Below are positions 1 to 64,000 of a DNA stretch of 64,000 nt, piece by piece. How positions within the stretch are numbered: the first letter of the stretch is position 1; each line of letters opens with the position of its first letter. Under the pieces are notes generated by a model, which did no database searches, was not told the DNA's origin, and was given only the letters and a program-made list of their open reading frames with translations. Source of the stretch: Basidiobolus meristosporus CBS 931.73 (lineage: Eukaryota > Fungi > Basidiobolomycota); the NCBI GenBank assembly GCA_002104905.1, contig MCFE01000030.1, forward strand, positions 1 through 64,000, read 5' to 3'. The position numbers were made by a program, and so were the translations under genes.

Positions 1-144
1 ATTTTTATATTTACCCCTGATGAGCTTTACTTTAGCAAAACAAACATTAGAGATGAAACAAAACATAAATTAGACTACTTATTAGAGAGGTTTTAGACCT
101 CTTAATTGGCTTCTTTATTTGTAATTAGATTAGTTCTTGACTCA

Positions 145-937
145 AATAAAGATTTCATCAACTTGGTGACTTTCCCTCCCCTATGGTTTATTTTATCACT
201 TCTCAGAATCTATTTTTAGCTGCCATACCTGATCAATTTTCATGTGGTCATTACATACTCAACTGATCTGCTAAGCCTTTCCAAGTGATTAGTCATCTGA
301 GACTTATCCAACCACTTAGCAGTTGCCAAGACATCAGCTGATTAATGATGCAATTTTTCATTTATCTTATGCACCTATCAACACCCCAACAGATTTCAAT
401 TAGTCCAGTCTCTTGACGCTTACTAATGCAACTCAATCAGAAAAAGTATAAATAAAGTTTACTGAACCTTTTGGTTGAGTGTGTCTCAACAAAATTAAGA
501 ACTCAACAAATCCATTCTAGTTTCTACCCAAGCTTAGCATATCTAGCACTCTCAAGAACACCAAGCCTAGCCTGCATGGCAAACCTACTCTGTTGCCTTC
601 ATAGCCCAACTCAGCTATATATAAAACCAATATTAGACCAGAACCTCTCTGCTAATATTTTGGGCACTCTTGACAATTCTAAGATTCTGCACTTAGTTGT
701 CACTTAGGTTCAGTTAACTCATTCAAGAGTTTTATTACACTTTTCTCTTGGATACAACAACTATCATCACTTCTTATTAACTTACCTACAAACTCCCCTC
801 AACTACACACTCTTGTATCAAAGCTACAACAGTAGCGCTGGCTTCTTTGTTTCAACTGAAATAAAGATTTTACCTGTTGGTGACTGTCTCCCCCCTAATA
901 AAGATTTCACCTACCTTGGTGACTTTCCCTCCCCTAA
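145..937. repeat. Dispersed/tandem ~40-bp repeat (AATAAAGATTT..TTGGTGACTTTCCCTCCCCTA), probably a degraded LTR-like remnant
   Basis: One copy at ~145-184 and two tandem copies at ~860-897 and ~898-937. TGGCTTCTTT precedes both loci (~107, ~839). A TATATAAA lies near 616, in AT-rich sequence with no credible ORF. Confidence 0.6.
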
Positions 938-1457
938 CCCTCATCCCCACTACTCTAAGTGGAGTATAGTTGATCTTTGATTATTACTTCAGGTGGCCTT
1001 CTCTGGCCTCAAATACAACATATTCCCATTCTTCACCAAGGGGGTCAAGTAAATCAGAAATTTACAGAAAACTCTTTGTGGCACAAATCAAAATCAAAGT
1101 GAACCTGGTGGCATTTGTGCTATCTTGGGGTGGAATACCCCATTGATAGTTTCATCTTGTAGTAGATGCTTACAATCTCCCTTTGGTTGGCTGCGTCATA
1201 AACTCCCCCTCCATAATGAACTGATTAGTTGTTCGCCGCTGTTTATTTTCAGAGATATATGAATACTAAGAGATCCCAGCAGTTTATTTCAATATGTTAA
1301 TGAAGCCATGATGATAAACTATGCAGTTGCCATAGGATCCCGTGGATTGTGACTCATTCAGTAGTAATCAAACAACCCTTCGAGGTCTTCAGACATCTTT
1401 GTTTGCTATGACCTTTCCAATGGCTTCTACATATGCAACGTTTATTATTACACGAGT

Positions 1458-2661
1458 CTACAGTGGGAAATAGCACCCATTCATCTCATATATGACACCA
1501 GACATAATAAGCTTGTGAAAATAGGATTAGTAAGAATATCGGAAACGATGGGAATAGCTACACATACATTAGATACACTTGTCTGTAACGTAACACTGTC
1601 AGACAGAACAAATTCTTTTTTGAGTTTATCGAAGGAAATTCCACACATTTGTGTACGAATGTATGTTTCCAATTCAGACTCTATTGCATCTGGAACGCCC
1701 GTAAATTAGTTACGAATCCCTGAAGTGCAGCGAACAGGAGTCACTTACCCGTATTTGTACCCAATAAATCTCCTTCAAATTCGTCTTGCTGCATTGCCTG
1801 TGGAAATAGCACTGTCTTGTGTGAATCATCGACTGTTTGGTTTAGCGACATAATAGGCGACCATTTTTCGGGCGCTATCTTAGATGCACGCGCGGTGGGA
1901 GTAAGAATATGTGCTTGATTCGCGGCAGTCATGGAATCCTTTAATGCTGAGTCAACCTCCTGGAATATAGAAGCAAAGTAATGCTCTCGATATAACATAA
2001 TGGTTTCCAAGGGCCGAAGTATCTCGTATGTGGTATCTTCCTTGAGATCAAACCTGTGCAAGGCAAACAGTCAGGATTGCAATAAAGGAGTAATGGCGGA
2101 GTGTGCTGTCATATCCGATAAAATGACCGCTCCTGAATCTGCATGATATGTTACTTACCCGTAACTTTCGATCCATCGTGGACGTCCTTCAACCTCTCGA
2201 AGATATCCCAAAAACTCTATCAAGTCGCCAGTTTTCCAACCCCCATTAGGCATACCTAGCCGGTGAGGGACCAATATAGATATAACTCCCGAAGTATCAT
2301 CTAAATCATAAAGTAAGCAGAGTGGACGGATTAACCTCAATTCCACTATTTTCCACAAACTCCAGTATGTACCAACCTAAATAACACCAAAAGCCACTCT
2401 TGTCTTTCTCTACTTGCACTATGGTCCCACACAGCCTGAGAGCAGAGTGTTAGGAAAGGCATTTTAAGGCTGAAACGTAGTGCTCTATTAGCCACAAATG
2501 GCCATAGGGACACCGCAACGGGGATTTCTCTCTTACCGAACTTTCTGGAACTCGAAACTCGGCTGTCCGAATATAAATCTGTCCCCGTTACGTCTAACGG
2601 CATGTAAGTCTTTGACAAATAACACTCGGTGCACGCTAAGCTCGTTGGCAAGCCTGGTCAT
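1458..2661 (-). CDS. STN1/RPA2-like OB-fold ssDNA-binding protein with C-terminal winged helix (multi-exon)
   Basis: Spliced reading: MTRLANELSVHRVLFVKDLH.. / ..LYDLDDTSGVISILV..GDLIEFLGYLREVEG.. / ..EDTTYEILRPLETIMLYREHYF.. / ..SVSN-LIMSGVIYEMNGCYFPL*. The LDDxSG OB motif and LxxxGxIY winged-helix motif fit the family. GT-AG introns have CTAAT branch points. Confidence 0.6.
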
Positions 2662-3273
2662 TTTTTGAGGTGCTTGCTCAAGGATAACATCAATATGAGC
2701 ATTGTGCAGATATCAAAAAAGTGGTCCATGTAAACAAATATCTCGGTATCAAGCGTAAACAATCAAAGTTCAGTGAATTTTTACCCTATTACTGTATTAG
2801 GATCCTGATTGACTGAGCCTGAAGAACACAGTTGATTAAATCTCCCTTGTTTCCCTTAATTTTTGTTCCATAAAGAGTCTACCTAATGGTCAATTGCTAT
2901 ATTGGACTATGCATGTAGTTAGAAATAGACTTCAATGAAAATGGATGTGACTGCCATAACAGCCAATTGGTACCATCGCGGCTGTGCTTGTATGATCCTG
3001 GGCATTATCTGGTCTTGACCTGATGATCCCTCTTTCCTAATTCCTTAATCATGCGAGTTATCCATTCGCCCTCCTTGAATCCTAACACCTCGCTCTGATA
3101 TTGTTCATATTGAGTAATACTCAGTCTTCCCCAGTGCGTCGTCTTACGTTTTTCAACCCCGCCATCTGAGTTTCCAACTTACCGTCTTGTAAAAGTGATT
3201 GTGCATCGTTTTCATCGAACACGGCATATTTGAATCCCTTTCATCTTATTCGCCGTTTGTAATTGACCACGCC

Positions 3274-4848
3274 ATGCCACTTTCGACTCTTTCTTCGCGC
3301 AAGCAGGAGCCCTCAAGATACAAGGACTCTGGCCCTTCACTTTCTCCGGAGAAGTATAAAAAGATGAAGCATAAGCTGAGAGAAGTGTTGGAGGTACTTA
3401 CTTTGTTCTAATATATTCTCCCAAGCACTTCTCAGCCTTGATACGTATACAGCTTTTGGAGTGTTAAAAGCCAGTCACTTGAAATATGCAATATACTTAT
3501 ACCCATCTCAGGAAGTCGATAGACTGGCTGAGCTCATCGAGAAACAGGAGAAGAAGATAAATCGCTTGAAGAAAGAGAACGGGTATCAATGGCGAATTTT
3601 ATCACTCCAGGTGCCTATTGAGCCGCTCTAATACTTACTTAGTATTTTGATAGAGCGACTAGCCAAGATAGAAGACTCGGAGCCTGTATCCAACATATCA
3701 AAACCTCTGAAGACAGCAGTGGAGCCCAATAGTATGCCCCTTTGATATCGTCAGAAAGCCCTGCTTCCCACCTTACTGAAATTGTGAACCATTTTAGTCA
3801 AGAGCCTGAAACGCGAAGCATTGTGCACCGATTCCCCCAACAGCACCAAAGCAGGGAAAGCCAAACGTAAAATAACAAATCCCAAGACTACCAGCGAGGC
3901 AGCCCCGAAAAAAAGAAGGCAGAAACGAATCGAGGTGAAGCCGCGGAGGGTGCAAGACTTGCCTAGGAACTCTGAGGGTGAATACGCTCTTCCGGTTCAG
4001 GTTGGGGTTCTTACTGTCATCGACTTGGGAACCATCGTGCATGACCGCAATACTTTCCACAACGAGCGGTATATATGGCCAGTTGGGTTCACTGTTCAAA
4101 GGTACCAGGAAGTATCCTCGGTGTGGTTGCCCTGATGCTCATAATTCACCAATTGTGTAGGTCTTATGCAAGCATGGTGGACCCTGAAAGTCAGACTATT
4201 TATGTATGCAAAATATCTGATGGAGGCGATGGGCCAAAGGTAGCTAGTTTATCTCGCCATTGCCCGATACTATTAAGTAACCTGCCTTCCAAGTTTCATA
4301 TTGAACCTGAGGACCAACCCGACAACCCTATCATAGCCAACACCGCCACAGGAGCATGGACAACTGTAGTCAAAGCGGTCAATACTGTCCGCAAGAGGGA
4401 ACACAGCAACTCGGCATCGGGGCCAGACTACTTCGGTTTTTCGCATCCGACCATCGCGAAAATGATTCAGGATATGCCAAACGCTGACAAGTGCCAACAA
4501 TACATTTGGCAACAGTTTATTGTCATGGCGGGCCGGGGCCCCGGCTCAAGAAAGGCCACTAATGCCTCCTCCGACATCAAGTCGAATGGCAAAAACAGAC
4601 AGCAAACATCCTCTGTGAAGATCGAGGATACTGAAGCCACCAGCGAGGTTGAGCAGGAAGTCATCGGATCGGACGAGTCAGAGCCAGAAGACCTTGAGCT
4701 GGTGGCGGAGCAGCCTCCCATTCGACATACACATGGTGGCAAAAAGCCACTCTCGTCGATTATGAGAAGAGGCGGTGGCTTTTCGTCGATGTCATCTAAT
4801 GACGACTCCGAAGATGGCTCTGAATCCGAGTCGGAGTTATCGGAGTAG
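3274..4848 (+). CDS. FYRN/FYRC-domain protein (TBRG1-like) with N-terminal coiled coil (multi-exon)
   Basis: FYRN-like LPVQVGVLTVIDLG..FHNERYIWPVGF and FYRC-like ATGAWTTVV..SGPDYFGFSHPTIAKMIQDMPNADKC. ATG at 3274; acidic tail ends at stop 4848. Confidence 0.85.
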
Positions 4849-5431
4849 GGCTTATCGCAGCCGTGCTATAATCCTTAGTATTTTTGAAAAGTCTTCACTC
4901 GGGAAATGAATAGCTAACCCACAAATACCACCTGTGTTTGATTCTTTTCACCAGGGCTGTCGTGGCCTCCTTCGGATACTGCTTTGACACCGGTTCCCCA
5001 TCCAATACATTCTTAATATTTGTAAATACTATCAATATATGCTTCCCGTATCTCCATCATGTATACGATGCCTCCTATTTATTTATATTTGTAGCGCAAC
5101 ACTCTTCAGCTAACGAGCCAATCCCAATTAAAAGTATATCCATCTTAGCCACAACCACCATCTGTCCTGAGCTAGTTACGATGCGAGCGGCACAGAACCT
5201 ATCTACCTTCCTGAAGCAAATCGCACTTTATTACCTTAGAATCGACTGGGTTGCGAGCAGCCGGCATCGCCGTTGCCATTTGAAAATCAAAGCGAGAATA
5301 ATGTGCCTCTGGGCGAACAAAGGGGGTGGTTTCAAGAAAACGCAAGAAAGATACGACTTTATACATGATCACACGGGAGATAAACATAAAAGAGAAGCGG
5401 GTTATTTAAACGAAGAAAAGTATACATGAAT

Positions 5432-8400
5432 TCAACTGGTGGACAACTTTAAGTAGGACTCTAATAACTTCTTTTGCGACAATGTGAGCTTCGGTAACAC
5501 CTTTTCATCTAACGTGCTTTGGTCTAGGACTGAGCACAGCGACACCATTGATTCCACAACTGACTTCCGAACCACGGGCTTGGGGCTCTTCCATGCTCGA
5601 CAAACAAGTTGCATAACATCCTCTATCGTGGTGTTGACGCTCGAGACTTCCACCTTAAGAAGCAAGCGCTTCAGGATGTGGAATGCTGAGGCGGTGGACA
5701 TGGATGGCAAACTTTCCGATTCGATGTTCTTTTTGAGCCAGTTGTACAATGATGTATAACCTGCCTGCGGTGATACAAACATAATAAACGATTCCATTGC
5801 ATTCTCAGCAGCATATTGGGGCTCAGCCCAGCTACTGGAACCGTGCTCTAGCAGAAGCCCTAGCACTGCGTCTACGTTGGGTTCGGTAAAGAATACTGAT
5901 TGATAAGTTATTAAATGCTTCAGTAGTACTAGGCAATGTTCTTTGAGTTCTGGGCGAGAAGAGTTGGTAAGGAAGCTTGAAATGGAATCAAGAATTCTTG
6001 TGATGGTATCCGATTCAATCCAAATATACTTCGCTTGGGTCTCGGCAGAGGGGGTTTCCCGAGAAATTCTACACAGCTTGCGGAAAGTCCAAGTGTCGGC
6101 AGAGCCGGAGGCAATTCTATCGGCCAATGAATGTAATAACTCATTCTGGTCTTGTTGAGCAGTGGGAAGAGGCGAGGCTGCACCCATTTGATCTAACCGC
6201 TTTTGCAAAATTGCATTAGCATCAAAATTGGTAGCGGATAAGTCGCACTCGTAGGATGGAATCTCAAACAGAGTGTCATGAAGAGTACGTGTTGGCGTAG
6301 ACGGGATAGAATCAGTTGAAGAACTGATGGAGGTGGCAGGTCTGTCCGATCCAGCATTGTTGCCCTCCGCATCGTCTAAGGCATCACTAGCGCTGCGTTT
6401 CTTCGAATTCGTTTGCGGAGTGAGGGATGATGCAGGTACGACGTTTTCTTTATCAGTCTCCATCTCTTCAGGCTGATCTGCCTCCATGTCTTCTTGATCT
6501 TCGTCCTCTGCATCTTCATTCTCTTCCTCTTGCTGATCCCTGGCATCAAAGTACTGAGTATGTTGAAGATCATCGTCGTCTAAGGCCTCCTCCTCTTCTT
6601 CTTCTTCTTCTTCTAGCTGTAATTCACTTCGTTCGAAAAGTTCACCCACATCATCATTATTGATGGAATCCTTGGGCAATTCGTTGATTTCCATAGACTC
6701 GACGACGTCTATTTTCTCTTGATGAATTTCAACCACTTCCTCGACTACAACAGATTCAGTAACTTGAAGACTATCATGCAACTCCACTCCGTTGCATTCC
6801 GTAGTAGAGGGCTCCACATCGGGAGCCATTAGAGCATCTATTTTCTTGGCCAGGTGAGAATCTACCTCCGACAACACTTCACGAGAGGCTTCTCTGTCGA
6901 AATTCAACAACTTCACGATAAAATTCCGAACAATGCCGAAGGTTGGGGCGGTATCAGGAACGGAATCAAAATAATCGATCATTTTCATCAAGTACTCTTT
7001 CAAGCATCCCTTCTCAGAGAAGTACGCCTTGGCCAGGTTCTCTTCATCTTCGGAGTTTCCACGACAAGCAAAATCCAGGATCTCTTCCATCCACTCAATC
7101 ACTCGCACTAGACTACGCTTCTTTTCCGCAATGGTGGAAGCACCGCCGCGGTATCCTCGTAGGCCACCTGGAGTCTTCAAAAGTTGCAAAATCTCTAGCA
7201 ACAAGTGTGCGCATTCATCTTTCGAGACGACAGATTTGAAGGGCTCCAAGGCGTAATGAGCCTCACCGCCGTCAGGAAGCTGACATACGAGCAAGATCAA
7301 TAATTGATCCATTGGAACCACCTGAGAGATTACATCCATAACTTCTGGGCGTGAAAATATCTGAGTAATCTGCACTTCAGATTGACACAATAGATCCAGC
7401 AACAAGGGTGCAACTTGTTCGGTGTCGGGCAACCCACCAGACGAATCTTTGCTGGTAAATTGCTCACCAGTATAAGCCAAATATATGTTCTCTACACCCG
7501 CTGCGCGTACTGCTGGATCTTCATGCTTCAACTGGTCTAGTAAAGAGAGTCTGCGAAGGAAGAAATCTATCCGAGATGGAGTGTTGACTGAGGGACGCTT
7601 GCTTAAGCTACTGCCTGATGGCGTGCTGATGTCGCCAGATGTGACACTAGGTGTAGGTGAAGGGTTGCGCTCGAATATAGGATTGTTGATCTTATCGGGA
7701 GATAAAGTGGTAGGCTTGGGTAGCTTCATATCTTTAGGCGACCCACCTCTCGATGGAGTCATCTGGCTTTCTACCGGTGAGGAGGGTGTATCGTCCGAGT
7801 GGGCCTTGAGTGGTTGAGCAGATGTGGGCTCTGCGCTGCTCTCATAATTAAGAAGGGGAGGCTGGCCTTCATTGTAACACGGTGTTTGGTTGTTTCCCGG
7901 TGATAACGTCGGGGTCTTGGAAAGAAACAACTCCGTTTCTGGAGATAGTTGTAGAGCTGCAATTGAGCGGTGAACAGGCGTTACAGCCGGGTGTGCTTGT
8001 CCCATATTATTGGTTGGCTGGGGTGAATCCATAGGAGAAGCCTCGGAAATGCTAGTGTTCTCGACAAGAGTGGTACTAGGGATCTCGTACGGTGAAAACC
8101 TCTGGGGCGGCTTGGGTGGAAGCTTGGTCGGAGAAGGAATCTTGGTTGAGGATTTCATTAGCTTCTTCTTTGCTGTGGTTTTGGAATCGAAGCCAAATCT
8201 GTTGGTAGAAGGGGTTTGAGCTTTAACTGCTGAATAAGGGCCGGAGATGGATTTGCTCTTCTGACGCGCCAATAGCTTCTGTGTTGAAGGATCCAATGTA
8301 TTGCGGATAGCTTCACCTCTGACCTTCCAAATATTCCAGAAAGTCCAGAAGAGGTCTCGGCTAGATTCTCGAACCTGAGGATTGGCATCTGCTATTCCCT

Positions 8401-10202
8401 TACGAATACACTTTTCCAATATCTCCAGACCCCCACCGCGCTCAATCGTCTGTGCCTGTGACTCAAAGGTATCTAGTATCGTTTTCAAATACCCAACAGT
8501 GAACCCACGTAGTTGGACGTTCTTATCGGACATGGCAGCTGATAGAGTATTTAGGGTTCTTCCATGGTAAGAGGTGGACCGGAGGATGACCTTGGTGGTT
8601 TTGAATGAGGCTTGTGCCACGATCCTTTTGGTTTGGATACCCAACTTGAGCAGATTAGTCAAAGTAATATCCAAATAAGGATCGAGCATGGTCCCCAACG
8701 TTTTTCCCATATCTTGAAGTAGATTCAAGGTAGTGACGGCCAGAGTGGTTCTCAAAGTATGTATCGAGTCTAAAATCTTTGGAAGCAGAGCCCTTAACCC
8801 TTGCGCCATTACCGCATTGTATTTGGATGGTGCGTCTCCGTGAACAATACCGGATAGCCTTTTCAATGCCTTTTCGCGCGACTCCCAGTTTTCTTCGGTC
8901 TCTTTTCCGTTGAATTTGCTAGCGATTTTCAGAAGTTCGTTTTCGAATTCTTTGGAATCGTAAAATTGAATCGCATCAACCTCAATATCAGAAGCGACAG
9001 GGGTGCTTCTTCCGGAAGTAGGCAGATCGCCGCTGCTTTGGATTTCTGTGGATGACAAATGCGATTCGGTTTCTGAGTCTGCTAAGGAAATATCACTTGA
9101 GCTATGGCTTGAGTCTGAGGAGCTACGAGAACGCTTTTTGTGCAGATTGGAAACAGGGACTGAAAGATTTCCCTCGGATGTGGCTGCATTGAATACACGA
9201 CTACTTATATACTCTGCAATTCCAGAGCGGATTTTGTTCTTCTGCATTTCCTTTCTCAGGTGTTGCTTAATATGTGGTGGAGCAGAGCTACAAGTAGTTT
9301 GTTAGGCCATGCCATAGCTAGTGTCGACCTTTTCAATATTAGAAATTACCTGAAGAGTAAGACCAAGGCCTCTTTGCTGCACTCTCTTACGGGATCTTGA
9401 GAATCTTCCAGCAGCTTTACCATGTACGGTACGTATGGCTTCAGGCTGAAGTCTGGTATTGACTTGACACAGAGCAGAATCCATGACACCAGCTGTGAAG
9501 ACACGAATATGTTAGGCGTCTTTCGAGGCCTGGATGAGATTATATACTACAGTTACCTGCTCACGAACTCTCCATGTTTTATGATTGAAACCATGGGATT
9601 TGATTTCCTTCTCAAAATAGGTGATGGCAACTTGGGCCGCATTCAACGACTTCGAGTTAGGCTTCGGTGTATTAGTGATGGAACCGGAATCGGCGGTAAC
9701 CACTATTGTCTGCCATAGCTCTACCAGACAACGTAATGCCTCTTGCCTGACTTTCTCTTTATTGTCACCCAGTCGGTCTAGCAAAGCTGGAAAGAGTACG
9801 GACGAGTATGCTTTCAAGAGTTGTGGATGGTATGTTCCAAGCTGGTGAAGTAATGAGCCGATCACTGCGACCGCTGCGACCGAGAGGTTTACCTGCGGGG
9901 ATTTGGCAGCATGTGTAATCCCACTAGTTGCTTCATCAAGAAGCTTGGGCTGTGGTAATAATAAAGATAAGTACAGGGCTCCCTCAAATGAAGCAAGCTA
10001 TTATATGCGTGTTAGTTACCTCAAAGGTGTGTTTGGCGTCACGATTTTGGGCTTCAAACTCGTACAAAGTATTGATTTTGAGCTCGTGATCTAAGGTGCA
10101 AGAGCATTAATATCAGGGGCAAAGTGCGACATTTTTGAGATCCAACATACTTGTGCCTTTCAGTATGGAAATCAAGGCTTCCAGGGTGATGATTTCGGAC
10201 AT
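5432..10202 (-). CDS. STU1: CLASP/Stu1 microtubule-stabilising TOG-domain protein (multi-exon)
   Basis: Starts MSEIITLEALISILKG, then LLDRLGDNKEKVR (TOG1) and KETEENWESREKAL..TLRTTLA..ADANPQVR (CLASP_N/TOG2). An S/P-rich linker leads to the C-terminal CLIP-binding-like PVVRKSVVESMV. Confidence 0.93.
6586..6614 (-). repeat. Coding (GAA/GAG)n trinucleotide run encoding poly-Glu in CLASP
   Basis: cctcctcctcttcttcttcttcttcttct on the + strand reads as EEEEEEEEE on the - strand. Confidence 0.9.
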
Positions 10203-11371
10203 TCGACTCCTCTCGCGGTAAATTGTTCTAATACTTTGGATGGCTGTTGTGGTATGAAGGCGGAGAATTATCGATAGAGCAGTAGATAGTGAATATTATT
10301 CTCCAAGCTGTGACAAATAAATATGTGGACGAGCAAGTTCACTACAGAGTAAACCGTAACGATGAAGGATAGAACAAGTCAATAATTATGCGAGGTTCAG
10401 GAAGCTCAGATGATTAATTTCCAAACAAGTGTTTTGTTTATTTGTTATAGTGGAGGATTTATCCAATCAATTGATCCAATTTCATTTATTATGAAGAAAA
10501 AAAGTTTCCTAGCTGGAATTCATAATAATGTGGTTCATAGAAAATCGTTATGAGATTGGTAATTACTTCCGATATTCACCACATCATTCTAGATCCCACA
10601 TTTTACCAGATATAGTGATGCGGTCGTTCGGCTATGTTTGTCAAATCTTAGGTCTGTTAAGTGTGGCCCTTGCTAAAGCATAGTGGGACATGCAATGAGG
10701 ACGGTCCACTTGGTCAGATCATAACACGTAACCATCACTGCTGATGTTATAGGCTTACAAACTAATCTCACCAGCATTCATCATGTTTATTTTTGTGAAA
10801 GGATATCAAGTTCATGAATATTCTATAATGAAAGCAATTGGGCCAATGCTTTCCCGACTTCTACTGTTACAAATATTTGGTGTTGGTCCTATAACACAGA
10901 CGGAAAAGCATTAGAAAACCCGCACATTGCTTTCTCTGGCCTTTCACGAACCATTCCTGAATTGCCATTTCTCACGTCGTAGCCCCCAGTGCTGGAATAT
11001 GAGATTATGTTGGTGATATTAAGGAGGATATATAATATTTTCAGATTTATCTTGAGGAATTTGTGGAGCGAGTTTTGCTGTATGTACAAAATATGCAGCA
11101 TCTTTACATATTCCGCAAGAATTGATATGATGATGTTTCGAGATTAAATTTAGATGATGAATATATATGAAAATCTGACTCATTGTAGGAGTAACCATCA
11201 TCTCAAAAATATAATGTTTTATGAGAAATAATATGGACCAAGATATATAGCATACAGTTAGCTTAGTAACTAGCTACTGTCATTGTTTGGGAAGATGTTG
11301 GAGACATTGGTAGAACTGGAATGATTTTATGAGACTCATGCATTACCGAGCACAAATAGGACACTTAAAAT

Positions 11372-11583
11372 CGTTGTAAATTTTATAATTACACCTAAAT
11401 ATTCACCTAACTGGGTCACTTAGTCATTACTTACAAATCTATAAACATATTGTACGTGCTTTCTTTGCCAGGACCATTTACAAGTATAAATACTACTTTT
11501 ACATTCAATAAATCATCAAGTGAAAGCCGCATAACCTACTTGTACTCCCAATGACTTCCGGTATCTCCAAGACTCTTACAACA
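11372..11583 (+). mobile_element. Solo LTR copy A (internally deleted, ~212 bp)
   Basis: Termini (C)GTTGTAA..CTCTTACAACA, with TATAAATA and AATAAA inside. It is the reverse complement of copy B except for a ~135-bp internal deletion. Confidence 0.85.
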
Positions 11584-11906
11584 CTCAGCACCTTTGGAAC
11601 AAATGGATACCTCAATAATGACAATATACCAACTCTTTAAAAGCAAATGAGCATTTAAGCTACTTAAAGTGACCAAGAATATGCCATATTCTACTTCCAA
11701 AAGCATATTAACATTTGTATATCTTACAAGGCAATTTAGCTCAATGTTAAGTGACAAAATATTTCCTCAGGGCTTGGTTCTTAAGAGATAAGCTATTTTC
11801 CTCAATTAGTCAATGCCTGGAAGTAACCAAGATTCTTATACCTGCGCAAAAGACCCCATAGTTTGCATATCACTCCCCCAGTCTTATAAAATCCTGATGA
11901 TATTCT

Positions 11907-12254
11907 TGATACAAGAATCTTGGAGATATTGGAAGTCATGGGGAGTACAAGTAGGTTATGTGGCTTTCACTTGATGATTTATTGAATGTAAAAGTAGTAT
12001 TTATACTTGTACATGGTCTTGGCTAAACAAGCACGTACAATGTGTTTAGAAAGATCCCAAGAACATGTGTGCAAAGTTTGGGGCTGTTTGGACAACTCAT
12101 CAAAATTTCATGATCTGGATACCTGATATTTTGGTGAAAATATTCCAAGTAAATCCCGACCAGGAATTTGGTCAGAATTCTCTGAGATTTGTAAGCAATG
12201 ACTTAAGTGACCAAGTTAGGTGAATATTTAGGTGTAATTACAAAATTTACAACA
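11907..12254 (-). mobile_element. Solo LTR copy B (~348 bp)
   Basis: Runs TGATACAAGAATCTTGGAG..AATTTACAACA and is collinear with the copies at 18529-19159 and 18600-18931. Strand is assigned from the TATA/polyA-signal orientation. Confidence 0.85.
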
Positions 12255-12914
12255 GTGTGAACATGTGAATAATCTTCAAAAGTGTGGTGCTACGAGACAG
12301 GTAAAACACAAGCGATGGATCAGGAACTTGATGGGTCACACTAAACGGGAATCCAACTGTTGAAAAGTCATGCAGTTGGTAATATACCATGGTAATTAGT
12401 GAGTGATCCAACTACCAAAAAAGTATTTGATAAAGTGGAGATCGGTGCAACCGTGGTGAAATCATCCGATTTTAATTTGTGGAGCCGATACTGCAGGCTC
12501 ATGGATTGTGTGAGAATATTTTTGTTGCCGAGGTATTAGGTATTAGGACTCAGTGTTCAGAATGAATTGCGCACACATACGGCCCCCTGGCTCCCAATAT
12601 CACCGGCAAAATGAGTGCCTTCATACGCGCCACCTGATTCTAACCAAAACGTCTGTACACCAAAAAAGTACACGTTTCCACAGGTGTTGCTCAAGTATTC
12701 CCTTTCCTTTTATGGTCGTGAAAGTGTTCTCCGACATCGGCTGTTGATGTATTAGGAAATTGAAAGGTGCAATGTTAATGGAAAATTCAGGAGCTGCAAA
12801 TTAACGATGCACCAATTATGGGCATCGGAAGTAACGGATCTTGGATATGATTCTATTTGATATTCTCGTCCATGATGTGTAATTAACGGATAGCCAAGAA
12901 GCCAGTGCTCGTCA

Positions 12915-12921
12915 TATAAAT
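12915..12921 (+). promoter_or_regulatory. TATA box of GlcNAc-6-P deacetylase gene
   Basis: TATAAAT ~60 nt upstream of the ATG at 12978. Confidence 0.55.
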
Positions 12922-12977
12922 GCACCCAGAGGCCAACGGGAGTCTGGTAAGCGAGCCACCTAACACATCCTTTCACC

Positions 12978-14180
12978 ATGTCTGTTCAGAGTAAGGTCCT
13001 GAAAATAATAAATGGCCGCATCGTTCGCGATGGAAAAATCGTTGTTGGGGAGTACCTTTATGTCAAAGACGGAAAATTTATCGATGGGAAAAGCCACTTC
13101 TGGGAAGGCCGGTCTACTCCTGACTTGGTCCTCGACGCGAAAAACGCCATCATTGCTCCAGGATACATTGACATTCAGTTAAATGGCGCGGTCGGAGTCG
13201 ACTTCACTGCCGATTGCGACATGCTTGCCGAAGGCCTGGATAAGGTTTCGAAAGCAATTCTTAAATGGGGATGCACGGCCTACTGCCCTACTATCGTCAG
13301 TTCCCACCCAAACGTGTATTCTGAATCTATGCATCTGTTCGCCCCCCGGCAAGGGGACGTACGAAACGGAGCAGAAATCCTAGGCGCTCATCTGGAAGGC
13401 CCTTTCATATCACCATTGAAGTTTGGCGCCCATGATGTCGAAACCCTGCGCGTTTCACCCAACGGCTTGAGTGATTTCGAGTCTTGTTACAACTTCAAAC
13501 GCGGTGAGAAGAAAAATATCGCGCTGATTACTGTAGCTCCTGAGATGGAGGGCATCATGGAAACAATTCCCGAGCTTGTCGATGAAGATATTATCGTGAG
13601 TATTGGTCATTCAAGCGCCACCAGTGCCCAGGCAGAGAAGGCTATCGAAAATGGAGCTACCCTTGTGACACATATGTTCAATGCCATGCAACAATTCCAT
13701 CACCGTGATCCTGGAATCATCGGTGTATTGGGTAGTAGCAAGAAGAAGCCTTACTATGGTATTATATGTGATGGCATTCACTGTCACCCCAATTCTGTAA
13801 AGATTGCATATTCTTCGCATCCCGCTGGCGTAGTGCTAGTTACCGACGCGATGAGTGCGGCCGGACTTCCACCTGGTCAGTATTACTTGGGTAATATGAC
13901 TGTAGATAAGAGCGAAGATCGGGTATACATTCAAGGAACTACCATACTTGCCGGCTCAGTCATTACGATGGATCAGTGTGTCAAGAATTTCCGTAGCTTT
14001 ACTGGTTGTTCGATTGTCGAGGCAATCGAGGCAGCCACACTTCACCCAGCTCAGGCACTGAATATCACACACAAAAAGGGGACGTTTAATGCAGGTGCTG
14101 ACGCCGACATCCTTTTCCTTGATGACGAGCTCAATGTGGAACGAGTATTCGTTGCAGGAGAAGAGGTAGTGGCCAACTAA
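12978..14180 (+). CDS. DAC1: N-acetylglucosamine-6-phosphate deacetylase (NagA/AMDHD2 family), intronless
   Basis: 400 aa with PGYIDIQLNG, GAHLEGPF, THMFNAM, HHRDPG, CDGIHCHP, LVTDAM and LAGSVITMD motifs. Confidence 0.97.
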   Translation: MSVQSKVLKIINGRIVRDGKIVVGEYLYVKDGKFIDGKSHFWEGRSTPDLVLDAKNAIIAPGYIDIQLNGAVGVDFTADCDMLAEGLDKVSKAILKWGCTAYCPTIVSSHPNVYSESMHLFAPRQGDVRNGAEILGAHLEGPFISPLKFGAHDVETLRVSPNGLSDFESCYNFKRGEKKNIALITVAPEMEGIMETIPELVDEDIIVSIGHSSATSAQAEKAIENGATLVTHMFNAMQQFHHRDPGIIGVLGSSKKKPYYGIICDGIHCHPNSVKIAYSSHPAGVVLVTDAMSAAGLPPGQYYLGNMTVDKSEDRVYIQGTTILAGSVITMDQCVKNFRSFTGCSIVEAIEAATLHPAQALNITHKKGTFNAGADADILFLDDELNVERVFVAGEEVVAN

Positions 14181-15366
14181 ACCGTTGGCGCCCAACACAC
14201 ATACACACATTAGTACATAGTATGCTTTGGGGATAAAGTAATAACTCCATTCTTTAGTGTAATTATATTATGAGTTTTCCATTATTCAATAAAGTCAACA
14301 TCACGTATCTTATAGACACCTTTGCAAGTGGAAATTGCATGGATTCATTGGAATCAAGTATAGGCACCACAACAATAATTGACTTGGATGAGGCCCACTG
14401 AATTCGATTGCATTACGGACGGACATCTGGTCTCCACCAAAGAACGCACTCCCACTCTAACTTCACATGACACTCCGTGCATACAGGAGGGCTCTGATTG
14501 GTGTATCTCTCGGTATCCCGGAAACCACGGATACCATTGTGAAACTTCTATAGAAGTGATTATTCCGAATTTTACATCGAAACTACTATAAACAAACAAG
14601 ATTCTTGTTCAACCTTCCCATGTCTAGATTACACATGTGGGATTTGCTGCAATATCAATCATTCAAAATAGTCCCGTTGAAATATTCACCGAGTATTCAA
14701 TTTGTGGTGGACTTATTTGATGTTAATTCAGTGGAAAATAGTTATTGTTGTTAATTGTGTATTGTTGCCCAGAACTCGAGCTCTGGGTGCAAGAGGATTG
14801 ATAAATTTGGGCAGTCGTCTCGAGCATAAACCGAAAAAATATAGCTGGTGCGGGGTAATTTGAATGAACTGCCTTAACGGGCAACGCCAGATCAACTTCA
14901 TGTTATTCGCCAAATTTTCAGCCACATGAATGTTTCATCCACTCACATGCGCTGTGGCTTCACATATTGTATACTCGCCGAGTAGGTCCCCTCATCAGCT
15001 TTTTACAAGGGCTGCGATGTTTTGTTGCATTGCCATTCGCCCCCGAACAAATTAGACCTCGGACCACGCAACATACTGTGCGCATTTGCTCCTCTGTTGC
15101 GGGTGGCATTAAACAACCAAACGAAATTAATGATTTAGCACCGTATCAACCTCCTTCGCTACAAGGCAGCCCAAGTCAGTGTCAATGATCGCTAAGGGAT
15201 ATTATCGGGCAGGAACTTCCAGTTTTATTAACAATAAACAAGTCGTGTCCTTTGTAGTTGAAATATACATATACAAATAACGGTATCCTTTCTACTCAAC
15301 AAAATAAGGATGGTGAATTAATTACTTGTAACTACCAAACTTTGTATCTATAGAAGAGTAACATGC

Positions 15367-16239
15367 TTAAAGGCTCTTGGCTTGGAAGCTGGCGGCGTCG
15401 AAGTGCTTCACGGAGCCCTTGAGATCAATGTTCTCCTTGCCGATGAGTTGTTCGTGAACTTGTTCAATGGACTTGAAGTATTTGACAGTTTTGACGTGAA
15501 GTTCGTGGGTAGCATCTTCATCGCAAACAATCAAGGCCGAGCGGTGAAGTTGGATAGCAGAGACAGTCCACATGTGGTTAACACCTTCCTCGATACACTT
15601 GGCCAAAGCAACGGCCTTGGATTGTCCGGTAATGATGAGAACAATTTCACGGGCATCCATGACGGTAGCGACACCAACAGTCAAGGCAAGCTTGGGAACC
15701 TTGTTGACATCTCCATCGAAGAAGCGAGCGTTAGCAAGGATGGTCTCATAAGCCAAAGTCTTAACACGGGTACGAGAGTGAAGGGAAGATCCGGGTTCGT
15801 TGAAGGCAATATGGCCATCAGGGCCAATTCCACCAAGGAAGAGCTCAATTCCACCAACGGAGCGAATCTTCTCCTCATAACGCAAGCACTCGGATTCGAG
15901 ATCAGCGGCGTTACCATTCAAAATGTTAACGTTCTCAGGCTTGATATCGATGTGAGAGAAGAGGTGTCTCCACATGAATGAATGATAGCTTTCGGGGTGA
16001 TCTCTGGGAAGGCCAACGTATTCGTCCATGTTGAAGGAAATAACATGCTCGAAAGAAACCTCACCAGCCTTGTAAAACTCGACCAAACGCTTGTAAACTT
16101 GGATAGGAGAACCACCAGTAGGAAGGCCAATAACGAAGGGCTTTTCAGCAGATGGCTTGAATTCCAAGATACGACGCTTAATGTACTCAGCAATGTACTT
16201 GCTGACGTTATCAGAGTTATCGCGAATGACGAGTCTCAT
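15367..16239 (-). CDS. NAG1: Glucosamine-6-phosphate deaminase/isomerase (NagB/GNPDA), intronless CDS
   Basis: 290 aa with [34 protein letters not shown] and [12 protein letters not shown] motifs; strongly biased codon usage. Confidence 0.98.
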
Positions 16240-16299
16240 GTTGATATACTTAGAACCAGAGAAGTGAAAGTAATTACTTCAGTGTTCGGCGACTTGAAC

Positions 16300-16307
16300 C
16301 TTTTATA
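16300..16307 (-). promoter_or_regulatory. TATA box of NAG1
   Basis: TATAAAAG on the - strand ~60 nt upstream of the ATG at 16239. Confidence 0.6.
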
Positions 16308-18081
16308 CATTCCGACGGAATCGCGAGCCTAACCCTCCAATGAGAAATCGTGTTCAATCAACACCTTTTTGAAATTATCGTAATTGTCCATTTACTAATT
16401 AATCCATTTTGAGAGGCTTCGTTTTTCCTAATTGAACCTCAACTTTTACTCCGACCATATCTATTCGACGAATCGGCCCACCTGGCCTTTGGACGCGGAA
16501 CAATGTTTTCAAGTGAGATTCTAGCTATGATATGGGTTATCTATCAGATTGTATGCTGAGACGAGCAAGTAGACCAAGCCTTCCCTCTCCTATGCCGCTC
16601 TGCATTAGACACTGCGACGAAGACTGAATTGACAGTAGGAAAGATGTGCAGGATTTGGACACGGCTCCTATGGTGGTTGGGGAAGGGATGCCATTTCCCG
16701 ATACCGACACTACAGTATGGCCACCATTCAAACTATGTATTCGATAGCTTGTTCAACCTCACAGATACTTTGTTTTGAAATGTGTCCGTCGGCAGTAGAG
16801 GTAACCTTCCATTCCTGGGGTGAGTTTTCCATTGCCGACAAATATAATGAAGAGGGGGAGGTGAGGTAATCAGGTTTGGATAGGAAAACTGTTGGTCATG
16901 TGAAAAAACTACTCAGCACTACTACCAACCCTGGATTGATCAATAATCCGAGGTAGCGAAAGGCATTCACAGGATGGCTATTTTGCCTGATTGTTATCAC
17001 CAAAACAAAGAGCAAGCACTCGAGTTAGAGCGGGCTTCCTCGGGTTGGGTGGAAAGGTGTATCCGAACTAGCCCATGGGTGAAGTAACAGTATCACCCGC
17101 ATTCAGTATATGAGGCAGATTAGTATCCTATTCCAGTTGCCCGGATACATGCTAGAGTTCAGCCATCGTAAGGTGAGAAGATCGGGTAACAGATATTGAC
17201 TTAGTTGGCTCATGTATTCTTGAATGCAGGTTGCCATCCAACCAGACGTGCCTCGACCTAGATACACCTTACCTGGAATGTTATTCCAAATATATTTGGA
17301 ATCTCTAAGATGTTCCAACTTGGCACGGGGAATTTTTAATTTAATTTTACATCTTCATACAATCTCGCACGTGCTGACGAAGATACCATAGGAAAGGGTA
17401 CACTAGTTGACTATTATGTTATTCCGGATATATGGGCGTTTGCTGTTCGATGAGTATCTGAGGTGTTGAAATGTTCGCTTTCTTTAACACTTGTAATACA
17501 AAGCAAGTTGAATCTGGTGTATCTACCATTCTTTATTTGTCTGGAAGTACCACTAGAGCCAATACTTCCCCTTATATACAGTTAATGGTTAGACAGGTAA
17601 TTCGTCAAGAATAACAGTGTACGGATGTTTAAGTGGTCACTAACTCGCAACAACTGTTTCTGTGATTCTATTGTAGGACTAGCACTTGATCAGCCGAGGG
17701 AATATGTCTATGAGTGTTGAAAGGTTTTCAGTACGCAGAAGGTTTTGTTTGGAGATACAGTTTTGATGGTTACCATTATTGACCCACCACATGCCATTTG
17801 AATTTTATAGCCACGGACATCATCCACTTACTAGTTGGTTGGGGCTCTCACGATATAGTTAGCTAGGTATGGGGCTTTATTGCTAGATATTAGAATGTCA
17901 TAGGTGGAATGCGTAAAGATTATATAAGGTTTGGGTGAGCATTCTGAAGATTGGATTAGGGCTTGGAAATGGTTTGGCGCAAAGTATATTTGTAGGTTTT
18001 TCAAGTGAACATACCCTATCAGAATGCCATATGTTTCAGCCTTTCAAAACGAAGATTAGGGTCCACAGTTAACCATAATGC

Positions 18082-18200
18082 TGCTGTGAGGATTTTGGAG
18101 ATATTGGAAGTGGTTGGGAGGACCATTGCATCATTTGAGTTCACTTTATGATTGATCGAATGCAAAAGTTGTTTTTATACCTTTACAAGGTCTCAACAAA
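18082..18200 (-). mobile_element. Degenerate partial copy of the same LTR family
   Basis: TGCTGTGAGGATTTTGGAGATATTGGAAGTGGTTGGGAG..GAATGCAAAAGTTGTTTTTATAC aligns to one end of copy B. Confidence 0.65.
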
Positions 18201-18528
18201 ACAAACAAAAGCTGTGAATAGCTAAATCTTGAAATTAGGAAAGTCCTGAAAGATATCTACACTCTCTAACTTGCCCAAAAGACTCCACACTCTGTGCATC
18301 TTCTTGTTAGAGCTTTCTTAAAGCATTCTGTTTCCTCAGAGTCTAAATATTGAATATGAGCTTAATAAAACAGCAATTGGAAATTATGCAATTCTTCTAG
18401 TTCTCCAAGCTAGCTAAGAAGCTTCACAGAATCTTGCATCAGTAAGTAAAGTAAATATGTATAAGCATTCTTGCCTTCTGTTGATAGATAGTAAGTAAAG
18501 TATAGCTACTAGCTTTCTGAGAAGTTAT

Positions 18529-19159
18529 TGTTTTCAGAGTTTTGGAGATATTGGAAGTGATTGGGAGAACAAGTAGATTATGAGGTATTCACTTGATAAT
18601 GTTGTAAAAATTCGTAATTCCACCTAAATATTCATCTAACTTAGTCACTTACATCATTACCTTCAAGTCCTAGAGAATACTGACCAAATTCCTTGTTGGG
18701 ATTTACTTGGAATATTTACCCAGAATATCAAAATTAGATAAGTTGTCCAAACAGCCCCAAACCTTGTACACATGTTCTTGGGACCTTCCTTGACCTATTC
18801 TACGTGTTTTTTATGCCAAGACCATGTAGAAGTATAAATACTACTTTTACATTCAATAAATCATTAAGTGAAAACCACATAATCTACTTGTTCTCCCAAT
18901 CACTTCCAATATCTCCAAGACTCTTACAACAGATAATTTATTGAATGTAAAAGTAGTATTTATACTTTTACATGATCTTGGCAAAAAAAAGCATGCAGAT
19001 TATGTTAAGGACAGCTTTGAGATACTTCATGTCCTGGTTACCTGATATTGTGGTGAAATATACCAACAAGGAATTTGGGCAGAATTCTCTAAGATTTGTA
19101 GACCATGATATGTGACCAAGCTAAGTGAATGCTTAGGTGTAATTATGAAATCTACAACA
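18529..19159 (-). mobile_element. Older solo LTR (host) interrupted by a nested LTR
   Basis: 18529-18599 (TGTTTTCAGAGTTTTGGAG..CACTTGATAA) joins 18932-19159 (GATAATTTATTGAATG..TCTACAACA) to rebuild a copy-B-like LTR. Confidence 0.85.
18600..18931 (+). mobile_element. Intact solo LTR (332 bp) with 5-bp TSD GATAA, Ty3/gypsy- or copia-type termini
   Basis: Runs TGTTGTAA..TTACAACA and is flanked by GATAA at 18595-18599 and 18932-18936. Contains TATAAATA and AATAAA. Confidence 0.92.
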
Positions 19160-20347
19160 TGCGTGAACTATTTTGAGGAATAGTTCAAAATATTACCTTA
19201 AACTCTAACCCATTTTCAGGATATGAATATGGTATGACATCACTATATATGATTTAGTTACTAAGCTATTGGTTAAAACATTACTTGATTTACTTGAGCG
19301 TCAATGTAACATATTGTATCCAGCTACATGTGTAAGGAAGTGGATTTTTGCCAAGTATTACTGTAATTAGTGACAATAAGAATAGCAAAAAGAGTAGAAG
19401 GCCATCGTGATATTTTGCAAACGGTTTTTTGGGGCCTCACACATCACAAGAGTTAAGGACAAACTACTTGGATTAGAAAAGTTGCCAGGATAAATAACCC
19501 ACATTTTCAACACATTCCACAATCATCCAAAATACAAAGTACAAGTGCATACATGACAAATCTATTTGGCGCTAAACATGAAGTGTTTTGGAATTGACAA
19601 TTATAAAATGGATTAGAGGTTTGTATGTGCTATCGGGAGTTGTTGGTCCACTTTGTAGACCATTGCCAACAAGCATCAAGGGATAGATGCAGTGTTCAGC
19701 AATGAAACACGATTCATGTAACGAATACCATCAAAGTATTCACAATCTTTATGTACTATCAGGCATTTAAAAGCAGATTCAACTGTGCAGAATAATTCCA
19801 AATCATCAAGCGTACCAATGCTTATCTGTGATCACTAAAAATAGAATAGTTACAGCACAGAGACCTCATATTGTCGATTAGTTGTTGTCAACAATACACA
19901 TCGAAACTGATTATCACGAAGGTCAGGTTTACTCCAAGTACATCTATTGCCTGACTGGTCTGGCGATGGCCATACTAAGATAAGACCTGCACCTATGAAA
20001 ATGGCTCAGCAATGGAGCGTAGCAAAGCAAATAGTGTGGGAGAATAGCTCTACTTATAGCTAGACAAGCTTGTATTGTAGAAAAAGCTTAGGTCATTTTA
20101 CATGGTATACCCAATGCCGCGACTCCACATGCACAACTTTGCTTCATCTCAGTCTACACGTACTAATGTTCAACCAAATTTATGAACTTACTCGGCCTTG
20201 GGTAGCAAAAAAAGCTGCTAGAATATTCTATGAAGTTTAAAATCAAACCACACAGATGCTCGAAGAGATGTATACTTTCGAGTATATTGATATCATAACA
20301 GTGATAATTTATTACTTATGCGTAGTGAAGATGATCAGAAGCTACCA

Positions 20348-20629
20348 TTAATGGTGCTCCTTATGCTCACCATGGCCGTGACCGTGAGCATCCCAGGGAT
20401 GTTGCAGACGCTATTAGTGAGGGAAATAAGGTTAAAATACGTGTTACAGTTGTTTCAAGATGTTGTATTGAATGAGGCCTACCAAAGTGACGAGACCATC
20501 TTGCTTAGCACGATACATCATGAAAAACCACATGGTAGCTCCAAGGAGTTTTGCGGTATATCTGTGGAAGCGACTGGCTTGAGGGGGGTTGAAAGCGCCC
20601 CAGTTACCGGAGGAATGAGCACCTGCCAT
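20348..20629 (-). CDS. NDUFB2: Complex I accessory subunit NDUFB2-like (2 coding exons)
   Basis: MAGAHSS..SRFHRYTAKLLGATMWFFMMYRAKQDG, then an intron, then RLQHPWDAHGHGHGEHKEHH*. The LGAxMWFFxMYRAKxDG..HPW signature is present. Confidence 0.85.
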
Positions 20630-20879
20630 GTCTGTATGTTTTGTTAGGGAGGATGTTTAGTGAACAAGGCTTCGTTTCTCAGCAAAACGATGTCTTTTAC
20701 CCAACTAATATGTAATATGAAGGTTGAGGAAATTTTAATTTTGAGGGGCCCCAGATTGTGATCATTATGGGGTGAAAATATTTCTTGGGGGAGATGATTT
20801 CTCGCTGGTATAGTCGCTGGCCATTCAAATTGGTCCTTGATATGGGTGAAAAACCCGTGTCAGCGATCGCTTCGATCAC

Positions 20880-21500
20880 AATTTCCCTGGCCATACTGGC
20901 ATTCAGGCTGCCTATATCCGTGAGTACTCCCTGACAAGGCTTACGGCAGTGGGGTCGTTCAATCAGCATTGGATTCTGCTAACTCCAACCACTTCGGCCT
21001 TACTTCCGTTGCCTGGGTTCCACATCGTCCCAACTCATACTTGATGCTTCAACAACCAGCTATATGCAAAACCCCAGGTCTCATTGCTAGAGTACCAGGC
21101 TGAGAAGACGGATCAGGCAGTCACACCTCCGCCAGTTGTTGAGTCACGTAGAAAGCTCTAATAGCCCTTCAGATCGCTGTTCATATAATAGCCATGGCCA
21201 TGGCCAGCATCCAAATCTTCAATTTATTATCATCCACGCCAGATCATGGATTATCGGCTATGCAGGTTTGTGACTGATCATTGCTGACTGTAGAAATAAT
21301 TTTGAATGGATTTGGGCATTTGATCGGTGGCTGTACTTAAACAAGCTTGCGATTTCAGGGTGTTGGCCAGCTCGCACCATGGTGGTGTTGATACACCCCA
21401 CGTTGGGCATGCCAATGCTGCATACAAACACGAAGTTCATGTTCCCAATCAAGCGATTTCCTCCCACCTGATTGGGCTCCTGATTCCTAGGATATATCCG
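20880..21500 (+). pseudogene. Possible degraded amidohydrolase_2-family (metal-dependent hydrolase/decarboxylase) pseudogene
   Basis: Fragments across frameshifts and stops: AAYIREYSPDKAYG, FNNQLYAKPQVSLL, HPNLQFIIIHA (21208-21240), VDTPH, and SHLIG/GS*F near 21460-21490. They occur in the order of the family motifs (P-x-L-x-x-I-x-x-H-x-GG, YxDT, FGSDxP). Confidence 0.35.
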
Positions 21501-21671
21501 CTATTCAGAGTAGTGCGAGGTTTAGCACTAACAGCAGTCAGCCAATAATGTACAACATCTCGGATATTACGAAGCGTAATGATATAAATAATGATGCTTG
21601 TGGGTTCACCTCTAGTCTGTTTTGGTATCTTCTCCTCAACTCTTCTGTAATTTCAAACAGACCAACTTAAA

Positions 21672-24364
21672 ATGACTGAAGCTTTCATCGGTTCAAGAGT
21701 CAGAGTTAGTTTGATAAACGGGCTTATTCTTGAGGGTTTTGTTTCGAACATTGACCAGCGGACCCAGTACTTGACTTTAGCCAGCGGTATCAATCCAGTT
21801 CTTTTTGAGTTGTGTTTTTCAGTTGATTAATCGTTTAAAATACAAAGTCTTGACAGTGTCCAGTGGGCTTCAGCAGCAGTTGCCAGCATTCGGAGTTGCA
21901 GCAACAGATATCTTGGACCTACAAATATTATCCACTGATGCTCATTTCATTCAAACTCAGTTAACTCTTCAACCGCAACTTCCGTTGCGGTCCAGCCCAC
22001 CTCTATATCAAAACCCAAATAAAATATCAGCAAACATGATACCAAATATGCACTCTTTACACCCCGCTGACCTTCCTCCCTCTAGTGGATCCCACTTCTC
22101 ACCCCAAATACTAAATGTCACCTTATCCACCATTCCTCTTCTCATAAATACTTCAAACGATATTCCTCAACAATGTGGAGTTACTAGTGGACCAAACTCG
22201 CAAAGCTTGCGGAATGCACAACAGACACCAGAAGGCACAGCTCCACTGTATCCAAATCCTCAAGATATTACTCAACCAAAGAGTTATTCAAAGCCAGAAA
22301 AAATCCCCTCACAACATTCCATTATGTCGCGAGGTCGTACCTCTAATATATCTGCTCAAGCCAGGCCTGTGCCTATAGATCCAGCAATCGTATCAGTAAG
22401 TGTCTTGCGTAGGCCTTAAAATCAATTCCAGCCTAAACTCAATTTCTGAAGATTTCACAATCTGGGGTGGCTTCTAGTACACATCCTCGCGGATCTGCGG
22501 AGCTATCGCCTGGGTATTTTTGCTATTCATGTTTAGTTTGAATAGTGACTAACGTATTATATTGAAGATCAAACTCCTCAAAGAGCGGCTTCTCGGTACA
22601 AGTGTGACTTGAGTAATACATGATTGTAGAGTTACTACTTACAGTCTATTTTGACGCAGGGATCTACTGCTTCTTCGTTTATTCCTTTATCCTTACTCAA
22701 ACCCTCGGTGGATGGTGCATCAGAAGTCTGCGAAGATTATGATAATATATGCTCCGAGCCTGAATGGCAAGTAATTGATCATTCAAGCAGCTTGGGTTCG
22801 GACCTGCGTCAGGTAGCTCAAGCTGTAGATAAAGAGCCTAGGTCGAGAGGAGAAGAGATCCCATTACCAGGTGCATGCATGTTGTTCGCTCCAATCTCCG
22901 TCATTTTTAGTGGCTGACTTTTGTATTCAGCATCTCAACAATTTAGGGATCCTCGTTCTTCCAATAAGAGCTCTTGCACATGGTCAACTGGTAATTTTAC
23001 CGATACCACAAGAGAATGTGATTATCAACAACGCCCACCGTCGACAGAGGTAAAAAAGGCGTTTACCGAAGCCAAAGTAAGGTTCATAGACCCTGGTCTA
23101 TCCCGAATTCCTTTTATAACAACATATATTCCCTGGACAGAAATTGGATTTCGCAGGCCGCCATAGACTGCATATTGATGCCAACCAAAAGCCTGGCTAT
23201 AATATTACTCATATCTCGCCTCAAGGTTATGGATTACTAAACAAGCGACTAGATACTTTCAAGAGACACAAGTATTATGAAGAGGAGTTAGATGAAGAAA
23301 ATGATACTCCGGATGAGTCGGATCTGGATGCTTGGGATGATAAGACGGATTCCACAGTAGTTATTCGCACACTCACCGGGATTATTTGCCCTTTTGTCAC
23401 GAGAGCCCAGATGAATGAGATAGAAAAAATTGCCAGTATGTATAACGAGTGTTGTGTTCTCTCGGAAGCTGAATTTATCTTATCCCGTCTAGTAAATGAA
23501 ACAGGTCCTTCTGAAGAACAAATCATTGAAAATGCGGGGAGAAGCGCTGCTGGCATGTGCTTAAAGGCATTAGGTTGGTGCCCTTTAGTTGGTCTAAATG
23601 GAATGTCTACTCACTCTCAGCGATCAGGTGGACCTCGTCGTATACAGCCAAACAATCATAATGATGCACCGTTAGTTATTGTCTTGGCCGGGAACACTAA
23701 AACTGGAGTGTATGGTCTCTGTGCTGCTAGGCATCTGGCCAACCATGGGTGTGAGGTGATCGTTTGCGTAACCGGTAAGGAGAAGGAAGTACTGAAAGGC
23801 ATTGCTGTTCAGTCGAAATATTTGAAGGCCACTGGTAGTATAGTCATTAGAAGCGCGGCAGGTAAAATGCAAATACTACGTGACGACAGCTTGAACCTTG
23901 GATTACTGACCTTTTTGAAATATCAAGAGCTTCCGGAGCCTTATACTACGCCTGTAGATTTAATCGTGGATGCGCTATTGGGATATCAACCTTCTACTAG
24001 AGACTTAGACCTGGACAATGATTTAGCGTTTATTGGAGATCTAATTGATTGGGCCAATGATAATAAGGCTCCCATTTTGTCACTGGACATGCCAAGTGGA
24101 TTCAAAGGTAGAGTTACCTAACCAATCTGTTGGATCGCCGCTAATGTAAACATTTTAGGGCAACCCAGTAGTGGCAATATTATCCATCCCAAGTGGACAC
24201 TGTGTTTGGGTGCACCTCGCTCTGGCCTAAGAGATCGTAGTATGACAGGGGAGATATTTCTGGCCGACATTGGTATCCCTCACATTCTATATAAAATGGC
24301 AGGAGTACATGGGTGGCAAATGCCTTGGGGTGCCGAGTATTTAGTTGGTTTAGAGTATTCTTAA
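21672..24364 (+). CDS. EDC3: EDC3-like enhancer of mRNA decapping (LSm domain + YjeF_N domain, multi-exon)
   Basis: N-terminal MTEAFIGSRVRVSLINGLILEGFVSNID (LSm) and C-terminal IIENAGR..LAGNTKTG..ARHLANHG..DLIVDALLG..LSLDMPSG..PWGAEYLVGLEYS*. Confidence 0.85.
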
Positions 24365-24712
24365 ACAGGTGGTATCGCTTAGAAGACACAGCCCATGACC
24401 AAATATTTTGTTGCGCATTCTATTCTATGATGTAGGCGGGGCGTTCCGTATCTTTGTATCAATTCTACTCGCATATTTTTCGCCAAGCTTGGGAATATCC
24501 CTACAATGTAAAGTATCTATATCACAACCCATACCCCTACCAATAAAGTACATAATTTGTCGACTAGAGAAGTTGTCCAGAAGTACACCAACTCAATGTT
24601 TGGCATGTGAATATTTCTTACATATCCGTGCTGTTGTCGAGATACCGAAGTGTGTATTGTGGCGGGTATACGAGCAAGCAGCTGTTGGCGGTTTATTTCT
24701 AGTACGTAAAGG

Positions 24713-25725
24713 TTATTTACGTTTATAGGGTGGCGTTTGCAATACACAATTCGTGCTAAACACGCAGCCTTCCTCGTGCATACGCTTGGCAATGATAGCA
24801 ATATTTCTCGCATCGTCTATCCCCGAATGTTCACGACCATCGAATGCTAGGTCCAGCTTCGACAACATACCGCTTATGTTTCGCTTGTCACATCGGTAGA
24901 ATTTGGCAAACAGTTTACGAATATCTATCCATGGTTTTTTGAAATAGCCAGGTCGAATTATATGGGAATGATCACACTGCTTCTCAATGAAATCGCGGAT
25001 GTCGAACGGTCCATCGGTTATGAACGCGGCTCTTTTCTTTTTGAAGAGAGAATGCTGGTTCATCCAAATCTCAAACTCTAAGATCACCTCATCGAATGTC
25101 GAGCTTCGATCGATAGTCTCCTTTATAAATATGCCGACAATAAACGAATCCATTGTGAGTTTATGCTTCTGCAGGGATTAGTTAGTCACAGTACAAACCT
25201 GAGTGATTCCCGTCAGCTTGGTGCAAAATTCTGACAAGACCGGAAATTTGGTAGGTTTGACATAGCGATGGAAAGTATCTACCTGGTTTGGATTCGTAAG
25301 TAATATGAGCCAATACGGAGAATCGTGTTGTTATCACCATATCCATGTTCGAATCTAGAAGTACAACGGGAAACTCGATAATCTCATTCAAAAAGTCAAA
25401 ATTGACTCCTGCCTCACAAGTAGCCTCCACGTCGAAGCACAAGTAATAATCAAAGGGCTGTTTGCTGACAAGATAATATTACAGGAATCAGATGGCTGGT
25501 CGCGAGCGGAATACTTCTGAACAGAAGATACCTGGTCTCCATTTTTGGCTCAAACGGTTGATCGCTGGTGGCTTTCTCCTCCAGCGCAACTTGTTTAAAA
25601 TGCTTTCTGACTTTCTCTTTAAGCTTTTTCTTTTGCCCTCTTGTGTCCAAGTTCAATTCACTCAGAAGTTTTCTAAGCTCCTCTGCAGTATTGGGTACGG
25701 GCTTCTTAGTATCACCTACTTCCAT
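24713..25725 (-). CDS. ERI1: ERI1-type DEDDh 3'-5' exoribonuclease with SAP domain (multi-exon)
   Basis: SAP-like EELRKLLSELNLDTRGQKKKL, followed by CFDVEATC, EIIEFP, LSEFCTKLTGITQ, TDGPFD and GREHSGIDDARN (D-E-D-H-D set intact). Confidence 0.93.
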
Positions 25726-25909
25726 AGCCAATTCTGTCAACTTAGTTTATTCTAATGTTAGGTGTCGTCAGGGTAAGATTAGATGCTTCGTTATGATCGA
25801 ACCACATCCGGATTGGTAACTACCCTTGCAAAATTTGCCAATTACATGGGACATGAACTTGCTGCGATGGCATGTACATAGGGACAGACAGACAAAAAAT
25901 CCCAACATC

Positions 25910-27210
25910 TCAAGTAGCTAAGGCGCCGGAAGTGGATATTGCTGCAAACAAAGAGCCCAATGTTCCGTGAAGCAGACGGACCAACGATTCCTCTCTCCTG
26001 GAGCGTGCATTAGGCGAAACATAGTCTTTCAGCCCATTTAGTCTCTGAATAATCCCTTCCAGCTGCTGCTCTCTAGATCGAATATCTTCCAAAACTCCCC
26101 CATTTTGTTGGATCCATTGTGCATCTAGCTTTTCAGGAATATGTAGCTTATCTTCCTCACCTCCGTTCAGTAAAGTCGTTGGGTTTATTGCAGACTTGGC
26201 CCTGCGACTCTTTCGGTTGGCTGACATTGAATTACTATAGCGATAACAAAGCCCAGTTGCTGTTGTATCCAATACGTCAGATACTGAGACATCGAATGGG
26301 CTCATGCTATCAGTTGGCAAGGCATCGGTACCATTGGACCGCTTTCCATTGTATTCAGAGGCTCTCTGGGGACTGGTTGCCTGCCAGTCTGCCCAGATCT
26401 TATCTATGAAAGCATGATGCAGCCAAAATAAAGGACTGAAGTGTGACCAAGGTTAGCTCATTAGCATCCCATTACATCAAACTGGTGGGACTTACTCGTT
26501 AGGGCTGGTCATGGCTGTCATATCGCCTCCAATACCCATATGAACTACGCCATGGATCGGGCTCTCCAGCTGACCACGGAAATCCGCATACGTTCGGGAG
26601 CTGTTGGCGACATTCATGATCACATCGCTGGAGTAAAAGGTGCCGATCTTCCCTTGAAGGTTGAACTTCCTAGATAAACAGTGTGGATCCGGATACTTCA
26701 TTTGCCATCCCGCAAACGGGCCGTTCGATACGCACCCCTTGAGGTCACCATCGCCCCCGAAATAGTTCTCGTTGAATATCTCGCTTTGATGAGGGGCTTG
26801 CGAATCTATGGTCCAATCCTAGTATACCCACATGGTTAATAATCAGGGTATGACAGCTGGGTTGGATGGCTGTTTACCCAATATGGTAGCATAATCTTGG
26901 GATTGATTTGTTGCAGTTTGGTTTCTAACACTCTAAGGTACTGTCGATGCCATGGACAGAATGCGGATCCACTGTGGGCTTCGTTGGCGTAGTTTGCGTG
27001 AATTAGCGTTAGCTCATCGTACGCACTACTCGAGCCATTTGGATTGTGCAATGTCTTCAGAGCATCGAAAAACTCGCGGCGTTCGTTTTGGCTTAGTTGA
27101 CGAATTTCCCGGCGAACGGAAACGGCCGCGCACCCTTGACCACCCACGAGCACTGGGAATGTGTACAAGGCAACAAAGAGTACCAGCTCAAGCAACCTAA
27201 TGTAAAGCAT
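25910..27210 (-). CDS. Secreted tyrosinase-like type-3 copper protein (3 exons)
   Basis: Signal-peptide-like start, then RREIRQLS. CuA: IH..AHSGSAFCPWHR, followed by LPYW/DWT. CuB: HGVVHMGIGGDM..SPN/PLFWLHHAFIDKIW, followed by LCYRY and a C-terminal extension. Confidence 0.93.
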
Positions 27211-27280
27211 CAAAATAGCTTTGTTTGTTGGAATTCCACACGATGATAGTCTATGAAAATCACGCTGGGTCGCGTCTTGG

Positions 27281-27288
27281 TATTTATA
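27281..27288 (-). promoter_or_regulatory. TATA box of tyrosinase
   Basis: TATAAATA on the - strand ~70 nt upstream of the ATG at 27210. Confidence 0.6.
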
Positions 27289-27720
27289 GAGCGCAGGTGG
27301 TCACCACGGCACACGAAGAAGCCCACCTAACATGCTACCAGGTTTTCAATCCATAAAGATTCCCCTATTTTTCTACCAACATTGTTCGAGTCAAGCGTAT
27401 ATTGAATTTCTCGGAGTGCATCAGGTGGATGGCCACAAAGTAATTTTACATCCGCTTGGAACCATCAGATATTTTGCCTCTACCTGTGAAAAAATGAAAA
27501 TGATGCTAGAATAACCAATTTAGGTATCTTCTCCTGTCTCAACGCTCCTGTTATTTGGTCACTGGCTGTAGAGAAATCCCGCGATATTTCCGACTGAGGA
27601 GACTTACTTTTTGGTAAGTAACAATCAGGCATGCTATACATAGCACAGCTTGGGAGAGCCAGATGCCACCACTGACTATATTACAGACCCTGGAGCTTCT
27701 CAAATCTCCCTTGAGTGGGC

Positions 27721-27900
27721 ATGAGGAGGCTTCATACTACCTTGAACATCGACATCCTAGCCATGCAACAAACGCACTCTATTTCATATCCATCCACTAA
27801 ACAGGAGTTTCGGACTCGCCATTGTATCCAAAAAGTTGAGACAAACTTGATGTCAACTACGTCATCGTGAAAATCCCCCTTCGTGATTGTTTGTACACCA
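27721..27900 (+). mobile_element. Possible remnant of a non-LTR retrotransposon APE endonuclease
   Basis: NIDILAMQQTH (27745-27777) resembles DIxxLQETH. After a frameshift comes FGLAIVSKK (27809-27835), resembling GVAILxK. Confidence 0.35.
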
Positions 27901-28653
27901 AATTGGTGCGTGTAGTGGATGATACGGGTACTCGACGGAACTCGAAATGCATGAACCGAAGACCTGAAAGAGACCTATCTCCCTACGTGGTTTGTACCTG
28001 AAACCAATACCCATCTGGTGTTTGTAGAGTTGTCGCCGTACTGCTTGCCAGAGAGCTCATTAGCATCTGGATGGCTGTGAGAGTCTGGCATAGCTTCTCT
28101 AGCGGGTTTGGTTGCCATCGCACATTGTCCTACACAAGCAGTATACTTGCTCGTTTGCAAGTCGATTAGTCATAAAGCTCTCCGATCTTGGTACAGCCTG
28201 CATTACCACAAGCGCGTGCAAATCCTGCCATTTAGGGTAATCCCAACATCTTAACGATGCTCGTGACTGTCTAATTTGCTGTATTTCGGCGTGTCATATT
28301 AGTGTCGAATCCAGGTTGTAGCTATAAAGCCCTCATATCTCCGCGTCCGTTGTATGTGAGCAACGATCTGAATACCATTGGCGAGGGTTTCTAAGGGAGT
28401 ATAGGGAATTATATATTCCGAGTAAATCGGTTACCAACACTCCAAACTAAATGGCTCGGGTTTAATAAATGCTGAGCTTTAATCGATTTGACTAGTTAGA
28501 AGTGTGGTTGTATCAGGCTGATTTGAGTTTAAAACATGTCCGGCAACTCCGTCCATGTCTGATGGAAATACCATCAAAGGGAGATTAAAAGTATTGCTCC
28601 AGTTTGGACAAAGACTCATCATATCACTTGGTTTGGGTGAGTTTTTCTTCCTG

Positions 28654-29765
28654 CTACATGTAAGATGGTTCTCCATTCATCGGATTGCTAAGCAAGGCGG
28701 TGCGCTCAGTCTTGATGTCCAACGGATTGTGAACGAGCGTTGTTCCAACGGAGACCCTCTCTGTCTTGTGGAATGTCCATACTAGACACATAATCAGTAG
28801 GGTTCCTTGAAGTGTACCGCTGGCTACAAATGTCATCCACGATGTCCAGTTAGTTCCTGGCCTCAAGTATATCGAATATGCGAACAAAAATGCCCCTGGA
28901 GTTTGCATCAACATCATGGGAATGCTGAGTGCGCCGACTGCCTACATGAAAAGAATACAACTACGGTGGGTCTCTGGATTGACATCAATCTTGTCAACAC
29001 ATAATTAGATTACCTTGAGTCTCCATGTGCGGTGGATTTGAGGTATATACTGTAAAGTAGCCATGGTAGTGCTAAGTAAGCCAAGAAAACCTGCCCATAG
29101 GTTGGCTTGTGCAGATGCAGGACCAAAAGAGCTTAGTACCCATATACTGACGAATAGCGACAGCACAAAGTGGGCGGCTACAAGAACGGTAACGAGTATT
29201 GAATGTCTCCAATCGGGAGTTTGTACACTCTGGTCGCTATTAAGTATGCGGGTGGTTTTCTTGTGTTGGGGAAAATAGATTATGTACAAGATTAAACTAG
29301 AGATTGGACCAGAAAAAATAAGTATGGATTCGTCTGCATTTCACAACAATGCCTCAAACGGTATATTACATTATGGCGAACATAGACCACTGAATTCCAA
29401 CTTGGATTATACCAAGGATATTTTCAAAACAATCTCCAGAAGACTAGACACAGATCCAGAGGGTTAGGTTGTTTAAGAAGACAGAAAACACAACGGTAAA
29501 GCTTACCAAATATCTGCAACACAACACAATTGGGAATTGCAACACCAAAACGTTTAAAAAGCTAGATGCGCAGGAAATAGAGCCCAGTAACAAAAACCAG
29601 GGACTGAATCCTTCGCTTGTTTTGCTCAAGAGTATCTTGAAATGCTACGAATGATACTAAATACTCTGATGAAATGTGGTTGAAATCAGTGACCATATGT
29701 AGTACCTGAGGGAGATATGATGCTAGCATTCCAACCGCCAAGAATACAGATATCGCGAATTCCAT
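28654..29765 (-). CDS. PQ-loop repeat membrane transporter (multi-exon)
   Basis: Two PQ motifs (LASYLPQ and LQYIPQIHRTW), SEGFSPWFLLLG, ALSIPMMLMQTPG and several TM segments. Confidence 0.9.
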
Positions 29766-32381
29766 CTTGTTATGGGAGGGAACACACATGGGTGGAAGCG
29801 GCTCCATTGTTCAAAAACTAATTGGGACGAAACAAACAGTTGGTTTTCAACGCTAACGGAGGCTGACTTTGGCAGTATTGTACTGGGCTCTTTACTATTA
29901 AGGTCGAGAGAAATTGAATATTGGAAAAGCCTCTGCCTGCTCTATCACCTGGGTGTAGTTCCTAACGAAGTAAGCTCAAGATGTAATAAGGTAGACTGTG
30001 AATATGAGAATAGTACAACTGGCGTGAACTCTATGTAATGCAATTGAAGTAAAATGAGGTTACAGGGTATGTCACTCAACTCATTGTTTATAACCATGTA
30101 TCACTATTTAAGGAGGACTAAGGTATCACACAGTTATCGATGCAAGTGATATTCTAGTTTAACAACTCCTGTAAGTACTTCAAGGAGGTGCTGATCTTTA
30201 TATGCAAAGCAAAATTCAAAGCGCCACATCTGCTGATTGATAACATATAATCCCGTCTCATTGGGATGATTTATATTGGCTGATGTTGACTTAGGGGCAC
30301 CCAGAGCATGATATGAATGAATCGCCACTGATTATTCAGAATGCCCAGTTTTGCACAGTCAAATCATTTTAAATGCAACTCACACTCAAAGCGTAGTCCA
30401 GAGTCATGACCGCTTGTGCTTATGCTTGCAATAATCTCGGAAAATCAACGTTTATATTGATCTGCCAATGTGCCATTTAACATCCGCTTACCCACTAAAG
30501 CATCACTCTTGAAATGGTACATCTAGTGAGGTAAAGCGTCACCTCATGGATCCCTACATTTTATCTGTGCATACACCAGGTTATCGTAAAAGATGCGTAT
30601 AAACTGTATCATTTGACGAACATATATCTATCTTGAGTACTTTGATATCATCAAGCTAGTTGAATATTCACCCATTCGTGGGCAACCTCAGCGCTCCGGA
30701 AGGATTGTCTAGAGTATATCGACCTTTAACTCACCCTTTACCTAAATTTCAATACGTACATCACAGAGAACATGGGTCATGTCCGCAAAATAGTAAATGT
30801 GAATGATGACTAGCCCGTAAGTTTTAGAAATTGTTTGCGGGTCATTAGTATTGAAAAGAACACGAGATTCCCTGTCCATCTCGGGAGGCTGAGACCCAAC
30901 GAACTATAAATCATTACTTGCAGCGAAATTTGTCAGCAGATTGCTCCTACAAAATTTTGGAAAGGCCTCTATAATTGACATCCAATAAAAGCACTTTAAC
31001 TGCCTGATTAGTGATTCTGAAAGTGGCATACATTGATCTACTGCCAAGCCCGAGTAACCTGTATGTTCTAGGTGAGAACCTAAACCATGTTTGAGCCATG
31101 AACATACCGTGCCAATCACAAGAATTAGAAGCTACCAAATGATCTGTAATATAGAACGTGCTCCACCATTTCCAAGACTGTCCACCAGATAGCTTCAATG
31201 CTTATTATGCCAACTCTCTTGTGGTTGCAAGACTTTTGTCCAATGGTAGACGGAATTAGCAAGACAACCAATCACGAAGTGTACCACTATATATAAATAG
31301 TGCGTATTTTTAGATAGCACTTCTTTCAAAATAAGTGATTGGATAATCATCACCGAATCCACCACATTCCGGGAATTGATTATCGACCATAATTTATGAA
31401 CGTCAACATTCCCTTGTGTCAAGTTCTATAAGTAAGCTCGTACCAAGCATAATTTAGCCCATACTTCAGGGACCGAGTTGTCTTCCACTTCGATAAACAT
31501 TACTTATCACTGATTTATTTGGAATCTCAATGTCGAATAAGTGACGAAGGAAAATTGTGTCCGCGCCCAAGACAATGCATCCTATATGAAGGCCAATGTG
31601 TAACCATAAAAGGTAGCCTCCATCTAGACCTCCGAGCCATGAAATCTTTATTGAGAAATATTGCAGAAGTTTCTATTAAATGAGTACTGAATTTCTTTTT
31701 GGAGATATTTAGGGATTAGATTCACCAATCTGACCCAGCGAGGGCAAGATTTTTTGCCCATGGAACTGGATATCCCATGATTATTGGACTTCAGTGTTCT
31801 TTTCTTGGCGAGGTAGTATAATGTGGCATGTAACATATAATAGTGGCATCATGGATTGACTATAAATGAGTGCTGTAGTGTCGACGTGAAAATAGGTAAA
31901 CATGCCTCGAGCTACTCGTCACCGTGATCTCGCTACTTTCCTGGCCTTCATAATAGCCAATATTTTGAGGATACTCTTCTACACTCACGAAACAAACGCA
32001 CGGCTTACTTACGGTGATTCACCCAGCTACGCTAAAGAGCGTAGGGTAAGACGTTATTGACTCTGCTCATTGTAAATGAAGACACTACTGTACAAAATCC
32101 ACCTGGTGTTTTGTTAAATATGCTGCCAACCAGACGTAACATAATTTAGACACGAATTTGATATTGATTGCAACTTACAGTCAGTGACATTGTTGGTGCA
32201 TGTCACCGGATCCAAGTTAATCTCCCAATTTCAAATACTGTCAATAACACCCACAACCTATGTATATCTCGTTTTATTTTCGAGCCGTGAAAAATAAACA
32301 TATAACGTATATCATGTCCTGCTTAGACTGCGCGTCCATTGATTGATAAATCCCATGAAATATCAATCTACTGGTTGCTAG

Positions 32382-33584
32382 TTACTCGGCCCAATACATA
32401 GAGGAAAACCACTGGGGGCTTGTAAGCGGATACAAGATGAGCGAGAAGAGGAAAACCCCGCCAATTAACGAGATCCACAGTACTATGTCAAAGCGGGCTT
32501 AGTTTGTGCATAAGTTCTATGTGTGTCATGGGTGGAACTTACAAGTACGGTGCTTCGGATATCGTTTTGGGCCCGATAAATCTGGGAAGCCCATGATATT
32601 ACAGAATGTATGTGATGCAACTGGACCATAGATACTACTAGTCCTCGAGAACAAAAATGTGGCCAACATTCCAAACACGGTGCAGTAAAAAAACTGGAAA
32701 GCTGCAGAAATGAGTCCAGTTATTAACGGAATAATATACGTCGCAACCATTGAGTTGACAGATACCTGCGCCAATAAGGGCTCCTCTCAAAGAACGGGTT
32801 TTGTAGTAAACGGCAATAGCATGATGGATATGAGCTAAAGTTTTGGAGGTTAAAAAGTGGTGTCCAAAGAAACCAATGATATGGCTTACCTGCTCCAAAA
32901 TATAGTGGTAAACATAACACTGTTATTGAGGGAGAAAACCCAGCAAAGTGGTAAACAGGAACCATGCAGGAACGGAAGATGAATTCCTCGGCTATGGGTC
33001 CCTACATTTGGCTCATTAGGGTGATTCCAACAGAAAGTCGATGACTGTAAATCAGTATTACAAATATAAAGTTACGAAAGCCGCTCAGAGAAGTAACTGT
33101 TTCGAGAACATCAGCTGTGAAATTGAATTGGCTCTGAAATGGCAACTCTTGGTCAAGAGCAGCCAACACAAGTGGCCCCAAAAATAATGCAGCGACAATC
33201 AACAGCGAAGATACTATAGACGTTATGGCTGATCTATAGCTCAGTCCAAGTATATTCAACAGCTCCAGAAAGCTGTTCTGAAAGATGAGATATATATAAG
33301 TATAGTTGAGAAGTGGATGTTAACTAAAGAATCTGGCCCCGCACCTTCTGGTTGAAATAACCCTTGTATGACAAGAGCATGTACAAATAAAGCGGAGATA
33401 CTATGCATGCTACTAGAACGCATTTGATCCGGTGAATGATGACTCGTGGGTCGTTCTTTGAGAAGTTGGCGCTGTGACTAACGGGAGATTTAACGTAGAA
33501 GCCGCCTACGAATACAGCTACAAAAAATAGGCAGGAGAGTACAGCCTCAGTATTGCTTAATAACGGCAAGTGTCCATCAACCAT
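32382..33584 (-). CDS. RCE1: CAAX prenyl protease 2 (type II CAAX/Abi family, multi-exon)
   Basis: KNDPRVIIHRIK, FRNFIF/GPIAEEFIFRSC, PLYFGA/AHIHH and HTFCNIMGFP: the EExxxR, FxxxH and HxxxN motifs. Confidence 0.93.
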
Positions 33585-35172
33585 GTTAGTCGTATAGCCA
33601 CAGCACCCAGAATTCAAATGAGGATTTAGATGCAAACTTCACAACAAAACTACATATCTAAATTGTATCCAATGATGAAATTCCGTTTATCTGGGCCAAC
33701 AACACACCTAATAACGATTGGTGAATCTGAAATATCCTGATTATTCTCTATACGAGGGAATCTCATGGAGTATACGACTCTTCCTCCACCCTTAATGTAC
33801 AATTGGTATTTTGAGGCTTTGGGATGTGAAAGAATTCCGTTGAGCTAACTAGGGGCCACTGCGATGACAAACTGCCAACTAGTTTAGCATGCACAAAGGC
33901 AACAATCATCTGGGATGCATTGGATTACGCGATCACATGAGAGCATCACTCAGACATAAGATGTGGGAGTTTCTTAATCAATCCACATGGCGTAAGAACT
34001 GTTATAGCAGCAAATCAATAGTCATTGTATACCACAAATACATTGCCGAAACAAGGACCGTCAAGGAAACATATATATCTAGCAAGTAGAAACGGGTCGA
34101 TTTTGGGTTGTGAAAATGTGAGCACTGAATCTCATTTGGAAACCGCATGGGAATTGCGGACAGCGTTTCGCCTGTGAACTCCAGCAAGGTGTTGCATGTA
34201 ACCGCAGAATGTATGATACCCGAACCGATTCATCTAGTTACCAGCAAGATCTTGTAGGTAGTGTTCAATGACATGTTTTTGTGGAGAGTTGTACACTGCC
34301 AATATTCAAGCAGCAAGGGCTGGCTAGACGGGTACCTACCTGGAAGCGCTGCTTGAAATATGCATATTGGCCTCGGAGTAATTGTATGAAGAATATGTCA
34401 TGGCGGATGCTTGATGTGGTACGGAGGATAGGTTAAGCATCCATTGAGATTGACTCATCGCGGATTACGATGTAGCCAATATAAATGTTTATATGTGAGT
34501 CATTCAGTGCGATCACAAATAGGAATCGGATGCAATATGGATACCAAGAAACCGACTTTGTCCTCCTGCTAATGGTGGAAAATATGGAGGTTGATCAAGG
34601 CTTTATTATTCCATGGGTGATGCCAGAGGAATTCGGGGATGGCAATGGCTGCAAGTGGTGTTTCCGTGAAATATAGACATTGCTTCACCAATCTCACAAT
34701 GTAATACAGGTTCCAGATCCTGTGTAATCTGGAGCTCGGTAATATGTGGGCTAGAGGCTCTGTGGCAGAAGATGCACAAATATAATCTGCTTCAAAATTG
34801 ATTAACTTGATGGCTATAATTGTTCATGGCTGTCTCCAAAGCCAGACGGGATGGTTCCATATTGGGAATTCTCATGGCGATACGAGTCAAAATGAATCAA
34901 GGCAAGAGATACTTTCTCCATTCATACTGTGACTTTCTCCATGTTTCCGGTTAAGATATGGCTATTCCTTAATTTGATCATCAATTAATTCAGTCTCTAA
35001 GATTTGGCTGTCCCATCATTTTTAAAACATTTTCCTCGCAGAGTTCTTGGTCTCATACTCCATCTTCATAGCATCCTTTGGTATTTATGTGTTTGTAACT
35101 GTCCACAGGTGTTGATATTTGATCTTAGAACGCCATTTTTTGCACACAGTTTAGTCACATTTAAAGTTCCCG

Positions 35173-37941
35173 ATGAACACCGAGGAGAATCAGAAAAGGC
35201 AACGAGTTAGCCGGGCTTGCGACAACTGCCGCCGAAAGAAGATTCGCTGCGATGGTGACCATCCTCTCTGCTCGAATTGTCAATCTTTTGGGATAAACTG
35301 TACTTATAACGGCACTACAAAAAAAAGAGGTCCTCCCAAAGGATACATAGAGGCCATTGAAAACAGGTTATATCGAATGGAACATATTCTTGGTGGTCTT
35401 GTCCAGGGCGACCCTCGAACGGCTGAAACCATCATGAACGAAATGCAAAGATTAGAAGAGGCTAGTGCTAATTTTCGAGCAAAGCCCAAGGTCAAGCCTC
35501 TGGAATTCCGCGAGTATCGAGTCCCAAAAGCTCGTATCCCCGACTCTCCACCAAAGCCCAACTCTCCTCCTATTACCAATACACAAGCCAAGCTAGATCC
35601 AATTTCCTACAATATACCGCCCACAGCCCCATCCTTTGATGCAATGACAATCCCGCAGCAAAGCCAGCCCCCTCAAATGCCACTACAATCAGCCACATGT
35701 GCTGAAATGGATGCTGATATTAATTCGTTGAGCAGCACTACTGATCAACTTGTACTCGATGATGACGGGCGGGTTCGATATTGCGGAACAAGCTCAGGGT
35801 TCTACCTATTACAGGGAACACAACGATATCAGAAGGACCTCTTCAAAATCAGACCTCGTATGCAGACAAGCCTTGACCGTAATGAGTTGAAGATTGACCC
35901 CCTGACGCTTCCGTCGCCGAATCTGTTTACCAATCTGTTAGAAATCTACTTTACCAAAATCAATCCAATCTTTCCATTGCTACACAAGGCCGAGTTCCTT
36001 GACCACCTGAATCAACGGAGACAGGAGATGCCGTACTTTCTTTTGAACTCCATCTTTGCTATATCTGCAGCTCTAATATCCTCAAAGAATATTCTCAGCA
36101 AAGAAAATATCGATGCGGAGATATTCTTCAAGAGATCCCGGACGTTGTTGGACCAAGCGTATGAAGTAAGCTCTATAGAGAACGTTCAAGCTCTAGTGCT
36201 CATGTCCATTTATTTTCATTTGTCTCGTGGTGGAATGAAATCGTGGATGTACAGTGGAATGGCTATTAGAATGGCTGAAGATCTTGGTCTGCATCGCAAC
36301 CCTGATATTTGGAATATCAAGCTGACAAGGGCAGAAAAGGAAACGCGTAAGAGAGTATGGTGGGTATGCTATTTAATAGACCGCTTTTCAAGCGTATGTG
36401 TGGGTCGACCAGTTTCTATAGATGACCAGCAATTCGATACTCCATTGCCGTGCCTTCTTGAAGATGATATCATGATATCCAGTGACGTTTCTCCGCGTAG
36501 TGGTCTATCATTGAAACCGTTTCTAGAAGTGATAAAGCTGCACGAATTAATTGGTCGAATACTTAGTACTGTGTACGTAGTCCGAACACCTTTAGCTGGA
36601 GATTACCAAAAACGCCATTTCAATCTAATAGAACTAGACTCTGCTTTGAACATGTGGCTGCAATCTCTACCACCCGACCTCAACTACTCGCCTTCATCTT
36701 ACTACCCTAGGAAGTCGTCCAATAGCCCAACTCTAATTTACGCTCATGTTTGGTACCATTGTGCGCTCATTCTGCTACATCGACCATTCATATCAAAGCC
36801 CGAATCGAACTCTACACCGCAGTCCTCGTCTTCTCAAATTTGCATGAACGCCGCAAACAACATCACGGCCATCGTATCTTCTTGTGTGGATAATCCTGAG
36901 CTCTCAGAGATCATAATTTTCTTACTGTTTCCAATTTTCACCGCCAGCACTATACACCTCTTGCATGCAGCATCTCCCAACTCGTGGGCCACTAATTCCT
37001 CACGGTCTAGCTTATTCCGAAACCTCGATATACTCAAACAGATTCGTGAACGATGTGGGTATGCTGGAAAGTACTACACCGTCTTGACAGATCTGATTAT
37101 CGAGAGCAATATCAACATAGAATCTGGAAATTGTAAAAACACACTGATTGCAGATACCAACGCCACTGCATCCGAGCCGGTTGTTCTTGCACCTGTGGAG
37201 GGATCTCTTCCGAACATCGAATCGAATCAGTATCTAATGAACCTCTTAACCCATATGGAGTTTGTCGAGAAATTGAACGGCTTTCCTCAGGGCTCTTTGA
37301 GCAACATACCAGAATCTCACATACCTACAACCGATATAGAGTCAACCAAGCCTATGGACTACCAACCAGCTTCGACCTTTGACATGACTCTGGCATTGGA
37401 TCCATATTCTGCATCTGACGCTATTCCACAGCTACAGCCAAGCTCTACTAGCAACACTGATCCACTCAATGAGATGATGGGTGTTGGCCAGCAGGAGGCT
37501 AAACCATTGAGCAATGAAGAAGTACTGAGTGCTCCTAAAACTTCCGACGCCCCCACTTCAAAGAATGGAACCTCAGTTTGGGGCAACCAACTTGCTTTCG
37601 ACTTTGAAGAATGGAATGATTACGCTGCCCAATACGTTGCTAATGTTATCTCAACTCCTCTCGGCGCGGGAACATCCAACCAACATACTCCAGCCATTCT
37701 GAAGTTACCTTCGGATGAGCCTGTGCCGATGGCTGAAACCACTATAGATCCCGAAAGTTTTCCGACCATCAACAAGGATGTAGTCTCTGAAGAGAAAATG
37801 GACACTTTTGGAGATAATAACATCCCGGGCCTATCGACCCTACAGTCAACGACTGAGTATGTCTCAGGTGCTGAGTTAGCAATGGCATATGATTTGATCA
37901 ACCACCAAGCCAGGGGATCTCAATATTCATGGCAATTTTGA
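35173..37941 (+). CDS. Zn(II)2Cys6 transcription factor with fungal-specific TF (middle homology) domain, intronless
   Basis: RACDNCRRKKIRCDG..CSNC..C followed by KKRGPPKGYIE; later LGLHRNP..RKRVWWVCYLIDR. Confidence 0.96.
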   Translation: MNTEENQKRQRVSRACDNCRRKKIRCDGDHPLCSNCQSFGINCTYNGTTKKRGPPKGYIEAIENRLYRMEHILGGLVQGDPRTAETIMNEMQRLEEASANFRAKPKVKPLEFREYRVPKARIPDSPPKPNSPPITNTQAKLDPISYNIPPTAPSFDAMTIPQQSQPPQMPLQSATCAEMDADINSLSSTTDQLVLDDDGRVRYCGTSSGFYLLQGTQRYQKDLFKIRPRMQTSLDRNELKIDPLTLPSPNLFTNLLEIYFTKINPIFPLLHKAEFLDHLNQRRQEMPYFLLNSIFAISAALISSKNILSKENIDAEIFFKRSRTLLDQAYEVSSIENVQALVLMSIYFHLSRGGMKSWMYSGMAIRMAEDLGLHRNPDIWNIKLTRAEKETRKRVWWVCYLIDRFSSVCVGRPVSIDDQQFDTPLPCLLEDDIMISSDVSPRSGLSLKPFLEVIKLHELIGRILSTVYVVRTPLAGDYQKRHFNLIELDSALNMWLQSLPPDLNYSPSSYYPRKSSNSPTLIYAHVWYHCALILLHRPFISKPESNSTPQSSSSQICMNAANNITAIVSSCVDNPELSEIIIFLLFPIFTASTIHLLHAASPNSWATNSSRSSLFRNLDILKQIRERCGYAGKYYTVLTDLIIESNINIESGNCKNTLIADTNATASEPVVLAPVEGSLPNIESNQYLMNLLTHMEFVEKLNGFPQGSLSNIPESHIPTTDIESTKPMDYQPASTFDMTLALDPYSASDAIPQLQPSSTSNTDPLNEMMGVGQQEAKPLSNEEVLSAPKTSDAPTSKNGTSVWGNQLAFDFEEWNDYAAQYVANVISTPLGAGTSNQHTPAILKLPSDEPVPMAETTIDPESFPTINKDVVSEEKMDTFGDNNIPGLSTLQSTTEYVSGAELAMAYDLINHQARGSQYSWQF

Positions 37942-38163
37942 TGCGTATTTGAGTTCTATAATGTAGATTTAGATGAAAGGGTAGTTATGAGCTTTAGTAG
38001 TAATTCTCACTCCTTTTTTTGGCAGAAGTTACCTGCTTTTAGTGTATATTCCACCCATGTTTGATAGAAGAAATCCAAGAACTAATAAATAGTTAAAGCC
38101 CTCATCATATTTTATCCACATAAACAGCTTGCAGATTTCCCGTGCGTGTCACAAACCCAATAG

Positions 38164-38173
38164 GTCACGTGAC
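38164..38173. promoter_or_regulatory. Cbf1/bHLH-type E-box GTCACGTGAC upstream of MRPL25
   Basis: Perfect 10-bp palindrome ~150 nt upstream of the ATG at 38319. Confidence 0.55.
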
Positions 38174-38318
38174 ACTAAGAAAATTTTGATATGGTGAGGG
38201 GAGATTGATCGAGCATGAAGTCGTGGTGAAAAGTTTGTCGAATTGGTTAGACTAATCATTTTTAAAAAGCTTGACTCAAACTCTCTTCCAGCTTTGGCGT
38301 ACACCACTTTCATACAAC

Positions 38319-38817
38319 ATGGCTACTCTTCGTTCCATCTCTAAAAAGGCTTTGAGCCAGGTTCAAAAGACCTACGAACCTGAGTTGTTTCTCCCACAAT
38401 TTGTAAACAACCGTTGGAGAGCCCCCAAGTATGGACTTCGCATTCAAGCCAACATGCGCAAAAACTGCATCCTCAGTGGTATCGACCCTATCTCCATCGG
38501 TTTACCTCCCGTCAAGGAGTCTAAGCCAGTCAGAGTCAAGCCACCTAAGGGTACCAAGATCCAGAGAACTTATGTCGAGAAGTATGAGCTGCGTTTTCTT
38601 CTACGAGCTTCAGGAACTAGCTGACCCAAACGATTTTTCTTTAGGCAAGCGAAGATTCGGGACAACTTGACGAAGATGGACGAAAAAATCACCAACTGGC
38701 GCCAGGTACTTTTCCCATCACTACTCACTTCTGGTAGCCACGAACTAATGTGTCCCTTCACTTTCTCAGGAACAACGCAAGGAAAAGGCCAAGACCAAGT
38801 CTGTCATGCCTTTCTAA
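38319..38817 (+). CDS. MRPL25: Mitochondrial large-subunit ribosomal protein mL59 (3 exons)
   Basis: FLPQFVNNRWRAPKYGLRIQA..KPPKGTK../..AKIRDNLTKMDEKITNWRQ/..KSVMPF*. Confidence 0.85.
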
Positions 38818-40525
38818 GCTGATATGTTTTGGTAGATGGTTAATTGCCGATACTTCATGCACCGTATTATCAACAGCAACATATGTTTTTTCATTCTATA
38901 AAATCCCAAATGGATATTTCAACGTTTGGTCACTTCATTTGTTCAATAGACACAAATTTTCGTCAATAAACGAACATCTTTCATTATATATCTGATTGGT
39001 CACCTGGCTCAGTGTTCATAGTGCTAAAGTTGGGAAGCCATTGATGTTACCTGAATCCAACAGTTGACAGATTCTTGAAAGGCCGCTGTTGGGATGAAGG
39101 TCCCGGTATATGTTAAATGGGAGTTCGTCGCTCATCTAGGATAACTGTCATCTCCAGACACAGGAGCTTATGCACTTATATATATGTACTGTATCCTTCA
39201 AGAAACATGGGTCTCGGTGGCGTCAAGTGAGAGCAATTCGGTACTCTAGATGCACTTTTCAAGCAGATGAACTAACAGACACTCGTGCTGCAGAAAGGGT
39301 CCATACCCGTGATCCATGAAATATTTTTCGTCCTTGACTTCGTATTACATGAAATTGTATTGCATGTCGTATACAGGTTTATAAAGTAGTTCCAAGTTAT
39401 CTATAACTATAAATCATAACATCACAAATCAAACCGTTGAGTAGCCAATTGCTAATTCAAATATATCGCAAACGAAAATCACTTGGAAGCCATGCGCAGC
39501 CATGAGAAGCAACGATGAGACAGTGTAATTGGAGTCAGCCAATATTTGTGGGTAGGTTCGAGCTTGAAATGACTCAGATACAATTTCCAGATGCCATCAA
39601 GCTTATACATTTGTTCACACCGAAGACCTGGCCCTCCACGGCCCTCGGAGTGAAGTTATCAACAATGCAGTCAATGTACTGGACTGGACCATAATCACCT
39701 GCATGCTAGATTGAGTAAATTGTAATCAATTGCGGAATCCGTTAATTGGAAAATATGCTGTGCAATGACTCCTCAATTGATTACTCTGATACAGTGATAT
39801 CCATATAATATTGTGATCCATTAATTGTCTCAAATTCTTGTTTAACCTACAATGATTCCGGCTACGAGGAGTGGGATGGCCACGTTAGTTAGGAAATTAA
39901 TTAATCTTACTCTTTGGGCAACATAAGAGTAACACTTTCACCACTAATTAGCAGATAGAGTAGCAATTGTAACAGTTGATAGCTATTGGCGAATACCTAT
40001 TGAGCATTAAGCGAAACTGAAAAATGTATCACATCAAACCTGTTACAAAGGTCAGAACAACAAATAGCTTTGATTCCTCCATCAGTTTTGGAGTCATCTT
40101 TGGTGGCACTTCTATTGCATGCTTATTTACACAGCATTATTTTTGTCCATCTCTGGGACAATGATATTACTCTCTTCGGCCAATGAGTGTCTCGGAAGCT
40201 TGCTGAGGACCTGGATGCTCACTGATGGGATTTTGCTTTGCGTAACTCGTCGCATGATTGTTTATTTGATATTTATACCTCCGATATCCATCTATGCATT
40301 CCCGTACTTTTCCTCCCTTTTCTCCACCACTATAAGAAAGTAAGGGAGTTTGCTCCTGAGAGGTTTCATTCCCTCGTAGCCAGACATTTAGAGTTGCATC
40401 ATCTTTATATATTTTCCCGCCGATTACTCTTTTCCTTTCTTTTGCCTTCCCTTTGTTCTTACCAACTTCTTTCTTTTGAAAGCCCCCTACCTTTGTCCAA
40501 CTGCATACTGCTCACTTCATTCTAG

Positions 40526-42034
40526 ATGTCCCAGGTTAAAGTGCCAATTGTACTGGATAGGGCAATACCAAAGGCCTCCCAGTATAGCAACGAAGTAGGA
40601 GTCCTCATTCCGAAGAAAGTGATCCGCGCCATTCATGATTATCATGGCGAGACCCCTTATCAACTTTCCTTTCGCGCCGGGGATTTCTTCCACGTCATAG
40701 GAAATGAGAATAACCCGCACTGGTGGGAAGCCACAAACCCCATGACCAAAGTTAGAGGGTTGGTTCCTGCGTCTTACTTCGAGGTTATTGATAGAAAGCA
40801 AGGTGGTTGCACGAAATCCAACCGTCCTCGCAACAGCTCTAACGCACAACCAGCTTTGTTGGGTCATGTTCTCTATGACTTCGAATCCCAAAGCCCGGAA
40901 GAACTGAGCGCAGAAGCTGGTGATCACATCATAATCGTTGGCAAATCTAGCAACGAATGGCTCATCGCTAAGCATATTGGAAAGCTTGGTGGTCTTGGAC
41001 TTGTGCCTTCATCTTATGTTGAGATCAAGGATGCTCGAACCGGTTTACCAGTTGCCAACATAAACCAGTTTCTGGAGGGTATATTTCCGGAAAATCATAC
41101 CAAACCTGACCCTATGAAAGGGTTGAAGAATGAGAGCCGCTTCCATGAGAAAGCTAAAGTGAACGGTGTCACCATTGATACGTCGTTTACCTTGAGACCC
41201 AACAATTCACAAGCATCCATTGGGGGGCTTTCCCCGCGAGAGCAAGCAATCCGTGCCGGCGTCAGTACATATTTCCAGCAGGATAATTGCTATTATTTTG
41301 AAGTACAAATAACGCTTCTGGATGGACACAACCGTGTTTTGTACAAGCTATACGAGGATTTCTACGATTTCCATGTTGCGCTTCTAAAGGCGTATCCTAA
41401 AGAGGCTGGTAACGGCGGACAGTATAGAATCATTCCATATATGCCGGGACCTGTCACTTTCGCTGATGAGAGCATTACTATCAGACGCTGCCAGGAGTTG
41501 AACGTATACGTAAGGCAGCTGTTTGGATTACCCAAGTATATTCAAGAGTCCAAGGTGCTAAGGGAATTCTTTGGCCTTGAAGAGCCTGGCGAGGATGAAG
41601 CAAATGTTGCTCGTAAAAGGATTATATCGAACCGCCGGCCATCGCAAGACGATGCAGAGGTGCCTGATCAAAGTAAGAGGTCCACCAGCACCTCTACCGC
41701 CTCAAACTCCTCCATGAATTCAGCCGTTCCAAGTATTGAGTCCTCATCCACTTTGTCTGATGCAGAGCCGTTTACCCCTATTTCTGTAATAGAATCTCCA
41801 TCTGAAATAGTCACGCTCAAAGTCAAGATCCAATATCATGACGATCTTATTGCCATTCGAGTGCCATCATGCATCACATACGATGCTCTTCATGCCAAAA
41901 TAGCAGAGCGCCTCGAGAACAAATCCGTTTCCCTGCAGTACCGCCTAGGCTCCAACGACTATATTGATCTGAACAGTCAACGGGATCTACAAAATGCTTG
42001 GAGCAATGGCAAACTATTTATTTATGCTTCCTAA
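40526..42034 (+). CDS. BEM1: Bem1/Scd2 polarity scaffold (SH3-SH3-PX-PB1), intronless
   Basis: SH3-1 (HDY..LSFRAGD..WW..GLVPASYF), SH3-2 (LYDF..EEL..GGLGLVPSSYV), PX (YEDFYDFH..PYMPGP) and PB1 (KVKIQYHDDLIAIRV). Confidence 0.95.
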   Translation: MSQVKVPIVLDRAIPKASQYSNEVGVLIPKKVIRAIHDYHGETPYQLSFRAGDFFHVIGNENNPHWWEATNPMTKVRGLVPASYFEVIDRKQGGCTKSNRPRNSSNAQPALLGHVLYDFESQSPEELSAEAGDHIIIVGKSSNEWLIAKHIGKLGGLGLVPSSYVEIKDARTGLPVANINQFLEGIFPENHTKPDPMKGLKNESRFHEKAKVNGVTIDTSFTLRPNNSQASIGGLSPREQAIRAGVSTYFQQDNCYYFEVQITLLDGHNRVLYKLYEDFYDFHVALLKAYPKEAGNGGQYRIIPYMPGPVTFADESITIRRCQELNVYVRQLFGLPKYIQESKVLREFFGLEEPGEDEANVARKRIISNRRPSQDDAEVPDQSKRSTSTSTASNSSMNSAVPSIESSSTLSDAEPFTPISVIESPSEIVTLKVKIQYHDDLIAIRVPSCITYDALHAKIAERLENKSVSLQYRLGSNDYIDLNSQRDLQNAWSNGKLFIYAS

Positions 42035-42906
42035 AGCAAACGGGCGAGTTAATTGTTTGAAGCCAACTGGAAGATTCCTTGGACTTTGCCAAAACTACGC
42101 AATCTTCTGTATCGAGCGAACTGGAATCATTAGGCTTTAACCCGGCTTGTAGCCAACCTTGGTTGATTGCCGGTATCACTGGCGAAGCGAAATCTCCTGC
42201 TTCATATTTTGTTATTAGCTCTCGCATCCCGTAGGCCGTTATCTAGCTTTTTCTTCATTTGTCTATAATCAATTCATCACCTGTATACTCTTTCGAAGAA
42301 TTCTATGCTATCGGAATGGACTAGGCTGCCAATATTTTGTTTTGATTATCTGGCACCCCTTCCATTTTCCTCCGTTCCAATGTATAATACTTTAAAAGTC
42401 TGTCTATTTAATCAAATTGAAAAAGTCCAATGTTACCAGCAATTTGTGTTGTCCTTGCGAATGTCAAACCATAAAGTTGTTATGATCCAGTTCAATAATG
42501 TGTTGCCACCCTGATTGGGATCTTCCATAACAATACGGTTTGGGTTAGGTAAGCAGAATGATGCAATAGAGGCCATGTATCAGCAACAGTGATACAATTC
42601 CACCATGAGGAGTATGGTGGTAGCTCATAAACGTGGTGGAAGGCCATATGATCTCATTGCCTAGGAGTTTCACAAAGCGTTGCTTGCATTGATTGTGCAT
42701 TACATTGTACAGAATTCTTGAACAACATATTTTTATTAGCTACCTGTGAAGGTGGAGTGAATTTGATCATTTGAGGAAAGGCGACAAAAATAGGACGATT
42801 AGTAGTATATAGTTGGGAGAAAAATGCTACGAAGTAAATAAATAATGTACAATCCATTCTAATCTAACCAAATTCAAGCAAGCAATCTAAAACGCCAACA
42901 AGGCAC

Positions 42907-46113
<3,207 letters not shown>

Positions 46114-46756
46114 CTTGAAAACACACAAGGATTTCAGTGTTGCTTTACTGTCAAAAAATCGAGGTAGTGTCTCGATTTTACTTGTTCACCATTTGTGTTT
46201 ACTTGAGTAATTAAAGCATGTGACCAGATGTAATTTTCTAATTGTACTAACCATGGTGAATATTTATAAATAAATATTTTTACTAAGCAATACGAATTTA
46301 CTGGTGGTTTATAGGACTCTGAAAAATAGAATTCATTCATCAGTGTGACATGATTGGTCCTTTCTGCCCACACTGAAAACCTTAGCTGAAAACCTTAGCT
46401 TTGCTGCGTTTACACCCAACAGCATAGCAACCCTCCATTGTTTAAATCGAACCATGTACATGGAGTTCACATATATGACCACCGGTAACGGATTATTCAA
46501 GCTCTTCTCACAACATAAAGCTTTGTTTGAAAAGTATTCCGTTGTTCAAGTATCTGATGAAATCTAAGCCTATAAATTGCCTAGACTTAATCCCTCATGC
46601 GTCACCTGTAGTTTAAATTTAGAGCCAGATGTAATGAATATCAATCATTTTATTAAATCAAATGGGATGTGAAGATGGAAAGAATCATATAAGCAACACC
46701 ACTCATGTCAGGAAACCAACGTAAATACTTCAGTATTTACTATTTCAAAAAGTGAC

Positions 46757-47402
46757 TTATTCAATTTGATGAGCTGGGAATTCAAAGACAACATCTTTGC
46801 CGGTCAATTTCTTGTAGACTCCAGAGAAAGTATCAAGCTTGTACTCAAGGGAACCGGCATCCTTGCTGTCAAGGAAGACCTTGATGGTCTTGCTACCGTC
46901 AACCTTGACTCTGGTACGCTTACCAACGATCTCGGTAGGATAAACAATATCATCGAGAATCTTCTCGTGAACAGCGGTCAAAGTGCGAGATCTGGGGCGA
47001 GCTTGCTTGGCGCGGCTGCGACGAGTAGGCTTGCGCATGATACGGCGTTGAGCAATGAAGATGACATGGCGGTCAGAGAACTTCTTCTCAAGCTCACGAG
47101 TGAGGCGTTGTTGAACCTTGTTCAAAGCCTTGAACAAAGTGACGGGGACGAAGACAACAACAGCCTTCTTACCAGCGCCGATCTCGACCTAGTGATAAAG
47201 TTCAAGTTAATTGGAGCCTAGCTATAGGTTGCATACACCCACTACGTACTTCCTTGGCAGCACAGATTTGGATGGGACGGAGCTCCTTCTTCAATTCAGG
47301 AACGTTGTTCTCCAAATCGAGGAGGGCTTGAGCAACGGAGAGTTCGAGCTCATCAGCAGGGGCGGCGCCTGCTGGCTTGACAATCTTGTTAGCGGCAGAC
47401 AT
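46757..47402 (-). CDS. RPS7: 40S ribosomal protein eS7 (intron 47189-47249; probable 5'UTR intron 47405-47541)
   Basis: [50 protein letters not shown]. Confidence 0.98.
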
Positions 47403-47648
47403 GGCTAATGTACGCAAGTTAGTGTTAATATTGATGGATGGGGAATAAGGTGGATTAGATATATGTAGGCTGGAGTGTGATCACACTTCATTAAAGTCAA
47501 GCCCAACAAATCCAGCAGCCAAGAGTTCGAAATACACTTACTTTTTCTTTCCTCTCAAGAAAATCAATCCACTCTTTAAAAAGGAAGAAACCATATACGA
47601 AGAGCATCTTAGTTTTATGAGGCCACACTGATTGAGAACCCTCCATCA

Positions 47649-47733
47649 TCACGTGAATGCAAAAAAATTTCAAACCATTTCTTTTTTTTCTTTGATTTCT
47701 ACAGCCTTCAAGCAAGTAGAATGATTAGCCCTA
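47649..47733 (-). promoter_or_regulatory. Cbf1-like E-box (TCACGTGA, 47649-47656) and Tbf1-like site (TAGGGCTA, 47726-47733) upstream of RPS7
   Basis: Both motifs are read directly upstream of the RPS7 5' exon and match the Candida-type ribosomal-protein promoter elements. Confidence 0.5.
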
Positions 47734-48311
47734 GCGTGCAATCGGCTCCCGCGGTTTTGCAAACCAAATTCTGATATAAACTATGTTTAATCTAGGAATC
47801 GAATGTTACTTTATCAATCTTTGATCTCATGATCGCCCATTTGTAGATGAAATTTATGATGCCCAATTGTCCACTAACCTTTCGAATATGAAACATCAGA
47901 AACGGAGTGGTTTTAAATTTGATTAAATAAATTATCTAGTAGCTATATGGTTAGAGGGTTGACAGGTATGACTGCTTGGGTACTGATTAAATGTTGCATT
48001 GTCACATGATCATGTGGATGGCTTCGGATTGTCGATTACTTATTTGTTATGCTGTCATTTTAGGTCAATGAGTGCTTTTGAAGTTCCTTTTATTACACTG
48101 GATCATTCGCGCCCCTTTTGAAGATCCGATCGGTTTTAATATAGAAGCGTCTATTTATCCAACTCCTTGGCCAAATACTCATTCCTTTCTGATAGTATCG
48201 TTTAAAAGTTCTTTATATTTTATTGTACTATTGACTTCTTATTAGTGCTTTTTTACATCTGCATTTCATTTTTATTATTTTGCTTGACAGTTGTACAGAA
48301 GTCGAATAACC

Positions 48312-49310
48312 ATGTCGTCCTCTCTATCTTCGCACTCAGAAGCTGGCTTTGCTGCCTCAAATACTGCAGGTAACAACAAACCTATCCAGGTGAAGCTGGT
48401 ATTATTAGGTAAGCACTCTACTCGGAATGGTGCTTATTTCATTTTTCTGAACAGAGTTCATTACTCTTATTTGCAGGGGAGGCGGCAGTAGGGAAGTCCA
48501 GCCTGGTACTGCGCTTTGTGAACAACGAGTTTCAAGAGAATAAGGAGCCTACCATCGGAGGTTTGCTTTTCTTCAAAGCTAATTTGGTTTTTTTGGTGCA
48601 CACTCTAGTAACGCATCCACTTGTTACCCAGCCGCCTTTTTGACTCAAAAGTGCCGTTTGGAAGACAAAGTAATCAAATTTGAAATTTGGGATACCGCTG
48701 GTCAAGAAAGATTCCACTCCTTGGCACCCATGTATTATCGTAACGCACAAGCCGCTGTTATAGTATACGATGTGACCAAAGCCGTAAGCTGCTTACAAAA
48801 TTAACTCTTGACAGATAGAAATATACTCATAGTAATACAGGCCTCCCTAGATAAAGCCAAATCATGGGTAAAGGAGTTACAGCGCCAAGCAAATCCAAAC
48901 ATAGTTATTGCCCTTGTTGGCAACAAAGTTGACTTGGTCGCGCTTCCAAACGAGGAGATTGAAGAGGAGAATGAAGAGACCAACACCGACGATCAAGATG
49001 TCAGAGAAGTGTCCACCGAGGAGGCAAGTGCGTATGCCAATGAGGTCGGACTTATGTCTTTCGAGACAAGCGCAAAAACGGGCGAGGGGGTTAACGAGGT
49101 CTTCACTGAAATTGGTTCGTCCGGATTTTTGCATTGCGCGTCTTCTTACCTCTTACAAATACTTGGTTTACAGCAAAGAAGATCCCCCTTGAGCATATCT
49201 TAGCGATGCCTCGAACTCGCCCAGGCGCCATTGGTTCTAACAATGGAAGGGTTGATCTTCATAACAACGGAGTAGCTGGCAGAAATACTGGTTCAGGTTG
49301 CGCCTGCTAA
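48312..49310 (+). CDS. VPS21: Rab5-family GTPase (Vps21/Ypt51, multi-exon)
   Basis: [40 protein letters not shown] and ETSAK motifs, with a C-terminal CAC* prenylation motif. Confidence 0.95.
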
Positions 49311-49530
49311 GCTAAAGTCCTTGAGTATTGCAATTATGCTGGTATCTGAACAGGTAGTGTTGATGCTATGTGGTTTGCTCCCACTTTCATCGAACAACTA
49401 TCTTGCACAAATGGCCGAAGTAATACTTCATCCAAATTCACAACCATTCCTTCCGTTAAAGGTTTTGACCTTTCCTCTTTGGTATGCAAGCATATTTTAT
49501 TAAGGAAAAATAAAAGCCCTCATTTGCTAC

Positions 49531-49552
49531 ATATATATGTATATATATATAT
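49531..49552. repeat. (TA)n microsatellite in the VPS21 3' region
   Basis: atatatatgtatatatatatat. Confidence 0.85.
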
Positions 49553-50163
49553 GGTGAGTAACAGTCGGATCTTTGCGTAAGAATGACAGGTACACGTTTT
49601 TGATAGATATGTATAGTCGCATTTGATGGTATTTCACATTGTGATCGAAGGAACTCCCAAAAAGTTCGGATATTCATTATAATTTAATTACTTGATTTTT
49701 GTATGTTACAGTCGCATTGGTATGCCAAAGTATTCTTTACTCGAGGGTTCAAGGCGAGATGGTTCTGAAGATTAAACATTACTGCTTGACCTGCCGATTA
49801 TTTTCTATCACAAAAACAATAATTTATAAGGATAAAGCATGAATACTACCGCTATGCTGGAGGGTATACGTGATATAGGAAATACGCCAGTTCGGTAATA
49901 TTTTCAGGAAGCAGAAGGATATCTACGAGTCAAGGTGATTCAGGTAAACAAAATTTCAAAGAAACAGGCCCAGCCTGACTGACAGCTTGAAGAAAACTAC
50001 TTATATACGTGACATTGGTGTAGATTTCGGTTGGATATTTGAAGAGTAGAAATAAGATGTAAAAATCTTGGGGACAGTATTATGTAATCTAGTAATCATT
50101 AATACGGCTGGGTTGGGTTGGGTCTGGTCACTCATGGCGTAATACATACTCAAGGTGGTTCGC

Positions 50164-53100
50164 TTAAACCTCAATTTCCTCTTCGAGAGTTCCAAGGAAA
50201 TATTGCTTATGTCTGCTTTGTTGCTCCACCTCCTTTTCTACATCAAAAATCCAATGGTACTGTAGAATCAGATTTTTGACCAATGCCTGTTGTTGGCCAA
50301 GATTTGCCATGGAGGTGGCAAAGCAGAGCGGCCCCGGTGGTGGTCGAATTAAGGTGGGTCCAAACACAATGGCGAGATTCGAGGCATACATATGATTAAT
50401 ATCTTCGTAATCCGTAATCCTATGAATTAAATTCCAATTAGTAACGGGGTTTTAGATAGACCGGTGGGAGGGCTTTCGTTACATCTCTAGATGCTCAATT
50501 AATCTCTTGAGCAATATGTAGTTGGGCTTTGGAAGGGCTGAGACGAGGTTCTTGATTGTGATCAACCGAGTATCATAATCATCTATTACTAAAATTTGAG
50601 AAATATAATCTGTAAGCAGATGTGTCACTGAGATGAAATATCCCAACTCACCAGAGGCTGATATAAGGTCGTGGTAAAGGTCAAACGTAAGCACTGGTTC
50701 CGGTAGTTCTCGCAGCCACTGTTTTAAAACGCCTGATATTACATTTATATCTCTCCATTCTTCACTAGACAAATCAACTGTATGGCTGTCTAGTGATCAC
50801 ATCGTTTAGATATTGGTGGGTGGCCTACATGGCGAAAATGCTGCTATACTTACTTTCATTGAAGTCCCGTCGAAGTTGCTCGATCGCAGAGGCTGTTCCA
50901 GATATACGGTAGATTCCGACCTCATATAAACCTAACATGGCACAGGTCAGCAGTTATCAGAGCAATGGTTGTTAAAATGTGTATACCTCGCTCCTCAACC
51001 TCATGAAGGCATTTTTCAACCAATACCGGTAGTGTATAGGTGCCATCCTCATATTTCATCAATGAGGACAACTCAATTCCAAACACTATGTTACTGTTAG
51101 CCAAGAGTATGTTGGAGATTTGGTGCAAGATACACTACCAGACGATCTCCCTTTAGAAATTTCAGGTGTTTCCGATATCGCTTTCCCGATTTCAGAGTCT
51201 AGTGTTTGGTCTGCATTTTGATTGATCCTTTCTTTTCTGGCATCCTCCACCAAGACGGTAAATCTTCTAGCTGCTCCCTCTTTTGCTGCATCAGTAATGG
51301 CTTTGACCCAACTCAGCATATCTTGACGATCGATAGCTTGCAGCAGATACTGACACCCTTCCTCAGAAGTGATTTTAAAAACGTGGTCGCGTTTGGTGCG
51401 CGAGTTTTCAACTGCAATATTGCAATTGATTAGGTTGATGGCTAAGGATGGCTTCGCAATGGGAAATTGCGTCAGCAGGTTGGGTGCTGCATCATTCGAG
51501 GATGAAGAATGGTAATTCTTTGAGTGAGCAGTGGCTGGCGTGAACGAGATCGTAGGAAGTGACGCTGAGATATCGTCGGGTTGGGATGGATTGGATGAAT
51601 GAACGGATTTAAATAAATTCGTCATCTTTTCTAGTTCTTTGGTTTTGGCCTTACGCTGCTGTTGTTCCTTCATTCTCTTCTCTTTCAATCTGGCCTCCTC
51701 ATTCATCCTGCGTTGAATATCGAGCTGTTGATCACGCACCTCACGGTCCAGCTTTTCTCTCTCTCTTGAATCCCGTTTACGTTTCTCCTGCTCAGAATGT
51801 ATCAATTTTGAAAAGATCTTGCGATTTTGGGAGGTGCCGTTTATGTGTCCTCCTGACGGAATCTTGAATTTGGCGTTCTCTTTCACCGCATAATCTCTGA
51901 TAACACTTAGTTCTGGGTTGTTGGGTAGGATGTGCCGTGAGAGGAGAAATCTCATGCTCACAGAGGCCAAGGCATCCAATTTAGAGCAGGCTGTTGGCCA
52001 CTGAACAAATGATTGGATCAAATCGTATATCAACGTTCTCTTCTCGAAGTTGAGCATTCGCTTCGAAGAGAAGAGATGGTCGGGAATATGGTAGTACACG
52101 CTCAGTATGCCTTCGATGACCCATCCAATGCACGGAATGAGTCCAATATGCTTTACAGGTGATTTGTGATAATCCTTGGGCAATGGTGCCGTGGTGTTAT
52201 TCGACATCTGGTGATTCAAAAATGCTTGGATGGAATCGGTAGACTTTTCCAAGGTAGCTGCTGCATCGTTCCACGCCTTGATAAAAGCTCGACTTTCGGG
52301 AGCAATTAATCCACTGATGATGGCTCTTTCGACAAATGACGGAATTTTCATTTGTGATTTCACAGTATCAACAAGGAATTTGCTTTTGAACATTTCAAGT
52401 TTTTCGATTCCATGGCTGCTCATTTCGCCGTGGCATAGGGAGATCACGTTCAAAAATTTAACGATACGCGAGGAGCGCAATTCAGAATCGATCGCGAATG
52501 ACGTGACTTCGGCGATAACCCATTGCTTGATTGCTTCTCGTAAGTGATAGAATGAGGATATGTTTCCTGGAAGGGAGGACAGAAAATGTGTATTTACAGC
52601 GGGATTGGATATGTTAGTGGCTGCGGAACGACAGCTGTCGAGTACCATGTATATATCCGAAATGACTGTTTCATCATCGAGTGTAGATTGTATGTTCTTC
52701 TTTGGGTACCATGCCAAAGGGTTCACCAGCTGAGCCTCCAGGTCATTAATAGTATACACCCAGTCCTGAGGTGTGACTCGCCCTGCAAGTTCCAATGCAC
52801 ATTCGTTCAGAGCAAGCAGCAATTGCTCTGGAGAAATATCATCTATGCTTGGGATGGATACATCAACATTCTCTGTGGCGGGACTATCGAAATCTTTATC
52901 AACCAGGCTAGGTGAAAAGCCAAGTATCATCTCAAAAGGATCAGTAGCTTGAGAAGGCGCCGGTAGTGTTTCAGCATTCTTCTGCAAGCGAGACTCGGAG
53001 ATTTTATACTGGTTGAGTATAGTGATGGGAATGAGTGAAGAAAAGGTCAAATAATTCAATATTCTTTTCACTTGCTCTTCGACCTCTGATATCGGTTGGC

Positions 53101-56100
53101 TGGACTCTAGGCCGTGTCGTGTACAATTACCCTCATCTTCGAGGATTTCGTTGAAGAATACACCAATGTTCTCTTTGAGTTCCAAGCTATCAATGAAATC
53201 ATGAAGATGATTCCTTATCCAATATTCGATGACTTTCATGACGCTGGCTCTGATATCAGGTCTGGATTCGATATGTGATTGAATATCCGATATCGGTGAC
53301 ATTGGATCATTTTCACTATCCACGTATTTTCGATGAAGCTTGGTTAGAAGATCCCCGGGGTTCAAGAAGCTTCGGAAAGTCATGAAGAAATATGACAGAT
53401 ACTCCTGCTCATCGAAGATCACCTCTTCGCTCTCGTCGAAAATAAAATTCTCTCCAGACGAATCAACTAGAGGAAGCTCCCTTGTATTAATCCCAAAGAG
53501 CAAAATGTCGATAAGACGATCTACTAAGCCACCTTTGATGACCAACTTGAAGGTGTTTCGGTCATTATTTGCCTGGATTTGGTAAATCGTAAATATCAAC
53601 TCCCCACCGTTTGTAAGTAAAAAGCACTCTTGTCGGTCTAGACACTCTGGAGTATTTTGGGTGCATAGAACAGATGCATTTCCGTTAGACTTTTGAATCA
53701 ATCCCCACCAGCTGCTCTTGTCTGAATCTAAGCTCTTTGACAACTGTTTAGAAGGCATCGATTGTGCTCGTTTCCGGGCCAGCTGAGAGGCTGAAGAGAT
53801 ACCCTTGAAGAAAGTCGAGGAGGTATCTACTCCGTGACGTGCAGATATATTCAAACTAGGTCTGCCGTTCAAGGTGGGCTGGCACTCTTTGTCGCGACTC
53901 GCCAGATTAGACTCGAATGGTTCGACACAAGCCAGCATTTGCAAAAACGTTGTGTGCTCGGAAAAAACGGGAATGAAATCCAGGGGAAAGTGTCCAGCTG
54001 GGTTAGGAACACCTAATCTACCGCCGTTTTCTTGCAAATAACGAATATTGATCGAAGGCTCACAATCCAGAGAGGCAGAAAATTCCTGGGCAAAATCGAA
54101 GTCCACCGCCATATCATCCGCAAGGAGAAGATGCTCAAAATAGTCCTGTAGCAATGGGGTGCCGGATAGGGTGTCTTTCATTCTGCAATTTCGAACGAAA
54201 TGGCTCCATGACGATTGTGTGTATTTGATGATTTCATATATATCCTGATACTTTCGGAAATTGATTGTTGAAGTTCCCAGAATTAATGACGGCACAGCCT
54301 TGTTGATTCTATCCAAAATAACGAGAATCCCGCCAAAGTATGGGATAACGTGTGCAGAGCTAGGGCTTGAAGCAAGCTCAGACATTACTGCTTTGGTATC
54401 CGGAACGATTGGTATCTCAGAAGGATATAGCCCACTCTCAAACAAGGCGGGGGCCCATTCATGTACAACCTTGTGGTATGTGCGCCTATCTACACTCTTC
54501 CAGGTTTCACGCAACCTGACAACAATGGGAGAGCATACTGCAAGGGCGATTGCAACCCAAGATGCCATATCACCCAAGAGTCTACAAGCCTCAGCAACTC
54601 GAACCCAATGAGTCAATATGGTACTACGGCGTGCGGGATGCATCGAGTGAGCGTTGGTGACCAGGTGGCTATAGACCAGCTTGGTGAGGAAATGCGGTTC
54701 AGAGACTGTGAACAAGAAGACATTTGCTATGCACAGTGACGGCTTTTCCTGGCTACTCGCACTATCCAAATTAGGAAGAAGCTTCTTCAGTGAAAGTGTT
54801 TGAGAATCCACCCGAGATTTGCAACGAGTATGAAACACGTAAAGCTCTTGAGCAAAATCTTCTGGCGATATTTTCAGGAAGATTGTGGGAGAGAGGCCTG
54901 ATCTTTTCAAGGTGGCAAAATCTTGAGTAAGATGATTGAGATGGTTTCCTTCGAGTGCGACTGGCAGATTTATGCATAGTGAATCTCGCAAACTTAGGGA
55001 ATCGGATTTACGCGTGAGAGGGTGAAGTATACTTTTGAACTGCTCCGAGGCGAATTTGGGATTTTTCGAAAGCAGGTCATCTGCAATGTTCTCAATTAGT
55101 TGAATGGTTTCTTGATCGATGCTGAAATTAAATTCGGTGATCCATAGAGTGATGATTTCCTCGAGCCTCTCCAACACTGTATATTCAGCACTGGCTACTG
55201 ATTCTTCAGGAGCGCCCATCATAGCACATCTCTTGAGCTCTTTGGCAAAATGAACTGGAGTTGCAAAGCAGGTGAAAGTGGTTAGGAATGCGTTGGTAAA
55301 CTGACTACTGCTGTAAAAGTTGGATTCCTGGCTTTCCACATTTTGAAACAACAGCTCATGGATAAGTGAATCCACCGATCCACCGATTACTTCCTTGATT
55401 TTCGACTGTTCACTGGATTCCTCTGAAGTCGTTAGCAGATCTGGATGTATCTTGGTACCCCAATATAGACGTTGGCGAATTACTGGGTCACTCTTTTGGG
55501 AACGCAGCTTTGATTCATCTCGTAGGTGCAAGCTGGTGCTACTTAAATTCATTCGGCTAAGGTTGAAGCTGGAGTTTAATTGATCTTCACTTCTTCTTAG
55601 TTTGGCCGACTTCCGAGAATATGCCGATTTTGCGATATTGAATTTGCTAAGCCAAGTCTGTTGTACATCATCCTTAGCAACAAACAATCGCTTCGCAGCA
55701 TTGGGCCCACCAACGAAGATCTGCATTGCCTGTATACCATTCCCTGAATAGTCAAGATCAATAGAAGTGATCGAGTTGTTTGATTGAGAGAAGATGGTTG
55801 CCCTGCTAGAATTATATGGCAGTTTGGGATTTGCACGGGTAAATGAAGTTGAAGACGCTTCGATAATGTCGACTAGATCCAATGGATAGGTTGTCCCGTG
55901 TTTCCATTTAGTGTAGTACCCTTTGCCGGACTGAGAAGTGTTCTCATCATCTTGAAGAAATGTATCGTACGAAATAGCACCGCTACCAAGACGAAAGGCG
56001 CCATTTACAGCGTCGAATATACTGTTTCGGTGGTTCTTCACCCATTTCCTTTTACAAATCATCAAGATGTCGTCAAATATCAAGAGACATACGTATCTTT

Positions 56101-57073
56101 TGAAACGAAAATTGACCGGGTCCACCTCTGTAAAGCACTCCCCAAAGTAGTATCGAGATGCGAGTGGAGTGCTGGCATTATTGTATACGGGTCTAAAAAA
56201 TGGATCATTAGCAGCATCAGATAACGGTTCGAATATCAAAGCGCGCGTAGGAGCAGTAAATGAGGCACTAGTGAGCTTCAGCCCTTTACTCCCATGAAAC
56301 GAAGGGCGCGTTTTCTTAGGGATGATTTCTATTGATTCGGAAGCAACAGTGAGCGGACGACCTTTTCTTGATAAAGGGAACATGCTCTTGATCTCATTTT
56401 CAGTTGGAGGCTTATAAAAATAAAGCTTCGCTCCTTTCAAGACTACACGATATACTTTCCACCCACGCCCTAGGCCAATTGTAGGTCCTTGATAGGAATC
56501 GGCCTTTTTGTTAAGGTATCCTTCTTTAAGTATGGTACTACTGGCTATACTGTCTCGAGGGCTATTGCAGGAGCTTCTTGTCTCTATGTTCACCATACTT
56601 GTGGATGTTGAACGTGGTCGTGAGGAGCGCGGAATACTCAAAGTTGAGGTAGGCCTAGAACCATCAGTTTCAAGGATTTGTGATAGGCTTTGAGAGAGAC
56701 TTTGACTTGCTGGTGAGCCCGTGAAAGTACCACTTATGTATTCAACTGAAGAGGTAAAAACATCCGGTGAGTTAACCTGTAGGCTGTTTATGGAAACAGT
56801 GGTATTCAGATCCATGATGACAGGCTTGATTGAAGTGCGGGTGTTCTCTACCGCTCTGGCTGTACCAGCCTTTTTTTCGGAGGCTGTAGAACGTGATCTT
56901 CCAAACAGAGCATTGAAAGCATTTGTTAAAGTGCTTTTGGTTTGTGAAGTTGCATTCGTTTTGGTGCTAGCTTTGGAGCCATTTGTCTTGTCGGTTGTTA
57001 CGGAAGTGGATACGTCGAGACCTGCCTCAGAATTGCGCGAACTTCCCTTGTTTTTACTTTTTGATATCTTCAT
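50164..57073 (-). CDS. Large BEM2-like PH / tandem RasGEF / PH / RhoGAP protein (~6-kb first exon plus short RhoGAP exons)
   Basis: N-terminal PH (LKEGYLNKK..WKVYRVVLKG..LYFYK), two REM-CDC25-like modules (IGGSVDSLI..; IKGGLVDRLI..), a late PH (KRDHVFKI..MLSWVKAI), and RhoGAP (GIYRISG..GVLKQWLRELPEP..MYASNLAIVFGPTL). Confidence 0.88.
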
Positions 57074-58622
57074 TGATACGCAACACAAGCTTTGGGATGT
57101 TTGCTAGACGAATCCCGAAACAAAACTACTTTTAGCGAATTTAGTTCTCAGAAGTATTGAACAAGAACAAAACCATAAAATACTAAGTGGGGTGGAGGCA
57201 ATATAAGTCAAGTCGCACTATCTCGAACAAAAAGGATAACCTAAAACAAATTGGATATAGAAGAAAATGTTGAATTGATATACTATTTGATATCCAGTTG
57301 AACAACGTAATTAGATGGACTGGTCACTGATCACAAATGATTCAGTTCAGCTTTGTGAAAGAATGTACAGATGACTTGATAGGACTGTTTCAAGGTGAGA
57401 TACTGATATCCCTGCAAATACCACCACCTATTCAAATATAAGAGGTTGATTGACCATTATTTAAAGTTTAATGCAAGTGAATATTCAAAATTTTGTTCCC
57501 CTCAAGCTCATTCGGAGAAACATTCACTCTTGGCCTCCTCCTACTAAAAACAAAGCGATAGTGCTGAGTTTCGATGGTTACCAAGATATTATTAGTCTGG
57601 AATTTCAAGTGGACAAGCTTGGCGAGCAGGTTCCACTCATGTAAATAGGGATTTCGAAGGATCTGATGTAGTGCAGAGTAACACTGGAATAAATGATATA
57701 AATTGGATGCACTAATTAGGAAATAACCTTGACTCACGTGCTTGGGCCAATGTACGAGAAAATACGCAGGAAGGTATCAAACAATGAGCTTGACCTTCAG
57801 TTTTCAAATTAAAAGATGTGCTCAAATATTACAGGTTTGGATATAGCTATGGAATATGAGTTCGTTGAAGCAAGAAAAACCTCATCTAGATAATGTGAAC
57901 GCCTATGAATTAGGGGAACCAAACGCCTAACAGAGAAGATATCAGCCTGACTTTTACATAGTGACCGTAGTGACGATCCCGAAAATGACAGTCACACTTT
58001 GACTTCATAAGTTTATACTGCTCTAACAATGGACGCTCTTTGTGCACCAATCAGAATCTCATCACAAATATTGATAATTTGTTCTTGGGATAGCCTAAAT
58101 AGGAGGTTATCGAAATCAATCTGAAAGATTTGATGCACATACACTTCGTTCGAGTGTAAGGCGAACAGCATTAGAGATATGGCTATTGAAGATGCCATAC
58201 TCTTCGGAAATTGAGTACGTGCGTACTAAGAAAGGACTCTTGAAAATTTCCTAAGGCAATTTCTAATCTTCAGTATCATCATTTACTATTGATAGTGTTG
58301 AAGTAGGAAATACCAAGCACTGGGCCATGAGTCATTCACGTGACATAGCCCCATGTAATACCTGACCGAGAAATCAGATTAGTTTTATGGCCAATGAAGT
58401 TTACCCAGTATGATCATCGAATGCAACCCCGAAATTATCCTGATTATGTGTGGAGTACTATGTAGCTCTGCAATTTCTGATTCATCAGAAACATTACAAA
58501 TCGGTATTCTAATCACGATTCTTCAGGTAATTTTTATTTTGCCCATCGAGCTTTGATCGAAATTATCTTAAAAGGTGCGCAGTGAAAGAGGCCTGTAATT
58601 GTCCAACGTCTTTACAATTCAC

Positions 58623-60164
58623 ATGGCGACATCAGTTAATGTACGTATTTTCATGTATTGATTTGAATTGAAATTATTCTTTGACTAGACCATATCAAAC
58701 TAATCAAAACACTTTGGTACACAGAAGCCCGTAGCCCTGTTGAAGGGTCATAAAGATGCTATTTTATCTATTGATATTTCTGACAACTTTCTGAACAAAG
58801 GCTCTTTCCTTGCTACCGGATCAGGTTAGATCTCTAGGAACATCAACCTTAACACAATATGCTCATTTTACCTAGAGGATACAACGGCACGCATTTGGGA
58901 TTTAAAGACAAACAGAGTAGTCTGGGGATTTAAAGGCTTTGAAGATGCTGTAAATTTAGTTTGATATTGAATCTTTGATAGGATTGACATATAACTACTG
59001 TCTAAACACTAGATTACTAGCGTAAAATTCGCATCCAACACGTGCCCGTACCAATTCTTTGTTTCTTCCAGCAACAAAGTCTACGGATATGACCTTCGGA
59101 ACACGGAGAGCCCTATTATTACAAAATCGTCTGTAATCTATGAAACGAACGAAGAGGAGATTAATCAGGTACTTGCACATATTAGCTTTCAGGGATACTC
59201 TCTTTAACTCAATGATACTATTGAAAGATAGCTATTAATGAAAAATCCACACTACTTGCTACTTGTGATGATAATGGTGAAGTCAAAGTCACCGACATAT
59301 CCACCCAAAAGCCAGTCAAACGTTTCCGCCAGTGCCACGACAATGTAACTTGTTTAGTTGATCGCAGTACTGATATCATGTTGTATTGATTGTCTTCGAT
59401 ACCGTTAGATTGCTATGTCTGTTAGTTTCCGTCCCAAAAAGCCGTGGGAAGGTAATCTTGAAGTTTCCGGTTGAAATTATTCTGGCTAAATCATCTTTCA
59501 GTGTTTTCAGGTGGACTGGATAGTCAGTTAATACAGTGGGATTTTTCCCGCGGAGCGCCAATTCAAGTATTTAATATGAGTAAGTATTATCAATATTCTT
59601 CTAACCAGCATGATATTGATGGCACTCTGTCCTCTAGCTGAAGATGTTGATCAGCAACAATCCAATCAGTTGGTAAACCCACCTTTCGTCAATTCCGTAA
59701 CGGTATCTCCTGATGGAAAGATAGTTGCTTCCGCTCTGGGTGATGGAACCATCCAGATATTAGCTGCTGGGCCCAAAGGCAAAAACAGAGGAAAGGCTAG
59801 CTGGAACAAAGGCCGTCTTTATGGAGGACATAGCTACTCAGTGGCTCAAGTGTAATTTCTTTTATGTATCCCATACACTTGGAAAGATCGTCAGCTTACT
59901 TTTGTCATATGTAGTAAATTTAACCCAGCCGGTGATAAGCTTGCTTCAGCTGGAAATGAAGGGATGATAACTCTTTGGGATACCTCAAACCTTGTTGAGA
60001 AGCTAACAAATGACACTGCCGAAGATTTATGTCCTATCATAACTCAATTTCAGCCTGAACCTTTTGATAAGATCAACTCATTGGCTTTTATTGATCAACT
60101 CTATGTGGCCGGAACTGGAGCTTCACCAGAAGCCCATGGCGCCATAGCCATATACAATATATAA
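58623..60164 (+). CDS. WD40-repeat protein, WDR53-like (multi-exon)
   Basis: LKGHKDAILS..ATGS/EDTTARIWD, NEEEINQ, LLATCDDNGEVKV, SGGLDSQLIQWDFSRG, LVNPPFVNS and GGHSYSVAQV. Confidence 0.8.
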
Positions 60165-60366
60165 GCCTAGAAAGATATGGTATTCATATAATTGTCGTTT
60201 AGACCCAAGAACCTGTTGGGCAAGGTGTACGTAGCTCCCACATGCCATACTTCCTGGATTTTTTTGAATGGTATACATAAACGATTTATTGTTTTGCAAC
60301 ATTCAGGTATATACGAAGAAAATCAGAAGGTACATTAACTGATCTGAAGGGGTTTTGTCAATTTTT

Positions 60367-62875
60367 CTAATGACCAATAGTCAAATACAACCCATAGCCG
60401 ATTGTTACTATAATCAACAAAACTAAGCAAGAGGCTGGGATTCCATTCTTCAAGAAATCTTTGTTAGAGAGATAACGGACACCTACTTCGCTCTCGTGCA
60501 TGGCGGCAATCATATTAGAGAATCCAGAGATTGGTAACCCCATGGCACCAGAGCACATTAGAGTAGCGCTCTAAATTGAAAGAAAGTGAGATTTTGAGTT
60601 AATTTGAAGCGAAACTTCGATGACTATACCATGGTCAGAAGGCGAAGATGAGCACTAGGTAGGGTATTTTTCATGTTGGTGACTAATGGCAAAATGACCA
60701 ATGCACCAACCGAGTGAGAAAAGAATGTAGACATCACAAGGATTGCAGAACAAGTTATAACAAGGGCATTCCAGGGAGATAGATCCTCAATCACAGCACA
60801 AAGATATTGAGCAACTGCATGCAAGAGGCCAGATGATTCTACCGCTTCACCCAGCGTTATTCCTCCCATAGCTAGTATGACAACAGTCCATAAAAAATTG
60901 TTGAAATCCTCCTTGATTAGTAACCCAGATCCGAAAAATACGATCATTGGAATAATTGCGATGACACCCGGATCACCCACCATCGACGCTAGCTGAGACT
61001 CAACGCACAAGAAGATTAAAGTCAACAGAGTAACAAAAATTATGAATAGTTGCTTTCGTGAAAAGGCCTTGCGATCATTCGTGGTCAAGTAGTTTGGTAT
61101 ATGAGATGCTGGTTTGCAATTCCATAGCAGCAGTCTCCATACCGCCAAGTCACTAACCACACAAATCGGGAGAGTAATGCTATACCATTGAGTCCATGAA
61201 GAACGTGGTTGAATAATATCGATAGCAGTGGTATTTTCAAGTGAGCTTGTCAGTGATGCCATCCCACCTATATTCGACGCAAACGTAATCCCCATAATTA
61301 AACAGCGAGCGAAAGGGCTATTAGGTGGAAGCGTTCGCAAGATCGGCTGGATCAAAGAAAAGCAGAGGACTGGGCCCACTACATTCCCAACCCATATACT
61401 TGCTAAGGTGGCAACAGTCATACATATCAGTAATACTGTGCTGAACCTAGTGCCAATTTTAGAAAATGCCCAGGTAGTCATTATGTCGGCAACGTTGTAT
61501 TTGCCAAGTGCAGTGGTGATTGAAAAACTGCCCAATAATAGCATAATTACTGGGGCAAACATCGAAGCCAAAATACGTTGAGAAGCTTGTTGTGCCGTAA
61601 GTCGATTAAACAACCCATCATCAGACCGCAATACTCGGAGAAACACAGCCATCATCGGCACAAGAAGTGCAGTCACAAAAAGGGGTATAACCTGGGCAAT
61701 AATGAGTTTTCTGTACCGTACCATAATAAACAAAAATAATACCTCAGTTGCCCACGCAAGAGAAACAAAAACTAGCATGGCAAAACAGTTTTGTTGCTCA
61801 GAAGTATCAAAAATCTTCGCATAAACCAGAATAACAAGCACAACTAGACATGCGAGTATACCCAAGAGGCTAGCAGGGATTAATAGAGGAGATATCATCC
61901 CTTCCCAACTTCTACCGACAATTTCTTGAGTGGATTCCTGAAGCATACCGGCAGCTTCGACTTTTCTTTCCATACCTACTAACACTCTCCGAAATACGTT
62001 TCTTTTCCAAGCAAACTGCCTGCGGGAATATGATTTCAATTCCAACTCGGCGCCATCTATGTTACCATCATAAAATATGGTAGCAAAAGCACGCCCGTCA
62101 TAACTTGGCATATGGAGCGAGCTGTGTAGATATAGGCCAAAGAAACTAAAGCGCGTTTTCGCATCTCCGGAATACTGTCTGTTGGGTTGAAAAATACGAT
62201 TGACTACTCGAGATACTTTAGCGTTGTCAGGCACACCAAGCTGCTGTATATCGTTGCCAGTAATCTTTTCAAATTCTTCGAGTACCTTATTCATTACGAT
62301 GTGGTTTAGAGAAACAAATTTCTCGAGCTCTACGAATTTTGCGTAGCGATCTAGAAGACAAGTACGAATTCTTCGAGCTTTATCAGATGGTAGATCAGAC
62401 CAATTATAGCCTTGTCTAGCAACTTCCTTCCCCTTGTTTGAGATTGTTGGCCTCATTCCTGGAATGGAATTCGTTGAAAATATACTCATTGGGCCAAAGA
62501 GCGGTATAGCCTCGAATGGACCGATCTCAGACAGTAATTGTATTAGTTTTTCACTCAAAGAGGCTTTTGCTTTTTCATAGTAAATCATTGTTTTGATAAG
62601 TTCTGATCCTAATACAGAGGTAAAGATGTTGGTGGCCCTTGTAGTATCACTGATCAGACTTGCGGTTTCCAAGTCTCGAATAGTAGCATCTTGCGAAGCA
62701 ACTTCCTGCAACTGATCGAGAAGTGCTGTCAAATCAGAGTATCTAGCATTAGAAGCATAAAGGATAGTGTTAGAATTAGAAGGTGATATATGAATTATTT
62801 GGAGCACAAATACGCCAAGTAGTGGTCTTGCCAGTCTGCTATAGAACAGAATTGCAACGAACTAGAAAATTCCAT
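60367..62875 (-). CDS. SPX-domain DASS/CitMHS-family phosphate-transporter homolog (PHO87/PHO90/PHO91-like), divergent
   Basis: MEFSSSLQFCSIADWQDHYLA/YSDL (SPX start), AWKRNVFRRVLVGMERK, IPLFVTALLVP, ASNIGGMAS and CSGAMGLPISGF, with many TM helices. Introns lie after codon 21, at 61692-61742 and before the last exon. Confidence 0.9.
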
Positions 62876-64000
62876 CACGATTCAGAGTTGGATAGGCCAG
62901 CATGCGAGTACTCACCACATATTGCTCCGCTTTATATGCAGATCCATTCTGGTGTAGACTGTCGCACGATATCAGTTTTTGGAGATCCCATCTAAATACT
63001 TTATTATATATATAATGATAGCGGTCTAGTGCTATACGAAGATTAGGAACATTTAAAATACAGAATTCTTTGGTACAACTTTCCGTTTCCCATGCCGGTG
63101 GGAATATGTTAAGATCAGGAAATTCGCAATGATCAGGCAAACAATAGCTCATCATAGCTTTCCATTTGTATCGTAAGAGGATCATTTTGTCCATAAAATA
63201 CCTTTAGAAGTTGATATGTTTTCAACACCAATTCAGTTAGCTCTTCACCTCTACTCCAGACAATGCTGCTAGCTTTCTCATTGATAGTGTCAATATCCTG
63301 TATGGGTGTAGTTGTCGTGGATCCATCCCGTAGCCCACGAAGCAGGCCAGTCAAGCAAGTAGAGCGGGAGCAGTCCAGTGTAGCGTACACAGTAGTATTG
63401 GAGAGGTTCCGAGAAAGATTTGATTTACCAAAAATATGCTTTGTAGCCCAAGACGCTCCAACTGACATAGCAATTCCACTTTACTCTTTGCTTCAAAAAA
63501 CGGATCGAAGGTTTACTTTGAAAGGGAGGGTTTAGAATTAGTTGTAGATCGAAGACCTTGGAGCTTGACTTGTGTAGACTTAAATGTACTAGCTTTTGGC
63601 AACGTGAATATGAAACTACTGCTATGATTCAATACATCCATGGAGAAATACGGAGACAATGGATTTATAGGCAATTGCTCTGTGAAGATTAATCAACCCT
63701 GTTCAGTGAGTGGAGAATTTAACCTAATGTATTGATCACCTGGAACCTTACAGTGATAAGTCATTTGTTTTTGGTTTAATTTAGTTGGCGTCGGGTTTAT
63801 TCAAAAGAAGACCTAGGAGACTCCATTTTCCTATTTGACTCTCAGGGCCTGATCATATGGCAATTTGTTCACGTGCCATTTGTTTGATTCAAACGTAGCC
63901 GAATATGTGCAATATTCATCACTACGGATTGATGTAATGGAATAATACAAAGATGAAACAGATAAATAAACTACGCAAGATTTGAATCCACTCAACAATG

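Follow-up and report, generated by a model that had tools for sequence, protein, structure and literature searches.

A fast-evolving Basidiobolus SPX–DASS gene with replaced inositol pyrophosphate contacts and an altered substrate site

In eukaryotes generally, the phosphate signal carried by inositol pyrophosphates is received by SPX domains, whose basic binding surface is nearly invariant. We analysed a 64,000-nucleotide stretch of DNA from the fungus Basidiobolus meristosporus CBS 931.73 (contig MCFE01000030.1; hereafter the window), which holds a gene whose SPX domain appears to have given up much of that surface. The initial annotation took the gene for a paralogue of the Pho87/Pho91 phosphate transporters that is blind to the phosphate signal. 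This raises the questions of whether the ligand contacts are truly replaced, whether the domain is still an SPX domain and is made at all, and what such a protein might do.

Gene structure and transcription

The gene lies on the minus strand (60367-62875) and has four exons (Table 1). Its ATG, at 62875-62873, follows an in-frame TGA three codons upstream. Exon 1 encodes the SPX N-terminal strand and helix 1, with K2 replaced by glutamate; its homologue in each canonical paralogue ends on the same GC of Ala21, and predicted intron 1 joins the exon to A-Y22-S-D-L-T26-A27. Searches, folding (of the exon 2 piece) and alignments treated the exons separately, exon 1 being translated and aligned as a fragment, and the rows were merged for counting. 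The MEF start, the Y22-S-D-L-T26-A27 stretch and the KVLEEFEK helix that had been read from this DNA were all found where they had been placed, the T26 codon ACA at 62729-62727 included.

Table 1. Features of the SPX–DASS gene in the window
Feature	Coordinates	Strand	Description
Exon 1	62814..62875	-	ATG, 20 codons and 2 nt: MEFSSSLQFCSIADWQDHYL, then GC of Ala21
Predicted intron 1	62743..62813	-	71 nt, GT..AG (GTATTT...CTAAT...AG), phase 2, CTAAT branch site
Exon 2	61743..62742	-	Open frame: remainder of SPX-like domain, linker, first transmembrane helices
Intron 2	61692..61742	-	51 nt, in frame, GT..AG; absent from P0001
Exon 3	60630..61691	-	Most of the DASS/CitMHS transport domain
Intron 3	60571..60629	-	59 nt, GT..AG
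Exon 4	60367..60570	-	Includes the stop codon
T26 and A27 codons	62724..62729	-	K26 and K27 in the family
Helix 4 cluster K-V-L-E-E-F-E-K	62265..62288	-	Family: K-I-L-K-K-(F/Y)-D-K
Modelled 270-residue piece	61932..62741	-	From Y22 through the final SPX helix; AlphaFold2
First SNT-type motif W-V-G-N-V-V-G	61374..61394	-	Family W-I-S-N-V-A-A; serine invariant in 116 relatives
Loop L5ab motif S-L-T-S-S-L-E-N	61233..61256	-	Family-invariant S-P-I-x-S-P-Q-N
Second SNT-type motif F-S-H-S-V-G	60705..60722	-	Family I-S-H-T-V; threonine invariant
G-F-S-N-M in exon 4	60511-60525	-	Family G-F-P-N-M

Neither a stop nor a frameshift interrupts the ~770 codons of the gene, and every insertion or deletion relative to its relatives preserves the frame in the MAFFT alignment. 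An SPX frame in this position could stay open merely since translation passes through it towards the transporter. Scanning the region for bacterial-type promoters and terminators, a type of scan irrelevant to a fungus, returned nothing. From M211 (62111) to the C terminus the protein is 100% identical to NCBI K493DRAFT_205184; that model begins at M211 and so leaves out the N-terminal SPX region, which makes the public annotation short of ~230 N-terminal codons.

A run of the same study yielded RNA contigs that match the window at 100% identity and from which introns 2 and 3 have been spliced (contig record 3); hence the gene is transcribed and processed. The sole contig crossing intron 1 (record 4, 62375-62843, depth 23.8) retains that intron, with which the MEF frame stops after 26 codons, and ends 32 nt short of the ATG. 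RNA covers exon 2 from 62843 to 62375 and again from 62341 downward, leaving a 33-nt hole at 62341-62375, and depth steps from 23.8 upstream of ~62375 to 85.8 downstream. Since the 5' site of intron 1 (GTATTT) resembles those of the confirmed introns (GTATTA and GTATAG), and contigs report presence, not isoform ratios, splicing of intron 1 is plausible. The complete SPX domain is therefore a candidate product whose synthesis is uncertain, the sole crossing contig being one that retains intron 1.

These RNA data bear directly on an alternative in which the real product is truncated or lacks the SPX domain. One of the internal methionines (62588, 62294 or M211) would then serve as the start of translation, and the frame upstream would be an untranslated leader. 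The premature stop that retained intron 1 places behind the MEF start agrees with this, as do the depth step and hole in the contigs and the M211 start of the public model. Removal of SPX from Pho90 leaves an active, unrestricted transporter (PMC2710535), and the Basidiobolus product, if truncated, would be a natural analogue of that deregulated form. We nevertheless consider truncation improbable. An untranslated frame would not remain open for 231 codons (P ~0.0005), and its hydrophobic pattern would not be kept as it is; exon 1 has preserved its start codon, splice signals and phase; M211 falls inside the SPX fold, between helices; and the contigs are blind to the proportions of the isoforms.

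The SPX ligand surface and fold

SPX domains bind their ligand through a phosphate binding cluster (PBC) and a lysine surface cluster (KSC), which are Y25/K29/K139 and K136/K140/K143 in AtSPX1 (bioRxiv 10.1101/2019.12.13.875393) and Y22/K26/K133 and K129/K132/K136 in Vtc4 (PMC9911596). 'Surface a' of XPR1 takes in Y30 as well, and in XPR1 K26, Y30 and the two central lysines contact the pyrophosphate groups (PMC11926068). In the window protein, three of the six PBC/KSC residues (Y22, K26 and the lysines of K-x-x-K-K-x-x-K) are replaced, two of them by glutamate: K26 is threonine and the central lysine pair is E-E, whereas Y22 is kept, as are the lysines at either end of the cluster (K206 and K213). 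Conservation at the altered positions is high. The central pair is K-K in 115 of 116 relatives, the remaining row being gapped in the MAFFT alignment, and K26, K27 and Y30 are kept in 109, 108 and 109 of the 116, respectively (~94% each). The replacement of K26/K27 by T/A and of the central lysines by glutamates, as initially annotated, is upheld against these relatives.

The change of K2 to glutamate, which had been counted among the lost contacts, is also real: K2 is present in 97 of the 104 relatives' rows that have the N terminus, and the window gene has E2. It carries less weight than had been assumed because K2 of XPR1 touches InsP8 through its backbone (PMC11926068), so that K2E is mainly a matter of charge. 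Further changes came to light in the alignment, namely Y30D, K34E and K221Q (B. ranarum numbering), and TGF of helix 4 has become IVM; the SYPF motif is lost. Residues 1–35 carry a net charge of -6 (family median +1) and the helix 4 segment one of -1 (+3 in the family). Helices 1, 2 and 4 have gained no new basic residue. Of 16 conserved basic positions, six of the eight on helices 1, 2 and 4 are lost and none of the eight elsewhere (Fisher P = 0.007, for a grouping picked after inspection of the data).

A shift in alignment register would have left the lysines in place elsewhere, and three comparisons agree that they are truly replaced. HMMER paired LNHIVMNKVLEEFEKITG with LNYTGLVKILKKYDKRTG, the K-I-L-K-K-Y-D-K helix in the crystal chains of rice SPX1 and SPX2. 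The MAFFT register was the same with 11 as with 116 relatives. Structural alignment set the first residue of the model, Y22, on residue 22 of XPR1, Gde1 and Vtc4.

The Pfam SPX profile (PF03105) gives residues 22–291, queried without exon 1, 20.1 bits, under the gathering cut-off of 27.8, against 86.2 and 88.9 bits for the corresponding region of the canonical copies P0003 (B. meristosporus) and P0002 (B. ranarum). The AlphaFold2 model of the same residues (pLDDT 76.2, pTM 0.68) aligns with the SPX domain of XPR1 over 172 residues (VIA-align Z 13.9, r.m.s.d. 2.7 Å), every one of the top 34 entries being an SPX protein; Foldseek E-values are weak (0.06 or worse), its list consisting mostly of SPX entries. 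The N-terminal helical hairpin and three-helix bundle are hence predicted to be kept, in a model that relies on aligned canonical homologues. Descent from an SPX domain is also apparent from the position of the domain in the gene, the position and phase of intron 1, and synteny with a canonical SPX gene.

Constraint on the domain was gauged by simulation in place of omega, synonymous sites being saturated in every comparison: pairwise NG86 and YN00 estimates failed or gave dS >2, and four-fold sites differ by 0.5–0.75 even between P0003 and its B. ranarum counterpart P0004. When the P0002 coding sequence was drifted neutrally to the observed identities, the frame stayed open in 0.05% of runs for the SPX part (P ~0.0005; mean 7.4 stops) and in 0.8% for the transporter part (P 0.008; ~5 stops). 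Of the 55 positions at which 85% or more of relatives have a hydrophobic residue, 47 are still hydrophobic, whereas stop-free neutral drift to equal identity would leave 37.4 +/- 3.4 (P = 0.0013). Because frame and core are retained, the model fits SPX, and the basic losses are confined to helices 1, 2 and 4, the pattern is one of 'fold kept, ligand surface removed', unlike uniform decay.

Alanine replacement of either cluster abolishes AtSPX1 function (bioRxiv 10.1101/2019.12.13.875393), and removal of charge abolishes export by XPR1 (PMC11926068). To regard the Basidiobolus domain as putatively 'signal-blind' is reasonable. In principle, Y22 and the first and last cluster lysines could still sense inositol pyrophosphates, as could the remaining basic residues of the domain or a surface that it forms jointly with the transport domain or with a partner subunit. 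Y22, K206 and K213 are indeed kept, the C-terminal helices retain every conserved basic residue, and basic surfaces of XPR1 beyond the classical one aid InsP8 binding (PMC11926068). Set against the glutamates in the cluster, the aspartate at position 30, the inverted charges of helices 1, 2 and 4 and the effects of the AtSPX1 and XPR1 mutations, however, residual sensing seems very improbable.

The transport domain and the origin of the gene

The transporter half belongs to the same family. It matches Pfam CitMHS (7.7e-25) and, over 345 residues, Pho90 (8R33; 6.4e-74 by HMMER), and a maximum-likelihood tree of the transport domain places the window gene within the Basidiobolus clade (SH-aLRT 100). 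It is a divergent member of the Pho87/Pho90/Pho91 family, in keeping with the kinship first proposed. In DASS proteins, substrate and Na+ are held by two Ser-Asn-Thr motifs together with neighbouring loops, and mutating these elements abolishes transport by NaS1; conservation of the first motif extends from bacteria to humans (PMC7553777, PMC11584011). We took the substrate-site elements from the VcINDY and NaS1 literature and from HMMER alignment to 8R33 and 4F35, in which those of VcINDY and Pho90 line up with the window protein. All four are altered in the window gene (SNV to GNV, SPISSPQN to SLTSSLEN, SHT to SHS and FPN to FSN), in line with the altered transport motifs described at the outset. 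The substitutions are S475G, P520L, I521T, P524L, Q525E, T700S and P745S (P0003 numbering); six of the seven residues are 100% conserved in the 116 relatives and P745 is 95% conserved. Residues of the SNT motifs and unwound helices that are invariant in the Pho87/Pho90/Pho91 family are thus lost, and a simple deregulated phosphate importer is unlikely given these motifs.

Where the changes arose can be read from the other Basidiobolus copies. A search for a canonical paralogue in the B. meristosporus genome found P0003 (locus L001), and B. ranarum has two canonical copies, P0002 (L002) and P0004. Both the window and the P0002 locus have a WD40 gene of 349 residues downstream and a small open reading frame upstream, in matching orientation, whereas the P0003 and P0004 loci have a tetraspanin neighbour in common. 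Intron 1 has an identical base position and phase in L001 and L002, and introns 2 and 3 lie at corresponding places. Common flanks and three common intron positions make the window gene the positional counterpart of canonical P0002. With P0003 canonical in the same genome and syntenic P0002 canonical in B. ranarum, the changes are specific to the lineage of the window gene.

The gene has evolved fast from end to end. In the tree its terminal branch measures 1.08 substitutions per site, more than tenfold the 0–0.085 of the three canonical copies; mutational bias was rejected as a cause of the long branch, GC and GC3 matching those of the paralogues. Where at least 90% of relatives agree, the window gene departs from them at 27 of 50 columns in the SPX domain and linker and at 44 of 197 transporter columns (medians for other family members, 1 and 3), that is at 71 columns against 0–5 in the canonical Basidiobolus copies, and the deviations include 14 residues invariant in the 116 relatives. 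The SPX part is 34–36% identical to that of P0002 and the transporter part ~67%, against 81% and 91% for the orthologous pair P0003/P0004. Likewise, dN against P0002 is 0.62 (SPX) and 0.20–0.38 (transporter), compared with 0.155 and 0.06–0.07 between canonical copies. Over its whole extent, not at the sensor surface alone, the gene outpaces its relatives five- to tenfold, which accords with a relaxation of constraint following duplication no less well than with a new function. On the branch of the window gene the SPX part has a rough dN/dS of 0.5–0.85, near neutral, with dS saturated.

An exhaustive HMMER search of the SPX piece against 1.84 billion representatives returned the protein itself and P0121, beyond which the nearest matches were ordinary SPX domains (~31% identity, E 3e-9); the same variant occurs in no sequenced relative among them. 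P0121, the top match (E 6.9e-32), is spurious, a leucine-rich-repeat protein for which 24 weak repeat matches were summed. A word-indexed search with the SPX part only gave no scored match; since this part has no 5-residue words in common with any relative, that blank shows divergence only.

A gene that evolves in this way might simply be decaying: open and transcribed but with no selected function, the changes in sensor and substrate site being the first visible damage. Deviation at 54% of the conserved SPX columns and 22% of those of the transporter, down to invariant residues, would be expected of such a gene, as would catalytic motifs altered in ways that resemble loss of function, retention of intron 1 in the RNA contig, an SPX dN (0.62) near what saturated synonymous sites allow, and a canonical copy elsewhere in the genome. 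The marks of a pseudogene are nonetheless missing, in that the frame is intact, the gene is transcribed and neutral evolution is unlikely on the evidence of frame and core; retention of intron 1 is a warning sign. Neutral drift would have put ~7 stops in the SPX part and ~5 in the transporter, yet the ~770 codons have none and the indels are all in frame. The hydrophobic core has outlasted neutral expectation, introns 2 and 3 are precisely spliced, and base composition is like that of the paralogues. Moreover, the transporter diverges at ~1/3 of the SPX rate, so both parts cannot be neutral. We therefore regard decay as unlikely, though it is the likeliest of the rivals. Absence of expression combined with neutral evolution, which would have undone the initial annotation, fails on transcription and on the survival of frame and core beyond neutral drift; the rough, near-neutral dN/dS of the SPX part speaks the other way.

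Readings of the gene and comparison with known systems

The reading that we favour, at somewhat better than even confidence, is a real, transcribed gene under selection: a strongly derived Pho87/Pho90/Pho91 duplicate whose SPX domain is uncoupled from inositol pyrophosphates and whose substrate site is changed. The second, canonical copy in B. meristosporus would cover the ancestral role, and the window copy has diverged faster. While the core of the SPX helical bundle appears to have been kept, the basic surface with which solved SPX domains bind InsP6/InsP7/InsP8 is dismantled (K2E, K26T, K27A, Y30D, K34E, KK to EE and K221Q), leaving a domain that may have no useful affinity for inositol pyrophosphates. 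The remaining roles of SPX, such as contact with the transport domain, partner binding or sorting, would then no longer follow the phosphate status of the cell, and transport of phosphate and Na+ may be weakened or altered in specificity. The outcome would be a sub- or neo-functionalized duplicate that has shed both control by inositol pyrophosphates and the canonical substrate site. In yeast, the SPX domains of Pho87 and Pho90 restrain flux, prevent efflux, bind Spl2 and direct degradation (PMC2710535, PMC7381174); a blind SPX domain could retain roles of this kind without sensing phosphate.

A more ambitious interpretation is that the SPX domain has been selected as a ligand-independent, apo-like module on a re-tuned DASS protein. 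The DASS dimer is obligate, and the protein could be either a transporter of another anion, free of phosphate control, or a non-transporting subunit that modulates the canonical copy within a dimer. Either product would be a naturally evolved 'blind' SPX regulator. We hold this possible but doubtful. That the protein acts in a 'constitutive' or 'dominant-negative' manner, as first suggested, is a guess. The transcribed gene is a derived, probably signal-blind duplicate and no new kind of system.

The practical weight of the finding is limited: it concerns a single gene, from the only strain sequenced, of a fungus that is hard to work with, constraint is relaxed across the sequence, and synthesis of the complete SPX domain is uncertain. 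A natural SPX copy with its fold kept and its binding surface erased is all the same a ready-made counterpart of the alanine mutants for the study of SPX control, and the gene could reveal roles of SPX in a DASS transporter other than ligand sensing.

Among known systems, the closest are Pho90 and Pho87 of the S. cerevisiae plasma membrane and Pho91 of its vacuole, which are low-affinity SPX–DASS phosphate transporters (PDB 8R33-8R35). Like these, the window gene joins an N-terminal SPX domain to a CitMHS/Na_sulph_symp transport domain, and it belongs by sequence and architecture to their family, falling inside its fungal clade. Unlike these, it has its inositol pyrophosphate contacts replaced and the SNV, SPISSPQN, SHT and FPN elements changed, and the linker between SPX helices 3 and 4 is ~65 residues shorter. 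It shares intron positions and a fully supported clade with P0002, P0003 and P0004, and its neighbours with P0002.

SPX domains of XPR1, Vtc4, CtGde1 and rice SPX1/2 have been solved with InsP6 or InsP8. The predicted fold of the window protein superposes on these with Z of 10–13.9 and in exact register from residue 22, and the protein has Y22 and two of the four cluster lysines in common with them; the residues at K26, Y30 and the two central lysines of XPR1 are, in contrast, T, D, E and E. The gene would in effect be the natural counterpart of engineered PBC/KSC alanine mutants. Whereas those mutants and SPX-deleted Pho90 are engineered, the Basidiobolus gene is natural, and it combines loss of the ligand site with changes in the transport site.

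The N-terminus of the SPX–DASS gene

The public gene model, K493DRAFT_205184, starts at M211 (62111), within the SPX fold, and so lacks about 230 codons 5' of this methionine. The missing region (62112–62875, minus strand) has an open frame, is transcribed and is homologous to the N-terminus of the paralogs. Two RNA contigs are separated within it by a 33-nt gap at 62341–62375, across which contig depth steps from 85.8 on the downstream side to 23.8 on the upstream side. Transcription starting internally could account for the gap and accompanying step, as could an alternative junction or a break in the assembly.

A spurious match in the exhaustive search

P0121, a 1859-residue leucine-rich-repeat protein encoded outside the window, matched the SPX piece at E 6.9e-32. 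We rejected it as a relative since this value arises only from summing 24 weak repeat matches, a pitfall of the exhaustive search.

Flanking genes and the distance between species

The downstream WD40 gene is the synteny anchor, its product being ~70% identical to the B. ranarum counterpart. The small upstream ORF, for which Pfam gave no match, shares ~48–53% identity with a 129-residue protein annotated in B. ranarum (L002, the syntenic locus, 1401–1790) and with a copy at 960–1430 of L001, where it is inverted and adjoins the canonical B. meristosporus paralog.

Genes flanking the SPX–DASS gene
Feature	Position	Strand	Placement
WD40 gene, 349 residues	about 58870–60165	+	downstream, convergent
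Small ORF, unannotated	63139–63426	-	upstream, same strand

The DNA of B. meristosporus CBS 931.73 is very distant from that of its congener 'B. ranarum' GCA_040143965.1: between clear orthologues (L001 versus L003, L004 versus L002), ~60% of four-fold degenerate sites differ, which is saturated.
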